From positions 192,001 through 256,000 of the forward strand of contig CAVYRH010000005.1 in the NCBI GenBank assembly GCA_963770835.1: DNA of 64,000 nt. The letters are read 5' to 3'. Below, one piece after another: positions 1 to 64,000 of the stretch; position 1 is the first letter of the stretch, and each line of letters starts with the position of its first letter. A model generated the notes under the pieces. The model saw only the letters and a program-made list of their open reading frames with translations. It had not been told where the DNA came from and did no database searches. The position numbers and the translations under genes were made by a program. The stretch is from an uncultured Pseudomonadota bacterium. GTDB lineage: Bacteria; Oederibacteriota; Muellerivitia; Muellerivitales; Muellerivitaceae.

Positions 1-1
1 C

Positions 2-673
2 TTGGAAGTGGTCGGTGAGGCCTCCAACGGCCTGGAAGCCCTCCAGACCGTCCAAAACCTCCAGCCCGACCTGGTATTCCTGGACATTGAAATGCCCGAA
101 CTGAACGGTTTGGAAGTGGCGGAAGCCTGGGGCGGGAAAGGCCCCGCCGTGGTTTTCGTGACGGCTTATAGCGAGCATGCCTTAAAAGCCTTTGAGCTTT
201 CGGCCCTCGACTACCTTGTGAAGCCCGTGTCCCCCGAGAGGCTGGCTGAGACCATCGAAAGGGTCCGCCGCCAAAAGGAACCCCGGCCCGCAGCCCATCT
301 TCAAAAACTGATTGAGAGTTTGCAAGAAGGCCGAACCCGGCGGAGGATGGCCGTGAAGAGCGGGGCCAAGTACCGCGTTTTCGAGCCGTCCCAGGTTTCC
401 GCCATTGTGGCCCGGGAGCATTATGCTGCCCTCCTGGTGGATGGCCAGGAATTGCTGGCCGACGACAGCCTGGACCAATTGGCCCAAAGGCTGGATCCGG
501 CGAGGTTCTTGCGGATCCACCGCAGCGCCATCATTAACTTGGATTACTTGAGGGAACTGGAACACGAGGGGGACCGGAAATACACGGCGGTTTTATCGGA
601 CCCGGCCAAAACCCGCCTGCCGGTCAGCCGCGAAAAGCTGGAGGATTTGAGGAAGGTGCTGGGTTTGGAATAG
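2..673 (+). CDS. LytTR-family DNA-binding response regulator (probably 5'-truncated by the window edge)
   Basis: REC domain (DLVFLDIEMP, VVFVTAY, ALDYLVKP) and LytTR C-terminus (FLRIHRSAIINL, LPVSR). Confidence 0.95.
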   Translation: MEVVGEASNGLEALQTVQNLQPDLVFLDIEMPELNGLEVAEAWGGKGPAVVFVTAYSEHALKAFELSALDYLVKPVSPERLAETIERVRRQKEPRPAAHLQKLIESLQEGRTRRRMAVKSGAKYRVFEPSQVSAIVAREHYAALLVDGQELLADDSLDQLAQRLDPARFLRIHRSAIINLDYLRELEHEGDRKYTAVLSDPAKTRLPVSREKLEDLRKVLGLE

Positions 674-793
674 CAATCAGGAAAAATCCGGGAAGCCGGA
701 TGGGCCCGAACCGACGGGAAAACGGCGGGATGCCTTTCCTGTCCCGAGGCCAAAAGTTTTTTGGGAGTTCGATGAATTGTGAGGCGGTTTTAA

Positions 794-3700
794 ATGGCAG
801 TCGGCGGACTTACTCTTCAACATCTACAACGGCGGGCCCTCTTGGGCCTGGTGATGGTTTTCGCCTTTGTTTTGCCATTGAGGGCTTTCGGCCAAACACA
901 GTTGACCGCTTCCTCCGGCCTTTCGTCCCCATCGGGTGCCGCAGTCAGTTCGGCCCCAGCAACGGATTTGACCGTCAGTTCCGATGAAGAGATTAAAATA
1001 TTAGACGCCATCGATTCCCAGTCCAACACTCCGAACGCCCAACAAACACCTTCGACGGCCGCTGCCCCCTCTACCCCGGTTTCAGCCTTAACCTCGGTGG
1101 CTTACGCCCCACCGAAGGCCCCCACGGGGTTAAGCGTATTGATCCTGAAGGAAGGGGTTTATCTTTCCTGGGATGCCGCACCGCCGGATTCGCCCGTCAC
1201 CGCCTACAACGTCTACCGGTCCACCACCCCCGGCGGGGGATACCGGCTGGTCAACGCCAAACCACTTTCGGCCCCCTATTTCCTGGATAGCGCCCAAAAT
1301 AGCCTGTCGCTTCCGAGGAACGGAGAGGATTATTTTTACGTGGTTTCCGCCACGGACTCCCAAGGCCAAACTAGTCCCGACTCGGATGAAATCACGGTTA
1401 CCCCCCAAGGCATGGATATTCCTGAGGAAGCGCAGGCCGCCAAACCCACTCCCACGGCCACTCCCGAGGAAAAGGAAATAGCGATCCCCGAAAAAAACAT
1501 CATCAATCTCCAGCTCCCGGCCGATACCCAGTTATCGATCCAGGGGTATAAAAAGATCGATGTCGCATTGGCTTTCCAGGATTTTTACAACCGGCCCGTG
1601 GCCAACGGCATCCTCCAGGAACAGGACACCACCCTCGTAAACCAGGAATTGGTGGTCAACTTGCAAGGAAAGGTGGGGAGAAACGTCGACGTGAACGTGG
1701 ATTATAGCGACGTCAACCGGGCCGGCGGTGTGGACCAAAGCAAACAGATAATTTCCATCGTCTACCACGGCGACCAGGACAGCCCGGTCCAGGAGGTGGA
1801 ATTCGGGGACCTCCAGCTGTTGCTGCCCAACACCGAGTTCGCGGGTTTCAGCAAAAACCTATTCGGGCTCCAGGCCAAGTTGAAATTCGACCAGTTCAGG
1901 CTCACTACCTTTTTCGCCCAGACCAAGGGTATCGCGGAAACCAAGACCTTCACCGGTAATTCCGTCCAGGTGGACAACGTGATCCAAGATATTACCTATA
2001 TCCCCAATAAGTATTTCCTCATCACCAGGGAATTTTTGACTCCAACCTCGACATCAAGTTCCAATGGAGCCCTTCCGACGCCCAATTCCGAGCAGATCTG
2101 GGTGGATGCGGGCAACGGCCAATTGAACCCTACCGGGCCTAATTTCGGGGGGCCTAACAATGCCTTCGAACATTGGTTACCGGGGCGGGATTACACCGTC
2201 GACTACACCACCGGCATCATTACCTTCATACGGGCCATGTCTTCCACCGCCAGGATCGCTGTTGGATTTACAAACCAAAACGGCCAGTACAGGGGCCTGA
2301 ACGCCTATAACAACAGCAACACGGCGAATTTCCCCAACACTACGCCCTCCACCAACCTCTTCGTCCCGGATGACGGGGTGGTCGGCGTTGCGGTCACTAC
2401 GGGCGCTAAACCACACGGCCCAGGATATTTGATCAAGGATAACAACAATTCCGTGGGCAACAGCTCTCCCAATGCCATCGCCCTTTCGCCCCTTTACTTG
2501 GTCAATTATTACAACCTTGGCACCACCAAGATCATTCCCCCGTCGGAAGATCCGAATTTTCTTTTCCAAATCATCAACAACAGCAACACTGTTCTTCAAA
2601 CAGGGCAAGGTGTCTCCCAAGTGGGCGCTTCCAATCCCTGGGTTTACAACGTGGACCTGGACTTCAACTACCTGACGGTCACCAATTCCAATTTCCTGGC
2701 CTCCAGCGCACCCCAGTCCTTTCTTTGGCCGGAACGTCCCTTCGCCAACTTGGACGCTACCGGTGGGTCCAGCTCCAGCGCGAGCCCGCCGGACGTCTAT
2801 TGCCAAACCGTCGCTCCTTTCAGCCAATACAGTATCCATATCCGCTACAAAACCGAATCCAGCAATTACAGCCTGGGACGGTTCAACATCATCCAGGGGA
2901 GCGAATCGGTCTTCCTGGACGGGCGCCGCCTGCGCCGGGACGTGGATTACCTGTTCGACTATACGTCGGGCTTCCTGGACTTCCCCGACAAGAGCATCCT
3001 CCGGCCGGACAGCCAGGTCGTGGTGAGTTACGAATACTCGCCCTTCGGAAGCTTCAGCCAGGACAACATCCTGGGGGCCCGGGCCGAATACGACCTCACC
3101 GACAATTTCTTCATCGGTTCCACCTTCCTGGAGGAGGACGCCCAGCAGCCCATCGACACTCCCCAGATCGGTTCCACTCCCAATTCCCTGACCCTCTTCG
3201 ACGCTGACACCCGGCTGGACTTGTCCCAGGACGACGTGAAATCCCTCACGAGCGCCATTCCCGGCCTGGAAAACTGGAAACCGCCCTTGAGCGTCAAGCT
3301 GTCGGGCGAGGTCGCGCAAAGCTATTTCAACCCCGACACCTTCAACGCGGAAGGGGAGAGTGGCGTGGCTATGATCGATAACATGGAGGGCATCGACAGT
3401 GTGACCGGGGCTTCCACGAACCAAACCAGCTGGCTGGTTTCGGCGGCCCCTGAGCCCGTGGCCTTCCTGGGGAATATACCCTACGACGCGGGGCCGGACC
3501 CGACCAATAACCGCACCCGGTTTTACTGGGCTGGCGCCCCCAACTCTAATATGGAAGTTTTCCAGACCATCGGAACCCAAAACACCGGGTCCGCGAACTT
3601 TACCAACGTTCCGGCCTACGGCGGCCATATCTACGCCCAGACGCAACAAGCCAACGACGCGGTCCAGGTCCTTCAATTTCCTTACAGTAACTTAACCAGC

Positions 3701-6700
3701 AATCAATGGGCGGGGCTTCGGCAGATTATTTCCGTCAACGGAACGGACTTTTCCAACGTTACCTACCTTGAAAGCTATGTTTATAACGACGGCAAACCCA
3801 AATGGATCATGGTGGATTTTGGGGTGATGAGCGAGGAATCCAATGGGGTAGTGAACGCTGCCCCTGGAAGCATTACCTTTTCTGATCCCAATGAATACGC
3901 CCAACCACAACTGCCGGCGAATTCGGCCTATGGTTTGCCGACTTTTTACTATCAAGGCAACCCTTGGTCGGCGGACGGAAGCTATGCCGCGCCGGTGAGC
4001 GGGCTGATCCGGAATGAGCAGACTTCCCAAGAAGGGGTCAGCGTGGGAAGTGGCACCAGTTACGTCAACGAGGACCTGAACGGCGACAATATCCTGGAAG
4101 GAAACTCCAACGATGCCTATTACGAATACGGCATCCAGGCCAACTGGACCGGATGGCATGAGATAAAAATACCTGTCAACTTCACGGCGCCGGACAGCAT
4201 GAGCACCACACCCGACGGGATCACGTACTTTTTTCATACCCAAGGTTTGGCCAGCCCCACCATCATTCGCACGGCCCGGCTTTGGATGACGGGTACAAGC
4301 CCCTCTCCAGTTAGCGGGGACGTTTATTTCGAGAATATTAGTTTTGCCCACAACCTTTGGCAGCTACAGGTGGACCCCACGGCCCCTGCCGGCGTGACGG
4401 TCAATACCTCCGAGTTCGACGCGAATTCCATCAGCCAGGACCAGAACCCCAGTTACCAACCAACCTTGAGGTTCTTGACCGTTGAGGCCGGCCAGGACCA
4501 ATCCGCAATCCTGTATAAGGAAAAAGCCCTGGAACTCACTTACAGCCTGACACAAGGGGATCCTTACAATGGAATGCTATATGCCACCCGTCTTTTCAAC
4601 CAGGGTGTGGACCTCACCGACTACCTGGATCTTCGCATCGATCTTTATATGCGGGCATTTCAGCCGGGGGACGTATTGTATGTCCGCCTGGGCAACGACC
4701 CGCAGGACTATTACCAGTACAACATCGATTTAAGCGCGGCTGCCGTCACTTGCTTGAATACCTGGGGGGTGGTGGACCTTCCGTTAAGTGGTTCGGGGGG
4801 CAACCGCTCGCAGGTGGGAACGCCCTATATCAACCGCACCTCTACTGTCAGTTTCGGCATCATTTCGCACAGCGGGGTATCGGGTTTCGTGGGGGACCTT
4901 TGGATCAACAACCTGCGCGGCGTCAACTCCAACGTGCGAAGCGGCGTGGCCCGGCGTGCCGACGCAGCTTTCCTTATCGGGGACGATTCCAAGAAGCCCT
5001 TCGCTACGGTCAACACCCGGTACAGGGAAGTGGACTCGGGTTTCACGGAGATCGACCAGACCAGCACCCATTTCCAGCATTCCACCCAATTGGGGGCGGA
5101 CTACACTTCCAGCGGGGTGTCCCTTTTCTCCCAGCCGCTGGTAACCCAGGCCTCTTATACCCACCAAGACCTGACTACCGAGTCCGCCTTGCTCAACAAC
5201 CCCTATTACATCGCCCTGCCCAACACCCACACCGACAACGCCACGGGGAGCATCAGCTATACCAAGGACCTGGGGGCTTCCTGGGGCCGTTTGACGGCTG
5301 TGCGGCTATCGGGAAGCTACGACTACGAAATCGACAACTTCCCCACTAGCGACTACCTTTCCCAACCGGGGGTGCAAGGAAACACCCTGAAAGACCAGGA
5401 AGTCTATACGCTGGCCTCCACTTACGACGCCCCCCAGAAGTTCTTCTTCCTGCCTATTGGGGCCAACCAGCTCACGGAAACCTACAGCCTTACCCATAAT
5501 TACCAGGGGTACCTTCCCCCGAACAACCTCGAACTGGCGAGTTACGACCGGACCACCCGGATGCAGACTTATGGCTGGACCAACACGACGGAGATCGTGA
5601 AAAACCTTGTTTTCACCCCTGGTTATACTTGGACCCTTACCGACGCGGAAGGGAACACCACCTCACCGGGCGTTCCGGTATCCATTTCCAGTTATTCCCC
5701 GACTTTCACGCCCTTCCAGGAGCAGACACAGCCCAAGGCGGGGCTGGTGTACCGGGGCATTCCAGGCCTCATCCCCTCGGTGGCCTATACGGGCAGTAAC
5801 GGTTACGACTGGTTTTCCTATCAGGACGGACTTCGGTTTAACAATGCAAATACGCTTAACTACACCTTCAACTTTACGCCCAGCAGCTGGTTCGGTTTCC
5901 TGCAAAAAATAAACCCAACCGTGACCGCGAGCCGGACGGACAACGCCACGGCCGCCATTCCCGGCTACCACAACGGGCTTTTGAACTTCTGGCAACAATG
6001 GCTCATCGACCCTGATTTCAACGACTCCCTTACGGCCAGCCAATCGCGGACCGACCAGCTGACCGCAGAATTCAAGCTATTTGACGTGTGGGATTTCAGG
6101 CCCAACGCCTCCTGGAACAACCAGTTGAGCCTGCTTTCCCAGGGAACGAATCCGGTGCAGCAATATGGGAAAACGCTCGGCCTTACGACCGTCTATAACC
6201 ATAAACTCTTCACCCTGCCCCTGGTGCCCCTTACCATGGATTCCGCCCAGTTCCAATATACCCATACGGACAGTACCCAGTATGATTCTTCCATACCGCC
6301 TAATATTTCTAATGAGACCACCAGCGACCTCTATGGAATCACGCTGCCTTACGAGCTCGGCAAGAATTTTGCCCAGGGCAACATCCATTTGCAGCGCACC
6401 ACGGGCACCCAAAACGGACTTTCCACCTTGAACACCCTCGTGACACAATTGGACGACCAAGCCACCATCGAATACGACCAAAAATTGGCTCCCAACCTGG
6501 AGTTGCACATTCCCTTCACGCATTGGAAAATAAAGCTGGATAACGCCATCGAACTCAAGGCCACCTTCCTGATGGAATTCGTCAACAACCAGTCCACTTA
6601 CATCACCAATGAAACCCTGACCCAAAGGTACCGTGGTACAATCGACATCAATTACAATGCCCTTAAAAACCTGCGAATCGGCATCGGCCTGGCAAATGAG

Positions 6701-6778
6701 TATTTTACAAACACCCTAAATAACCAATTAGATTACGTCCTATGGCAGGGTGACATTTCGGCCGAGGCGCGGTTTTAA
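794..6778 (+). CDS. SprA/Sov-like giant outer-membrane beta-barrel protein with an N-terminal FN3 domain
   Basis: Signal peptide; FN3 (LSWDAAP..YNVYRS..YFYVVSA); SprA-like segments LVVNLQGKVG..DY, IVYHGDQDSPVQEVEFGDLQL..FGLQAKLKF, NIIQGSESVFLDGRRLRRDVDYLFDYTSG, GEVAQSYFNP, AMIDNMEG; ends in beta-signal-like ISAEARF. Confidence 0.8.
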   Translation: MAVGGLTLQHLQRRALLGLVMVFAFVLPLRAFGQTQLTASSGLSSPSGAAVSSAPATDLTVSSDEEIKILDAIDSQSNTPNAQQTPSTAAAPSTPVSALTSVAYAPPKAPTGLSVLILKEGVYLSWDAAPPDSPVTAYNVYRSTTPGGGYRLVNAKPLSAPYFLDSAQNSLSLPRNGEDYFYVVSATDSQGQTSPDSDEITVTPQGMDIPEEAQAAKPTPTATPEEKEIAIPEKNIINLQLPADTQLSIQGYKKIDVALAFQDFYNRPVANGILQEQDTTLVNQELVVNLQGKVGRNVDVNVDYSDVNRAGGVDQSKQIISIVYHGDQDSPVQEVEFGDLQLLLPNTEFAGFSKNLFGLQAKLKFDQFRLTTFFAQTKGIAETKTFTGNSVQVDNVIQDITYIPNKYFLITREFLTPTSTSSSNGALPTPNSEQIWVDAGNGQLNPTGPNFGGPNNAFEHWLPGRDYTVDYTTGIITFIRAMSSTARIAVGFTNQNGQYRGLNAYNNSNTANFPNTTPSTNLFVPDDGVVGVAVTTGAKPHGPGYLIKDNNNSVGNSSPNAIALSPLYLVNYYNLGTTKIIPPSEDPNFLFQIINNSNTVLQTGQGVSQVGASNPWVYNVDLDFNYLTVTNSNFLASSAPQSFLWPERPFANLDATGGSSSSASPPDVYCQTVAPFSQYSIHIRYKTESSNYSLGRFNIIQGSESVFLDGRRLRRDVDYLFDYTSGFLDFPDKSILRPDSQVVVSYEYSPFGSFSQDNILGARAEYDLTDNFFIGSTFLEEDAQQPIDTPQIGSTPNSLTLFDADTRLDLSQDDVKSLTSAIPGLENWKPPLSVKLSGEVAQSYFNPDTFNAEGESGVAMIDNMEGIDSVTGASTNQTSWLVSAAPEPVAFLGNIPYDAGPDPTNNRTRFYWAGAPNSNMEVFQTIGTQNTGSANFTNVPAYGGHIYAQTQQANDAVQVLQFPYSNLTSNQWAGLRQIISVNGTDFSNVTYLESYVYNDGKPKWIMVDFGVMSEESNGVVNAAPGSITFSDPNEYAQPQLPANSAYGLPTFYYQGNPWSADGSYAAPVSGLIRNEQTSQEGVSVGSGTSYVNEDLNGDNILEGNSNDAYYEYGIQANWTGWHEIKIPVNFTAPDSMSTTPDGITYFFHTQGLASPTIIRTARLWMTGTSPSPVSGDVYFENISFAHNLWQLQVDPTAPAGVTVNTSEFDANSISQDQNPSYQPTLRFLTVEAGQDQSAILYKEKALELTYSLTQGDPYNGMLYATRLFNQGVDLTDYLDLRIDLYMRAFQPGDVLYVRLGNDPQDYYQYNIDLSAAAVTCLNTWGVVDLPLSGSGGNRSQVGTPYINRTSTVSFGIISHSGVSGFVGDLWINNLRGVNSNVRSGVARRADAAFLIGDDSKKPFATVNTRYREVDSGFTEIDQTSTHFQHSTQLGADYTSSGVSLFSQPLVTQASYTHQDLTTESALLNNPYYIALPNTHTDNATGSISYTKDLGASWGRLTAVRLSGSYDYEIDNFPTSDYLSQPGVQGNTLKDQEVYTLASTYDAPQKFFFLPIGANQLTETYSLTHNYQGYLPPNNLELASYDRTTRMQTYGWTNTTEIVKNLVFTPGYTWTLTDAEGNTTSPGVPVSISSYSPTFTPFQEQTQPKAGLVYRGIPGLIPSVAYTGSNGYDWFSYQDGLRFNNANTLNYTFNFTPSSWFGFLQKINPTVTASRTDNATAAIPGYHNGLLNFWQQWLIDPDFNDSLTASQSRTDQLTAEFKLFDVWDFRPNASWNNQLSLLSQGTNPVQQYGKTLGLTTVYNHKLFTLPLVPLTMDSAQFQYTHTDSTQYDSSIPPNISNETTSDLYGITLPYELGKNFAQGNIHLQRTTGTQNGLSTLNTLVTQLDDQATIEYDQKLAPNLELHIPFTHWKIKLDNAIELKATFLMEFVNNQSTYITNETLTQRYRGTIDINYNALKNLRIGIGLANEYFTNTLNNQLDYVLWQGDISAEARF

Positions 6779-6780
6779 CC

Positions 6781-9700
6781 ATGAAACCTAAAGACAGCCA
6801 AAAGTCGACAGTCCGCAGTCGGCAGCAACAGCCGCAAAAAACTTGGCTGTGGACTATTATTATTTTTGGGGTTTGTTCGTGGGCAGGGGCCCAGCCGCCT
6901 ACCCCCACAGGCCTGACTGTCTTGCCGCCTTATGATGGGCAAATCAACCTCATTTGGGCGCCGGATTCCAATGCTACTCCGACCGTTTCGGAATACCAGA
7001 TAATCCGACAACTTTGGGATGCAACTTTGACTCCCACGCCCAACCCAATCGGAACGCCTACCCCGATTGCGACAGTTCCTCTTCAAACAATCCCCAGCCC
7101 AGGCACGCCGGTTTACCAGGATTTCCAGGTGACCAATGGACTAAATTACTTTTACCAGGTTTCAGGGGTGGATTCAGGCGGTAATGTGGGGGCGGCCGCA
7201 ACAGTCAACGGGTCCCCCTATTTGGGTCCCGTCGCCGTCCAGCCCGTCGGAGTCCAAAATATCCATTCGAACGCCCTGGATCTTTCCTGGGGAGTTCCCA
7301 ATTCCAGTTACCCTGTTTCCTATTATCAGGTCTACCTTTATCAATACCCTACCTACACCCCAACACCCACCGGAACCTTGGCTCAGGCGACGAATACCCC
7401 CACCCCTCCCTTTCCCGTTGCAACCGTACCGGCTTCCGCGGCTTTGAGCAATACACCCCTAGCCGCTGTTTCGGGAACGACCTATAGCGACACGACCTCC
7501 AACTCCTCAGGCTCCCCGGCCTTTTATTACGTGGTCATGGCCGTGGACAGCCAAGGACATGTGAGCACTCCTCCCGCTTCTGCCGCGGGACCAGCTTTGC
7601 CCCATAATATGGCTTCCCCTGGGCCGCCGGCGCTTTCTGTGTTGGTTGGCCCAGCGGTTTCCCCGACTATTATTCCTTCGGGGTATGGCGCCCGGCTCGT
7701 TTGGACGGGTTCGCTTACTTCTGAAGGCGTGACGGTTTATCAGGTTTTTCAGAACAGCACGCCCATTGCCACCATTCCTTATCAACCAGCAACGCCCACC
7801 GTTACTTATGATGACACGACCCTTCCGGAGGGAAACGGATCCTTGGCGGTCACTTACAGCGTGGTTGCAGTTAATACTTACGGGGTCGGTACTTCCAACA
7901 GCGTTTCGGTTTCTTTGATCGCGGCCAATGAGTCCACGAATATTCAAGTTACGCCCAACGCCACTTCGGGCGCCGTTACAATTACCTGGAACCCCGCGAC
8001 GCCTGGAATCTATGGGCTAGTCGGATACCGTCTCTATAAGAGCCTCTTTGGGGTCCCGACCTTTAATCAGACGCCTATCCCATCCATAAGCCCGACGGCC
8101 ACATTGACACCCACGCCCTTTGCCATTGTGACTTTCAATCCCTCGGCCACCTTTACCCTGACCCCTTACGTGGATTCCCCGCCTCCCAATCTCAACCACA
8201 TGAACTATTGGGTGGAGCCGGTGGATGCGACGGTGCATGGGGGGTTCACGAACTCAGCTTCAACCCCCGCGCTTAATCTCGCGCCAACGCCTCCGTCCTT
8301 TCCCGGCGTGGCCCCCCCGGTGGGGAACAACCAAATCGCGGTCTCCTGGACGGCTGGAGGCGCGGGATTTTTTGGAACACCGGTGGATTATGTTGTTTAC
8401 CGGGTCATCTTGGGAAGCCCTACTCCTACTGTTCAAGCGGTTGCAACCGTTGGGTTCACACCCACCGCAACCCAGGTGAGTTATACCGATATCGTGCCTG
8501 GAGCTACTCCAGGGACGGAAATTGATTATCAGATCGGACTGGTGGACGTGATGGGGAACACCTCGGACCTTAGTACCTTAGGAAACCAGGTTTTCTCAAC
8601 GGGAGTGACAGTACCGGCCGCTCCCACTGTACTTCCGATGGCTGGGTCGGCGGCTTCAATTCGTTTTTGCTGGTTGAATAATCCCCTTGCGGATAGTGTG
8701 ACAAGTTATTCGGTTTTCGGCCCGGACTTGCCAACCATAACCCCAATTGCAACCCCACTCGCCGTGGTTTTTGTCCCCCCACTCTCCACTCCGACCCTGG
8801 TTTTCGCACCCACTCCAAACCCTTGGGCGGCCACCTTTTACTATCTTTCGGCCCAGAATAGTGTGGGTTCTAGCGCGCCAGCCACCCTTTCTGGAATTCC
8901 AGTGCCGCTTTATACGGTAACCGCAGTCATTCCTCCGGGTACACGGCAGGCCCAAGTGTCGTGGACAATGGTACCCGCACCGGTTTCAACGCCATTCGTG
9001 GATAGCTATGGGATTTACCGTTCCTTGCAACCCACTGCGTGTTTTACACCCATTGCCACGGTGATCATTCCGGGCGGGTCCTACACGGATGTGTTGCCGG
9101 CGGCCACGGCGGGTGTCAGTTATTACTACCGCGTCACGGCAAGGGCGGACGACCTCAACGGGCATTTGGCGGAGAGCTCGCTCCATCCCGCTATGACCCC
9201 AGATCCCCTTGGAAGTATCCAGGCCTGGCCCAACCCGCCCAGCGGTTTCACGGCTTTATCAGGTGTAACCCAAACTACCCTAAATTGGGCTGAGAATACT
9301 CCGCAGGAAGGTGTGACAAGCTATACGGTTTATTGGTATGGGACGGGGACTCCAACACCAATCGCTACTGTTTTGGCTACACAAGGCCCTTCGACGGTTT
9401 ATTCTTTCGTGGCTACTGAAACACCTGGAAACCAGTCTTCTTACGATGTAGTGGCGAATAATCCCTCTGGGCCGAGCGATGCGTCCCAATCCATTACGGT
9501 CTTGGTGCCCCCCTCCATGACACCCAACATTGCTCTTTCGCCACCAACTTGGTTTGTCCCTGCGGCCACGATCACGCCGGGGGTCTGGATATCGGGGTTC
9601 ACTTATCCCGGTGCTGTAAGTGGTTATTCCGTCTATTGGTTAAGCATTCCTACACCGGGGGGAACAATCACCCCCTCGCCCACTCCCGCCTATATATCTG

Positions 9701-11454
9701 TCGGGTCAGTGGTGGAGGGTATATCGACACCGGTCATCGAAGCTTCGCAAATGGCCGTAGGTTACGTGAACAATTACCAAGTTGTGGCCAATAACGGAGG
9801 ATCTGTTACCGCAGTGTCAACTATTTCCGCACCATTAACTGTCGCCCTTTGGCCCGCAGCGCCCAATCCAACCTTATTACCAAGCAACAATTCGGTTACG
9901 GTGGCCTGGGGCACACCGGTGGGCAATGTCACTGTAACCAGCTACGACATCTATCGGAACATTTACCCCACCATGACCCCGGTAATGATTGCCTCGAACC
10001 TGTCTTCCGCCACTACGGTTTACCCGGATTCGCCATTGACCAATGGCACGGCCTACCTCTATTGGATGGATGCCCAGAATGCATCGGGGGGGGTGAGTTA
10101 TTTTTCGGCTCCCCAAACCATCATTCCCCTGCAGCAGGCGCCCACCATCGCCATTACGCCATTACCCGAACGAAACCAGATTTGTTGGCTCCCGATTTCA
10201 GTGCCGACGACCAGCCCGGTCACGGGCTTTGCGGTTTACCGGGCCATCCCGACTCCCGGTGTTGTACCCAACTTCGTTGTGTTGCCGGGGGGAACCCTCG
10301 TGGAACCCCTCTCCAACACCAGTTACGTCGATGCGACGGTTAGCGATGGAGTGTCTTACCTATATGAGGTGGCTCCTACCTCGGCAAACGGCATTTTGGG
10401 GCCCTTTTCCAATCAAGCGGCCGTCAATGTTTTTCCCCAGCCGGTTACTGACCTTGTCGCCGCTTCGGGGGATACGCTGGTTCAACTGAGGTGGGAATAC
10501 CAAGGGGTAGCGAATAACACCTATTTCATTACGCGTAAATTAGGGACCGCGCCCAATAGTTCAGCCCAGACCCTGAGGACGGGTTTCCAGGGGTTGAATT
10601 TCAATGACTCTGGTGTCGTCGACAAAAATTTTTATATTTATAACATTTACACGGTGGACGCCAATGGATTGACTTCCAATACTTCCGCGGCAGTGACGGC
10701 CCTTCCGGCAGCGGGACCGGCCCTTCCCCTTGTGTCAATACAAGGATCGAACGGTTCAATAACCACTGCTCCCGTGACCTTGACACAAAATACGGTTAGT
10801 ACCCAGACCGCGATTGGGAACTCTCTTAGCTGGGGCGGGGCCGACCAAGCCAGCGGACCAGCCTCATTCAACTCCCAAACCATGTATCCCCTGGGTGGAT
10901 ATGAAGTTTCCAGTTCCTCGGATGGCGGGAATGTTTACCAAATCCTTGCGACCCTTCCGGTTACTCTTGTGAATGGATATCCAGCCCCGGTTGTTGGCTA
11001 TTTTGACCAAGTACAGTTGGTAAGTGGAAGTACCTATTCGTATTTGGTCCAGGCTTTTGACAATCCGCCGGATCTTCCGGTGCCGCTTTCCCAGGCGGTT
11101 ACCGAGGGATGGGTTCACGTTGTACCCTATCAACCGGTGAACGCCTATCCTATCAGTCCCAATACGGCCTTGGACCGGAACGCCATCCGGCCCTTCGGGG
11201 CCAGCAATGAACAGATCGTGAACATCCGCTTTGTGGTCACTTCGAAAGGAAACGTGGATATCAAGGTTTACACTTTGGACGGCACCTTCGTAAAGGAATT
11301 GGTAAACCAAAGTTACTCCCAACCCGGCATTTATTGGACTAAGTGGGACGCCCGCAACCGGATCGGTAACCTGGTGGCCTCTGGAGTTTATCTTGTCACC
11401 ACCGAATCCCCCGGTGGGCACCAGGAGTTTGAAAAAGTTGCAGTTATTAAATGA
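6781..11454 (+). CDS. Secreted multi-FN3, Thr/Pro-rich protein with a C-terminal FlgD-Ig/T9SS-CTD-like domain
   Basis: Signal peptide; repeated LxW...YxVYR...YxD...YxYxV motifs; tail IKVYTLDGTFVKEL...WDARNRIGNLVASGVYLV...KVAVIK. Confidence 0.85.
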   Translation: MKPKDSQKSTVRSRQQQPQKTWLWTIIIFGVCSWAGAQPPTPTGLTVLPPYDGQINLIWAPDSNATPTVSEYQIIRQLWDATLTPTPNPIGTPTPIATVPLQTIPSPGTPVYQDFQVTNGLNYFYQVSGVDSGGNVGAAATVNGSPYLGPVAVQPVGVQNIHSNALDLSWGVPNSSYPVSYYQVYLYQYPTYTPTPTGTLAQATNTPTPPFPVATVPASAALSNTPLAAVSGTTYSDTTSNSSGSPAFYYVVMAVDSQGHVSTPPASAAGPALPHNMASPGPPALSVLVGPAVSPTIIPSGYGARLVWTGSLTSEGVTVYQVFQNSTPIATIPYQPATPTVTYDDTTLPEGNGSLAVTYSVVAVNTYGVGTSNSVSVSLIAANESTNIQVTPNATSGAVTITWNPATPGIYGLVGYRLYKSLFGVPTFNQTPIPSISPTATLTPTPFAIVTFNPSATFTLTPYVDSPPPNLNHMNYWVEPVDATVHGGFTNSASTPALNLAPTPPSFPGVAPPVGNNQIAVSWTAGGAGFFGTPVDYVVYRVILGSPTPTVQAVATVGFTPTATQVSYTDIVPGATPGTEIDYQIGLVDVMGNTSDLSTLGNQVFSTGVTVPAAPTVLPMAGSAASIRFCWLNNPLADSVTSYSVFGPDLPTITPIATPLAVVFVPPLSTPTLVFAPTPNPWAATFYYLSAQNSVGSSAPATLSGIPVPLYTVTAVIPPGTRQAQVSWTMVPAPVSTPFVDSYGIYRSLQPTACFTPIATVIIPGGSYTDVLPAATAGVSYYYRVTARADDLNGHLAESSLHPAMTPDPLGSIQAWPNPPSGFTALSGVTQTTLNWAENTPQEGVTSYTVYWYGTGTPTPIATVLATQGPSTVYSFVATETPGNQSSYDVVANNPSGPSDASQSITVLVPPSMTPNIALSPPTWFVPAATITPGVWISGFTYPGAVSGYSVYWLSIPTPGGTITPSPTPAYISVGSVVEGISTPVIEASQMAVGYVNNYQVVANNGGSVTAVSTISAPLTVALWPAAPNPTLLPSNNSVTVAWGTPVGNVTVTSYDIYRNIYPTMTPVMIASNLSSATTVYPDSPLTNGTAYLYWMDAQNASGGVSYFSAPQTIIPLQQAPTIAITPLPERNQICWLPISVPTTSPVTGFAVYRAIPTPGVVPNFVVLPGGTLVEPLSNTSYVDATVSDGVSYLYEVAPTSANGILGPFSNQAAVNVFPQPVTDLVAASGDTLVQLRWEYQGVANNTYFITRKLGTAPNSSAQTLRTGFQGLNFNDSGVVDKNFYIYNIYTVDANGLTSNTSAAVTALPAAGPALPLVSIQGSNGSITTAPVTLTQNTVSTQTAIGNSLSWGGADQASGPASFNSQTMYPLGGYEVSSSSDGGNVYQILATLPVTLVNGYPAPVVGYFDQVQLVSGSTYSYLVQAFDNPPDLPVPLSQAVTEGWVHVVPYQPVNAYPISPNTALDRNAIRPFGASNEQIVNIRFVVTSKGNVDIKVYTLDGTFVKELVNQSYSQPGIYWTKWDARNRIGNLVASGVYLVTTESPGGHQEFEKVAVIK

Positions 11455-11461
11455 AAATAAA

Positions 11462-12196
11462 ATGGTAAATACGGGTTTCCTCGACTTTCTTTTTCCCAAG
11501 GCCTGCCAACGGTGCGGGGAAGGGTTTCGGGAGGGACTTTCCAATATTCTTTGCAAGGCTTGTTTTGATTCTATTCCCGCTTATGAAGACCCTGTTTGTG
11601 ACCATTGCGGGATTTCACTGCTTGCCAGATCCTTTGAGGACGCGCTCCGGTTTCGATGCCGCGACTGCGGCGAGGATAATTATTTTTTGGATAAGGTCCG
11701 GGCGGTTGGATCCTATGACGGGGCGTTGAGGATCGCCCACCATGGGTTTAAATTCGAGGGCATGGAGTTTTTGAAGCTGGCCTTGGCGGGGAGGATGGTT
11801 TCTTCCTCCATTCCGGCTTTCTGGGGGGAGGTTGAGGCCTTGATACCCGTGCCCCTCAGCGCTGAACGGGAAAGGGAAAGGGGTTACAATCCCGCGGCCC
11901 TCCTGGCGGTAGAAATCTCGAAAATAATTCGAATCCCATTTCGACCAATGCTCCGGAAAATAAAATCGACCAAACCGCAAATGTCCCTGACACGGGAAGA
12001 ACGGTTAAGGAATCCAAAAGGTGCTTACCAAGTTAAGGATGAAGGACCGGTTCCGCTTAAAGTGATCTTGGTGGACGACGTTTTCACTACCGGAGCCACT
12101 CTGGAAGAATGCGCCAAAGTTCTAAAAAAATCTGGAATAACTTGGGTAGGAGCAATTGTCTTTGGCAGGACACAACACCACTACCGGCAAATTTAA
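11462..12196 (+). CDS. comF: ComF family protein
   Basis: LDFLFPKACQRC double zinc ribbon, PVPL..RGYN, LVDDVFTTGATL. Confidence 0.92.
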   Translation: MVNTGFLDFLFPKACQRCGEGFREGLSNILCKACFDSIPAYEDPVCDHCGISLLARSFEDALRFRCRDCGEDNYFLDKVRAVGSYDGALRIAHHGFKFEGMEFLKLALAGRMVSSSIPAFWGEVEALIPVPLSAERERERGYNPAALLAVEISKIIRIPFRPMLRKIKSTKPQMSLTREERLRNPKGAYQVKDEGPVPLKVILVDDVFTTGATLEECAKVLKKSGITWVGAIVFGRTQHHYRQI

Positions 12197-12346
12197 ATTT
12201 AGACAAATTCAATTTCGAAACTCGACAATTTTCCTATTTCGATCAAACGTCATGATTGCCTTCGACATCCATGATGCCTGCTCTTGACCACTTAAACCCC
12301 ATATGCTAGCTTGGCCGCTCTTAATCCACTCTTTTGGGAGGATTCT

Positions 12347-13354
12347 ATGGCAATCAAGGTCGGTATCAACGGTTTTGGCCGTATCGGGCGCAATGTTTAC
12401 CGCGCCGCGATGAATAACAAAGACATTGATATTCTTGCGGTCAACGACCTCACGGACGCGAAAACACTAGCCCACCTTTTGAAATACGATTCCGTGCTGG
12501 GAAACCTCCACGCGGACGTGAAGGCTGGCGACGGGACCGTCATCGTGAACGGCAAGGAAATTAAGGTTTACGCCGAAAAAGATCCGGCCGCCATTCCCTG
12601 GGGCAAGCACGGCATCGAGTACGTGGTTGAATCCACCGGCCGCTTCACCGACAAAGAGAAGGCTGTTGTCCACATCAAGGACAGCGTCAAGAAGGTCATC
12701 ATTTCCGCGCCCGCTAAAGGCGAGGATATTACCATTGTCTTGGGCGTGAACGAAGACAAGTACGATCCCAAGAACCACCATGTTGTTTCCAACGCTTCCT
12801 GCACCACCAACTGCCTGGCACCGTTCGCCAAGGTGCTCCACGACAAGTTCGGCATCGTTAAGGGATTGATGACCACCATCCATAGCTATACCAACGACCA
12901 GGTCATCCTGGACTTTCCCCATAAGGACCTGCGCCGCGCCCGCGCCGCGGCCCTGAATATGATCCCGACCTCCACGGGGGCCGCCAAGGCCATCGGCTTG
13001 GTCATGCCGGAGATGAAGGGAAAATTGGACGGGTTGTCCATCCGCGTGCCGACCCCGACGGTTTCGGTGGTCGACTTGGTGGTGGAGTTCACAAAAACCG
13101 TCACGAAGGATGACATCAACAACGCTTTAAAAGAGGCGGCAAAGAGTCCCAAACTGGATAAATACCTTGATGTCACCGACGAGCCCTTGGTTTCGATGGA
13201 TTTCAAGGGGAACCCCCACTCCTCGATCGTGGATGCCCAATCCACCTTCGTGAGCGGCGGAAATATGGTGAAAGTGCTTTCCTGGTACGACAACGAATGG
13301 GGTTATTCAAACCGGGTCGTGGACCTAATCGAGTATATGGCCTCCAAACACTAA
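12347..13354 (+). CDS. gap: Glyceraldehyde-3-phosphate dehydrogenase type I
   Basis: [34 protein letters not shown] before ATG 12347. Confidence 0.99.
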
Positions 13355-13380
13355 AAAGCTTTATTGGCTAAGGATGTTTT

Positions 13381-13806
13381 ATGCATCCAGTCGTATGGTG
13401 GGTTGCGACGGCGGTCGTTTTTTTCATCCTGGAACTGACGACCGCCTCTTTTTTCTTCCTTTGGATCGGGGCCGGTGCGGTCCTTACGGCCGTATTGAGC
13501 CTGTTTGTCGACAAAGACTGGATTGAGTACCTCACCTTTGTTCTTTCTTCCCTCCTTTTGGTCGGCCTCAGTCGCCGTTGGGCGCCCCGTTTTTCCGGAA
13601 AAACCCAAAGAGCCGCCAATGTAGACGCTCTTGTCGGTCAAACCGCCCATGTCATCAAAATTGAAAAGAACCAGCCCTCGCAAGGTTACGCAAAGGTAGG
13701 GGGCGAATTTTGGAAAGTGGAATCGGAAAACCAGGAACCCCTAAAGATCGAGGGTGAAGTCAGTGTGGTTTCCGTAAAAGGGAATGTACTAGTCGTTAAA
13801 GTCTAG
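13381..13806 (+). CDS. NfeD-like protein (short form)
   Basis: Hydrophobic N-terminal helices plus OB-fold motif (LVGQTA..G..KVGGEFW); directly upstream of an SPFH gene. Confidence 0.88.
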   Translation: MHPVVWWVATAVVFFILELTTASFFFLWIGAGAVLTAVLSLFVDKDWIEYLTFVLSSLLLVGLSRRWAPRFSGKTQRAANVDALVGQTAHVIKIEKNQPSQGYAKVGGEFWKVESENQEPLKIEGEVSVVSVKGNVLVVKV

Positions 13807-13827
13807 TTTTTTTGAAAGGAGTTTCAC

Positions 13828-14754
13828 ATGGAAATCCTCGCGGGTCCGGTTCTTATTATCCTCGTTATTTTTGTACTGATTTACGTGTCGCGCGCCATCC
13901 GAATTGTCCGACCCTATGAAAAAGGGCTGATCGAACGCGTTGGGAAATACACGCGGACTGCCGAATCGGGTCTTACAGTCTTATTCCCGCCTTTTGAAAA
14001 CATGCGCAAGGTGGATATGCGCGAGCAGGTGATCGAGGTTCCGCCCCAAGAGGTCATCACGAAGGACAACGTGGTGGTCACCGTGGACGCCATCATTTAT
14101 TTCCACGTGACCGACCCCTTCAAAGTGGTTTACAACGTGATGAATTTTATCCAAGCCGCCTTGAAATTGGCCCAAACCAACCTGCGCAATACCATTGGCG
14201 AACTCGATTTGGACCAAACCTTGAACAGCCGCGAACGCATCAACACCCAGTTGCGGGAAATCCTGGACGAGGCTACGGACAAATGGGGCGTGAAGGTCAC
14301 CCGGGTGGAAATTCAAAAGATCGACCCCCCGGCAGACATCGTCAACGCCATGAGCGCCCAGATGAAAGCCGAGCGGACCAAGCGCGCCGCGATCATCGAG
14401 GCGGAGGGTATTAAGCAAGCTGCTATTACGACGGCGGAGGGGCAGAAACAATCCGCCATTTTGAAGGCGGAAGGCGAGGCCGGGGCCATCGAGAGGGTTG
14501 CGACAGCCAACAAGTTCCAAAAAATTGCCCTGGCGGAAGGGGAAGGCCAAGCGATCTTGACCGTCTTCAAGGCCATCCATGATGGGAACCCCACGCAGGA
14601 CCTGCTGGCGTTGAAATACATGGAAATGTTGGGGACCGTGGCGGATGGTCAAGCGACCAAGATTTTTCTTCCTTTGGAGGCTTCCGGCACGTTAGGGGCT
14701 TTGAGCACTATCGCGGAAGCTTTTAAAACGGATTTGAAAACAAAGGCCAAGTAA
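13828..14754 (+). CDS. SPFH/stomatin-like (QmcA-like) membrane protein
   Basis: VDMREQV..PPQEVITKDNV, TNLRNTIGELDLD, WGVKVTRVE, QMKAER. Confidence 0.95.
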   Translation: MEILAGPVLIILVIFVLIYVSRAIRIVRPYEKGLIERVGKYTRTAESGLTVLFPPFENMRKVDMREQVIEVPPQEVITKDNVVVTVDAIIYFHVTDPFKVVYNVMNFIQAALKLAQTNLRNTIGELDLDQTLNSRERINTQLREILDEATDKWGVKVTRVEIQKIDPPADIVNAMSAQMKAERTKRAAIIEAEGIKQAAITTAEGQKQSAILKAEGEAGAIERVATANKFQKIALAEGEGQAILTVFKAIHDGNPTQDLLALKYMEMLGTVADGQATKIFLPLEASGTLGALSTIAEAFKTDLKTKAK

Positions 14755-14784
14755 AAACACCCAAGTTTCCAGAAAGGAACAAGG

Positions 14785-15990
14785 ATGGTTTCTTACAACA
14801 AATTGACGGTTGAAGACTTGAATCCGGCGGGGAAAAGAATCCTAGTTCGTGTGGATTTTAATGTCCCCTTGGATGATGCCTTGAAAATCACCGATGACAC
14901 CCGTATCCGCGAATCCTTGAAAACGATTCAGTACTTGTCCGATAAGGGAGGCAAGGTCGTCCTTTGCTCCCACTTGGGCCGGCCCAAGGGTGTGGATGAA
15001 AAGCTTCGTTTAAAACCGGTAGCAGACCGTCTTTCCGAGTTGTTGAAGAAGCCGGTTAAGGTGCTCAAGGAATGCGTGGGACCTGAGGTTGAAAAGGAAG
15101 TCGCCGCCATGAAAAACGGCGAGGTCATTCTTTTAGAAAACGTTCGGTTTCATGCCGAAGAGGAGAAAAATAATCCGGACTTTGCCAAGAAATTGGCGGC
15201 CCTCGCCGATATTTATGTTAACGACGCATTTGGGACCGCCCACCGGGCCCATGCTTCCACCGAGGGGGTTACGAAGTTCGTCCCGCAATCGGCGGCTGGG
15301 TTTTTAATGATGAAGGAAATTAAATATTTGGGCGGTGCCTTATCCAAGCCGGCCCGGCCTTTCGTCGCTATCATCGGTGGGTCCAAAATTTCCTCCAAGA
15401 TCGATGTAATCCAAAACCTCATAAAAATCGTGGATGTGCTGATCATCGGGGGGGGTATGGCCTATACCTTCCTGAAGGCCCGCAAATTCGAAATCGGAAA
15501 GTCCCTCGTTGAAAATGACAAGATCGACCTGGCTAAGGAATTGATGGGTCAATCCATCGATACGGATGTTCCTCTTCTCCTGCCAATTGACCACGTGATT
15601 GCGGATAAATTTGACGCCAAGGCCAATGTCAAAGTTGTGCCGCGGGGCGGTATTCTTCCCGAATGGGAAGGTATGGATATCGGCCCGGCCACAGTTGAGA
15701 AATACGCGAATTTCATCCGGACCGCCAAAACCATCTTCTGGAACGGTCCGGTCGGGGTATTTGAAATGGAACCCTTTGCTAAGGGTACTTTTGCCATCGC
15801 AAAACTGTTGGCTGAGGACTCTGGGAAGGGTGCAACGACGATTGTTGGCGGTGGTGATTCGGTGGCTGCCGTCACACAAATGGGTCTCGCTCCTAAGATG
15901 TCACACATTTCCACCGGAGGCGGAGCATCCTTGGAGTTTATGGAAGGGAAACAGCTTCCAGGGATTGTCGCCTTGACCGACAAAAATTAA
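14785..15990 (+). CDS. pgk: Phosphoglycerate kinase
   Basis: [29 protein letters not shown]. Confidence 0.99.
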
Positions 15991-16011
15991 GCTAGTTTAG
16001 AAAGGAACCGG

Positions 16012-16764
16012 ATGTCACGCACACCTATTATCGCCGGAAACTGGAAGATGTATAAGACGGTCAAAGAGTCGGTGAATTTTGTAAAACTGCTTCACGAGAA
16101 GCTGAAAGACGTGAAGGACCGCGAGATCCTGATCTGTCCGACCGCGCTTTCGGTGCCTGCGGTTTCCGAAGCCTTGCGGTTTTCCAATATCCAAGTAGGG
16201 TCGCAAGACGCCCATTGGGAAAACGAGGGAGCTTACACGGGTAACATCAGCCCCTCCATGTTCAAAGAAGTAGGAGCGAAGTATATTATTTTAGGCCATT
16301 CGGAGAGACGTCAATACGATAATGATACGGACCCGAGGATCAACGCTAAGCTTAAAAATGTGCTCCGTAACGGTTTGAAAGCCATTGTTTGCGTAGGCGA
16401 AACCCTGTCGGAAAGGGAAGCGGGTAAAACGGAAAAAGTTGTCGAGACTCAAGTGAATGGGTGTTTTGAAGGTATAGGTCTGGGGGACTTGGTGAATATC
16501 GTGATCGCCTATGAACCGGTTTGGGCCATTGGAACAGGAAAAACAGCGACACCCGAGCAGGCGAACGAAGTCCATGCTTTTATCCGCCAGTTGATTGGCA
16601 AAAAATACAACTTGGAGGCGTCTGAAAAAATCCGCATCCAATACGGCGGAAGCGTCAAACCCGAAAATATTAAGCAGCTGATGTCCCAGCCTGATATCGA
16701 TGGGGCTTTAGTCGGCGGGGCCAGCCTGAAAGAGGACTCTTTCACCACAATCGTCAAGTTTTAA
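16012..16764 (+). CDS. tpiA: Triosephosphate isomerase
   Basis: AGNWKM, GHSERR, AYEPVWAIGTG, YGGSV. Confidence 0.99.
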   Translation: MSRTPIIAGNWKMYKTVKESVNFVKLLHEKLKDVKDREILICPTALSVPAVSEALRFSNIQVGSQDAHWENEGAYTGNISPSMFKEVGAKYIILGHSERRQYDNDTDPRINAKLKNVLRNGLKAIVCVGETLSEREAGKTEKVVETQVNGCFEGIGLGDLVNIVIAYEPVWAIGTGKTATPEQANEVHAFIRQLIGKKYNLEASEKIRIQYGGSVKPENIKQLMSQPDIDGALVGGASLKEDSFTTIVKF

Positions 16765-16853
16765 CGTAAAGTTGAACAGGTTTAAAAGTTTTATTGGCAC
16801 ATTGGGGTTGGTTTCATTTAAAATGAATCCACTTTTAGAACTTGAGGGGTTCC

Positions 16854-17258
16854 ATGAGCGTTATTGTTACCATTTTGTTTGTCTTGAACGCTGTGCTGTT
16901 GATCGGGGTTGTCTTGATCCAACAGCCCAAAACAGCTGGAGGATTGTTTTCCGGAACAGGCCAAAGCCTTTTGGGTACGAGTGGTAAAACCTTTTGGACC
17001 AAGTTCACCACTATTTTGGCCGGAACGTTCATGGTGCTTTGCCTTTTAATGTCTATTGTCCACCGCTTTGAGAAAGCACCCAGCTCCGTCACGGATATCA
17101 TCGAAAAGCAGCAACAGCAGGCGGCCTCTCCAGCCCAAGCCGCAGTCACAAATTCAAATCCGTCGGCGGCCAACCCACAACCCCAGGTGAATCCGGCTCC
17201 CCAGGGCCAGGCGGTTCCTAAAACGGTTCCTTCGTCTCCAGGTGATTTGAAGAAATAA
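16854..17258 (+). CDS. secG: Preprotein translocase subunit SecG
   Basis: Two TM helices flanking LIQQPK..GGLFSG; canonical position after tpiA. Confidence 0.9.
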   Translation: MSVIVTILFVLNAVLLIGVVLIQQPKTAGGLFSGTGQSLLGTSGKTFWTKFTTILAGTFMVLCLLMSIVHRFEKAPSSVTDIIEKQQQQAASPAQAAVTNSNPSAANPQPQVNPAPQGQAVPKTVPSSPGDLKK

Positions 17259-17300
17259 GCATTCGGGTAAGGTGAATTTTAAAAGAGGTATTAAAACGTT

Positions 17301-18371
17301 ATGATCAGCGGTAGCAAGTCCCGTTCGACTTTAAAGCAGATTGCCAAGTACTGCGGTGTTTCTCATACCACCGTTTCGATGGTGATCAACCAAAATCCAC
17401 GGATTTCGGCGGAGACACGTGAAAAAGTCATGGCCGCCATCAAAAAGTTCAATTATTACCCTAATGTCGCCGCTCGAAGCCTTGTTATGTCCCGCACCAA
17501 CACCATTGGGATCTTTGGAACCATGTTTGATTCCCCTTATTATAACGAAATCATCCGTGGTATTGAGATGGAATGCCGCCACGCGAATGTTGATTTGAAA
17601 ATCTACAATTGCAATGGCAGCTTGGAGGACTTCAATGATTTTTACGACCGCATCTTGGGAGAACGGCGGATTGACGCGGTCATAGCCTTATCCGTGCCCA
17701 TGGAAGACGCGGTCTTGGAACGTTTCCAGACGGAGGAATTACCCCTTATTATTCTTCAACCCGTTTCAATCGAAGGGCCGAACCATCTTTTGGAAAAAAT
17801 TCCAACTTTGCATGCGGAGGATCGAAAGGGTATTTACAAAGCGGTGGGCTACCTGCTTTCGTTGGGCCACAAAAAAATCGGATTCGTGAATGGCCCTGAA
17901 CATCTGAAGATCTGTCAAGACCGTTTGGCGGGATATCGTGACGCCTTGAGAGACAACAACATTCCTTACCAGGAACAAAACGTCGTTTACTCCCACGTAA
18001 GACCCGACGCCTTTACGATGGACGCTGGTTACCAAGTGGGTCGGGAGCTGCTTGATCAGATTCCAGACTTGACCGCCATTTGTTGCGTTTCCGATACAAT
18101 GGCGATCGGTGTCATTAAAGCGGTCCGCCACAAGGGTAAATCGGTACCAGAGGATGTTTCGATAGTGGGTTTTGACGATACCTACGTAGCCCGGCTGGCC
18201 GATCCATCTTTGACAACCCTGCATCAGCCGCTTTTGGAGATGGGGAAGGCATCAGTAACTTTAACTCACGCGATTTTAAATAAGAAACCAGTGGAATACT
18301 TGCATCGTGGTTTTGATGTGGAACTGATCATCCGCGAATCGACAGGTAGGCCCCGAAAAATCGTCAAATAA
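17301..18371 (+). CDS. LacI-family transcriptional regulator
   Basis: TLKQIAKYCGVSHTTVS, YYPNVAARSL, VPEDVSIVGFDD. Confidence 0.96.
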   Translation: MISGSKSRSTLKQIAKYCGVSHTTVSMVINQNPRISAETREKVMAAIKKFNYYPNVAARSLVMSRTNTIGIFGTMFDSPYYNEIIRGIEMECRHANVDLKIYNCNGSLEDFNDFYDRILGERRIDAVIALSVPMEDAVLERFQTEELPLIILQPVSIEGPNHLLEKIPTLHAEDRKGIYKAVGYLLSLGHKKIGFVNGPEHLKICQDRLAGYRDALRDNNIPYQEQNVVYSHVRPDAFTMDAGYQVGRELLDQIPDLTAICCVSDTMAIGVIKAVRHKGKSVPEDVSIVGFDDTYVARLADPSLTTLHQPLLEMGKASVTLTHAILNKKPVEYLHRGFDVELIIRESTGRPRKIVK

Positions 18372-18560
18372 AAATTCTTTCAAAATGCAATTAAGGTCAA
18401 TGCGGAAACAAGAAAAGGCACTTCCCAAAAAAAACTGTAGAAATTCTCCCCCCGGTTTTTTACCTGTTCAGAAGGTTCTTGCGAATCGATATCAAATGGT
18501 TTTTCTAATCCGATAATCCTATGATCCTTCGAACGAACTTTTCTTGGTTATAATACCCTC

Positions 18561-20168
18561 ATGAAAATGAATTTATCCTCTTTGCAACGAATTCTTTTGT
18601 GTCTCTTGAGCGCAGTCCTTGTTTGGTTTTCATTCCCCAATTTCATCAATAAAACATTGACGCCTCCAGCTGCTTTTTTAGGATGGATCGCGTTAATTCC
18701 GTTTTTTATTTCCCTTTATCAAACCACTCCCCGCCAGGGCGCTTTTTTGGGATGGTTTTTCGGTTTTTCCCAGTTTGGCGGCGTCCTCTATTGGATCGCA
18801 TTTTTAGAAGCCGCCCATTATTTAAGCGGTCCGGCTTGGTTCATTCTTGTTTTTTATTTAAGCCTTTATTTAATGATTTTTGGATGGGTTTATCGATTCG
18901 TCGCGAATTATTTGAAAGGCGCAGTGTGGCTGGCCCCATTTATTTGGGTGGCCTTGGAGTACATCCGTGGTAGCCGTCCATGGGGAGGCTTTTCTTGGGG
19001 TGAACTTGGGTACAGTCAGGCGCCATATCCTTTGATACTGACCGTTACGCCCTGGGCAGGAGTTTATGGCCTGACATTTCTGATGGTCTGGTTTAATGCA
19101 TGGATTTCTCAATGGGCCATTAAAGTCTTGGAGAGCCGGGAAAGCGCTTCGTTTTTTCAATTCCGCCTAAATTTACTAGGTTTAACTCCCGCCCTGGGAG
19201 TCCTGGTTATTTTATTGATGGGAGGAGCGGTTGAAATGAGAACCACCCCTCTTCAAAAGGCCGGTACCGTCGCCATGCTTCAACCCAGCATCGACCAGGA
19301 TGTCAAATGGAGCAAAGAAAACGAAATCGTCACTTACAACAAACTGGAACGATTGGTGTTTGGCGCGAAGAAAGCCAAGCCCAGCCTCATTATTTGGCCG
19401 GAAACAGCAGCGCCGGCTTATTTGCTTTGGGCACCAACGGACTTGGCGCGGGTTATTTCGATCGTTCGCGGATCGAGGACGACGCATCTAGTGGGTTGCT
19501 TGGACGCACGGAAAAAGAAAAATGAACAGGTTCAATGTTTCAACGCGGCCATCCAATTTGAATCGAATGGGAAACCGGACGGTGTCTACCACAAGCGGCA
19601 CTTGGTGCCTTTTGGGGAGTTTGTTCCATTTCAAAAGTATCTGACGTTTCTCGGCCCGGTGGTGGGAGATTTAGGCAATTTCGATTTCGGTGAAAATTAT
19701 AAAAGGTTTCAGGTTAAGGGGTTCAGTTACACTCCGATGATTTGCTACGAGGTGATTTTCCCGGGAGACGTTTATCGGGCTTTTCAAACCGGCGCGGACG
19801 CCCTCGTAAACATCAGCAACGACGCTTGGTATGGCCACACCGCCTCACCTTACCAGCACGCCATGATGGCTGTGGTGAGGGCCGCCGAAGAGCGAAAACC
19901 GCTTCTGCGCACGGCCAACACGGGTATCTGCCTGGCAACCGATCCGTTTGGGCAAATTCTTTGCTCTAGCCGTTTATTTGATGAGACGTGGTTGTCGGCG
20001 GATGTCCTTTTGGCGCCTTCCGCTTCGCGGACCCTTTATTCCCGTTGGGGGAACTGGTTTCCGTGTCTTTGCTGGTGGGTGACGGTTCTTTCGGTTTTAG
20101 CGTCTTGTTTCGTAATGAAACGGCGGAATTCCCGCCAGCCTCCAAGTTTGGAAAATTATGCCGCGTAA
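18561..20168 (+). CDS. lnt: Apolipoprotein N-acyltransferase
   Basis: Multi-TM N-terminus; IIWPET, KRHLVPFGE, ICYEVIF, NDAWYG, ANTG. Confidence 0.96.
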   Translation: MKMNLSSLQRILLCLLSAVLVWFSFPNFINKTLTPPAAFLGWIALIPFFISLYQTTPRQGAFLGWFFGFSQFGGVLYWIAFLEAAHYLSGPAWFILVFYLSLYLMIFGWVYRFVANYLKGAVWLAPFIWVALEYIRGSRPWGGFSWGELGYSQAPYPLILTVTPWAGVYGLTFLMVWFNAWISQWAIKVLESRESASFFQFRLNLLGLTPALGVLVILLMGGAVEMRTTPLQKAGTVAMLQPSIDQDVKWSKENEIVTYNKLERLVFGAKKAKPSLIIWPETAAPAYLLWAPTDLARVISIVRGSRTTHLVGCLDARKKKNEQVQCFNAAIQFESNGKPDGVYHKRHLVPFGEFVPFQKYLTFLGPVVGDLGNFDFGENYKRFQVKGFSYTPMICYEVIFPGDVYRAFQTGADALVNISNDAWYGHTASPYQHAMMAVVRAAEERKPLLRTANTGICLATDPFGQILCSSRLFDETWLSADVLLAPSASRTLYSRWGNWFPCLCWWVTVLSVLASCFVMKRRNSRQPPSLENYAA

Positions 20169-20532
20169 AAAAATGGCTCGGACATTGAAAATAGCTTCTG
20201 TCGGTGAACTGAAGAATGGTGAGTCAAAGAAATTCATAATCCATCGTAAGGATCGTACAACGGAAGCTTTTTTGATTAAAACGAATGACCGGGTTTATGC
20301 TTATTTAAACTTATGCCGACATTGGACCGTAGGACTTGACTTTGACGACAATGAATTTTTTTCGGAAGATCGGGAATGGATCGTCTGTAAGAATCATGGG
20401 GCGCTATACAACCCTGTGACGGGGGAATGTGCAAGCGGGCCTTGCGGGGGAGCCGGCCTTTATCCGGTGCCTTTGTTCGAGAAAGATGATTTTGTCTACG
20501 CTGACGTGGCGCAGGTCAATTGGGGAGACTGA
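20158..20532 (+). CDS. Rieske [2Fe-2S] protein
   Basis: CRH...CKNHGALY...G.C..GP. Confidence 0.9.
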   Translation: MPRKKMARTLKIASVGELKNGESKKFIIHRKDRTTEAFLIKTNDRVYAYLNLCRHWTVGLDFDDNEFFSEDREWIVCKNHGALYNPVTGECASGPCGGAGLYPVPLFEKDDFVYADVAQVNWGD

Positions 20533-20539
20533 GTCATTT

Positions 20540-21595
20540 TCAAATTGGATGCAATCCGCGGCGCGTCAGGCCGGTGGTTTCATCCAATCCGAACATCAGG
20601 TTCATGTTTTGAACTCCCACATGGGCACCACCCTTGCCGATGCTGTCCAGCACGCTGAAAACCACGATTCGGCCTCGGACCTCGTCCACATCCAAGCCAA
20701 TGAAGCAGAAATTGGTACCGGAGACACTGTTTACCCAAGGGTAGGGTTTGTACTGCCAGGAAACGCCTTCCTCCATAGGAAGATCATAAGCCTTGACGAA
20801 ATATTCATTTTTATAGAATTCCTTGTAAAGCGCCATGACCTTGGCTCGGGTAACTTTTTTGGTTGGGAAGACATGACAGATATCCAGTATCCCCCGGATG
20901 ATCGGAACGTAAACAGGCGTAAAACCGATTTTTACATTTTTGCCCGATAGAGCTGTCAGTTCTTGCTCCGCCTCATAAGTGTGACGATGCCCCGTAACGT
21001 TGTAAGGGATTAAATTATTGCCGATTTCGGCATGATGCGCGGGCCTAGAAAGGTCGGCGCCGATTCCTGCCGTTCCCGAGAGACCGTCTACAATGATTTT
21101 GGTAGTATCGATCCATCCGGCTTTGACCAGGGGTGCCAAACCCAGAATGGCCGCTGAAGCAAAACAACCGGGATTGGCGATGATGCGAGCCTTTTTAATC
21201 TCTTCCCGATGGAGTTCGGAAACGCCATAGACGGCTTCTTTGGCAAGGTTCCAGCTTTTGTGTTTCTTCTTGTAAACTTTTTCCCAAGTAGTGCGGTCAC
21301 TCAAGCGGAAATCTGCTCCTAGATCGATGACTTTCGCGCCTTGTTTTATAAATTTTGGTGCCAATTCCATGGGAACACCCGTGGGCAGGGCCATGAAAAC
21401 GACATCGCAGGGAGTCGTTTGGTCAGGACGAATGAATTGGATACCGCTACCGTAGAGATTGGGATGGTAATCGGCCACCTGGGCTTCGCTGCGGCTGGTA
21501 GCCCACGCGATTTCAACTTCTGGATGGTCCATCAGAACCCGCAAGACTTCGCCACCCATGTAACCTGTGGCTCCGTAAATGCCGGCGCGAATCAT
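20540..21595 (-). CDS. argC: N-acetyl-gamma-glutamyl-phosphate reductase
   Basis: GATGYMG, IDLGADFRL, IANPGC, KGGA...QNMN. Confidence 0.95.
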   Translation of the reverse strand: MIRAGIYGATGYMGGEVLRVLMDHPEVEIAWATSRSEAQVADYHPNLYGSGIQFIRPDQTTPCDVVFMALPTGVPMELAPKFIKQGAKVIDLGADFRLSDRTTWEKVYKKKHKSWNLAKEAVYGVSELHREEIKKARIIANPGCFASAAILGLAPLVKAGWIDTTKIIVDGLSGTAGIGADLSRPAHHAEIGNNLIPYNVTGHRHTYEAEQELTALSGKNVKIGFTPVYVPIIRGILDICHVFPTKKVTRAKVMALYKEFYKNEYFVKAYDLPMEEGVSWQYKPYPWVNSVSGTNFCFIGLDVDEVRGRIVVFSVLDSIGKGGAHVGVQNMNLMFGLDETTGLTRRGLHPI

Positions 21596-21644
21596 GAACT
21601 GCCTCCAAGAAATGTTGAAATTCCGAATTTACTTGGGAGATAAA

Positions 21645-21720
21645 TGGCGACCCCAACGGGAGTCGAACCCGTGTTGCCGGGATGAAAACCCGGTGTCCTA
21701 GGCCTCTAGACGATGGGGTC
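21645..21720 (-). tRNA. tRNA-Glu(UUC)
   Basis: Reverse complement GACCCCATCGTCTAGAGGCCTAGGACACCGGGTTTTCATCCCGG...GTTCGACTCCCGTTGGGGTCGCCA; anticodon TTC; CCA encoded. Confidence 0.97.
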
Positions 21721-21753
21721 AAAAGTTCTGAAAAACCCAAGAAAAGAGTGCAA

Positions 21754-21782
21754 ATTTTAGGGGACAAGGCCAGGGAAGTCAA
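21754..21782 (-). promoter_or_regulatory. Sigma70-type promoter for tRNA-Glu and argC
   Basis: Minus strand TTGACT-17 nt-TAAAAT. Confidence 0.7.
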
Positions 21783-21962
21783 GGAAGGAACATTGTATTG
21801 AAATGTCGATGGAAAAGCCTTGTTCAATACAAACGCTATTAGTGCCAAGAAGTAAATTTACCCAAAGGCCCGCTATTCTTCTGAATAATAGACTTCAAGA
21901 AAATTCACCAGTCGACCAGGTGACGTTGAGGAATTCTGTCGTTATGATACGTTAATCATTAT

Positions 21963-22481
21963 TTGCTGATGGAAGATGTGGTTCGAAAATCGAGGTTGGT
22001 TTTGGGCGGTTTGAAAAATCCACTGGATGGACAATGGCGAAAAAAGAAAAAAATAAATCCAAAGGTCCTTTTTGAAACCACTCAGGGAAAGTTCACGGTT
22101 GAACCTTTCCTGGACGTAAAAATAACGTCACAGAATTTTTTGGATTTAGTTTCATCAGGGTTTTACACCGACCTTCTTTTTCACCGCTATGTTCCGGGAT
22201 TCGTGATCCAAGGTGGCGACCCAACCGGGACGGGCATGGGTGGGTCCCCAACAACAATCCCACTTGAAATCACGGAGCACAAACATGATAAGGGAGCCCT
22301 TGGGATGGCCCGTTCCCAGGATCCCGATTCGGCTTCCAGTCAGTTTTATATTTGCTTGGAAGATACACATCAGTTAGATGGTGGTTATGCTGTTTTTGGA
22401 AGGGTTGTTAAAGGAATGGATAACGTTTTGAAACTTCGCCAAGGCGATAAAATGACAAATGTAACGCTGCTAAAAAAATAA
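21963..22481 (+). CDS. Cyclophilin-type peptidyl-prolyl isomerase (start codon uncertain)
   Basis: [43 protein letters not shown]. Confidence 0.95.
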
Positions 22482-22563
22482 GCCGGGAAGGAGCCATAGG
22501 GCTTCCTTTAAACATGTTGTATAATAACAACAACTTATATTAGAGAAGCGAGGTTCCAAATCG

Positions 22564-23604
22564 ATGGCCATCACCATCAAGGATGTGGCACAAAAAGCCG
22601 GAGTTTCTGTCGCAACGGTTTCCAGGGTCGTCAATCAAAAAGACATCCATAAAGTCGGAGTCAAGACCCAACAAAGAATCGAAAGAATCCTCAAAGAACT
22701 GGGTTATTACCCCAATACCATGGCGCGGGGCCTAAAAACCCGGAAAACCTACAACATTGGCGTCGTTTTCTTCTGGTATGAAAAACCATCACTCAGTGAT
22801 TTTTATTTGACCCGCGTTTTGGACGGCATCATTAGTTTCATCAGTGAAAAGCGTTATAACATATTGATGAATACTTTCAGCCGTCAAATCCAAAATGAAG
22901 GAGTTTACGCGAATTTTGTTAATTCCGGACTTGTGGATGGGGTATTGGCCATCGCGCCGCCGGTTGAGTCCCGGTTTTACCAGGATTTGAAGCAAGGATC
23001 TTTACCTTATGTCCTCGTAAATTATCAAGTCAATGATCCAAACGTTTGCTTTGTCGATTGCCTTAATACCCAAGGTATCATCGACGTGGTGGACCACCTG
23101 ATTTCATTGGATCATAAACGCATTGGATTTATTGCGGGGGATGTCAATTATTCGAAAAATTCGTTGGACCGGTTTAACGCCTACAAATATATCCTCAAAA
23201 AAAGGGGTCTCCCTTTTCACGAGGAACATGTTTATTTTGGAAATTGGAGTGAACAATCGGGAGCCAAAGCCGTAGAAGTTTTCTGGAAAACCAAGAATCC
23301 CCCGACTGCTTTGATCGGATCGAGTGACATGATGGCTCTTGGGGCCATCCGACAACTTCGTAAACAAGGTCTCCGAGTGCCCCAGGACGTGGCGGTTGTT
23401 GGATTTGATGATATTTCTAACGACAGTACACTGACCACTGTCCACCAGCCAGCTTATGACATCGGATACGAAGCCGCCAAAATGTTGTGGAACCAGATCG
23501 AAAAAAGACCCCTTGAATATACGCATCGGTTTTTCCCGACCAAATTGGTAGTGCGCGAAAGCTGTGGTTACTACTTGAAGAATTCCCAAGAACAAAAAAT
23601 TTAA
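22564..23604 (+). CDS. LacI-family transcriptional regulator
   Basis: TIKDVAQKAGVSVATVSRV, VPQDVAVVGFDD. Confidence 0.97.
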   Translation: MAITIKDVAQKAGVSVATVSRVVNQKDIHKVGVKTQQRIERILKELGYYPNTMARGLKTRKTYNIGVVFFWYEKPSLSDFYLTRVLDGIISFISEKRYNILMNTFSRQIQNEGVYANFVNSGLVDGVLAIAPPVESRFYQDLKQGSLPYVLVNYQVNDPNVCFVDCLNTQGIIDVVDHLISLDHKRIGFIAGDVNYSKNSLDRFNAYKYILKKRGLPFHEEHVYFGNWSEQSGAKAVEVFWKTKNPPTALIGSSDMMALGAIRQLRKQGLRVPQDVAVVGFDDISNDSTLTTVHQPAYDIGYEAAKMLWNQIEKRPLEYTHRFFPTKLVVRESCGYYLKNSQEQKI

Positions 23605-23778
23605 AATTCAAAAAACTAGGCTGGGGTGTTTTTAGATGATGGCTAAAAGCGCCTTCTTTCCTTAGGCCCCCCCGTAGGATGAATGTTCCATTCCCATATT
23701 GCCGTTGAAGGGCTTTGGGAAAGGTGTTATAAAAGCCTGCCCGCGCTTTGATTCCATCCCGAAAAGGAAAAATAACCC

Positions 23779-26664
23779 ATGAAATTTCAGAAGCTCTTTT
23801 TTCCGGCCGTCATTTTTCTTGTCTTCGGACTTCCGCCCATTTCCCACGCTGGACCCGCAGCCGATATCACTGACACAACCGCCCCTCCACGAATTGACGG
23901 GGACTTATCCGATTGGACCAGCCAGCCTGTCATCACGTTGGATAAAAAAGAAAACGTGGTGGTTGGAGTGAACGATTGGACCGGCCCGGATTATTGCAGC
24001 GCTAAAATTTACATCACTTACGACAAAATCAACCTATATATAGCCGCAGACATCACCAGCAAAACTCCCCAGTTCAACAGCCAGGATGCCAGCAACATCT
24101 ATAATGGCGACGCTTTGGAAGTTTATGCCGGGACGGATTTGACCGATCCCAAGCGGACTTCTTATTCACCCACCGACGTTCAATTCATCCTTTCACCCGG
24201 TAAAAATGGGGACAACGCACAGGTTTACAGCGCAACGGATAAGTCACCGGTTTCCGGGGCGAAAGTGGCCACCCAACTAACTAAGACCGGGTACACGTTG
24301 GAAGCCTCTATCCCTTTAAAATTCTTCTATAAGATCAAGGTCGGACTTGGAAAATCTATCGGGTTCGACGTGGCTTTGGACGATGTCGGTGCGACTTCCA
24401 AAGTCCGGACCTTGCAAATGGCTTGGTCTCAGCAAGATAAGAGCTGGCAGGATCCGTCCCAATGGGGCACTTTGACTTTCAAAGGGGATACGGTTTTTGT
24501 CAACAACGAACCGAAAATGGCCATGCCTGGCGCGGTTCAGGCAGACCTGGATCCGAAAGACGGGGCCAAAGGTGCTTCGACTGCGGGCACGCTTTTGTGG
24601 GGTTTCAATGGTGACTTGGGTGGGTTTACAGGCTCAGTGACATCGACCACCGACATTACCAGTGAAGGAACTGGAGCGTTATTAGTAAATACGGATGGCT
24701 CCTCTGGTTGGAATCAAAACCTGGCCGTTTCCACCACCATTCCCATGGCGAACAAGTGGGAGACATTCAAAGCCATTTCGCTTGATGTTTATTTCCCGCC
24801 AAAAAGTTTGGCTAAGGCTGGTTACGGCGAACTTTACATCATTACGCAAAGCCCGGCCAACAATTGGTATGAAATTAAAATGAAAATGAACGAAGGGTGG
24901 AACCACATCAAACAAGAGGTGGATTCCAGCCAATTCAAAGGTGGGGTCACTAAAGCCTACTTTGTTTTTAACTCAGGTGGGCCCATTTCGGGACAAGTAG
25001 CTATTGACAACATTCGCGGACTTGCTAAAGGCGCCGCCACTGTTTTAAAGGGAAAGGTCACCCAAGGTTCGGGTAAACCTGTTGCGGGAGCAATTGTGGC
25101 TGTTGCGAAAAAGCTGGTGAAGACATCGGCTAATGGCGCGTTCTCTATTGAACTCCCAGCCGACGAGTATACAGCCGAAGTTTTTTGTCCCGGATATGAA
25201 GCTTACCGGGAAAACGTCAAAGTTGATTCAACGGCCGAAAATATGTGGAACGTAACTTTGAAACCAACCTCGGCGATCATAAAACCTGCAGTTGTTGACG
25301 CCTTTTTCGACAAGCCGAAAGTTCGTACCATCAATCCACATTACATGTATGGGAACAATATTGCCGCTTGGTACGATCCAAAGTGGTGCACGGATGAAAC
25401 TGGGCTAAAAAAGGCTGAAGACATTTCCTCCTACTATCGGGTTCCAGGTGGCGCTTACGCTAACATTTGGAATTGGAGAACCGGTGAGGTATTCCGGAAA
25501 GACGGCACCACAGTACAATGGACCCCCGACTTCAAATGGCCCCAGATGGTGGACTTCCTAAAAAAGACACATTCTGAGCCGCTAATGATCGCCAATATGG
25601 CGACACTCGACGTCCAAAACTGCTTGGATTGGATTGCGGATGCGAAGGCCCAAGGCTTGACGGTCAAATATGTCGAGTTGGGGAATGAACCTGATTACGA
25701 GGCTGATCTTTTTTATAAAGGCCAGGACCAGTATTGGACGGTCATTGATAATTATTGCCAACATTTCATTGAATTTGCCAAGGCGATTAAATCCAAATAT
25801 CCCGACATCAAAATCATGGGGCCTACCATAGCCCAGGTGGAAAACCACGAGCGCAAAGAAGGTTCCCCCTGGCTGGCGGCGGCGTCCTCTCCCTGGTGGG
25901 TAGAAAAGTTTTTGGAAGAGTGCGGTTCCTACGTGGATGTAGTCTCAGTGCACAGCTACCCCTATTGGAGCAATGACAGCGACACTAATTTGCTTTCCAA
26001 AACCAACCATTGGGCCGAATTTATTCCCAAAATTCGGGAAGCCATCCAGAAAAATATTCCAGATCGCTACAAGCAGATTGAAATCTCCGTAAGTGAGTGG
26101 AACTCAGGGGATGAAAATTCAACTACGGCCCGTTTGGTCAACGGCTTATTTTGCGCGGATTACCTGGCCCAGATGATGCTCTACGGTGTTAACCAGGCAA
26201 ATATTTGGGACCTTTATACCCAAAAACCGGGATTGGGTGGGGGACATGGGGTCCTTGATCCCAATAACGACCCGGATCATCCATTTGCCGAAAGGGCTCA
26301 CTATTGGGGACTTTTCATGATGGAACACCACTTTGGGACGGTTCTTTACCAGGCCGTTGCTACTACGGATGATTTATCGGCTTACGCCAGCACGGCTAGC
26401 GGAAAAGAATATCTGATGGTTATCAATAAAAGTCCCAAAAACGCCTATAAGACCTCAATTAACACAGGAAGTTCCAAGATCCGATTTAAAACCGATTTCT
26501 ACGAATTGAGCTCGAAGGAATACCAGTGGAGTGAAAATCTTTACCGCGCCGTCATTAATTCCGGTCCTAGCCACCTGAAGGGTGGACGGGTCGTTAAAAA
26601 CCGCTTTGAGTACACCTTCCCGCCATATTCCATTACCTGCATTGAGATGACCCCGTCTAAATAA
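23779..26664 (+). CDS. Secreted modular clan GH-A-like glycoside hydrolase with a CBM9/DOMON-like domain
   Basis: Signal peptide; IDGDLSDW..YTLEASIP..GFDVALDD (CBM9-like); carboxypeptidase-regulatory-like linker; RVPGG, VELGNEPD, VSVHSYP, SEWN; exact family not assignable by eye. Confidence 0.8.
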   Translation: MKFQKLFFPAVIFLVFGLPPISHAGPAADITDTTAPPRIDGDLSDWTSQPVITLDKKENVVVGVNDWTGPDYCSAKIYITYDKINLYIAADITSKTPQFNSQDASNIYNGDALEVYAGTDLTDPKRTSYSPTDVQFILSPGKNGDNAQVYSATDKSPVSGAKVATQLTKTGYTLEASIPLKFFYKIKVGLGKSIGFDVALDDVGATSKVRTLQMAWSQQDKSWQDPSQWGTLTFKGDTVFVNNEPKMAMPGAVQADLDPKDGAKGASTAGTLLWGFNGDLGGFTGSVTSTTDITSEGTGALLVNTDGSSGWNQNLAVSTTIPMANKWETFKAISLDVYFPPKSLAKAGYGELYIITQSPANNWYEIKMKMNEGWNHIKQEVDSSQFKGGVTKAYFVFNSGGPISGQVAIDNIRGLAKGAATVLKGKVTQGSGKPVAGAIVAVAKKLVKTSANGAFSIELPADEYTAEVFCPGYEAYRENVKVDSTAENMWNVTLKPTSAIIKPAVVDAFFDKPKVRTINPHYMYGNNIAAWYDPKWCTDETGLKKAEDISSYYRVPGGAYANIWNWRTGEVFRKDGTTVQWTPDFKWPQMVDFLKKTHSEPLMIANMATLDVQNCLDWIADAKAQGLTVKYVELGNEPDYEADLFYKGQDQYWTVIDNYCQHFIEFAKAIKSKYPDIKIMGPTIAQVENHERKEGSPWLAAASSPWWVEKFLEECGSYVDVVSVHSYPYWSNDSDTNLLSKTNHWAEFIPKIREAIQKNIPDRYKQIEISVSEWNSGDENSTTARLVNGLFCADYLAQMMLYGVNQANIWDLYTQKPGLGGGHGVLDPNNDPDHPFAERAHYWGLFMMEHHFGTVLYQAVATTDDLSAYASTASGKEYLMVINKSPKNAYKTSINTGSSKIRFKTDFYELSSKEYQWSENLYRAVINSGPSHLKGGRVVKNRFEYTFPPYSITCIEMTPSK

Positions 26665-26847
26665 CGGGGTCCTCTCCTTGAGTTTTGCGTTGGAACTCTC
26701 CCGATAAAGCCCTTGGCCTGGTAAGGGGCCTATGTTAAATTATTTTCCACCCTTAACTTTTGACGTCAAAGGCTTGCTTCAACCTGATGCCACAACCCCT
26801 CAAAGGTTGACACAAACCGAAGTTTCCCTTGAAGGAGTTTTTCTGCG

Positions 26848-28935
26848 GTGTCCGAAGATAAAGCCGTCCTTATTAAAACCGCTTATTCCTATTACCAAAA
26901 AGGTGATTGGGACAGGGCTATCGAGGAATACCACAAATTAGCCGATTTGGACCCCAAGGACTTGAACGTCCACAACATGTTGGCTGACATTTACGCCAAA
27001 AAAGGCGATGTTCAAGAAGCCCTCCAGCAATACGATCTCGTCGCCCAAGGCTTTGACCAGAAAAACCAAGTCGATAAAGTCCTTCAAGTTTATCGGCGGA
27101 TGCTCAAACTGGTTCCTAATGATCCGGATTTACTCAACGCCGTTAAAAACCTAATTGATAAGTACCTGGCCCGTGCCGGCCAACTGGAAGATGTTGATCC
27201 CGGGAAATCTGCTGAAATTTACCGATTTGTTCTTAAAACTGAGCCCGCCCGGATCGACGCCCATTTCCAACTCGCCAGGCTTTTGGCCAAGAACGGACAA
27301 AAATTCGAAGCCGTTGAATCCCTTATGAACCTGTTGACGAATTTGGATCCGGAAACTCAAACAGGACGGCTGGTGGAGGTTCTACAAGTTATCACCGAGC
27401 TGGATCCCCTGAACATTGAGGCGCGTGAAAAAATGATCACCTTGTTCATCCAGGCCAAACAGACGGCGGCTGCCGTGAAGGGCCTGCAAGACTTGATCGA
27501 AATTTATATCAGCAAGAATGAGTTCACTCAAGCACAGGAAGCGGCCCAAAAGGCGATCGAGCTTGGAGACTCCAACACCTATTACCATTTGGGCGTGATT
27601 TATTTCAACCAACAAAAATACACCGAAAGCCGGCAGGCTTTTGAAAAGTTTTTAACTTTTCAAGAAGGGCATGTTGGTGCTTTGAAATACCTTGCTCTTT
27701 CTTTTATGCGATTGGGGCAGGCGCCGGAAGCGGTTTTGGTTTACCTCAAGATCCTTGATGTTTATTTTAACGAAAATCTTTTGGACGAGGCCAGGGAAGT
27801 TCGACAGACGATTCTGGAACTGGATCCGGCAAATGAGGCCGTCAAACGGTACCCGTTGGAACAAGCGGTTATGATACCTGAAACGCCGCCGGCCGAATAT
27901 CCGCCTATAACTGATGGCGCTGCGTCTGAAAATGAGAAATCCCTTGCGGATCAACAGACGCTTCTTTCGCAAGCCACCGGCTTTACCGAAAGGGGATTTT
28001 ACGAACAGGCGATTGATATTTATTTGGATATGCTAAAACGTTGGCCCCAACTGCCGGAAATCCGCATTCGCTTGCAACAAGTTTATGCCCTTATGGCACG
28101 GGCCGCAGAGCCTGCGGAAAAATACCCATCGCCCGAGGAAATCAAATCCGAACTGGAACGAGAATTACGGGAACAGATGCGCCGGGAACTGGACGAACAA
28201 GCCCGGATCGTTCATGAACAACAACGGGAATTAGAGCAAAAAAGGGAATTGGAACAGTTGCGACTAAAACAGGAACTGGAATCGAAACTGATGGAGCAAG
28301 TGAATCGAACCAAAGAAGAAGATCTGCGGCAACTACTTTCCCGAGAATACGAGGAGAAACAAAGACTTTTGTTGGTCGAACGGGACCGTCTGGAAAAAGA
28401 AAAAGATGAATCCCTGACCCGGTTGAAAGCCGAATTTGAAAAATCAAAAGTTGTTATGGAACAAAAACTGCGCGAGCAAATTGAAAAAGAAACAAAGGAC
28501 AGGTTGGACCGGGAAGTTCAACTGAAAACTGCCTTGGAACAAGAAGAGGAAAAGAGAAAGACCGAGGAGGAAGAACGAAAAAAGTACGCAAACCAAAAAA
28601 AAGAACAAGAGGCAGCCAAGGCCAAAATTAACCAAGAAATATTACAAGGAATGGAAAGACTTCGCTTCGAAAAAGAAAAAGAGGCAAAATCAAGTCCGTC
28701 GCTGTCGACTTCTCATCCAAAACCTTTGATCGAAACCGTCCCCACTAATCCTTCCCCAGAGACCCAAGAGTCGTTAGATGATCCCTTTGTCCGGCAAACC
28801 TTGGCTGAAATTTACGCGAAACAAGGCCTTTATGTTGAGGCCCTTAAAATTTATGAAAAAATATTAAATGAGGAACCAAACAATGAAGATGTCCGTGAAA
28901 AATTGAGAGATATATTGCGTCTCAAAGGTATTTAA
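26848..28935 (+). CDS. TPR-repeat protein with a long charged coiled coil
   Basis: Multiple TPR motifs; E/K/R/Q-rich coiled coil; C-terminal TLAEIYAKQGLY TPR. Confidence 0.85.
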   Translation: MSEDKAVLIKTAYSYYQKGDWDRAIEEYHKLADLDPKDLNVHNMLADIYAKKGDVQEALQQYDLVAQGFDQKNQVDKVLQVYRRMLKLVPNDPDLLNAVKNLIDKYLARAGQLEDVDPGKSAEIYRFVLKTEPARIDAHFQLARLLAKNGQKFEAVESLMNLLTNLDPETQTGRLVEVLQVITELDPLNIEAREKMITLFIQAKQTAAAVKGLQDLIEIYISKNEFTQAQEAAQKAIELGDSNTYYHLGVIYFNQQKYTESRQAFEKFLTFQEGHVGALKYLALSFMRLGQAPEAVLVYLKILDVYFNENLLDEAREVRQTILELDPANEAVKRYPLEQAVMIPETPPAEYPPITDGAASENEKSLADQQTLLSQATGFTERGFYEQAIDIYLDMLKRWPQLPEIRIRLQQVYALMARAAEPAEKYPSPEEIKSELERELREQMRRELDEQARIVHEQQRELEQKRELEQLRLKQELESKLMEQVNRTKEEDLRQLLSREYEEKQRLLLVERDRLEKEKDESLTRLKAEFEKSKVVMEQKLREQIEKETKDRLDREVQLKTALEQEEEKRKTEEEERKKYANQKKEQEAAKAKINQEILQGMERLRFEKEKEAKSSPSLSTSHPKPLIETVPTNPSPETQESLDDPFVRQTLAEIYAKQGLYVEALKIYEKILNEEPNNEDVREKLRDILRLKGI

Positions 28936-29089
28936 GGTTTCTAGCCATATTTAGTAGAGGCGTAACCCGAGTTGAAGGCGTCGTGAATAATTCTGTGAAG
29001 GCTTTTATCAAAAGCTTTAGTTTATTCAAACAATAAATATTACGCTTATTTCCCTTGTTTTCGTCCTGGTGCTTTCCCAGAATAACCCC

Positions 29090-31078
29090 ATGAAATTCGA
29101 AATTGTCTCTCCTTTCAAACCGACAGGTGATCAACCGCAGGCAATCGACAAACTCCTGAGAAACCTTGAAAAGGGCTTGCCCCACCAGACCCTTTTGGGT
29201 GTGACGGGATCGGGGAAAACCTTCACGATGGCCCAGGTTATCCAAAAGACTCAACGCCCTTCCCTTGTGATTTCGCACAACAAAACTTTGGCTGCACAGC
29301 TTTATAGCGAATTTAAGGAATTTTTTCCGAAGAATGCCGTGGCTTATTTTGTTAGTTATTATGATTATTATCAACCCGAGGCCTATCTTCCCCAGACCGA
29401 TACTTTCATCGAGAAAGACGCTTCCATCAATATGGAGCTTGACCGGCTGAGGCTGGAAGCCACTGCATTGCTGCAGGAGAGGCGAGATGTGGTTATTGTG
29501 GCGTCCGTTTCCTGCATTTATGGGCTTGGTTCCCCCGAGTATTACAAAAAAATGCACTTGGTGATTCGGGAGGGTCAGGAGACCCCAAGAGAAAACCTAC
29601 TTAAAGAACTCGTTGGAATCCAGTACTCCCGTAACGATATTGATTTCAACCGCGGCAAATTCAGGGTCAAGGGCGACGTTGTCGAAATTTTCCCGGCTTA
29701 CGAGGAAAATCCCTTTCGAGTCGAGTTTTTTGGGGATGAAGTCGAGAAAATATCGGAAGTTGATCCTGTCACGGGAAAGGAACTGAACCGTCGAACTGTT
29801 CTTCCTGTTTATCCAGCTAAACATTACGTTATGCCGGAATCGGTCATCAAAGGCGCGATTCAAGAAATCCAAGAGGAATTGCGGGAGCGGCTCCTGGAAT
29901 TAAAAAAAGAAAATAAACTTGTGGAGGCTCAGCGCCTGGAACAGCGCACCCAGTTCGACCTCGAAATGATCGAAGAAATGGGTTACTGCCAAGGGATTGA
30001 AAATTACAGTCGGCACTTCGATGGCCGCAAGGCAGGGGAACCACCTTATACTCTTTTAGATTATTTCCCAAATGATTTCCTGACATTTATTGATGAGTCT
30101 CATGTGACCCTACCCCAACTCCACGGTATGTATAACGGAGATTTTGCCCGGAAAAAGAACCTCGTGGACTTTGGATTCCGCCTGAAATGCGCTTTTGACA
30201 ATAGGCCCTTGAGGTTTGAGGAATTCCAAAAGAAGACCGGGCAGGTGATTTATGTTTCGGCCACCCCGGCCAAGGAAGAACTGGGATATTCCAAGGAAGT
30301 AGTGGTGGAACAAATCATTCGTCCGACGGGTTTAATGGATCCGGAAATAGAAGTTCGTCCGGCTGCTTCCCAGGTGGATGACTTGACCAGCCAAATCCGG
30401 GAAAGAGTGAAAAAACAACAGCGCGTCCTGGTGACGACCTTGACCAAGAAGATGGCCGAGGATTTGACCGGTTTCTTGAAGCAAATCAACGTCAGGGTGG
30501 CCTACCTTCATTCAGATGTGGAAACCCTGGATCGCATCCGGATCATCCGGGATCTCCGTCTCGGTGTTTACGACGTTCTCGTCGGCGTAAATCTCTTGCG
30601 GGAGGGATTGGATTTGCCCGAAGTGGGGTTGGTGGCCATTATGGACGCGGACAAAGAAGGCTTTTTGCGGTCTGAAGTCTCTCTCATGCAGACGGCCGGG
30701 CGGGCCGCCCGGAACGTGGAGGGAAAAGTCATCTTTTACGCCGATAAGGAAACCGCATCAATCCTTAAAACCATCCAGGAAACGAAGCGGCGTCGGAAGG
30801 TACAAGGGGAATATAACCAAAAAAATGGAATTACTCCCGCAACTATCAAAAAGCAAATACGGGAGATATTATCCACTGTCTATGAGGCGGACTACTACAC
30901 CGTTCCCGTCGCGGCGGAGGAACAGGAACCCTACTTGGTACCAGAGGCTATTCCCAGAAAAATTGTTGCCTTAGAGAAGGAAATGATGGGGTACGCTCAA
31001 AAATATGAATATGAAAAGGCGGCGGAATTGCGAGACCAAATCCGACAATTGCGTGAACGGATTAAAAGTCCGTTCTAA
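29090..31078 (+). CDS. uvrB: Excinuclease ABC subunit B
   Basis: [30 protein letters not shown]. Confidence 0.99.
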
Positions 31079-31144
31079 TCCTGCCCTGAACTTCCCAGTT
31101 TCGTTTTGGGGTTATCGACTGAGTCAACCGAAAAGAGTTTAACC

Positions 31145-32941
31145 ATGCCCGAAAATAAAACGGAATCCTTAAAAAAGATGGTCGCTGGTTTCCCGGATTC
31201 ATTCGGTGTTTATTTGTTTAAAAGCAGCGGCAATAAAGTTTTGTACGTCGGAAAGGCAGTCTCCCTCAAAAAACGAGTTGCGTCTTATTTCAACCAAGTA
31301 GCGAAAGAAAGCCCCAAAATCCGTTCTTTGGTAGCTCAGTCAGCTCATGTGGAGTACGTCCTGACGGAGGACGAAAGCCAAGCTTTCCTTTTGGAAAGCA
31401 ACCTCATTAAACGGTACCGGCCCCGCTACAATGTGGTTTTGAGGGATGACAAAAGTTATCCTTACTTGAAACTTACACTTTCGGAGGATTTTCCGAGAAT
31501 ATTGATCTCCCGCCGACCGGCAGCGGATGGGTCCAAATATTATGGGCCCTATCCCAATCTAAAATTACGTGAAATGGTCAAGTTGATTTATCGTTATTTC
31601 AACATCCGGGACTGCAACCTTGAAATCGACGGCAAAGCTGAAAGGGCCTGTTTAAGTTATCAAATCAAACAATGCCCCGCTCCTTGCATCGGATTGATTC
31701 AAAAACAGGCTTACGGACAGTTAGTTGACCGGGTGCGTTGGTTCTTGGAGGGCAAGCACGACGATTTGATAGAACATGTAAAAACTGAAATGCTCAAGGC
31801 TTCCGATAACCAGGAATACGAAGAAGCTGCGAAGTACCGGGATCTTTTGACAACGATCGAGCAAATGCAAAGCGGTTATACGGTTATTATCCCCGAAAAA
31901 CGGGATGTAGATGTTTTTGCCTTTGCTGCGGGTTTGGGCAAGGTGCTGGTTTCCGTTCTTCAGGTCCGACAGGGCAAAGTTGTGGACCACGTGAGACTGA
32001 CACTGGATAACGAACTCGACCAGAGCTTGGAGGAGGTTTTACCACTTTTTTTCAGGCAATATTACGTTGCCGGGCTTTTTATTCCAGATGAGGTTTTGGT
32101 TTCCAGGGAGCTGACGCTGGATCCAGACATCGGCAGGAGGATTTCCCAACCCGGGGGGACTCCTATATCCCTGAAAAAGGCGGAAGGAGAATGGCGCCTC
32201 AATTTAATGAACATGGCCGAAAAGAACGTTTTAATGGCATTGAAAGAAGATGTTCAACGCGCCCAGATTTTGAAAGAATTACAGGAGTTGCTGGGACTTA
32301 AGGTCCTCCCTAGGGGTATTGCGTGTTTTGACATTTCAACCTTGCAGGGCACCTTTACGGTCGGGTCGGCTGTTTTTTTCAAGGATGGGGTCCCCGAAAA
32401 AAGCCGTTACCGCAAATTTAAAATAAAGGAAGTTCAAGGTCAGGATGATTTCAGGTCCCACCAGGAAATGATGCGGCGATATATCCGATTGGTGGAAAGG
32501 GAAGGGAACCCACTTCCGGATTTGTTTTTGATCGATGGAGGAAAGGGTCAATTGAGCGCAGTTCGGGTGGTTTTAGATAGAGAATTAGGAGAGGTTTACG
32601 GATTGGCAGCGTTGGCCAAAAGGGAAGAGGAGGTTTTTGTCCCAGGGCAAACCCATCCAGTTGATTTCAAGGGCCACTTAAAAGCCAGGCATTTGCTTCA
32701 GCGGGTGCGGGACGAATCCCACCGTTTTGCCGTTGGATATCATCGGATTATCCGAGACCGGCAAGCGGTAACTTCTATGCTTCAAAAAGTGCGGGGAATT
32801 GGCCCTTCGCGGTTACGGGCTTTGTTAAATCGGTTTGAATCGGTGAAAGGCGTCCAAGAGGCTGCTTTGGAGGATCTCACGGCTGTTCCTGGGTTTTCCA
32901 AAGAACTTGCCTATCAACTATTTAAAGCCTTAAACCCTTAG
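31145..32941 (+). CDS. uvrC: Excinuclease ABC subunit C
   Basis: GVY..YVGKA, RDDKSYPY, IDGGKGQ, RDESHRFA, HhH C-terminus. Confidence 0.98.
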   Translation: MPENKTESLKKMVAGFPDSFGVYLFKSSGNKVLYVGKAVSLKKRVASYFNQVAKESPKIRSLVAQSAHVEYVLTEDESQAFLLESNLIKRYRPRYNVVLRDDKSYPYLKLTLSEDFPRILISRRPAADGSKYYGPYPNLKLREMVKLIYRYFNIRDCNLEIDGKAERACLSYQIKQCPAPCIGLIQKQAYGQLVDRVRWFLEGKHDDLIEHVKTEMLKASDNQEYEEAAKYRDLLTTIEQMQSGYTVIIPEKRDVDVFAFAAGLGKVLVSVLQVRQGKVVDHVRLTLDNELDQSLEEVLPLFFRQYYVAGLFIPDEVLVSRELTLDPDIGRRISQPGGTPISLKKAEGEWRLNLMNMAEKNVLMALKEDVQRAQILKELQELLGLKVLPRGIACFDISTLQGTFTVGSAVFFKDGVPEKSRYRKFKIKEVQGQDDFRSHQEMMRRYIRLVEREGNPLPDLFLIDGGKGQLSAVRVVLDRELGEVYGLAALAKREEEVFVPGQTHPVDFKGHLKARHLLQRVRDESHRFAVGYHRIIRDRQAVTSMLQKVRGIGPSRLRALLNRFESVKGVQEAALEDLTAVPGFSKELAYQLFKALNP

Positions 32942-33113
32942 AGCTAAGTTGTTTTGAAAGCTTTCTTAAAACTCCCTCTTTTCTTCCATGAGTCCTAAGC
33001 GTCAAAAATTTCACAAAGAACTCACAAGGTGTTATGATTTGACCATAAAGTCAGTAAAATGACAAATTGCTCAAAAAGAAAGATTAAGTTTCCCCAATTT
33101 GTCGTGAGGCGAA

Positions 33114-34988
33114 ATGAAACATAATCCAGTTTTCTTTCGAGGCAGTGTCCTGGCCGAATTGGTCAGTCGTACCCTTTTTGTTGGCATTGTAATTCTTTTT
33201 GTTTACGGTGGTTTTGCCTATTACGTTTCCAAGCGGACCTTTGACGCGGAATTGGGGGACAGGCTGCTGGCCATTGCCCGTCTATCGGCGGGCCAAACTA
33301 AATTCGAATGGCTTCCTTTTTTAAATGGCAAAGGAGAACTTTACGAAAGGTTCCGCGAATTTTTAGATGAAAAAAAGAATGAGAGCCAGGCTCGAAACCT
33401 TTTTATTTTGGATCTGGATGGACGCGTCTTGGTGGATGCCAACGGTCAGTATGAATTTAAAGAAAACAACTGGCTTCGGGATCTGGATTCTGAACCTTTC
33501 TTGATGGCGAAAAAGGGAATCCCCTCTGCTTCCATTCTGTTTCCAGAAAGTGACGGAGGGATTTACAAAATCGGATACGCGCCCATCTACAAGAACAAGA
33601 AAGTCATAGCGATTTTGGGCGTGGAAGCGAGCGCTAAGTTCATCTCAGGTCTCAATCAATTCGCAAAAGTCTTGTTTAGTTTTGGCCTTGTATGCCTCCT
33701 ATTAATGGGTGGTCTTTTATTTGCTTTTGGTCAAAGGTTCATTTCTCCCATTGAAGAAATGGCTAAAGCTGCTCAAAGGGTTGCCGAAGGCGACTTTAGC
33801 CAAAGGATTTTGGTCACATCGGCCAATGAATTAGGAGCACTGGCCCAGGCTTTTAATGAGATGACCCGACGACTCCAAAGCCACAACGAATATATTTTAG
33901 AAAGCATGTCGAATGGATTACTTGTCATTGATTTAAGCGGTAATGTCACCACTTTTAACCAAGCGGCTGCCCAAATACTGGAAATACCCCAAGAGAAAGC
34001 CGTTCACGGGAACTTTGAGAATGTTTTTTCCGAGTATCCCACGTTCTTAAGCGCCATAAAAACGATTCGTTCGGGCCGCCAACAATTGGAAAACAAGGAA
34101 ATCAATCTTTCCGAGGAAGCACCAAAATTTATTCGGATACGGAGCGCACCCTTATTGGGGCCGGACGCTCAAGAGCTTGGGACTGAAGTCCTTTTTACCG
34201 ACGAGACCCAATTGAGGAAATTACAAGCCCAAATCAAAACATCTGAAAAAATGGCCACAATAGGAGAATTGGCAGCGGGTATCGCCCATGAGATCCGGAA
34301 TCCCCTGGGGGCCATGAAAGGATTCACGGAAATACTTCAAAAGAAATTAAAGCGCCAGCCGGAGGAACAAGAAATGGTGGCCGATATTGCCTCGGAAATT
34401 GAGATTTTAAATAAAATTGTAACCAATTTCCTGGTTTTTGCGAAACCGACGTCCGTTGAACCCCAAGAAATCGAGTTATCGGAGGTGGTCCAAGGAATAC
34501 TCCCATTGGTGAAAAAAGAGGCCGAGACCAAGAAAATAAAGGTTGTTTTTAATCCAAAATCAGGCCTTTTAACGCGTGTCGATGTGGAACAATTCCGCAG
34601 AGCCGTCTTGAACTTGGCTTTGAACGCTATTCAAGCCTCTCCCCCGGGTCGTGCCATCACCATTGGAATACAAGGTTTTTCAAGAACAGAGCTTCTCCGT
34701 TTTTTGAAGGAAAAGGGCCTTGAAGAATTGTTCCCTGTTGAAACCGAACCACAATGGGCTTCACTTTGGGTGTCGGATGAAGGCTCAGGCATTGCTCCGG
34801 AAAATATGAAAAGATTGTTTACGCCTTTTTTTACAACCAAAACAGAAGGCTTCGGGCTTGGCTTGTCGATCACGAAAAAAATCGTGGAATCCTTGGAAGG
34901 AAACGTGGCGGCCGCGAACCGCAAGGAGGGTGGGGCCATGTTTTTGATCTTATTACCCGCTGTGGAGAAAAAAAAGGAGGCTGCTTAA
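33114..34988 (+). CDS. Membrane sensor histidine kinase (HAMP-PAS-HisKA-HATPase)
   Basis: Two TM segments; AHEIRNPL; NLALNAIQA; DEGSGI, PFFTTK..GLGL. Confidence 0.96.
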   Translation: MKHNPVFFRGSVLAELVSRTLFVGIVILFVYGGFAYYVSKRTFDAELGDRLLAIARLSAGQTKFEWLPFLNGKGELYERFREFLDEKKNESQARNLFILDLDGRVLVDANGQYEFKENNWLRDLDSEPFLMAKKGIPSASILFPESDGGIYKIGYAPIYKNKKVIAILGVEASAKFISGLNQFAKVLFSFGLVCLLLMGGLLFAFGQRFISPIEEMAKAAQRVAEGDFSQRILVTSANELGALAQAFNEMTRRLQSHNEYILESMSNGLLVIDLSGNVTTFNQAAAQILEIPQEKAVHGNFENVFSEYPTFLSAIKTIRSGRQQLENKEINLSEEAPKFIRIRSAPLLGPDAQELGTEVLFTDETQLRKLQAQIKTSEKMATIGELAAGIAHEIRNPLGAMKGFTEILQKKLKRQPEEQEMVADIASEIEILNKIVTNFLVFAKPTSVEPQEIELSEVVQGILPLVKKEAETKKIKVVFNPKSGLLTRVDVEQFRRAVLNLALNAIQASPPGRAITIGIQGFSRTELLRFLKEKGLEELFPVETEPQWASLWVSDEGSGIAPENMKRLFTPFFTTKTEGFGLGLSITKKIVESLEGNVAAANRKEGGAMFLILLPAVEKKKEAA

Positions 34989-36379
34989 TGAGTACAATAT
35001 TGCTGGTCGACGATAAATCTAGTATGCGTAAGGTACTGAAACAAACACTCGAAAGCGAACAAAAAACAATTTTGGAGGCGGAAGATGGGGAAAAAGCCCT
35101 GGAAATCATCAAGGCCAAACACGTGGACGTCGTATTAACCGACATCAAAATGCCAAAACTCGATGGAATGACGCTTCTCAAGATGATCAAGGAATTGGAT
35201 TCGGAAATCGTGGTCATCATTATGACGGCCTATGGAACAATTGAAACTGCCGTGGAGGCTATGAAATTGGGGGCTTATGATTACATTACAAAACCGTTTT
35301 CCACTGAACAAGTTAAGTTGACCGTCGAAAAAGCCATTGAGCGCCAAAAACTACTTTATGAGAATAAGTACCTCCGCGAAAAGTTGAATGACCAATACAA
35401 TTATAAACGTATTGTTGGTAACAGTCCGGCTATGCAGCCAGTTTATGAGCTCATCGAGAAAGTGGCTCCGACCGATACGGCCGTGCTCATCCGCGGGGAA
35501 TCGGGGACCGGAAAAGAGCTTGTCGCCCACGCCATTCATTTCAACAGTCGCCGGAAAGAAAAACCTTTCATCAAGGTTAATTGCGCGGTTTTGGCCGAGG
35601 GTGTTCTGGAAAGCGAGCTTTTTGGTCACGAAAAAGGATCTTTTACTGGGGCGGCGGGGAAACGGATCGGCCGTTTCGAGCTGGCGAACAGCGGCTCTTT
35701 ATTCCTGGATGAAATCGGCGATATCAGTCCTGCCACGCAGGTAAAACTCCTACGGGTGTTGCAGGAAAAGGAGTTTGAGAGGGTGGGCGGAACTGAATGT
35801 ATCCATTCGGATGTTCGCGTTATTGCAGCCACGAATAAAAATCTGGAAGAAGCTATTAAGAAGGGACAATTCCGTGAAGATTTGTTCTTCCGTTTGAACG
35901 TTGTTCCCATTCAGGTTCCGCCTCTTCGGGAGCGTCGGGAGGATATTGAAAGATTGGCGGCGCATTTTTTGAACCGGTACAGCCTAGAGGCCAATAAAAA
36001 AATATCCAAAATCGATAAAAAGGCCGCTGACCTTATGACCCGTTACAATTGGCCGGGGAATGTTCGAGAACTCGAAAACGCCATCCAAAGGGCTGTTGTT
36101 TTGGCCGATGCCGATACAATTTATCCATCCAACCTTCCCCTTGATATCCAGACTTTCCAAAAAGACGAATATCTTCATTACTTGAAGGAAGATGCGAGTC
36201 TTACCGAAAAAGTTGAAAATTATGAAAAAGAATTGATCTTAAAGGCTATGGAAAAAGCCGATCGGGTCCAGACCAAAGCCGCAAAGTTACTCGATATCAA
36301 CCGAACGGCACTCATTTATAAGTTAAAAAAATATGGGCTTTTAAGCGAAGCGGTTGAAGGGAACGGCCAGCCGGAATGA
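34988..36379 (+). CDS. Sigma54-dependent (NtrC-family) response regulator
   Basis: REC domain; GESGTGKE; GSFTGA loop; WPGNVREL; Fis-type HTH. Confidence 0.97.
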   Translation: MSTILLVDDKSSMRKVLKQTLESEQKTILEAEDGEKALEIIKAKHVDVVLTDIKMPKLDGMTLLKMIKELDSEIVVIIMTAYGTIETAVEAMKLGAYDYITKPFSTEQVKLTVEKAIERQKLLYENKYLREKLNDQYNYKRIVGNSPAMQPVYELIEKVAPTDTAVLIRGESGTGKELVAHAIHFNSRRKEKPFIKVNCAVLAEGVLESELFGHEKGSFTGAAGKRIGRFELANSGSLFLDEIGDISPATQVKLLRVLQEKEFERVGGTECIHSDVRVIAATNKNLEEAIKKGQFREDLFFRLNVVPIQVPPLRERREDIERLAAHFLNRYSLEANKKISKIDKKAADLMTRYNWPGNVRELENAIQRAVVLADADTIYPSNLPLDIQTFQKDEYLHYLKEDASLTEKVENYEKELILKAMEKADRVQTKAAKLLDINRTALIYKLKKYGLLSEAVEGNGQPE

Positions 36380-37353
36380 AAAAGACTTGTGTCGTTCTTT
36401 TGCTGGGAACAGTTTTGCTGGGTTTTACACCCGTGTGGCCGCAAAAGACTGTGCCCGAATCTTCGGATTCAATTGGCAATTTGAATGATTTGCAGTGGAA
36501 GACCATCGCATCTCAATTCGAGGAATCGGTTTCTTCAATTTCCAAGTGGCTAGATAGCTGCCAAGCGGAAATGAAAAGCCTCCAAAATGATATTGGAAAA
36601 CTAGAGAAGAAAATCGCCCGTTTGCGTGAAGAAAACCGAAACGGGTCAGGGGTTATCGATGAATTCCGCCTAAAGGGGTTATTGAATGAATTGAGGGATA
36701 AACTGGAAAAGAATTCGGATTTGCAGCATCAATGGGATGAAAAGCAAAAAGAGTTCGAACAAAAGGCGATGTCACTGATCTCTCTCTACAACAGTCGGAT
36801 CGATAACGACCTGCAAGGAGCTGATCTTTCTTCCCAACCCTCCCAGCTCAATCTCACTCTGAACGAATTGGTGTTATTGATCCAAAAACGGAATCAAACC
36901 CTGGCTTTGCTAAAACGATATCCAAATAACGCCGTAGGCGAAAATCCCCTTCCGATCACAACCGTTGGGGCCCTCAAATTCGACGACCGGGAAGGCCTTC
37001 TCTTAACCTTGGATTTGATACGGGACCGAAAAAAAAGCCTGGAAGACCAGTTGGAAAAGTGGTCCATTGAGACGGATGAGGCGAAAAATGAGTTGAAGCT
37101 CCAAGGAAAAATGCGGGAATTTTTGGACGATGTTCAAAGGATGAATGAAGATTCCAGCTTTCCCCACGGCAGTTTAAAACGTAGTGATTTGGGGGATGTG
37201 GCAGGTGATAAAGAACGCAAAAGATTGCAATCTCGATTGGACAATCTTCAACAGATGACGGACCACAGTCGGGCAACGTTGACCCAACTCGATCAAATCA
37301 TGCAAAAAGTCCAAAATCACCTGAGCGCTTTAGACGAGAGGAAAGACAAATGA
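36376..37353 (+). CDS. Hypothetical secreted coiled-coil protein
   Basis: Signal peptide; heptad-rich; ATGA overlap with the regulator gene. Confidence 0.75.
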   Translation: MKKTCVVLLLGTVLLGFTPVWPQKTVPESSDSIGNLNDLQWKTIASQFEESVSSISKWLDSCQAEMKSLQNDIGKLEKKIARLREENRNGSGVIDEFRLKGLLNELRDKLEKNSDLQHQWDEKQKEFEQKAMSLISLYNSRIDNDLQGADLSSQPSQLNLTLNELVLLIQKRNQTLALLKRYPNNAVGENPLPITTVGALKFDDREGLLLTLDLIRDRKKSLEDQLEKWSIETDEAKNELKLQGKMREFLDDVQRMNEDSSFPHGSLKRSDLGDVAGDKERKRLQSRLDNLQQMTDHSRATLTQLDQIMQKVQNHLSALDERKDK

Positions 37354-38432
37354 AGAAAAAATGGCTATTACTATTTGCCCTTTTTGGCATTCTTCCAATA
37401 CTTGGATTTTCACAAGAAACGAAAAATCTTTCTGACGTTAAGTTTGCGGCTGATTTGATTCCCCTCGAATTTGGCTTTCAATTTGGCGACAACGTATTCC
37501 AATCACCCGACCTTGGCGGAAGATTATCGGATGAAATTTATGTCTTAAACGGTGGGGCCCATGTGGGTTCGTCTTTTGGTATTCTCAAAGGCGATTTGGA
37601 TTATCACTTAGGCGCCGATCAATACCAGTTTTATTCGATCTTGAACAACATTAAGAACCGATTTGATCTTTTGTTGGCGGCGGAACCAGGGGATTTTATT
37701 TTTTATTACAAGAAAGAGTATTTCGTTCGGGACAGCCAATATGAGCAGTTTAATTACTGGGATGACGACAATCTATTTGGCGCCCAGTGGAACCCATCCG
37801 GCCCGTGGAGCTATGAAGTTAAGGGGAAGAACTTCTCGCGTCAATATTACGGAACCGATTCGGCGATTCAGGCGGAGAATTTTATCGATCAAGGGGTTTT
37901 GGCAGGAATTGGGAGGGAAATCGATGAAAGAGTATCGGTGAAGTTAGAAGGAAGTTATAACAATCGGCAGTTCAACAGATGGGCGGTTACCGAAAACGCC
38001 GCCATTCCCGGAACCATTCAAACGGATGAAACCTGGTCCCTGCTTTTAAACGCCCACCTCTATTTTGAAAATATCCTCCAGGACGTGAATTTCGAGCAAC
38101 AACGGACAAACTCTAACAGTTATGGTTTTTCCAATACGGTTCAAAGCGTTTCCTGGGCCGCGGTTGTCCGCCCTTCGCCGTCGATTTATCTTCAACTGCT
38201 ATTCAGACTTTTTTCCAAGACCTATGATGTCCAACCCCTGGTAAATTCCGATCTCCATATTGGATTTATTGACGAGGACAGTCAAGACTTGCTCTCTCTC
38301 AAAGCAACATGGGAATGGGCACCCCAGTGGTCAGCCAGCCTCAGTGGAAGCCGGTTTAGAAACGAATACATTCAACCTGGGCAATATTATATCGAAAACC
38401 TTTTGACAGCAACGGTGCAACGGAACTTTTGA
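37350..38432 (+). CDS. Putative outer-membrane beta-barrel protein
   Basis: Signal peptide; alternating aromatic/polar strands; C-terminal Phe (TATVQRNF). Confidence 0.7.
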   Translation: MKKKWLLLFALFGILPILGFSQETKNLSDVKFAADLIPLEFGFQFGDNVFQSPDLGGRLSDEIYVLNGGAHVGSSFGILKGDLDYHLGADQYQFYSILNNIKNRFDLLLAAEPGDFIFYYKKEYFVRDSQYEQFNYWDDDNLFGAQWNPSGPWSYEVKGKNFSRQYYGTDSAIQAENFIDQGVLAGIGREIDERVSVKLEGSYNNRQFNRWAVTENAAIPGTIQTDETWSLLLNAHLYFENILQDVNFEQQRTNSNSYGFSNTVQSVSWAAVVRPSPSIYLQLLFRLFSKTYDVQPLVNSDLHIGFIDEDSQDLLSLKATWEWAPQWSASLSGSRFRNEYIQPGQYYIENLLTATVQRNF

Positions 38433-38541
38433 AAAGTGTTTTGATATCTTTTAGATGTTGTTGCTTATTCGAAGTTGGGTTCGTTGACAAGTTTCCGCCG
38501 GGCTTTATATGATGATCGGTAAGAAATAAGAAGGCGAGTTC

Positions 38542-39465
38542 ATGCGAAAGCCGGATGACGATTTAAAGATAGATATCGCGGATCTTTTCGGCGGGGACCT
38601 TTCTGGCCCTTCGGAAAAGCTGGACGAAGCTTCCGCGCTTATGGACTCACCGGCGGGATTTCCCGCTCAAACGCTTTCCTCTCCCGAAGCCGATAACCAT
38701 TTCAAGGAATGGATGAACAGCCGCAACGTTGAATTGGAAGCCAAAAGCCAGGAGCTAGAAAAAAAGTTTCTGGAAACTTCCGCTGCGGAAATGGTACCTG
38801 CCGAAAAATTTTCGGGTTCTGAAATTTTGACAGCTTCATCTGATGCTGAGAACTCCACTAACTCGGCCTCCACTTCCCCAATTGATTTTAACGCACCAAT
38901 TGCGCCCCCTTTCATGGGGATGGCCCTCCCCTCCCCCCCTCCCCCGGAAACCGAACCTTCGATTCCGGCGGAGGCTCCTGTAGCGGCCCTTAACACGGAA
39001 GAATTAAAAAAGCTCCAGGGTGAATATGAGTTTTTAATGCTTTATGATGAGTTTCGAAACATCATTCTTTTCGAGTTAAAAGACTTAGTGGGGGAAAGAA
39101 AAACTTATACCATGTTGGGCCGGACTGTGGAATTGGCGCGAGAAAAATTTCCAGAGATTTTCCGAAACGCAAACTGGGACTCTGCCGGCAACTTGCTTGA
39201 AGACGGTTCGGTGGATAGCCAGCGTCTCATTGAGAATAAAAATACCTTGAACTTCCAGAAGGCCGATGAGGTCCTGGACGCGGCCCTGGCGGTCTTGTTG
39301 AAACTTCGCCTCCAAGCGGTGGAAAAAGGACTTGGGCCCGGCTTAAAAAATAAAGTTCGCGCTCATCTCTACCAATGGATTAGCGAAAAAACACAAAAAG
39401 CGGTCCAAGACGGCAAAAATGCCGTGAACCTGAAAAGGTTGAGTGGATATGTGGCATCGACTTAG
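38542..39465 (+). CDS. Hypothetical protein
   Basis: 307-aa ORF with an acidic Pro-rich N-half and helical C-half; upstream TTGACA (38484) and TATGAT (38508). Confidence 0.75.
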   Translation: MRKPDDDLKIDIADLFGGDLSGPSEKLDEASALMDSPAGFPAQTLSSPEADNHFKEWMNSRNVELEAKSQELEKKFLETSAAEMVPAEKFSGSEILTASSDAENSTNSASTSPIDFNAPIAPPFMGMALPSPPPPETEPSIPAEAPVAALNTEELKKLQGEYEFLMLYDEFRNIILFELKDLVGERKTYTMLGRTVELAREKFPEIFRNANWDSAGNLLEDGSVDSQRLIENKNTLNFQKADEVLDAALAVLLKLRLQAVEKGLGPGLKNKVRAHLYQWISEKTQKAVQDGKNAVNLKRLSGYVAST

Positions 39466-39473
39466 GCGACAAG

Positions 39474-39502
39474 TTGACATGGCGAATAGAGAAAGATAAA
39501 AT
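39474..39502 (+). promoter_or_regulatory. Sigma70-type promoter upstream of rph
   Basis: TTGACA-17 nt-TAAAAT. Confidence 0.7.
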
Positions 39503-39543
39503 CCCTTTGACTTGAAATTGAAATTACCTATGGAATTCTTTGG

Positions 39544-39583
39544 AACCCCGTCTGCCATAAGCGCAAGATGGGGTTTTTTCTTT
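39544..39583 (+). terminator. Intrinsic terminator-like hairpin in the rph leader
   Basis: AACCCCGTCT/AGATGGGGTT stem followed by TTTTCTTT. Confidence 0.6.
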
Positions 39584-39606
39584 CCTAATCATGGGATCAA
39601 GAGGGT

Positions 39607-40308
39607 TTGATGACCGGCAAAATAAGACCTATACAATTTATTCGATCCTACACCCAGTATGCGGAAGGATCGGTATTGGTATCGATGGGTCAAACGAAAG
39701 TTTTGTGCAACGCTTCGGTTTCAGAAGAAGTTCCACCTTTTTTGCGGGGAAAAGGAAAAGGATGGGTTACCGCCGAGTATTCCATGCTTCCTCGAAGCAC
39801 GGCGGAACGTAGTCCCCGCGATTCGGTAAAAGGGAGAATCAATGGGCGGACCCACGAAATACAACGTTTAATTGGAAGATCTCTCCGGTCCGTTGTGGAT
39901 TTAGAAGCCTTGGGGGAGCGGCAAATCGTTCTGGATTGTGATGTCCTACAAGCCGACGGTGGAACTCGAACGGCTTCCATTAACGGAGCTTATGTGGCTT
40001 TGGTGGATGCCTTGGGAAGCTTGGGGAAAAAGAAACAACTAAGCCGAAAACCAATTCGAGAACCCATTGCAGCAGTCAGCGTTGGCATTGTCAAAGGCAA
40101 ATCGATCCTCGATTTATGTTATGAGGAAGACTCACAAGCGGATGTCGATTTCAATGTGGTCATGACTGCCTCAGGAAAGTTTGTTGAAATCCAGGGAACC
40201 GCTGAAAAGGAACCATTCAGTAAGCAACAACTGGAGGAACTTTTGAAGCTTGCCGAAAGAGGTATTTATCAAGTGATCCAAGCTCAATCACGGGCGCTTC
40301 ACAAATGA
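39607..40308 (+). CDS. rph: Ribonuclease PH
   Basis: [37 protein letters not shown]. Confidence 0.98.
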
Positions 40309-40904
40309 AGAAGTTGGTTATTGCAACTCAAAACCGAAATAAGTTTAAAGAAATGAAGGAAGCTTTGACTGGAATCCCCTGGGATATCCTACCCGCTTTT
40401 GATTTTCCCAACGTTCCGGATGTTTTAGAAGATGGGCTGACATTGGAAGAGAATTCACTGAAAAAGGCGAGGGAGATCGCTCTTTTTACGGGCTTGACTT
40501 CTTTAGCGGATGATACGGGCTTGTTCGTGGAAGCCTTGGGCGGCCAGCCCGGGATTTATGCGGCGCGATTCGCTGGTGAGAATTGCACTTATGAGGATAA
40601 TGTAAAAAAATTATTGAAACTTCTTGTGAGCACACCGGATGATCGTAGGAATGCGTACTTTAAAACTGTTATTACTCTTTTTTCTCCCAACGATTCTTTT
40701 GACCAGGTGATTGGCGAAGTTGAAGGGTCCATTATCCGTGAACCGAGAGGGAATAGTGGATTCGGTTACGATCCCATATTTTTACCTTCGGGGTACTATA
40801 AAGTCTTTGCGGAAATGTCTTTAGAAGAAAAAAATTGGATTAGCCACCGAGGTAAAGCGGCTCAAAAGGCAAAAGAATTATTAGAGCACAAAAAAGGTGT
40901 TTAA
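40305..40904 (+). CDS. rdgB: Non-canonical purine NTP pyrophosphatase (RdgB/HAM1)
   Basis: [30 protein letters not shown]. Confidence 0.97.
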
Positions 40905-41048
40905 ATTTTATCTCAATATTAAATTGCCGAGGCCTGGTGGAGAGAATAGTTGTAAACGTACGAATTTAATTGAGGATTTGCTCGATTAGCTTTGCCGGCG
41001 CTGTGGTATTGGGTTTAGGTGGGTGACACAAAAGTCTGATTTTCAGGC

Positions 41049-41123
<75 letters not shown>

Positions 41124-41197
41124 GAAAACCAGTCAAAATCTAAATTTTGGAAAATTTCTCCTCATCTTCTCTAGTCAATTTCAATTTTGTTTCTGAT

Positions 41198-41274
<77 letters not shown>

Positions 41275-41289
41275 TATTTTTCAACGGTT

Positions 41290-42405
41290 CTACAACTTCG
41301 CTTCTTGGCTGGTGCCCGCCCGTGTCATATCCGTGTCAAACTGCCGCTCAACCTGCTTCAGCGCGTTCACCCGGTCTTTCCGGTCAATCCGGTTATACCG
41401 TTTGAACATCGCGTAGGTCTTATGGCCCGATATGGACATGATGACCGAATCGCTTACCCCCGCTTTTCTAAGATTCGTAACCGCGCAATGCCTGAGATCG
41501 TGGAACTTGAAATTTCCGATCCCTACCATGCGGCACGCCCTCAAAAAAGCTGTCTTGACGCTCCGGATGCGCTTTCCCCTATGGGTGAAGATATAAGGGC
41601 TTCCCAGGGTCTTAGGCGTCCGTTTCAAGAGGTCTAACAAGCCCTCCGTCAACGGGACTTCCCGTTTCTCCTGGGTCTTGGTGTCCGCGGCTTCCAGGTT
41701 GACCACCTTGTTTTGGAAGTCCACCTGATCCCAACGCAACCCCAAAATTTCCCCTTTCCTCATGCCGGTCCAATAAGCCAATTGGACTATGACACTTAGG
41801 CGGGGGGCGCAATGGGGCAAAAGCGCCTCGTATTCCTCCGGCGTCAAGGTGCGGTCGCGGGATTCTTCCCGGAAAGGCCTTACCCTCTGGATCGGGTTTT
41901 TCTCAACCAAGTCGTTGAGGACCGCCCGATTCACGATTGACTTGAGAGTCCCAAGGTCCCGGTTGAGGGTGCAGTTAGTCAGCACCTTCCCGCTACGGCC
42001 TTGATTCGTGGATTGGTTTCCAGCCTTCCTCCGTTGGGTTAAAAAGCCCTCAACTATGTCCGGCGTTAAGCTCCTCAAAGGCCTGCTACCAAAATAAGCC
42101 TTGAGCCGCTCGACTATCTGAGAATCGTTCTTGTGGCTTTTCCTTCTTGCTTCGGAATAGGCCAGGAACGAATCCGCCGCCTCGTTGAAGGTGACCTCCG
42201 GTTTTTCCACAGCCAGAAACTTTCCTGCCACAATTTCTTGCGTGTGTTGGGCTAGTATCTTCTTGGCCTGGGTTACCGGTATTTCTCCCAATCGGACCCG
42301 CTTGCGTTTCCTCAATCCTCCTTCCTGGATGAAATAATCCAAAAAATACCCTTTTTCATCCTTGCGGAGAAATTGGGGCAATCCATGAACATTAGGTCTA
42401 CTCAT
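41290..42405 (-). CDS. Tyrosine recombinase/integrase
   Basis: TGMRKGE, HDLRH, SGH, KRY catalytic motifs; short N-terminal arm-binding-like domain. Confidence 0.97.
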   Translation of the reverse strand: MSRPNVHGLPQFLRKDEKGYFLDYFIQEGGLRKRKRVRLGEIPVTQAKKILAQHTQEIVAGKFLAVEKPEVTFNEAADSFLAYSEARRKSHKNDSQIVERLKAYFGSRPLRSLTPDIVEGFLTQRRKAGNQSTNQGRSGKVLTNCTLNRDLGTLKSIVNRAVLNDLVEKNPIQRVRPFREESRDRTLTPEEYEALLPHCAPRLSVIVQLAYWTGMRKGEILGLRWDQVDFQNKVVNLEAADTKTQEKREVPLTEGLLDLLKRTPKTLGSPYIFTHRGKRIRSVKTAFLRACRMVGIGNFKFHDLRHCAVTNLRKAGVSDSVIMSISGHKTYAMFKRYNRIDRKDRVNALKQVERQFDTDMTRAGTSQEAKL

Positions 42406-42589
42406 TTGTCCCTCCTAATGTCCCCAGCAATTTGAATACTACCAGGGACTAAGATTTTTTCAAAAGAACTTTCAACGAGAGTTACGAAAAACTCGAAAAG
42501 TTCAATACCGTACTCGAAGCATTGAAAGCGTGGTTTTTTGCTGTTTGTTTTGATTTTTGTTTGGATGAAAGAAGTAGTCGTAAATATTT

Positions 42590-42714
42590 CCGCAATATGG
42601 GCGGCATACCGAACCAAGAGGGCAGACCCCACTACCGATTTCCTGGATAAGAACTTGATCCAGGGGGAGTGGGGTCTGCCGTCGCAGGTGAGCAATCCGC
42701 CGCCCATATTGCGG
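42590..42714 (+). ncRNA. Conserved long stem-loop A (structured RNA or ssDNA hairpin), element 1
   Basis: 16-bp and 13-bp perfect stems; compensatory changes relative to the copy at 50671-50795. Confidence 0.65.
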
Positions 42715-43060
42715 TTTTTTCTTGGAAAAGGATGTGAGTCTGAGTCAAGTTCCGCTTTAACCTGTTTTAAGTTCCGTTTAAAGTCGGTTGAGGTTCTCTT
42801 TGGAGAAGTTTGAAAAATGGATTGGCTGTGGTCGAAGCCTTGGGTGATTTTGCCTTCGGCCTTTTTCCTATTTGAACGTTCTAGCAGGGAAGGGTCACAA
42901 ATTGGCAAGGCGAGATCTTCGGCCCGTCTATCGGCCTTTAAATGCAAAAGCTCAAATTCAAGGTTCTCGATCATGACTAACATCCCGTAATGAGATCGAC
43001 TTCTTGAATTATCTTGAGAGCCCGTGATTATCTTTTCAATGTATTTTATTTTCGACTGTC

Positions 43061-43110
43061 ACTAACCGCCACTAGCCGTTCTTTACCATGCTTTACCATG
43101 GATTACCGTC
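43061..43110. repeat. Five 10-bp-phased degenerate repeats
   Basis: actaaccgcc/actagccgtt/ctttaccatg/ctttaccatg/gattaccgtc; related arrays at 45531-45580, 51149-51198, 54155-54204. Confidence 0.8.
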
Positions 43111-43198
43111 ACAAGATTTTTTTAGTGTCGAAAGGGGAATCGAGGCGATCAATCGGCGGTTTGGGTGGTTTAAAAACACTCGTGAAATCATTTAAGCA

Positions 43199-43345
43199 AG
43201 AATTGATAAGGGTTTGGATGATGTTCCATGGAAGTGAAACTTCCGCGCCATGGAAGTGAAATGTCCTACAGTAGGACATGGAAAGCCAATGTTTTTGATT
43301 ATTTTGGGTGGGTTTTTCCATTCTCCGATGGCGAACCCCCCTATC
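43199..43345. repeat. 147-bp block identical to 51287-51433
   Basis: Base-by-base comparison by eye; contains two CCATGGAAGTGAAA copies and the palindrome ATGTCCTAC-A-GTAGGACAT. Confidence 0.9.
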
Positions 43346-43404
43346 TGCGCATCAAGGTTAGATGCGAGAAACGATAGGGGGGTTCGCCCTCTCCGAATGG
43401 AAAA
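43314..43404. other. Conserved long stem-loop B, element 1
   Basis: TTTTCCATTC/GAATGGAAAA, GGCGAACCCCCCTATC/GATAGGGGGGTTCGCC, CGCATC/GATGCG. Confidence 0.75.
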
Positions 43405-43707
43405 CTCTGATTGCAATCTGTCAAAGGTAACTGATGATGAAACTGATTAAAAATTAAGATGAAGACCAAAAGACAAGCTGTGGTAGGGGTCAGAAGTGCA
43501 GGGGTGGAATGTAAGTGGTAATGAAAATTGGCGGGGTGGTGATAAAAAAAGCGGGTTATAAGTTTAGGGGTGCGAGTCTTTTGGTGGTTGGGTTAACTGG
43601 GTATTGCTTGTTTAAAATGCTGTAGTAAAATCCACCTTAGAAGCCCGGTTTTGGTTTAAGGTCTTGTTTCCGGGTTGAATCGGCTATAATAATTTTTGAG
43701 GTATTAA

Positions 43708-43943
<236 letters not shown>

Positions 43944-43944
<1 letters not shown>

Positions 43945-44297
43945 TGAAGTTCAAAATCGATGAAAACCTTCCCTCTGAAATCAAACGCCTTTTAATTCAA
44001 GCTGGTCATGATGCCCTTACAGTTAAAGACCAAGATTTAACCGGCCAATCCGATGCAAATTTAGCCGTTGTTTGTTTGGGAGAAAGCCGGGTATTCATAA
44101 CTGCCGATCTGGATTTTTCTGATATTCGGGCTTACCCACCGGAGAAGTATCCTGGAATAATGGTTATCCGGTCTGACCGCCAGGACAAACCAACGATGGT
44201 TGAATTGTTTCGTCCCGTGTTGGATTTATTGACAAAAGAACAGATAAACCAGAGGTTGTGGATCATTGAGCAAGATCGGGTAAGAGTACGGGAATAA
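43944..44297 (+). CDS. DUF5615 PIN-like toxin
   Basis: MKFKIDENLP...GHD...RVFITADLDF; overlaps the DUF433 stop codon. Confidence 0.9.
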
Positions 44298-44314
44298 GTC
44301 TTCGATACCGAAAG

Positions 44315-45454
44315 TTGGAGGGTGCATTGTCTTCAATGAGAAGCCACTTGATGTTAAAAAAGTCCTTTTATAATGCCATTCTTTTTTTAATAACTCTTTT
44401 ATGTTGTTCTTTTGGATCATTTTCTCAAGCCCTTCCGACTGATGTTGTTATGGGTAATCCAATCAAAGGTGTTGAACTTGGAAAAATTGATGAAGCTTCA
44501 GGAACTTTTATTTTTCGTTCAAAGAAATACGATGGTTTTGTAGATATTGTTAGAAAAAATATGCCTGATGGTGCTGAATTTGGCGAACCCACAAAACGGG
44601 GCGCAAAAGAAAATCACTTAGGTTGGATACCGATTTATTTGGCGGATTTGGCGGGAAACGGGAAAAAGGAAATTTTTCTAATGGCCCCGGACAAAGAATC
44701 TGGTCAAAGAATGTTAATGGTTTTTGATGAAGATGGAAAATTGCTTGATCAACTTCCTTTTGAGAGTATTTGGCCATCATACATGGATTTCGGGTTGATA
44801 AAAAAAGGCGGGCCTATTTGTTTCGGCCTCCATTGGTGCGCGTTGGCGGCTGGGTCTTGTGAAGCGGAATTTTATGTTTTTTGCAATGAAAAAATAAAAC
44901 CAGCCTTAAAGGGTGGAGATATAAGCGAAGATGGGAATTTTACCACGCCAGAATTTAATGATATTAATTACGATGCCATTAAAAGGGGCGATGCTGGAAA
45001 CCCTACTCCATTTGTCCGGAATTACAAATGGCTTAATCCTAATGTAGAAACTTGGAAACATTTGAAAAAAGGTAAGGAGTATTACCACGCGCAAGATTAC
45101 AGAAATGCTATCCAGGAATATATGGCGGCGACTTCGTGCGATGACAAAAACTATGAGGCGTGGGGTTTGATGGGTTATTCTTATTTACGACAAAAGGGTG
45201 CTGCTTATGCTTATGAAGCGTCGCAAGCCCTACAAACCTCAGTTCGAATTAAACCGGATTATTTAATGGGCCATTACAATTTAGCCATCGCTTATTGGGC
45301 ATGGAATCAACCGATATTGGCTGTCAGAGAGGTTGCGAAAGTCGTTCAATTAGATCCAAAGTATCAAGAAGTCATAAACAAAGATCCACAATTTATCCAA
45401 ATCTTGAAATCGGATGTTTACCAGACTTGGAAGAAAACTAATGTTTTACCTTGA
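44315..45454 (+). CDS. Secreted TPR-containing cargo protein (start may be 44327 or 44336)
   Basis: Signal-peptide-like N-terminus; DLAGNGKKEI loop; C-terminal TPRs. Confidence 0.8.
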   Translation: MEGALSSMRSHLMLKKSFYNAILFLITLLCCSFGSFSQALPTDVVMGNPIKGVELGKIDEASGTFIFRSKKYDGFVDIVRKNMPDGAEFGEPTKRGAKENHLGWIPIYLADLAGNGKKEIFLMAPDKESGQRMLMVFDEDGKLLDQLPFESIWPSYMDFGLIKKGGPICFGLHWCALAAGSCEAEFYVFCNEKIKPALKGGDISEDGNFTTPEFNDINYDAIKRGDAGNPTPFVRNYKWLNPNVETWKHLKKGKEYYHAQDYRNAIQEYMAATSCDDKNYEAWGLMGYSYLRQKGAAYAYEASQALQTSVRIKPDYLMGHYNLAIAYWAWNQPILAVREVAKVVQLDPKYQEVINKDPQFIQILKSDVYQTWKKTNVLP

Positions 45455-45697
45455 AGAGCCCAAAATGGGAAGCCACTGCATAAAATGCAATAGGTCGTTC
45501 AATTAAAATCGGTGTCATATACGTGTCAAACTCAGTCATGTTTTACCGTGCTTGACCATCCCTTGCCGCCGTTGACCGCCACTTCAAAAAAAAGCCCTTG
45601 CCCTCGCTGGTTATAAAACCGTTGAAGACAAAGGCCTTTAAAAATCTGCTGGGGACTGTGAAATTTTAAAACTACTCGAAACAACTTATCGAATTAA

Positions 45698-45742
45698 CTT
45701 CTAAGCAGTGGGTCACCGGTTCGACTCCGGTCAGGCGCACCA
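45698..45742 (+). repeat. attR of element 1: displaced 3' half of tRNA-Arg
   Basis: CTTCTAAGCAGTGGGTCACCGGTTCGACTCCGGTCAGGCGCACCA with no 5' half upstream. Confidence 0.92.
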
Positions 45743-46001
45743 TTTTTTCTTAACAAATGGTAATAATGGAATGGGAGTCGTGAATTTGAAGAGCCGATTG
45801 ATGTAATTGTGTTTTTGTGTAAGCCCTTTCAGCCTTGGAAGAAATTTTCCCAGTCATTCCCGGCAAAACCAAATAAACCTTTACATTTTTCAAGGGGACT
45901 TTTACACTTTTAGGGCTTTTCACCCGAAATCCGGTTGATTTGATTTGGATTGGGGGTTGAAAAGGAAGCCCCTGAGACGACCTCGCGGTGCGGAAGTACA
46001 T

Positions 46002-46079
46002 GGTGGGAGTAGCTCAATTGGTTAGAGCACCAGATTGTGGATCTGGGGGTTGCGGGTTCGATTCCCGTCTCTCACCCCA
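46002..46079 (+). tRNA. tRNA-His(GUG)
   Basis: G-1 encoded; CCAGA-TTGTGGA-TCTGG; ends CACCCCA. Confidence 0.96.
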
Positions 46080-46221
46080 TTCGTCATTATTCGGAAGATG
46101 AATAAGAGGAATGGGGTCGTGTGCCTTCTATGAAACTTTGAATAGAAAACGACACGCCCCATTTGACGTGGCGATCGCCGAGTTTGGATCGTCCCTGGAT
46201 GGCTTGGGAGTGATGGCGGAT

Positions 46222-46298
46222 GCGCCTGTAGCTCAGTTGGATAGAGCGACAGATTCCGGATCTGTAGGTCAGAGGTTCGAGCCCTCTCAGGCGTACCA
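46222..46298 (+). tRNA. tRNA-Arg(CCG)
   Basis: ACAGA-TTCCGGA-TCTGT; CCA encoded. Confidence 0.96.
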
Positions 46299-46309
46299 TT
46301 TAAAGGAAT

Positions 46310-46385
<76 letters not shown>

Positions 46386-46505
46386 TTTTATCTTTTAATT
46401 AAAGTTGGTTTTGATGGGAGTTATTTGCCTTCCTTAAATAATAATGTTTTGCTGGACTGGATTCATTAACCCAAGCCTTTATTCCATAAATAAAAAAGGG
46501 GAATT

Positions 46506-48845
46506 ATGCGTTACGGTTACTTCGACGTTGCGAACAAAGAATATGTCATTGAGCGGCCGGATACACCCGTGCCCTGGATGAACTATCTTCACAACGATGA
46601 ATATTGCGCCCTTATCTCCAACAACGGTGGCGGCTATAGCTTCCACCTTTCAGCCAGGGACAAGCGCATTTTAAGGTATCGGCTTAACAATATCCCAATG
46701 GACCGACCCGGCCGATATATCTATCTTCGAGACGAAAAAACCAAGGATTTTTGGTCGGCCACCTGGCAGCCGGTTTTGAAGGACCTTTCGGAATATAAAA
46801 CCGAAACCCGCCATGGGTTTGGATACACCCGCGTCACTTCCACTTATCAAGGAATCACTTCAGATACCCTTTATGTCGTTCCGGTAGAGGACAACCTGGA
46901 ACTTTGGAACATCACCCTCACCAATCGGACTTCCTCCGTTAAAAATCTCACCCTTATTTCCTATGCGGAATTGTGTCTTTTCTTCGCTCAAAACGACATG
47001 ATCAATTTTCAATACACTTACAACATTGCCAAGGCATATGAAAAGAACAACACCATCCACCATGCCACGATGATTGAAAATGCAGGCCATTATGCTTTTT
47101 TCTCGGCCGACAAGAAGTTTGAATCCTTTGATTGCGATCGGGAGGCCTTCATGGGCCTCTACCATTCGGAAGCCAACCCCAAGGCGGTTTTAGAAGGGAA
47201 ATGCTCCGGTTCCACGGCGGATGGGGGCAATCCGGTGGCTGCGACCTCCCTTTCGATAACACTTAAACCAGGCGAATCCAAGTCTGTGACTTATATTCTG
47301 GGCGTAGCCTCTTCCATCGTGGCTGGCGAAAAATTGATTTCGAAATATAAGAAGGTTGGAGCGGTCGGTAAAGTCATGTCCGACCTTCAAAAACATTGGG
47401 AAGAGAAATTAAACGCCTTTCAAGTTATTACCCCCGATAAAGACATCAACTTAAGCTTGAATCAGTGGAATGCCTACCAGGTGCATACGACTTTTAGCAT
47501 GTCACGCGGGCCCTCTATCTATGAAGGCGGCATCGGCCGTGGAATGGGTTTTAGGGATAGCAACCAAGATGTCTTAAGTGTTATTCACACCGTGCCCCAG
47601 AAGGTCAAAAAACTGATTACCGATTTAGCCAAAAACATGTTCAAAGACGGAACGGCTTATCATCAGTTCTTCCGTCTGACCGGGGAAGGGGATGGAAAGG
47701 GCTATTCCGATGATCCCCTCTGGATCATTCTTTCCACGACTGCCTACGTTAAAGAAACAGGGGACTTGAAGTTCTTGGGTGAAAAAGTGAAATGGGCGGA
47801 CGGAGGTTCGGCCAGCATGTATGATCACCTCAAGGCGCCTCTGGATTATACCTATAAGAATGTTGGTACTCACCGAATCCCATTGATGGGTTTTGCCGAT
47901 TGGAATGATACCCTTCATATTAATGGTCCCAAGCCGGGTGAAAGCGTTTGGGTGGCCCAATTTTTGGTCAAGTGTGCGAGGGATTTTGCAGAACTGGCCG
48001 AAACCCTCGGTAATGCCTCCGACGCCAAGAAGTATCGTCGAATGGCGGAGGATATGTCGGCCCGCGTGAATAAGGTCTGCTGGGACGGTAAATGGTACGC
48101 CATGGCTTTTGATGGATGGGGAACCATGTTGGGGTCGGACAAACAACCTGAAGGAAAGGTCTATTTGAATACCCAAACCTGGGCTGTTCTTTCAGGAGTT
48201 GCGGATTCCAAGCGAGGCCCTGTTTGCATGGATGCGGTTAAAGAATATTTGGATTCCAAGTACGGTGTGGCCCTGATGTATCCGGGGTTCAAACACTTCA
48301 GCCCGCGACTTGGTGGCGTCAGTACCTTCCCGCCGGGGCTTAAAGAAAACGGTGGTATTTTTTCTCACGCAAATCCTTGGGCCGTAATTGCCGAAACCCG
48401 CTTAGGCCGGGTCGAAAACGCCATGAAATATTATCGTCAGCTTTTGCCGTCGACCAAAGACCAGATTCAAGATGTCCACAGGGCCGAACCCTACGTTTAT
48501 GCCCAAGCCATCGCCTCGCGGGAACACCGTGATTTTGGCTTTGCGCGTAATTCCTGGTTAACAGGCGCCGCCACCTGGAACTTCGTTGCGGGCACCCAAT
48601 ATATACTGGGAATCCGTCCGACCTACTCTGGGTTGATGGTGGATCCGTGCATCCCCAAGGATTGGGGTAAGTTCACAGTCACCCGTAGGTTCCGCGGTTC
48701 AACCTACCATATCGCCGTTAAAAACCCTCGGCATGTTAGCAAGGGTGTATCATCCCTAAGTGTGAATGGTAAGAAGATTACTGGGAACATCATTCCTGCT
48801 CAACGCTCACCGAAAACGATCGAAGTCGAGGTGGTTCTAGGTTAG
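46506..48845 (+). CDS. GH94 glycoside phosphorylase (cellobiose/chitobiose phosphorylase-like)
   Basis: MRYGYFD..EYVI.RPDTP.PW.NYL, GMGFRDSNQD, ADWND, KENGGIFSH, SWLTG. Confidence 0.95.
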   Translation: MRYGYFDVANKEYVIERPDTPVPWMNYLHNDEYCALISNNGGGYSFHLSARDKRILRYRLNNIPMDRPGRYIYLRDEKTKDFWSATWQPVLKDLSEYKTETRHGFGYTRVTSTYQGITSDTLYVVPVEDNLELWNITLTNRTSSVKNLTLISYAELCLFFAQNDMINFQYTYNIAKAYEKNNTIHHATMIENAGHYAFFSADKKFESFDCDREAFMGLYHSEANPKAVLEGKCSGSTADGGNPVAATSLSITLKPGESKSVTYILGVASSIVAGEKLISKYKKVGAVGKVMSDLQKHWEEKLNAFQVITPDKDINLSLNQWNAYQVHTTFSMSRGPSIYEGGIGRGMGFRDSNQDVLSVIHTVPQKVKKLITDLAKNMFKDGTAYHQFFRLTGEGDGKGYSDDPLWIILSTTAYVKETGDLKFLGEKVKWADGGSASMYDHLKAPLDYTYKNVGTHRIPLMGFADWNDTLHINGPKPGESVWVAQFLVKCARDFAELAETLGNASDAKKYRRMAEDMSARVNKVCWDGKWYAMAFDGWGTMLGSDKQPEGKVYLNTQTWAVLSGVADSKRGPVCMDAVKEYLDSKYGVALMYPGFKHFSPRLGGVSTFPPGLKENGGIFSHANPWAVIAETRLGRVENAMKYYRQLLPSTKDQIQDVHRAEPYVYAQAIASREHRDFGFARNSWLTGAATWNFVAGTQYILGIRPTYSGLMVDPCIPKDWGKFTVTRRFRGSTYHIAVKNPRHVSKGVSSLSVNGKKITGNIIPAQRSPKTIEVEVVLG

Positions 48846-48930
48846 GGGGCTTGGTTGACAGCCCCCAGTACCCGTGATATAAAAACCAGGGTAACGTGTT
48901 TGAGGAGCGGAGGGAAAGAAGGAGCCACTC

Positions 48931-49212
48931 TTGGTAGGGATCATGACGCTCAAGGTCGCCGCAAAAAGTAATCCCTCCACCGTAGCTGGGGCTATTGCGA
49001 ACAACGTCCGGGACGGCAAAAGTGTGGAGATCGTAGCCATGGGCCCCGAAAGCATCAATAACACGGTCAAAGCCATCGCCATCGCTCGGGGGTTTTTGAA
49101 AGGCGACGGGATGGACGCCAACTTCAAGCCGGAATTCATTCATTTGATGATTGATGGCGAAAAGAAAAGCGCCATCAAATTTTTTTTAAATATCGAAAAA
49201 AATTCAAAGTAA
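48931..49212 (+). CDS. spoVS: SpoVS-family protein
   Basis: LKVAAKSNP..VAGAIA...N..VKAIAIARGFL; AAGGAG RBS before TTG; TTGACA-17-TATAAA at 48855-48883. Confidence 0.9.
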   Translation: MVGIMTLKVAAKSNPSTVAGAIANNVRDGKSVEIVAMGPESINNTVKAIAIARGFLKGDGMDANFKPEFIHLMIDGEKKSAIKFFLNIEKNSK

Positions 49213-49237
49213 GTCCACGGTTTTTAAAGATGATTTC

Positions 49238-49276
49238 AAACCCTAGCCGTTTTAAACGAGCTAGGGTTTCTTTTTT
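49238..49276 (+). terminator. Intrinsic terminator after spoVS
   Basis: AAACCCTAGC...GCTAGGGTTT followed by a T run. Confidence 0.75.
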
Positions 49277-49290
49277 ATGCAGAGAAAATC

Positions 49291-49367
49291 GGGCGAATAG
49301 CTCAGCTGGTTAGAGCACCTGCTTTACACGCAGGGGGTCACAGGTTCAAATCCTGTTTCGCCCACCA
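49291..49367 (+). tRNA. tRNA-Val(UAC); attL of element 2
   Basis: GGGCGAATAGCTCAG...CCTGC-TTTACAC-GCAGG...TTCGCCCACCA. Confidence 0.96.
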
Positions 49368-49382
49368 TACTTTTCAACACTT

Positions 49383-50486
49383 CTACGACTTCACCTCTTG
49401 CCCGGAAACGGCCCGTGTCATATCCGTGTCAAACTGCCTCTCGACTTGTTTCAGCGCGTTCACCCGGTCTTGCCGATCAATCCGGTTGTACCGTTTGAAC
49501 ATCGCGTAAGTCTTGTGGCCCGATATGGACATGATGACCGAGTCGTTCACCCCCGCCTTCCTCAAGTTCGTCACCGCGCAATGCCGGAGATCGTGGAACC
49601 TGAAATTCTTGATCCCGGCTTTGCGGACGGCCTTCCAGAAGGCGGTTTTGATATTCTTGATGCGCTGACCCTTGTAGGTGAAAACATAGGGGCTTCCAAG
49701 GGTCCTAGGCGTCCTTTTGAGGAGGTCCAAGAGCCCCTCCGTCAGCGGCACCTCCCGTTTCTCCTGGGTCTTGGTGTCCGCGGCTTCCAGGTTGACGACC
49801 TTGTTTTGGAAGTCCACCTGTTCCCACCGCAGTCCCAAAATCTCCCCCCGCCGCATTCCCGTCCAATAAGCCAATTGGAGAATGGTATTCATGCGTGGGG
49901 AACAATATCCCAAAAGTGCTTGGTATTCCTCCTGCGTCAAGGTGCGATCCCGTGATTCTTCCCGGAAGGCCCGAACCTTCTGAATCAGATTTTTCTCCAA
50001 CAAACCGTTGAAGACCGCCCGGTTCATGATGCATTTGAGAACCCCAAGGTCCCGGTTCAAAGTGCAGTTAGACAGAGGCTTTCCCCCAAAGGCAATGTTG
50101 CCCGCCTTCCGCCGTTGGGTCAAATAACCCTCAACGATGTCCGGCGTCAAGCTTCTCAGAGGCCTATTACCAAAATAGCCCTTAAGCCTGTTCACCATGT
50201 GGATGTCGTTCTCATGGCTTTTCCTTCTTGCCTCGGAATAGGCCAGGAACAAATCTGCCGCCTCGGTGAAGGTAACTTCCATTTTTTCCTCGTCCAGAAA
50301 CTTACCCGCCACGATTTCCCGCGTGTGTTGGGATAAGACTTGCTTGGCCTGGGTCAAAGGAATCAACCCTAACCGCACCCTTTTGCGCTTTCTTATACCT
50401 CCTTCCCGGATGAAGTAATCCAGAAAATACCCTTTGTCGTCCTTGCGGAGAAATTGGGGCAATCCATGAACATTAGGTCTACTCAT
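49383..50486 (-). CDS. Tyrosine recombinase/integrase (close paralog of 41290-42405)
   Basis: TGMRRGE, HDLRH, SGH, KRY; same N-terminus MSRPNVHGLPQFLRKD. Confidence 0.97.
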   Translation of the reverse strand: MSRPNVHGLPQFLRKDDKGYFLDYFIREGGIRKRKRVRLGLIPLTQAKQVLSQHTREIVAGKFLDEEKMEVTFTEAADLFLAYSEARRKSHENDIHMVNRLKGYFGNRPLRSLTPDIVEGYLTQRRKAGNIAFGGKPLSNCTLNRDLGVLKCIMNRAVFNGLLEKNLIQKVRAFREESRDRTLTQEEYQALLGYCSPRMNTILQLAYWTGMRRGEILGLRWEQVDFQNKVVNLEAADTKTQEKREVPLTEGLLDLLKRTPRTLGSPYVFTYKGQRIKNIKTAFWKAVRKAGIKNFRFHDLRHCAVTNLRKAGVNDSVIMSISGHKTYAMFKRYNRIDRQDRVNALKQVERQFDTDMTRAVSGQEVKS

Positions 50487-50670
50487 TCGTCCCTCCTAAT
50501 GTCCCCAGCAATTTGAATATTAGCAGGGGAAAAGATTTTTGCAAATGAACTACCAAGAAAAGTAAAGCCAAACCTGAAAAGCCCAATCACGTCCCAAAAG
50601 TACCGCAAGCATGGTTTTTGATGTTTGTTTGATTTGTTTGAATGGATTAAAGATGTGGTCGTAATTATTT

Positions 50671-50795
50671 CCGCAATATGGGCGGCATAGTGAACCAAGA
50701 GGCCAGCCCCCACTACCTCTTTCCTGCCATCACAAAGTGATGCAGGGGGAGTGGGGGCTGGCGTCGCAGGTGAGCAAAACACTGCCCATTTGTGG
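50671..50795 (+). ncRNA. Conserved long stem-loop A, element 2
   Basis: GCCAGCCCCCACT/AGTGGGGGCTGGC stem; outer stem with G-U pairs on the + strand. Confidence 0.65.
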
Positions 50796-51401
50796 AATAT
50801 TTCCTTAATTTTCATCACAACCTGCTTGTGGTTCCGTGTAAAGCAGCTTTACGTTCCGATTTACCCTGGATAAGGTTCCGCTTGAATTTTTCGGGAGCGA
50901 AAAAACAGATGCGGACTGAACCAAGGCATGGGGTATTCCCCAAGGCAACAAGTCTGAATTTGAGCGTTGGGATTTTGAAGAGGGACAAACTGGTTTGGAG
51001 GGATCTTCGGGCCGTCTATCGGCCTTTAAATGCAAAATCTCTGATTCAAGGTTTTCGATCATGTTAGTCATCCTGTAATTAAATCGACTTCTTGAATTAT
51101 CTTGAGAGCACGCGGTTATCTTTTCAACGAATTTTATTTTGCGTTGTCACTGACTGCCACTAGCCGTTCTTTACCATGCTTTACCATTGATTACCGTCAC
51201 AAGAATTTTTTAGTGTCGAAAAGGGCATCGAGGCGGTCAATTAGCGGTTTGGGTGGTTTAAAAACACTCGTGGAATCATTTAAGCGAGAATTGATAAGGG
51301 TTTGGATGATGTTCCATGGAAGTGAAACTTCCGCGCCATGGAAGTGAAATGTCCTACAGTAGGACATGGAAAGCCAATGTTTTTGATTATTTTGGGTGGG
51401 T

Positions 51402-51492
51402 TTTTCCATTCTCCGATGGCGAACCCCCCTATCACCGCATCAAGTACGGATGCGAGAAACGATAGGGGGGTTCGCCCTCTCCGAATGAAAAA
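51402..51492. other. Conserved long stem-loop B, element 2
   Basis: Same 16-bp and 6-bp stems as element 1 with a different terminal loop (AAGTACG). Confidence 0.75.
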
Positions 51493-51721
51493 CCTCGATA
51501 GCAATCTGTTGAAGGTTACGGATGATGAAACTGATTAAAAATTAAGACGAAGACCAAAAAAAACTGTAGCAGGAGTCAGAAGTGGCAGGTTGGGATGAAA
51601 GGGCCAGGTGAAAATTGGCGGGAGGCTGAAAAGAAAGGCTGGCTTGGAAGGGTTAGACGGGGCAAAAGCTTGGGAAAGGAAACATGTCATTGTGTGGTTT
51701 GTTTGGCATGTATAATGACGC

Positions 51722-52051
51722 ATGGATTTATTTAAGTTCGACAAAATTCTTATCTCGGAGTTTCTTGAAAAGGGCTATTTCGATTGGAGATTGCATGCCT
51801 TAGAAAGGGCGGCGGAACGAAGTATTTCGCAGGATAAAGTGCTGGAGATACTTCGCCAATGGGATGTGCTGGAAAAGGAATATAATCGAAAGCCTTTTCC
51901 AACGGCCTTGGTTATAGGCTGGAATGGACAACAGCCGATTCACGTTGTTGTTGCCATAGATGAAGCCCTGGAATGGGTGTATATTATTACCGTGTATGAA
52001 CCGGACTTGGACCATTTTGAGCCAGGTTTCCGGGCGAGGAAAAAGCCATGA
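51722..52051 (+). CDS. DUF4258-family putative toxin
   Basis: HALERAAERSIS...P..LVIG....PIHVVVA....IITVYEPD. Confidence 0.88.
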   Translation: MDLFKFDKILISEFLEKGYFDWRLHALERAAERSISQDKVLEILRQWDVLEKEYNRKPFPTALVIGWNGQQPIHVVVAIDEALEWVYIITVYEPDLDHFEPGFRARKKP

Positions 52052-52284
52052 CGACAAAAACAGCCGGAAAAATCTGCCCCCTTTGCGGGGGAACCAAAAA
52101 ACCTGGGAAGGCCACTTTCACTGTTGAGACGGGGGAAGGGGTTGTTGTGGTTCGAAATGTTCCAGCCGAAATTTGCGATTTGTGCGGGGAAGAATGGATT
52201 GCCGCCAATGCCGCGAAAGAACTTGAAGCCCATGTTGAAAGCGCCCGCCAAAAACACCTTCAAGTTGAAGTTGTGCCTTTTTGA
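52048..52284 (+). CDS. YgiT/MqsA-type zinc-finger putative antitoxin
   Basis: CPLCGG...VVVVRNVPAEICDLCGEEW; ATGA overlap with the DUF4258 gene. Confidence 0.9.
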   Translation: MTTKTAGKICPLCGGTKKPGKATFTVETGEGVVVVRNVPAEICDLCGEEWIAANAAKELEAHVESARQKHLQVEVVPF

Positions 52285-52323
52285 TTTAATTCCCGTTTAG
52301 TCCGCTTGTAATAGGAGTAAATA

Positions 52324-54120
52324 TTGGTTCGGAAATTTCTCCTAATTCCTTTATTTCTTTTTTGGGGGATTCCTTTTCAGGCCGAATCTCAGTCTGGCGA
52401 AGTTGTCAAACCGACTTTAGACCCATTGATATACATAAAATCAAAAGAAGGTGTTTTGCACCAGGATGTCAGGAACATTCGGGATATTGCCTTGGACTTC
52501 GCCGGCAATATTTTCCTCTTGGATTCCTTTCACCTGGGTGTTCAAAAGTTTACCAATGATGGCCATTTTTTAACGAATTGGGGTGCGACGACCGATAAAT
52601 CCAAACGTATAGGTGATAGCCTAGCCATCGACCCAAAAGGAAACCTCTATCTTTTAACGATGAAAGGTGTTGTTTTTAAATACACGAATAAAGGTGTTCC
52701 TCTTCAACAATATGCCCCAAAGGAAATAGAGCCGGGACAGTATGAGGGGACTACTTCCATCCGTTTTTCGAACGGACACTTTTTTATTTTGGACAGGTAT
52801 CATTGTAAGGTCCAGATTTTTGACCAGGATTTCCATTATCTATCCTCCTTTGAACTTCCATCCGAACTCCGTGATTCAGGCCGCATGAAATACTGCCTTT
52901 GCCGCAATATGGCCGTAGACAGCTTGGAGAATATCTACCTGGACAGCAAAGGGGAGATCGATAAGTACGATAAGAACGGGAAACTCCTAAAACGGGTTGG
53001 TTATCCAGGCAACGGGCATGGGGAATTCATGGGGATTAATGGGATAGCTGTTGGTTCGATGGATCGTATTTATGTTATCGACCGGGGCCGAATCCAGGTT
53101 TTTGACGATGATTTAAATTTTTTGATGCAATTCAAACCCCGTGAAATGGTCCAACACCTAGCCATTGATGGCCATGGCTACATTTACACTGCCGGTTTGG
53201 AAGAGAGTGTGGAGAAGTTCGCTAAGTATGACGGCCCCTTCATTCTGAAAAATGCAGAGGAATTTACAAAGTATTCCGATGACCACAATAGCCCGGATTA
53301 TCCACTCCTCGAAGTCGGTCCGGACGGAAAAATCCCGCCGACCTTTTGGAGATACTCTCCTAGGATAGAAAAAGTCACCAGCGAACTTAAAACAGTTAAT
53401 TCAAAAGATGATTTGATCGTATTTGGGAAAAAATATTCCAAATTCAGTGGCCAGGATAGCGACGAAGATACTTCTCCGGACAAGGGTGAATTCTTAAAAA
53501 AGCTCAAAGAGATGGGGTTCATCCCGGAAGCGGGAACCGAGTCCGGTTTCTTCCAGTTCAAAGAAATCCAAAGCCCCCATCTTTACTACTGGTGTTTCAA
53601 CGATTTGGTTTATGGGATTTTCCCCGAAGACCCACATCAAGCGGTGGAAATAACCCGGTTTCCCGGTAAATTTACCGGAGTTTGGCGTATCAACGAAGTT
53701 ATTTCTGCGGAAAAAATGGGGCCAGGCTGTTACCGATTTTCAAAGAGTGAATCAGGGAAATACGAGCCGAGCTCCACCCTAACGATTTCGGACGTGGATT
53801 TGAACCGGAAGAAAATGGATGCTTATTCATCCGAAGGTTATCTGAAAGACCTGGATCATAACGGCAAGAATGAGTGGATTTATTACTTGAGCACCGGGGA
53901 CAAGTTTGAAATTTTCCTTTGGCCCTATGTCTTTTCCTGGGACGGACAATCTTGGGCAAATGTCAGCGCCACTTACCCCATCTTTTATAAGACTGAGGCC
54001 TTTGAAAACCTGAAATCTGTTGAAAAATGTTGCGTCGGCCAATATTACACTGACCCGAAATTGGTTGCCTTGTTGGAACAGGCCGCCTTGGCGGGCGGCC
54101 CCAGCGCGTTTAGTAAATAA
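52324..54120 (+). CDS. Secreted NHL-repeat (beta-propeller) cargo protein
   Basis: Signal peptide; DIALD.AGNIF.LD...VQKF and GIAVG..RIYVID..RIQVF repeats; DLDHNGKNE loop. Confidence 0.85.
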   Translation: MVRKFLLIPLFLFWGIPFQAESQSGEVVKPTLDPLIYIKSKEGVLHQDVRNIRDIALDFAGNIFLLDSFHLGVQKFTNDGHFLTNWGATTDKSKRIGDSLAIDPKGNLYLLTMKGVVFKYTNKGVPLQQYAPKEIEPGQYEGTTSIRFSNGHFFILDRYHCKVQIFDQDFHYLSSFELPSELRDSGRMKYCLCRNMAVDSLENIYLDSKGEIDKYDKNGKLLKRVGYPGNGHGEFMGINGIAVGSMDRIYVIDRGRIQVFDDDLNFLMQFKPREMVQHLAIDGHGYIYTAGLEESVEKFAKYDGPFILKNAEEFTKYSDDHNSPDYPLLEVGPDGKIPPTFWRYSPRIEKVTSELKTVNSKDDLIVFGKKYSKFSGQDSDEDTSPDKGEFLKKLKEMGFIPEAGTESGFFQFKEIQSPHLYYWCFNDLVYGIFPEDPHQAVEITRFPGKFTGVWRINEVISAEKMGPGCYRFSKSESGKYEPSSTLTISDVDLNRKKMDAYSSEGYLKDLDHNGKNEWIYYLSTGDKFEIFLWPYVFSWDGQSWANVSATYPIFYKTEAFENLKSVEKCCVGQYYTDPKLVALLEQAALAGGPSAFSK

Positions 54121-54332
54121 ACTGGATGTGCAGCCGTGTCATATACGTGTCAAACTCAACCATGCTTTACCGTGCTTGACCATCCCTTACTGCCATTGAC
54201 CGTCACTTGAAAAAAAGGCCCTTGCCCCCGCAGGTCGTAAAACCGTTGAGAACAAAGGCCTTTAAAAATGTGCTGGGGACTGATAAATTTTAATAAACAA
54301 TCTAAAAGAGCTTCCGAATATGGTCCGTGTGA

Positions 54333-54377
54333 TTTACACGCAGGGGGTCACAGGTTCGAATCCTGTTTCGCCCACCA
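54333..54377 (+). repeat. attR of element 2: displaced 3' half of tRNA-Val
   Basis: TTTACACGCAGGGGGTCACAGGTTCGAATCCTGTTTCGCCCACCA. Confidence 0.95.
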
Positions 54378-54568
54378 AGTTTTGCTTCCTGATTCGATAT
54401 GAAAGTTGACGAAGTTTGGCCCCTTCGGCCTTGGTGAAGGAGAGGCGGCCTTTGATTGCAGCTAAGGTTGACGAACACTTTTATATTCCCCGGTTTGGCT
54501 TGTTTTTTTGGGGGTTTTCGTTAAAATTGCAAACCTCGGATTTGAGCCGAGAAGTGATGTTTAAGGTT

Positions 54569-54644
54569 GGGGGCGTAGCTCAGCTGGGAGAGCACTTCCA
54601 TGGCATGGAAGGGGTCGTGGGTTCGATCCCCATCGCCTCCACCA
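54569..54644 (+). tRNA. tRNA-Ala(GGC)
   Basis: G3-U70 pair in the acceptor stem; CTTCC-ATGGCAT-GGAAG. Confidence 0.96.
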
Positions 54645-54673
54645 ATCATTATTAAAATGGTTTTTTAGTTAAT

Positions 54674-54698
54674 GCCCGCTAGTCCGGCGGGCTTTTTT
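54674..54698 (+). terminator. Intrinsic terminator after tRNA-Ala
   Basis: GCCCGCT/GGCGGGC stem followed by TTTTTT. Confidence 0.75.
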
Positions 54699-54720
54699 GT
54701 TACGGTTGATTTGGAGAATT

Positions 54721-57345
54721 ATGGACCAGCGGAATCAGGCTTCGGGCATTCGGTCGACAGCCGGGTTTTGGCTATTCCTTATTTGGCTAATAACCTGCCT
54801 ATTTCTTTTCTTCTGGAAGATACCGCCGCATCCCATCCAAAGTTTCCTCTACCTGATTTACTCCTTCAAATATTCCGAGTGGACCTGGCCTTCAGTGCTT
54901 ACCGCTTGGATTCACCACGGCCTGTTTTTAATTTCCTTCATTGGAACATTCCTTGTTTTCAGCCGGACCGGCAATCATCTCTTGCAGTGGATCCGCCCGG
55001 AGAATTGGATTCACCTTGAGACTTGGGTATGGTCTCTTGCATTGGGATTCGGGTTTTGGGGGCTTTTGGCGGAAAGCCTAGCTTTTGAAAATATTTTGTA
55101 TCCCGTGTTATTGAAGGCCCTCATGATACTGGCCTTAACTGTTTTTCTTTTATTTGAGCGGAAGAAGGCCTTTCAAGGGTGCTGGCCCTTCATTGGAAAG
55201 CTCGAAATGCCGTCCTTTTGGTTATGGCCCCTCGCCGTGGTTATCCTTTTAAGCCTTTCCAATTTATTGGCTCCGGAAATGAGTTGGGATGCCATTACCT
55301 ATCAGCTGATCCTTCCGAAGTTTTATCTCATGAAGCACGGTTTTTATCCGGTAACCGGTATTGTGCCCGCTCATTATCCGTCATTGGGGCAGATGATTTT
55401 TTCTTGGGGACTGCTTTGGAACGACGATTCTTTGGCCCGGTCCTTTGGTTTTTTGGCCCATCTAGGAACCGCATTGGCGCTGGCATCTATTGGAAGCCGT
55501 CTTTTAACACCCAAGATTGGTTGGACCGCAGGAATCTTCTACTGGGTTTTTCCTTATTTGAATATCTTTTCGACGCGTGGATATGTTGATCTTTTCGTGG
55601 GCTTCTATTCAGTCTTGGGTTTGGGCTATCTGATGGTTTTTAAGAAATCCGGAAACAATATTGAAAATAACTCCTGGGGGATGCTTGCGGTTACCGCATT
55701 AGGCTTTATTTGGGCTATTAAATACAACGCCGTTTCATTCTGGCTGGCGGGCATCCTGCTTTTTCACGTTGCCGCTAAGGGCTACAAGACTAATTTACCC
55801 ACGGCCGTTTGGTTGTGGGGAACACCCTTATTTTTCTTTGGGCCTTGGGCGCTTAAAAGCTTGGTTTACACCTCGAATCCCATTTATCCTCATCTTTCGG
55901 GGTTGTTCCATACCTTCGATTGGACCGCGTTTGATGCCAAAACATCAGCCATAAAATTTCATGTTGAGGGCTTGGAAGGTTTAGCGAAACTCCCATCCAT
56001 GGTTTGGAAAATTGTTTTTGAAAATTATGCAGGGGCGCCAAATGAAGAGGTGAGTCTTGTTCCGCTCGTTCTTTTGCCGGTGCTGTTAACATTGTTGGTT
56101 TTTAAATGGAGGGAGCTTCGCTGGAAGTGGCCGTTTTTGGTGGCAATTGGGATACCTTTCTTTTTTTGGCTAATCACTACCCATCAATTGCGATTGATAT
56201 CGGGAACCATTGCTTTGGCCTCGATTCCACTAGCGGTGGCTTACCAGTGGGCCGTAAACCGACGGGCACCCTTTGAGAGGATATTGAATGTGCTGATGGG
56301 GGGGGTATTTTGGGTTTGTACTTTTTACCTATTCCAAGGGCTTGCCAACCAGCCGACCCCTTTTGCCTGTTCCCTGGGTTTTCAAACCCGGGATGAATTC
56401 CTGAGCCGAGTTTTGCGGCCCGAGGGCTATGTTTCGGTCGCCAATACCCTCAACCAAACATTGCCCTCCGACGCTAGGGTTTTGATCATCGGACAACAAA
56501 ACGGTTATTATTTGGACCGGATATCCTCTTACGACTTTGACTATACCTATCCGGTTTTAAAAAAATGGTCCGAGAAGTCATCTAGTCCTGAAGAGCTTTA
56601 CCGGAAATTCAAGGAAAATGGCTTTACGCATATCCTTTACAATGCCAATGCCATGCTGGGAACCGCCATACGGGTAGATGAGTTGGGTGTGGATCGCTAT
56701 CCTTGGACACCGCTGGAGCTCAAGAACTACGAGCAATTTTTCCTGAAATTTACCCGCAAAATTCCTTTGCCGGTAGGAAATGGCTATTCTCTTTATGAAG
56801 TTAGGCCGAGAGAGGGATTTTCGGATCTTCCTGACTTTCTCCCCGGAACGGAGCGTTATTACGTTAAAAATATGCAGGAAGTCATGGGTTTGCCCCGCGT
56901 GTCGGATCTTGTCGGGAAACCGATCCCTTCCGATGTTTACCTTCAAACTTACCTGCGGGTGTCTAACCAGTACCCGGAAATAGGCCTTCCGTGTTTTCAA
57001 TCGGCTTTTGGCACTTTGGGTGTTTCCCCGGCGGATACTCGCCAAGCGTTGCAAATGGGCCGCAAGGGATTTGAGAGAAACGGCGATGAATCGGCGTGGG
57101 ACGCCTTGCAGGGGGATTATTGCTTGGCTCAAAAGAAAACATCACAAGCCGTTACATTTCTGGAACGGGCTCAGCATTTGAGCCCGGAAAGGGAGGACGT
57201 CGCTAGGAATTTGGCGGTCGCTTACTATAATGAGCACAACCTGCAAAAAGCAGTGGAAGAAGCAGATCGGGCTGTAGCCTTGGCACCCTTTTCACAAGAA
57301 TATCAAGAGCTAGCCCAACAGTTGCAATCTTTGATGAAACGTTAA
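54721..57345 (+). CDS. Polytopic GT-C-like (ArnT/PMT-type) membrane glycosyltransferase with C-terminal TPR
   Basis: Many TM helices; PE.SWDAITYQL.LPK, YVDL and GPW..K....SNPIYP motifs; terminal TPRs. Confidence 0.7.
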   Translation: MDQRNQASGIRSTAGFWLFLIWLITCLFLFFWKIPPHPIQSFLYLIYSFKYSEWTWPSVLTAWIHHGLFLISFIGTFLVFSRTGNHLLQWIRPENWIHLETWVWSLALGFGFWGLLAESLAFENILYPVLLKALMILALTVFLLFERKKAFQGCWPFIGKLEMPSFWLWPLAVVILLSLSNLLAPEMSWDAITYQLILPKFYLMKHGFYPVTGIVPAHYPSLGQMIFSWGLLWNDDSLARSFGFLAHLGTALALASIGSRLLTPKIGWTAGIFYWVFPYLNIFSTRGYVDLFVGFYSVLGLGYLMVFKKSGNNIENNSWGMLAVTALGFIWAIKYNAVSFWLAGILLFHVAAKGYKTNLPTAVWLWGTPLFFFGPWALKSLVYTSNPIYPHLSGLFHTFDWTAFDAKTSAIKFHVEGLEGLAKLPSMVWKIVFENYAGAPNEEVSLVPLVLLPVLLTLLVFKWRELRWKWPFLVAIGIPFFFWLITTHQLRLISGTIALASIPLAVAYQWAVNRRAPFERILNVLMGGVFWVCTFYLFQGLANQPTPFACSLGFQTRDEFLSRVLRPEGYVSVANTLNQTLPSDARVLIIGQQNGYYLDRISSYDFDYTYPVLKKWSEKSSSPEELYRKFKENGFTHILYNANAMLGTAIRVDELGVDRYPWTPLELKNYEQFFLKFTRKIPLPVGNGYSLYEVRPREGFSDLPDFLPGTERYYVKNMQEVMGLPRVSDLVGKPIPSDVYLQTYLRVSNQYPEIGLPCFQSAFGTLGVSPADTRQALQMGRKGFERNGDESAWDALQGDYCLAQKKTSQAVTFLERAQHLSPEREDVARNLAVAYYNEHNLQKAVEEADRAVALAPFSQEYQELAQQLQSLMKR

Positions 57346-57361
57346 TGTTTTAGGAACCCAA

Positions 57362-58507
57362 ATGAGAACTCGCGAACAACTTGAACAATTGGAAGACCAG
57401 GCTTTGGTTTCCTACGCCCAAAGGTCCAGCCAAAGCCGGGGCCGTCAATACCCGGAACCGGAGCATGCGTATCGCACAGCCTTCCAACGGGACCGCGACC
57501 GTATTATTCACGCTTCCGCCTTCCGCCGCCTTCAATATAAGACCCAGGTGTTCGTCAACCACGAGGGGGATTATTACCGCACCCGCATCACCCATACCAT
57601 GGAAGTGGCCCAGATCGCCCGGTCCATTGCGAGGAGTTTGGGGTTGAACCAGGATTTAACCGAGGCCATCGCCCTGGCCCATGACCTAGGCCATACCCCT
57701 TTCGGCCATTCGGGCGAAAAAGTCTTGAATGAGATCATGAAAAACGACGGCGGGTTCGAGCATAACGCCCAAAGCTACCGGATTGTCACTCACTTGGAGG
57801 ACAAATATCCCGATTTTAAAGGCCTAAATCTTTCCTACGAAGTTTTGGAGGGAGTGGACAAACACCGAACCCGTTACGATCGTCCCGGTGGGGACGGAGA
57901 GCAATACACCATGGAAGCCCAGATCGTGGACTTGGCCGATGAAATCGCCTATACCTCCCACGATGTCGACGACGGACTCACTTCCGGCCTTTTGGAATTT
58001 GAAGGGTTGGAGGCGCTTGCACTTTGGAAAAGAAACCTAGAGAAGGTGAAATCGCAGCATCCCCATTTGGTCCGGGATAAGGTCAAGTATCAGACGGTAA
58101 GATTTCTCATCAATGAACAGGTAACGGACTTATTGGAAGAAACGGGCAAGCGGATCGAAAAGTTCGGGGTCAAATCCATGGAAGAGGTAAGGCGTTGTCC
58201 GGAAGAATTGGCTGCCTTTTCTCTTGAATTTCGCCAAGAGTTTTTGGAGATGAAGCGATACCTGTTCCAGAATATGTACCGTCATTCTCGGGTTACCCGA
58301 ATGGAGGGAAAGTCGGCCAAGGTTATACAGGAACTGTTTAAAATTTATGAATCCAATCCCGGTATCCTTCCCAACAACACACGTGAAAAGATCAAGGCCA
58401 ACTCAGAGCCGCTCCGCCGCATCATTTGTGATTACATCGCGGGTATGACCGACCGTTTCGCCATTGAGGAATATGAAAAACTGACCGAACCGTCCATTCG
58501 GGTTTAA
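57362..58507 (+). CDS. dgt: dGTP triphosphohydrolase
   Basis: FQRDRDRIIH..AFRRLQYKTQV, RTRITHT, AHDLGHTPFGH, DYIAGMTD. Confidence 0.97.
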   Translation: MRTREQLEQLEDQALVSYAQRSSQSRGRQYPEPEHAYRTAFQRDRDRIIHASAFRRLQYKTQVFVNHEGDYYRTRITHTMEVAQIARSIARSLGLNQDLTEAIALAHDLGHTPFGHSGEKVLNEIMKNDGGFEHNAQSYRIVTHLEDKYPDFKGLNLSYEVLEGVDKHRTRYDRPGGDGEQYTMEAQIVDLADEIAYTSHDVDDGLTSGLLEFEGLEALALWKRNLEKVKSQHPHLVRDKVKYQTVRFLINEQVTDLLEETGKRIEKFGVKSMEEVRRCPEELAAFSLEFRQEFLEMKRYLFQNMYRHSRVTRMEGKSAKVIQELFKIYESNPGILPNNTREKIKANSEPLRRIICDYIAGMTDRFAIEEYEKLTEPSIRV

Positions 58508-58528
58508 AACCCCTCTGTTTTTGGCGGG

Positions 58529-58557
58529 TTGACAGCCCCTTTCCGGGACATTAAGAT
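58529..58557 (+). promoter_or_regulatory. Sigma70-type promoter of the arg operon
   Basis: TTGACA-17 nt-TAAGAT. Confidence 0.7.
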
Positions 58558-58569
58558 GCCTTCCTAGAT

Positions 58570-58628
58570 AAAAGTCCCCTGTAGCAAGGCGCCTTCGGCG
58601 TCGCGCTACAGGGGGCTTTTTCATTTTT
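58570..58628 (+). terminator. Strong hairpin with T tract in the argD leader
   Basis: AAAAGTCCCCTGTAGC...GCTACAGGGGGCTTTT then TCATTTTT. Confidence 0.7.
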
Positions 58629-58645
58629 CGGCACAGGAAAAAGAC

Positions 58646-59848
58646 ATGGATACGACCCAGATTATCCAAAGCGGCGATGACTATCTCCTACCGGTCTACA
58701 ACCGGCAAAAGATCGTCCTTATGCGCGGGCAGGGGGCCCATGTTTACGACTCCGAAAGGGCGGTTTACCTGGATTTTTTCTCGGGTATCGCGGTCAACGC
58801 CCTGGGCCAAGCCTACCCCGAGGTGGTGGAAGCCATCATCGAGGAAGCCAAGAAATTGGGCCATGTTTCCAACGTTTACTACAACGAACCCAACGTAAAG
58901 TTGGCCAAGCTTTTGTGCGACATTTCCTTCGCCCAAAAAGTGTTCTTCTGCAACTCGGGGACCGAAGCCATTGAGGCGGCCCTCAAATTGGCCCGGAAAC
59001 ATTTCAGAAGGGAAGGGAAGGATAAATTCGAAATCGTCAGTTTTTATCATTCCTTCCATGGAAGAACCTATGGTTCCATCTCAGCCACCGGGCAAGTGAA
59101 ATATCAGGAAGGCTTGGAGCCCCTCCTTCCGGGGATCAAGTTTGCCACTTTCAACAACATTGAGAGCGTCAAAGGCCTGTTGGGCGATAAAACCGCAGCT
59201 GTCCTGATCGAACCTATCCAATGCGAGGGTGGCATCCAGCCGGCCGACCCGAAGTTCATGAAAGAATTGCGGGAATTGACGCTCGAAAAAGGAGTTCTCC
59301 TCATCCTGGATGAGGTCCAAACCGGTATCGGCCGCACGGGCAAGATGTGGGCTTATGAACATTATGGTATCGAGCCCGACATGATGGCGTCGGCGAAAGC
59401 CCTTGGCGGCGGACTTCCTATGGGGGCCTTATTGGTCACCAATCAGGTGTCCCACGGCTTCAAGCCGGGGGACCATGCCTCTACCTTTGGGGGCAACCCT
59501 ATTGTGAGCGCGGCGGCTATTGCCAACATCGAAGCCATCATCGGCAAGGACCTCCTAGTTTTGGCGACCAAGCAGGGTGCCTATCTCAAACAAAAACTCC
59601 AAGCGGTTCAGAACGAATTCCCCCAGCTTTTTACCGAGATCCGGGGAATCGGCCTGGTTTTGGGCATGGAAATGACGCGGAAGGCCGCCTCTATGGTTTC
59701 CCAATGCGCCAGGCAGGGATTATTGGTTGGCTCCGCCCACGAGAACGTCCTTCGGTTCACGCCACCCTTAATTATCACCCAAGCGGATATCGACCAAGCC
59801 ATCGAAAAACTCCGCAAAGCGGCAATTGAAGAACTCAAGACGGCTTAA
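58646..59848 (+). CDS. argD: Acetylornithine aminotransferase
   Basis: NSGTEA, SFHGRT, DEVQTGIGRTG, AKALGGG; heads the arg operon. Confidence 0.93.
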   Translation: MDTTQIIQSGDDYLLPVYNRQKIVLMRGQGAHVYDSERAVYLDFFSGIAVNALGQAYPEVVEAIIEEAKKLGHVSNVYYNEPNVKLAKLLCDISFAQKVFFCNSGTEAIEAALKLARKHFRREGKDKFEIVSFYHSFHGRTYGSISATGQVKYQEGLEPLLPGIKFATFNNIESVKGLLGDKTAAVLIEPIQCEGGIQPADPKFMKELRELTLEKGVLLILDEVQTGIGRTGKMWAYEHYGIEPDMMASAKALGGGLPMGALLVTNQVSHGFKPGDHASTFGGNPIVSAAAIANIEAIIGKDLLVLATKQGAYLKQKLQAVQNEFPQLFTEIRGIGLVLGMEMTRKAASMVSQCARQGLLVGSAHENVLRFTPPLIITQADIDQAIEKLRKAAIEELKTA

Positions 59849-59857
59849 GGATCATTC

Positions 59858-60793
59858 ATGCCCACCTCTCCCCGGCATTTATTGACATTGGAGGAATTTT
59901 CCCCAAAAGAGGTTATGGCCCTCTTGAGCCTGGCGGCGAAAATTAAAAAGTCGCCGGCGAAGTATCAAAAAGTCCTGGCGGGCCAATGCCTGGCCATGAT
60001 TTTCGACAAGAGCTCAGCACGGACCCGGATTTCCTTCGACGTCGGGATGTACCAGCTAGGCGGCCACGCCCTTTTCATCAATGGAAGCGAAATCCAAATC
60101 GGGAAGCGGGAATCCGTGGGCGACACGGCGAAAGTCTTGTCCCGCTATGTCCAGGGCATCATGATCCGGACCTTCGCCCATTCGATCGCGGAGGATTTGG
60201 CTAAGAATTCTGGAATCCCCATCATCAATGGATTGACCGACAGCCATCATCCCTGCCAAGTGCTGGCCGATCTCCAAACGGTCCTAGAGAAATTCGGAAA
60301 ACTGAAGGATCTCCAGTTGGTTTACGTCGGGGACGGAAACAACATGACCCACAGCCTCATGATCGGCGCCGCGAAAACGGGAATGCATTGCCGGGTCGTT
60401 TGCCCGCCGGGGTACGAACCGGATTCCATCATTCTGAAGTCGGCTCAAAAAGAAGGAAAACAAACCGGAAGTCGTATCGAGATTACCCATGAAATAAAGG
60501 GTTCGGCCAAGGGCGCGGATGTGGTTTATACCGACGTCTGGGCCAGCATGGGCCAGGAATCCGAAAAAGAAAAACGAGTCCGGGATTTCCAGGGGTACCA
60601 AGTGGATGAAAAACTAATGGCCGAATGCCCCAAGGCGCTTTTCCTTCATTGCCTGCCGGCGCACCGGGGCGAGGAAGTTTCGGCGGGGGTCATCGACGGT
60701 AAGCAATCCAAGGTTTGGGACCAGGCGGAAAACCGCCTGCATGCCCAAAAGGCCGTGCTGGTGACTTTGATGGGTAAAAGAGGTAAGTCATGA
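59858..60793 (+). CDS. argF: Ornithine carbamoyltransferase
   Basis: [25 protein letters not shown]. Confidence 0.96.
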
Positions 60794-62001
60794 AATCACA
60801 AGTGAAAAAAGTCGTATTGGCCTACTCGGGGGGGTTGGACACGTCCATCATTATTCCCTGGTTGAAAGAAAACTACCGTTGTGAAGTGGTGGCTTTTATC
60901 TCCGATGTTGGCCAGGGCAAAGAAATCGGCCCGGCAAAAGCGAAAGCCCTCCGGACCGGCGCGGTCAAGACGGTCGTCAAGGACCAGCGCAAGGAGTTCC
61001 TGGAGGAGTTTTGTTTTTCCGCGCTTCGCGCCCAGGCCAAGTACGAGGGTTCCTATCTTTTAGGAACCTCACTGGCAAGGCCTGTTATCGCGAGGGGACT
61101 TGTGGAGACCGCCTTGAAAGAAGGGGCAGATGCTATTGCCCATGGCGCAACGGGAAAAGGGAATGACCAAGTTCGCTTTGAGCTGACGGCGATGGCACTG
61201 GCGCCTCATTTAAAAATTATCGCGCCCTGGCGGGAATGGAAGATCAAGTCCAGGGAAGACGCCATCGATTACGCGGCCAAACACGGGGTTGAGGTTCCCG
61301 TGACGAAGAAAAGACCCTATTCCATGGATGGAAATCTCTGGCACCTGAGCCATGAGGGCGGGGAATTGGAAGACCCCTGGAATGCGCCTTCCAAGCATGT
61401 TTTTCTTACGACGAAAGACCCCGCCCAGGCCCCCAAAAAGCCCTTGAACCTCATTGTGAGTTTCAAAGGTGGCATTCCCGTTGGGTTAAATGGCAAAAAA
61501 ACGGCCTCGGTGGAGATCGTGGAGATACTGAACAAACAGGCGGCCGCCTATGGCATCGGCCGTATCGATCTGGTGGAAAACAGGCTAGTCGGAATGAAAA
61601 GCCGGGGTGTCTATGAGTCCCCTGGCGCCACGGTGCTTTATGAGGCCCACCGGGCCCTTCAAAGCCTGACAGTTGAAAGGGAGACCCTCCACTATGGCCA
61701 GGTGCTTTCGGTGAAATACGCCGAGTTGATCTACTACGGGCAATGGTTCTCGCCCCTGCGGGATAGCCTGGAGGCTTTCTTTGAGACAGCCCAGAAGAGC
61801 GTGACAGGTGACGTTCGGGTGGAATTGAATCCTGGCCGCGTGGTGGCCACGGGTGCCAGGTCGCCTTATTCCCTTTACCAGCAGGATTTGGCGACCTTTG
61901 GGGAAGATGCGGTTTATAACCAAAAAGATGCCGAGGGGTTTATCCGGTTGTTCGGATTGCCCATGAAAGTCGTGGGAATGGTGAAAAGGAAAAAGAAGTG
62001 A
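60790..62001 (+). CDS. argG: Argininosuccinate synthase
   Basis: [30 protein letters not shown]. Confidence 0.99.
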
Positions 62002-63401
62002 AAAAAACATGGGGTGGGAGATTCAAAAAACCGACCGACCCACAAGTCGAAGCCTTTACCGAATCGATTTCTTTCGACCACCGGTTAGCGGCCTTTGACA
62101 TCGAGGGAAGCCTGGCCCATGTCCAAACCTTGGTTAATGCCAAAATTTTGAAACCGCAAGAAGGGAAAAAGCTCGCGGCGGGGCTACAAAAAGTAAAGAA
62201 ACTACTGGAAAGCAAAAAACTCCCGCTGGATTCGAGCTTGGAGGATATCCACACCGCTGTTGAAAGGGCACTTACGAATATCGTCGGCCCTTTGGGGGGA
62301 AAACTCCATACCGGGCGTTCCCGGAACGATCAAGTCGCCACGGATTTCCGGCTTTACTTGCGCCACGCCGTTAAGAAAGCGGTCGAAGCAGGAACCCATC
62401 TCATCGGGATTTTGAGCCAGATAGCCTTACGCGAAAAAGAAACCCTGATGCCCGGCTACACCCATCTCCAAAGGGCCATGCCTATCACACTGGGCCACCA
62501 CCTTTCGGCCTATGCCTTCATGGTTACTCGTGACATGGACCGGTTCCTTTCGACCTGGGACAGGGCGAATGCCCTGCCTTTGGGATCAGGAGCATTGGCA
62601 GGTACCAACCATCCTTTTGACAGGAAATTAACGGCGAAGATACTTGGGCTCAAATCGGTCCTTGAAAACAGCCTGGACGCAGTTTCAGACCGGGATGTTT
62701 ACGTGGATTTCCTGTCGGCGGCGGCCATTACTCAAATGCACCTCTCGAGGCTTTCCGAAGATTTGATCCTTTGGGCCAGTAGTGAGTTTGGTTTTATTGA
62801 GATGGACGATGCCTTTGCCACCGGTTCCAGTTTGATGCCGCAAAAGAAGAACCCAGACGTGGTCGAGTTGATCCGCGGCAAAGCGGGCCGGACGATTGCG
62901 AATCTGACCGGCCTCTTGGCGGTTTTAAAGGGACTACCTCTTTCTTATAACCGGGACCTGCAAGAAGACAAACACTATGTTTTTGACTCGGCGGATACGG
63001 TGATCGCTTCCCTGAAGACCATGGCCGGCTTCTTGTTCACCTTGAAATTTAAAAGGGAACGGATGGAAGAGGCGGCGGACAAGGACCTGACCTTCTTGGC
63101 CACCGACCTGGCCGATGTTTTGGTGAAACAGGACGTTCCCTTCCGCTTGGCCCACGAAGTCGTGGGGAGGGTGGTTCACTACTGCTTGGAAAAAGGGAAG
63201 CGGATGCAAGATTTAACAGATGCGGAACTGGGGAGATTCTCTGACTTGTTTCCAAAGGGAACCGCTCAACATCTTTCAGTGCTTCACTCCGTGAACGCTA
63301 AACAGGCCGTGGGGGGAACCTCACCGCAAAATGTGGAGAAACAAGTTAAAACCTTAATCTTGGAAATCACGAAAATTAGAAAAAAAACATCCCAATTATG
63401 A
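61998..63401 (+). CDS. argH: Argininosuccinate lyase
   Basis: [23 protein letters not shown]. Confidence 0.99.
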
Positions 63402-63410
63402 GGAGATAGC

Positions 63411-64000
63411 GTGATCGGATTTCATTTTAAAAATAACCGTTGGTACTCGGACGGCGTAGCTCTTTCCAAGATCGCTGAAAAGGTCGGCACGCCCTGTTAC
63501 GTTTACAGCCTTCCGGCTTTTGAAGACCGGTTCAAGGAAATCGACGATGCTTACAAATCGATTCCTCATCTGGTGGCCTATTCGATTAAAACCAACGACA
63601 ATTTGTCGGTGGTCAAGGCCTTGGCCCAGCGAGGCGCGGGAACCGACGTGGTTTCAGGCGGGGAACTGTTCAAGGCTCGCAAGGCCGGCGTGCCAGCGGA
63701 TAAGATCATTTTTGCAGGGGTGGGGAAAACAGACGATGAAATTGCTTATGCCCTTAAGGAAGGAATCCGCTATTTAAATGTGGAATCCATTCCCGAAATC
63801 GAAGCCATCAATAGTGTGGCCAAAAAAATGCGTAAAATTGCGCCTATTGCTATCCGTTTTAATCCTGATGTGGATCCTAAAACCCATCACTTCATTACGA
63901 CGGGTAAAAAAGAAACCAAATTCGGGGTTTATCTGGGGGACGTTGATAAGGTGATGAAAGTTGTCCGCAACTGCCCCTCGGTGCATTGGACCGGAGTGCA
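63411..64000 (+). CDS. lysA: Diaminopimelate decarboxylase (runs off the window; absent from the ORF track)
   Basis: AGGAG RBS and GTG 63411; translates to ..KVGTPCYVYS..AYSIKTN..DVVSGGEL..IFAGVGK..NVES..RFNPDV..KFG. Confidence 0.93.
   Translation, partial: MIGFHFKNNRWYSDGVALSKIAEKVGTPCYVYSLPAFEDRFKEIDDAYKSIPHLVAYSIKTNDNLSVVKALAQRGAGTDVVSGGELFKARKAGVPADKIIFAGVGKTDDEIAYALKEGIRYLNVESIPEIEAINSVAKKMRKIAPIAIRFNPDVDPKTHHFITTGKKETKFGVYLGDVDKVMKVVRNCPSVHWTGV

Follow-up and report, generated by a model that had tools for sequence, protein, structure and literature searches.

A conserved hairpin of two minimal tRNA islands in candidate phylum FCPU426, a likely MOB_C-type origin of transfer

Introduction

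What is the role of a 125-nt hairpin that lies upstream of an integrase gene and occurs twice, with matched changes in its stem, in the DNA of an uncultured bacterium? The question arises in the window, by which we mean the whole stretch of 64,000 nucleotides that was analysed, and a preliminary description of this DNA offered two answers: an unrecognised cis-antisense RNA, or a single-stranded DNA hairpin of the Frpo/ssi kind, driving int after transfer. Our analysis favours another answer, namely that the structure, called here hairpin A, is likely a MOB_C-type oriT carried by oriT-only hitchhiker islands and nicked in trans.

Results

Hairpin A is a strongly folding structure present in both islands

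In element 1, hairpin A occupies positions 42590..42714 of the + strand and is composed of an outer 16-bp stem (42590-42605/42699-42714), an internal loop, a 13-bp core stem (42621-42633/42668-42680), an asymmetric loop and an apical stem. The copy of element 2 lies at 50671..50795 (+), and its core stem (50702-50714/50750-50762) differs at pairs 2 and 6 on both arms, pairing being kept in both cases. Compared with 200 dinucleotide shuffles, the + strand of element 1 folds with a z-score of -9.8 both as RNA and as DNA, and that of element 2 with z-scores of -8.4 (RNA) and -7.0 (DNA); none of the 200 shuffles made for each element folded as well. The positions, stems and two compensated changes given by the preliminary description were all recovered, as were the two G-T pairs that it had seen on the + strand in the outer stem of element 2, which also shows a 1-nt bulge and the loss of its innermost pair. 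That description had missed a second hairpin, hairpin B, which belongs to the same fold family and is inverted relative to A, on the minus strand at 43314..43404 in element 1 and 51402..51492 in element 2.

A 193-aa open reading frame runs across hairpin A (42402-42983, minus strand). It is a shadow frame, since change is equal at the three codon positions (0.32/0.34/0.31), and frameshifting indels and the lack of a Pfam match also rule it out.

Hairpins A and B sit in 4.5-5 kb islands devoid of mobilisation genes

Each of the two islands measures 4.5-5 kb and shows the same layout, a tRNA gene followed by a minus-strand tyrosine integrase gene, about 1.3 kb of conserved non-coding DNA where hairpin A and the inverted hairpin B have been kept, a probable toxin-antitoxin (TA) pair, a cargo gene and attR. 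Element 1 begins with tRNA-Arg(TCT) at its attL (41198..41274, +), and its integrase gene (41290..42405, minus, PF00589) has no xis upstream. A sigma-70-like site with an extended -10 (42436..42463, minus) is found upstream of int and outside the hairpin, about 130 nt from it, and was kept in 9 of the 11 loci of the window's subtype that were displayed. The cargo comprises a DUF433 plus DUF5615/PIN-like pair (43711..44297, +), probably a TA module, and a gene for a TPR protein (44315..45454, +); the island ends at attR (45695..45742, +), a displaced tRNA 3' half. Between attL (41227-41274) and attR of this element, about 13 of 48 positions differ; judged from these sequences, element 1 has swapped in its own version of the tRNA-Arg(TCT) 3' half. 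Element 2 starts at tRNA-Val(TAC) (attL, 49291..49367, +), a site that is empty in a genome of the same genus (L037), and continues with an integrase gene (49383..50486, minus) whose product is 80% identical to the first one. Its cargo (51722..54120, +) encodes a DUF4258 protein with a small partner, probably another TA pair, and a beta-propeller protein, and its attR (54330..54377, +) is identical to the 3' part of tRNA-Val at 46 of 48 positions.

Several short repeats accompany these genes. An imperfect array of 10-bp direct repeats, likely protein-binding sites, is found at 43062..43111 (+) and again near attR (45532-45581) in element 1, and at 51150-51199 (mid-island) and 54156-54205 (next to attR) in element 2. 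The same array precedes the clade-B relaxase gene of a related island (L032), which suggests that one protein, perhaps Xis, may couple excision and mobilisation. A tandem GTGTCA direct repeat is present inside the island ends (41322-41341 and 45512-45531, also at 49415 and 54136); similar repeats stand beside many related integrases and are probably arm-type sites of the integrase. Beside hairpin B, the block 43224-43285 is highly conserved and holds two CCATGG palindromes and a short GAA-loop hairpin; it is present in relaxase-less and ICE copies and degenerate where a B relaxase adjoins. Within it, an 11-nt motif (43243..43253, +) is conserved 55-70 nt from hairpin B in the relaxase-less and ICE copies.

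In tblastn and profile searches of the genome, no relaxase, T4CP, MPF or xis gene was found in the window islands, and the interval between the two hairpins gave no trace of a relaxase gene. The segment 42747..42786 (minus) weakly matches (E 0.004) the spacer that separates the relaxase stop from the hairpin in intact modules and may be a relic of it, with no relic of relaxase coding sequence. In genome G027, a clade-B relaxase gene still separates hairpin A from hairpin B in the orthologous tRNA-Val island, and the tRNA-Arg island (L032), whose integrase is 90% identical to that of element 1, holds xis, a B relaxase and hairpin B. Since the islands of G027 still hold a relaxase or xis, the form seen in the window likely arose by stepwise loss. 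The relaxase-less layout with both hairpins was seen again at three loci (L034, L035, L042). No usable excision joint was found in four sequencing-run contig sets.

Two other repeated features were observed. In G000, a repeat of about 60 nt or longer containing GCAGGTGAGG, probably an IS end, is present in more than 15 near-identical copies (C2, C3, C4, C5, C11, C15, C20, C24 and C26). A related tRNA-Asp island (L002:964-4915, G000:C10) encodes an AEP-TOTE primase-helicase, AbiEi/AbiEii and Fic proteins, and carries two B hairpins with an IS between them.

The hairpins form a covarying family of three types

Within a single family of candidate phylum FCPU426, sequence searches yielded at least 87 distinct copies: 50 of type A, 35 of type B and the pair from element 2. 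BLAST with the hairpin-bearing block found matches in 22 of 30 genomes of the same family, a weak one in the single genome of the same order and none in 29 others. A covariance model trained on 51 A-type copies matched 21 of the 30 same-family genomes and, under stricter filters, none of 68 genomes from other families of the phylum. This model also recovered the B type, with E-values of about 1e-11 to 2e-11. The Rfam search that had been proposed for the hairpin, run at gathering and E-value thresholds, gave just tRNAs and chance matches (best E 1.2), and no family matched hairpin A.

The core stem is Watson-Crick paired in 662 of 663 cells of the A alignment and in 500 of 504 of the B alignment, with no G-T pair. 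Covariation amounts to 0.256, against 0.092 in shuffled alignments, and none of 500 shuffles scored as high; both-side changes occur in 13 of 29 pairs, with 95% pairing against 42-50% in slid controls, all these figures being inflated by the relatedness of the sequences. The structure used was obtained by RNAalifold from the same alignment, so the counts lean towards it. Gene conversion between arms can also yield compensatory changes without selection, and such arm-to-arm conversion is visible in L115 and L151. In three hairpin B copies (L115, L151 and L026), the ends have become symmetric because sequence of the other arm replaced one flank; these copies are natural tests of which flank matters.

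Across the 51 A copies, full or almost full invariance is limited to AG(A) on the left side and GTCG on the right. All 51 have the GTCG (42681..42684, +), which directly follows the core stem on its 3' side. As for the large internal loop of the preliminary description, its conservation holds within the window's own subtype; elsewhere the same region is mostly a covarying helix, and the loop is best read as the opened form of that helix. This opened-loop subtype lacks an adjacent clade-A relaxase in 9 of 9 copies, whereas such a relaxase is present for 40 of the 41 other A copies. A likeness of its GGTGAG loop to PriA n'-pas and rolling-circle dso motifs was considered and dropped, because the loop is subtype-specific.

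The A orientation is the better DNA folder in 49 of 51 A copies, and isolated mismatches are G-T in 15 cases against A-C in 3. The idea that this is a strand-biased structure, likely acting as single-stranded DNA in a transfer context, was therefore right. Type B shows no strand preference as RNA (14 of 36).

Intact relatives encode a predicted MOB_C-type relaxase next to the hairpin

In intact modules, the gene order is cargo, a small RHH-like gene, a VirD4-like T4CP gene (TrwB_AAD_bind/TraG-D_C), a gene of 270-305 codons directly behind it, the hairpin, xis (HTH_17), int and the tRNA. The 270-305 aa protein carries an invariant PD...ExE (D...ExE) motif, and its structural model (pLDDT 82) consists of a winged helix and a PD-(D/E)XK nuclease domain, for which the best structural matches are to FokI (E 3e-4, with low TM-scores). 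A winged helix combined with a PD-(D/E)XK fold has been described for TraX (PMC12857230, PMC6736028), and PF13814 (Replic_Relax) corresponds to MOB_C (PMC5357655). Among the Atlas neighbours of the partner protein, 16-24% of members carry PF13814, and this domain was found in 21 of 47 distant profile matches scanned (of 73 returned), 9 of them above the cut-off. A broadened profile links the partner proteins to the pAM373 relaxase (E 8.5e-10, through one sequence). In contrast, direct comparison of alignment A3 with the pAM373 relaxase was not significant, a direct Pfam scan assigned PF13814 to 0 of 20 aligned partner proteins, tblastn in the PLSDB plasmids returned no related relaxase, and no solved structure was matched by sequence. 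The model and the profiles suggest a restriction-enzyme-like relaxase of putative MOB_C/Replic_Relax type, i.e. a predicted conjugation nickase. The possibility of a filamentous-phage satellite or of a packaging signal was rejected: the relaxase family was not found in viral contigs, and its partners are conjugative.

Candidate helpers are encoded in the island's own genome, where relaxase-like genes are present on C1, C19, C5/C9 and C12. The C1 relaxase belongs to clade A (71% identical), and its T4CP gene is frameshifted in the present assembly; that of C19 belongs to clade B (70% identical). VirB4/VirB6-like genes are carried by C2 and C12, VirB4 being found with PF19044 and not with PF03135. 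VirB6- and VirB4-like genes also characterise FCPU426 ICEs (G004:C4:131762-245848, i.e. L215-L221; G024:C14, i.e. L212-L213; G000 C2 and C12); in these, they are followed by a conserved TPR-GGDEF gene and one that is SpoVG-like, right before xis-int. In G004, two such ICEs stand in tandem at tRNA-Thr. The ICE of C12 has an RNase H gene between its T4CP and relaxase genes (L187:5733-6554, G000:C12).

The type of hairpin follows the relaxase clade

A search with the relaxase alignment gave 94 loci, 93 of them with a relaxase by profile, duplicates and kin included. In the relaxase tree (IQ-TREE quick search), 49 clade-A loci have downstream sequence; all 49 carry hairpin A on the strand opposite to the relaxase gene, 68-92 nt beyond its stop codon. 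Hairpin B is found 86-171 nt past the stop in 16 of 16 clade-B1 loci; three more clade-A loci and one more clade-B1 locus end at a contig edge. No locus pairs a relaxase with the other hairpin type in that position. Members of a third group, clade C, have a hairpin nearby in 3 of 21 loci and none within 4 kb in the other 18. Six of six long clade-C elements examined, including C9 of the own genome, hold hairpin B 15-46 kb downstream, on the opposite strand. In the ICEs, hairpin B is usually found between umuC and c17-ardC, with one copy per complete ICE; the two complete tandem ICEs of G004 have exactly one each. In the integrase tree (FastTree), elements with A, B or A+B are intermixed, so the hairpin type does not follow the integrase. 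Linkage alone could account for the matching of type and clade.

The A-trained model was then submitted to a blind test, in which 20 matches were fetched, 8 of them weak and of neither A nor B type. Five of these eight (4 distinct) turned out to lie 74-126 nt past a distant relaxase gene that follows a T4CP gene; the remaining three are at a contig end, beside integrase remnants, or apparently false. The core 3' arms of the five, which we call C type, read GTGGG|GTCGGG, GAGGG|GTCGGG or GCGGG|GTCGGG, and the commonest C-type 5' arm differs from the A-type arm at 1 of 13 positions.

Discussion

An origin of transfer compared with other roles of the hairpin

The most serious competitor of the oriT reading is a single-strand origin (sso/ssi), where the hairpin would fold on the transferred strand so that host RNA polymerase or primase starts the complement, the oriT being elsewhere, at H2 or in an AT-rich region. 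It has to be taken seriously because sso1 of ICEBs1 sits right behind the relaxase gene and is orientation-specific (PMC4595007), which is exactly the place of hairpin A; the downstream position in 49 of 49 clade-A loci thus speaks against an oriT as well, MOB_C origins being usually upstream. The strand-biased fold of hairpin A also suits an sso, as does the ICE hairpin B, located where single-strand signals are common (PMC11541004). H2, a second conserved hairpin, is present in 42 of 44 intact modules; it precedes xis, about 75-170 nt beyond hairpin A on the xis side (L073-L145, e.g. L001:6200-6260), and has no copy in the window. Its stem holds a DnaA-box-like TTTTCCACA in most of the 42 copies, and it folds better on the relaxase-antisense strand, the same as hairpin A, in 38 of 42. 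The A-site of the ABC primosome is a DnaA box in a hairpin stem (PMC6127211). With its DnaA-box-like 9-mer and its fold on the same strand, H2 would be the better fit for an ABC-primosome-type single-strand origin, for which it is our candidate. The islands without a clade-A relaxase kept hairpin A and not H2 (0 of 12 regions examined). Moreover, hairpin A has no -35/-10, its type follows the relaxase clade, and the divergent third type behind distant relaxases has the post-nick hexamer of CloDF13; in the window the two copies are on opposite strands, yet one strand is transferred at a time. Together these observations make an sso role for hairpin A improbable, although a serious contender. 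The roles could also be reversed, H2 rather than A being the oriT. In the region before the RHH gene, no conserved hairpin was found; it is AT-rich with short repeats, and conservation is 0.4-0.6 besides the ribosome site.

The other explanations fare less well than an oriT. A promoter of Frpo type, active on single-stranded DNA straight after transfer, would drive xis-int, or ardC in the ICEs, and the better-folding strand is indeed the template of the genes beyond (xis-int, c17-ardC, TA cargo). Frpo is defined by -35 and -10 elements in its stem (PMC11541004). With both hexamers required within the stem at a spacing of about 17 nt, none of the 85 copies (50 A and 35 B) reaches 9 of 12 sigma-70 matches on either strand, the stems being made up of G/C runs; int is preceded by an extended -10 site of its own, and the next conserved gene in the ICEs is about 1.4-2 kb off. 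The proposal of the preliminary description that such a promoter drives int is therefore very doubtful. Its other proposal, an RNA antisense to the int leader, to which a 3' structure of the mob mRNA may be added, draws on the strong RNA fold, the strong covariation and internal loops that are purine-rich on one strand. We regard a structured RNA as quite unlikely because wobble pairs are absent (G-U in none of 663 + 504 core-stem cells) and the position of the hairpin is fixed to the relaxase and not to int; the lack of any Rfam match, the absence of an RNA strand preference in type B and the absence of a promoter-like site on the + strand in 42300-43750 point the same way. Still less credible is the view that the hairpin terminates the mob operon, or that it is a palindrome in decay whose symmetry is maintained by gene conversion, despite the location downstream of the operon, a weak terminator-like call at 42699-42715 and the symmetrised copies. 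The mob-sense strand has no U-tract, the number of terminator calls is within shuffle expectation, the hairpin is kept in operon-less islands and found 15-46 kb from the operon in ICEs, and it has invariant unpaired positions.

Candidate nick sites and a possible course of transfer

For a hairpin A that acts as oriT, comparison with CloDF13, ICEKp1 and pMET1/HPI gives two candidate nick sites in element 1. CloDF13 is nicked at GGGTG/GTCGGG (PMC5935869), ICEKp1 at GGTTG|GTCGCG (PMC7755788), and the pMET1/HPI origins have two nic sites because these lie within an inverted repeat (PMC2262945). The first candidate, placed by alignment to the C-type hairpins and the CloDF13 nic, would be in the 3' arm of the core stem (42668..42680, +), between 42673 and 42674, with a minus-strand mirror at 42628/42627. 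The second, by likeness to the GTCGCG of ICEKp1, may be at 42680/42681, just 5' of the invariant GTCG. The in-stem site equivalent to nic reads GTC in 21 of 51 A copies and GGC in 30 (GTCTG/GGCTG), and mostly TTC or CTC in B copies, so the CloDF13 hexamer has not been kept in the types of the window.

The following course of events can be proposed. Excision by the integrase would rely on the excisionase of a paralogue, and the clade-A relaxase of C1 would bind the extruded hairpin A and nick it, the cut probably falling within the 3' arm of the core stem or immediately 3' to it. A single strand would then pass via a coupling protein to the VirB4/VirB6 pore of a resident ICE, and the transferred strand would re-close at the refolded hairpin and integrate into the 3' end of a tRNA gene. 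The inverted hairpin B would offer a second entry for clade-B or ICE relaxases. A more elaborate version is possible, but we hold it only tentatively: a two-key hitchhiker lineage, relaxase-less and xis-less and with its own hairpin-A subtype, in which inverted IME- and ICE-type origins let either strand be exported by either helper, and in which a rod-shaped single-stranded fold of three types, downstream of the relaxase, is recognised, cut and re-closed without a covalent bond. Published accounts of MOB_C relaxases, as far as they are available, report that no covalent DNA intermediate was detected (PMC6736028, PMC12857230).

The hairpin family offers about 90 natural variants, whose three types each go with a relaxase clade, and two nick positions are predicted; it is a ready set of substrates for asking how MOB_C relaxases start and end transfer. 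The oriT reading gives minimal defence/TA islands of an uncultured soil phylum a way to move, and a search for oriT that stays upstream of the relaxase would overlook such hairpins. In the freely readable literature surveyed (bioRxiv texts without their supplements, hence without the oriT catalogues of Ares-Arroyo et al.), we found no paper on FCPU426 mobile elements, nor one that places a MOB_C origin downstream of its relaxase. The sequence families, the downstream placement and the combination, in so small an element, of two inverted putative origins that belong to different relaxase clades are likely new.

Comparison with known systems

The hairpins share with the origins of CloDF13, ICEKp1/pMET1, pAD1 and pAM373 a long imperfect inverted repeat with outer, core and apical stems and an internal loop, and likewise have a partner that is predicted to combine wHTH and PD-(D/E)XK domains, carries a DEE-type motif and is encoded behind a VirD4-like T4CP. 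In the CloDF13 sequence record, a long imperfect hairpin holds nic in the 3' arm of its central stem, and C-type copies share the CloDF13 post-nick GTCGGG; the A type has an invariant GTCG, reminiscent of the ICEKp1 post-nick GTCGCG, just outside the core stem. In pAM373, a long inverted repeat, which we take to be its oriT, sits between the T4CP and relaxase genes; its loop is asymmetric, its apical stem is small, and five direct repeats adjoin it. Adjacent direct repeats as in pAM373 form the binding site of TraX (PMC12857230). Unlike TraX, no array of five repeats was found 70-120 bp from hairpin A, and we claim no such binding array because a strict direct-repeat motif is present beside hairpin A in 14 of 50 copies. 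Sequence identity to the MOB_C origins does not exceed 4-6 nt, and the FCPU426 relaxases remain below the PF13814 cut-off. Whereas characterised Gram-negative MOB_C origins are usually upstream of the T4CP gene (PMC2262945, bioRxiv 2024.01.30.577996), hairpin A is downstream of the relaxase gene and faces it.

With sso1 of ICEBs1 (PMC4595007) and Frpo/ssi of F (PMC11541004), the common ground is that of single-stranded stem-loops of conjugative elements, and sso1 has the same place downstream of the relaxase. Unlike sso1 and Frpo as described in these papers, the FCPU426 hairpin has no -35/-10, its type tracks the relaxase clade, and it is one long rod instead of three stem-loops. The intact relatives have the compact T4CP-relaxase-recombination order of the streptococcal IME_Class_8 (VirD4 + PF13814/MobC; Coluzzi et al. 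2017, PMC5357655), but differ from the class outlined there by a tyrosine and not a serine integrase, tRNA targets, an RHH gene and a host of Gram-negative type.

Finally, the window islands resemble the iOriT, the oriT-only integrative hitchers of Ares-Arroyo et al. (bioRxiv 10.64898/2026.01.13.699239), with which they share an integrase, att sites and an oriT-like site, the absence of relaxase and MPF, defence/TA cargo and helpers in the same genome. At 4.5-5 kb they are among the smallest, integrative elements being almost all larger than 4 kb in the available text of that paper. They also lack xis and come from an uncultured phylum, outside the six species treated there. Whereas the same text ties oriT families to one or other kind of element, each window island has two inverted candidate origins, one of IME type and one of ICE type.
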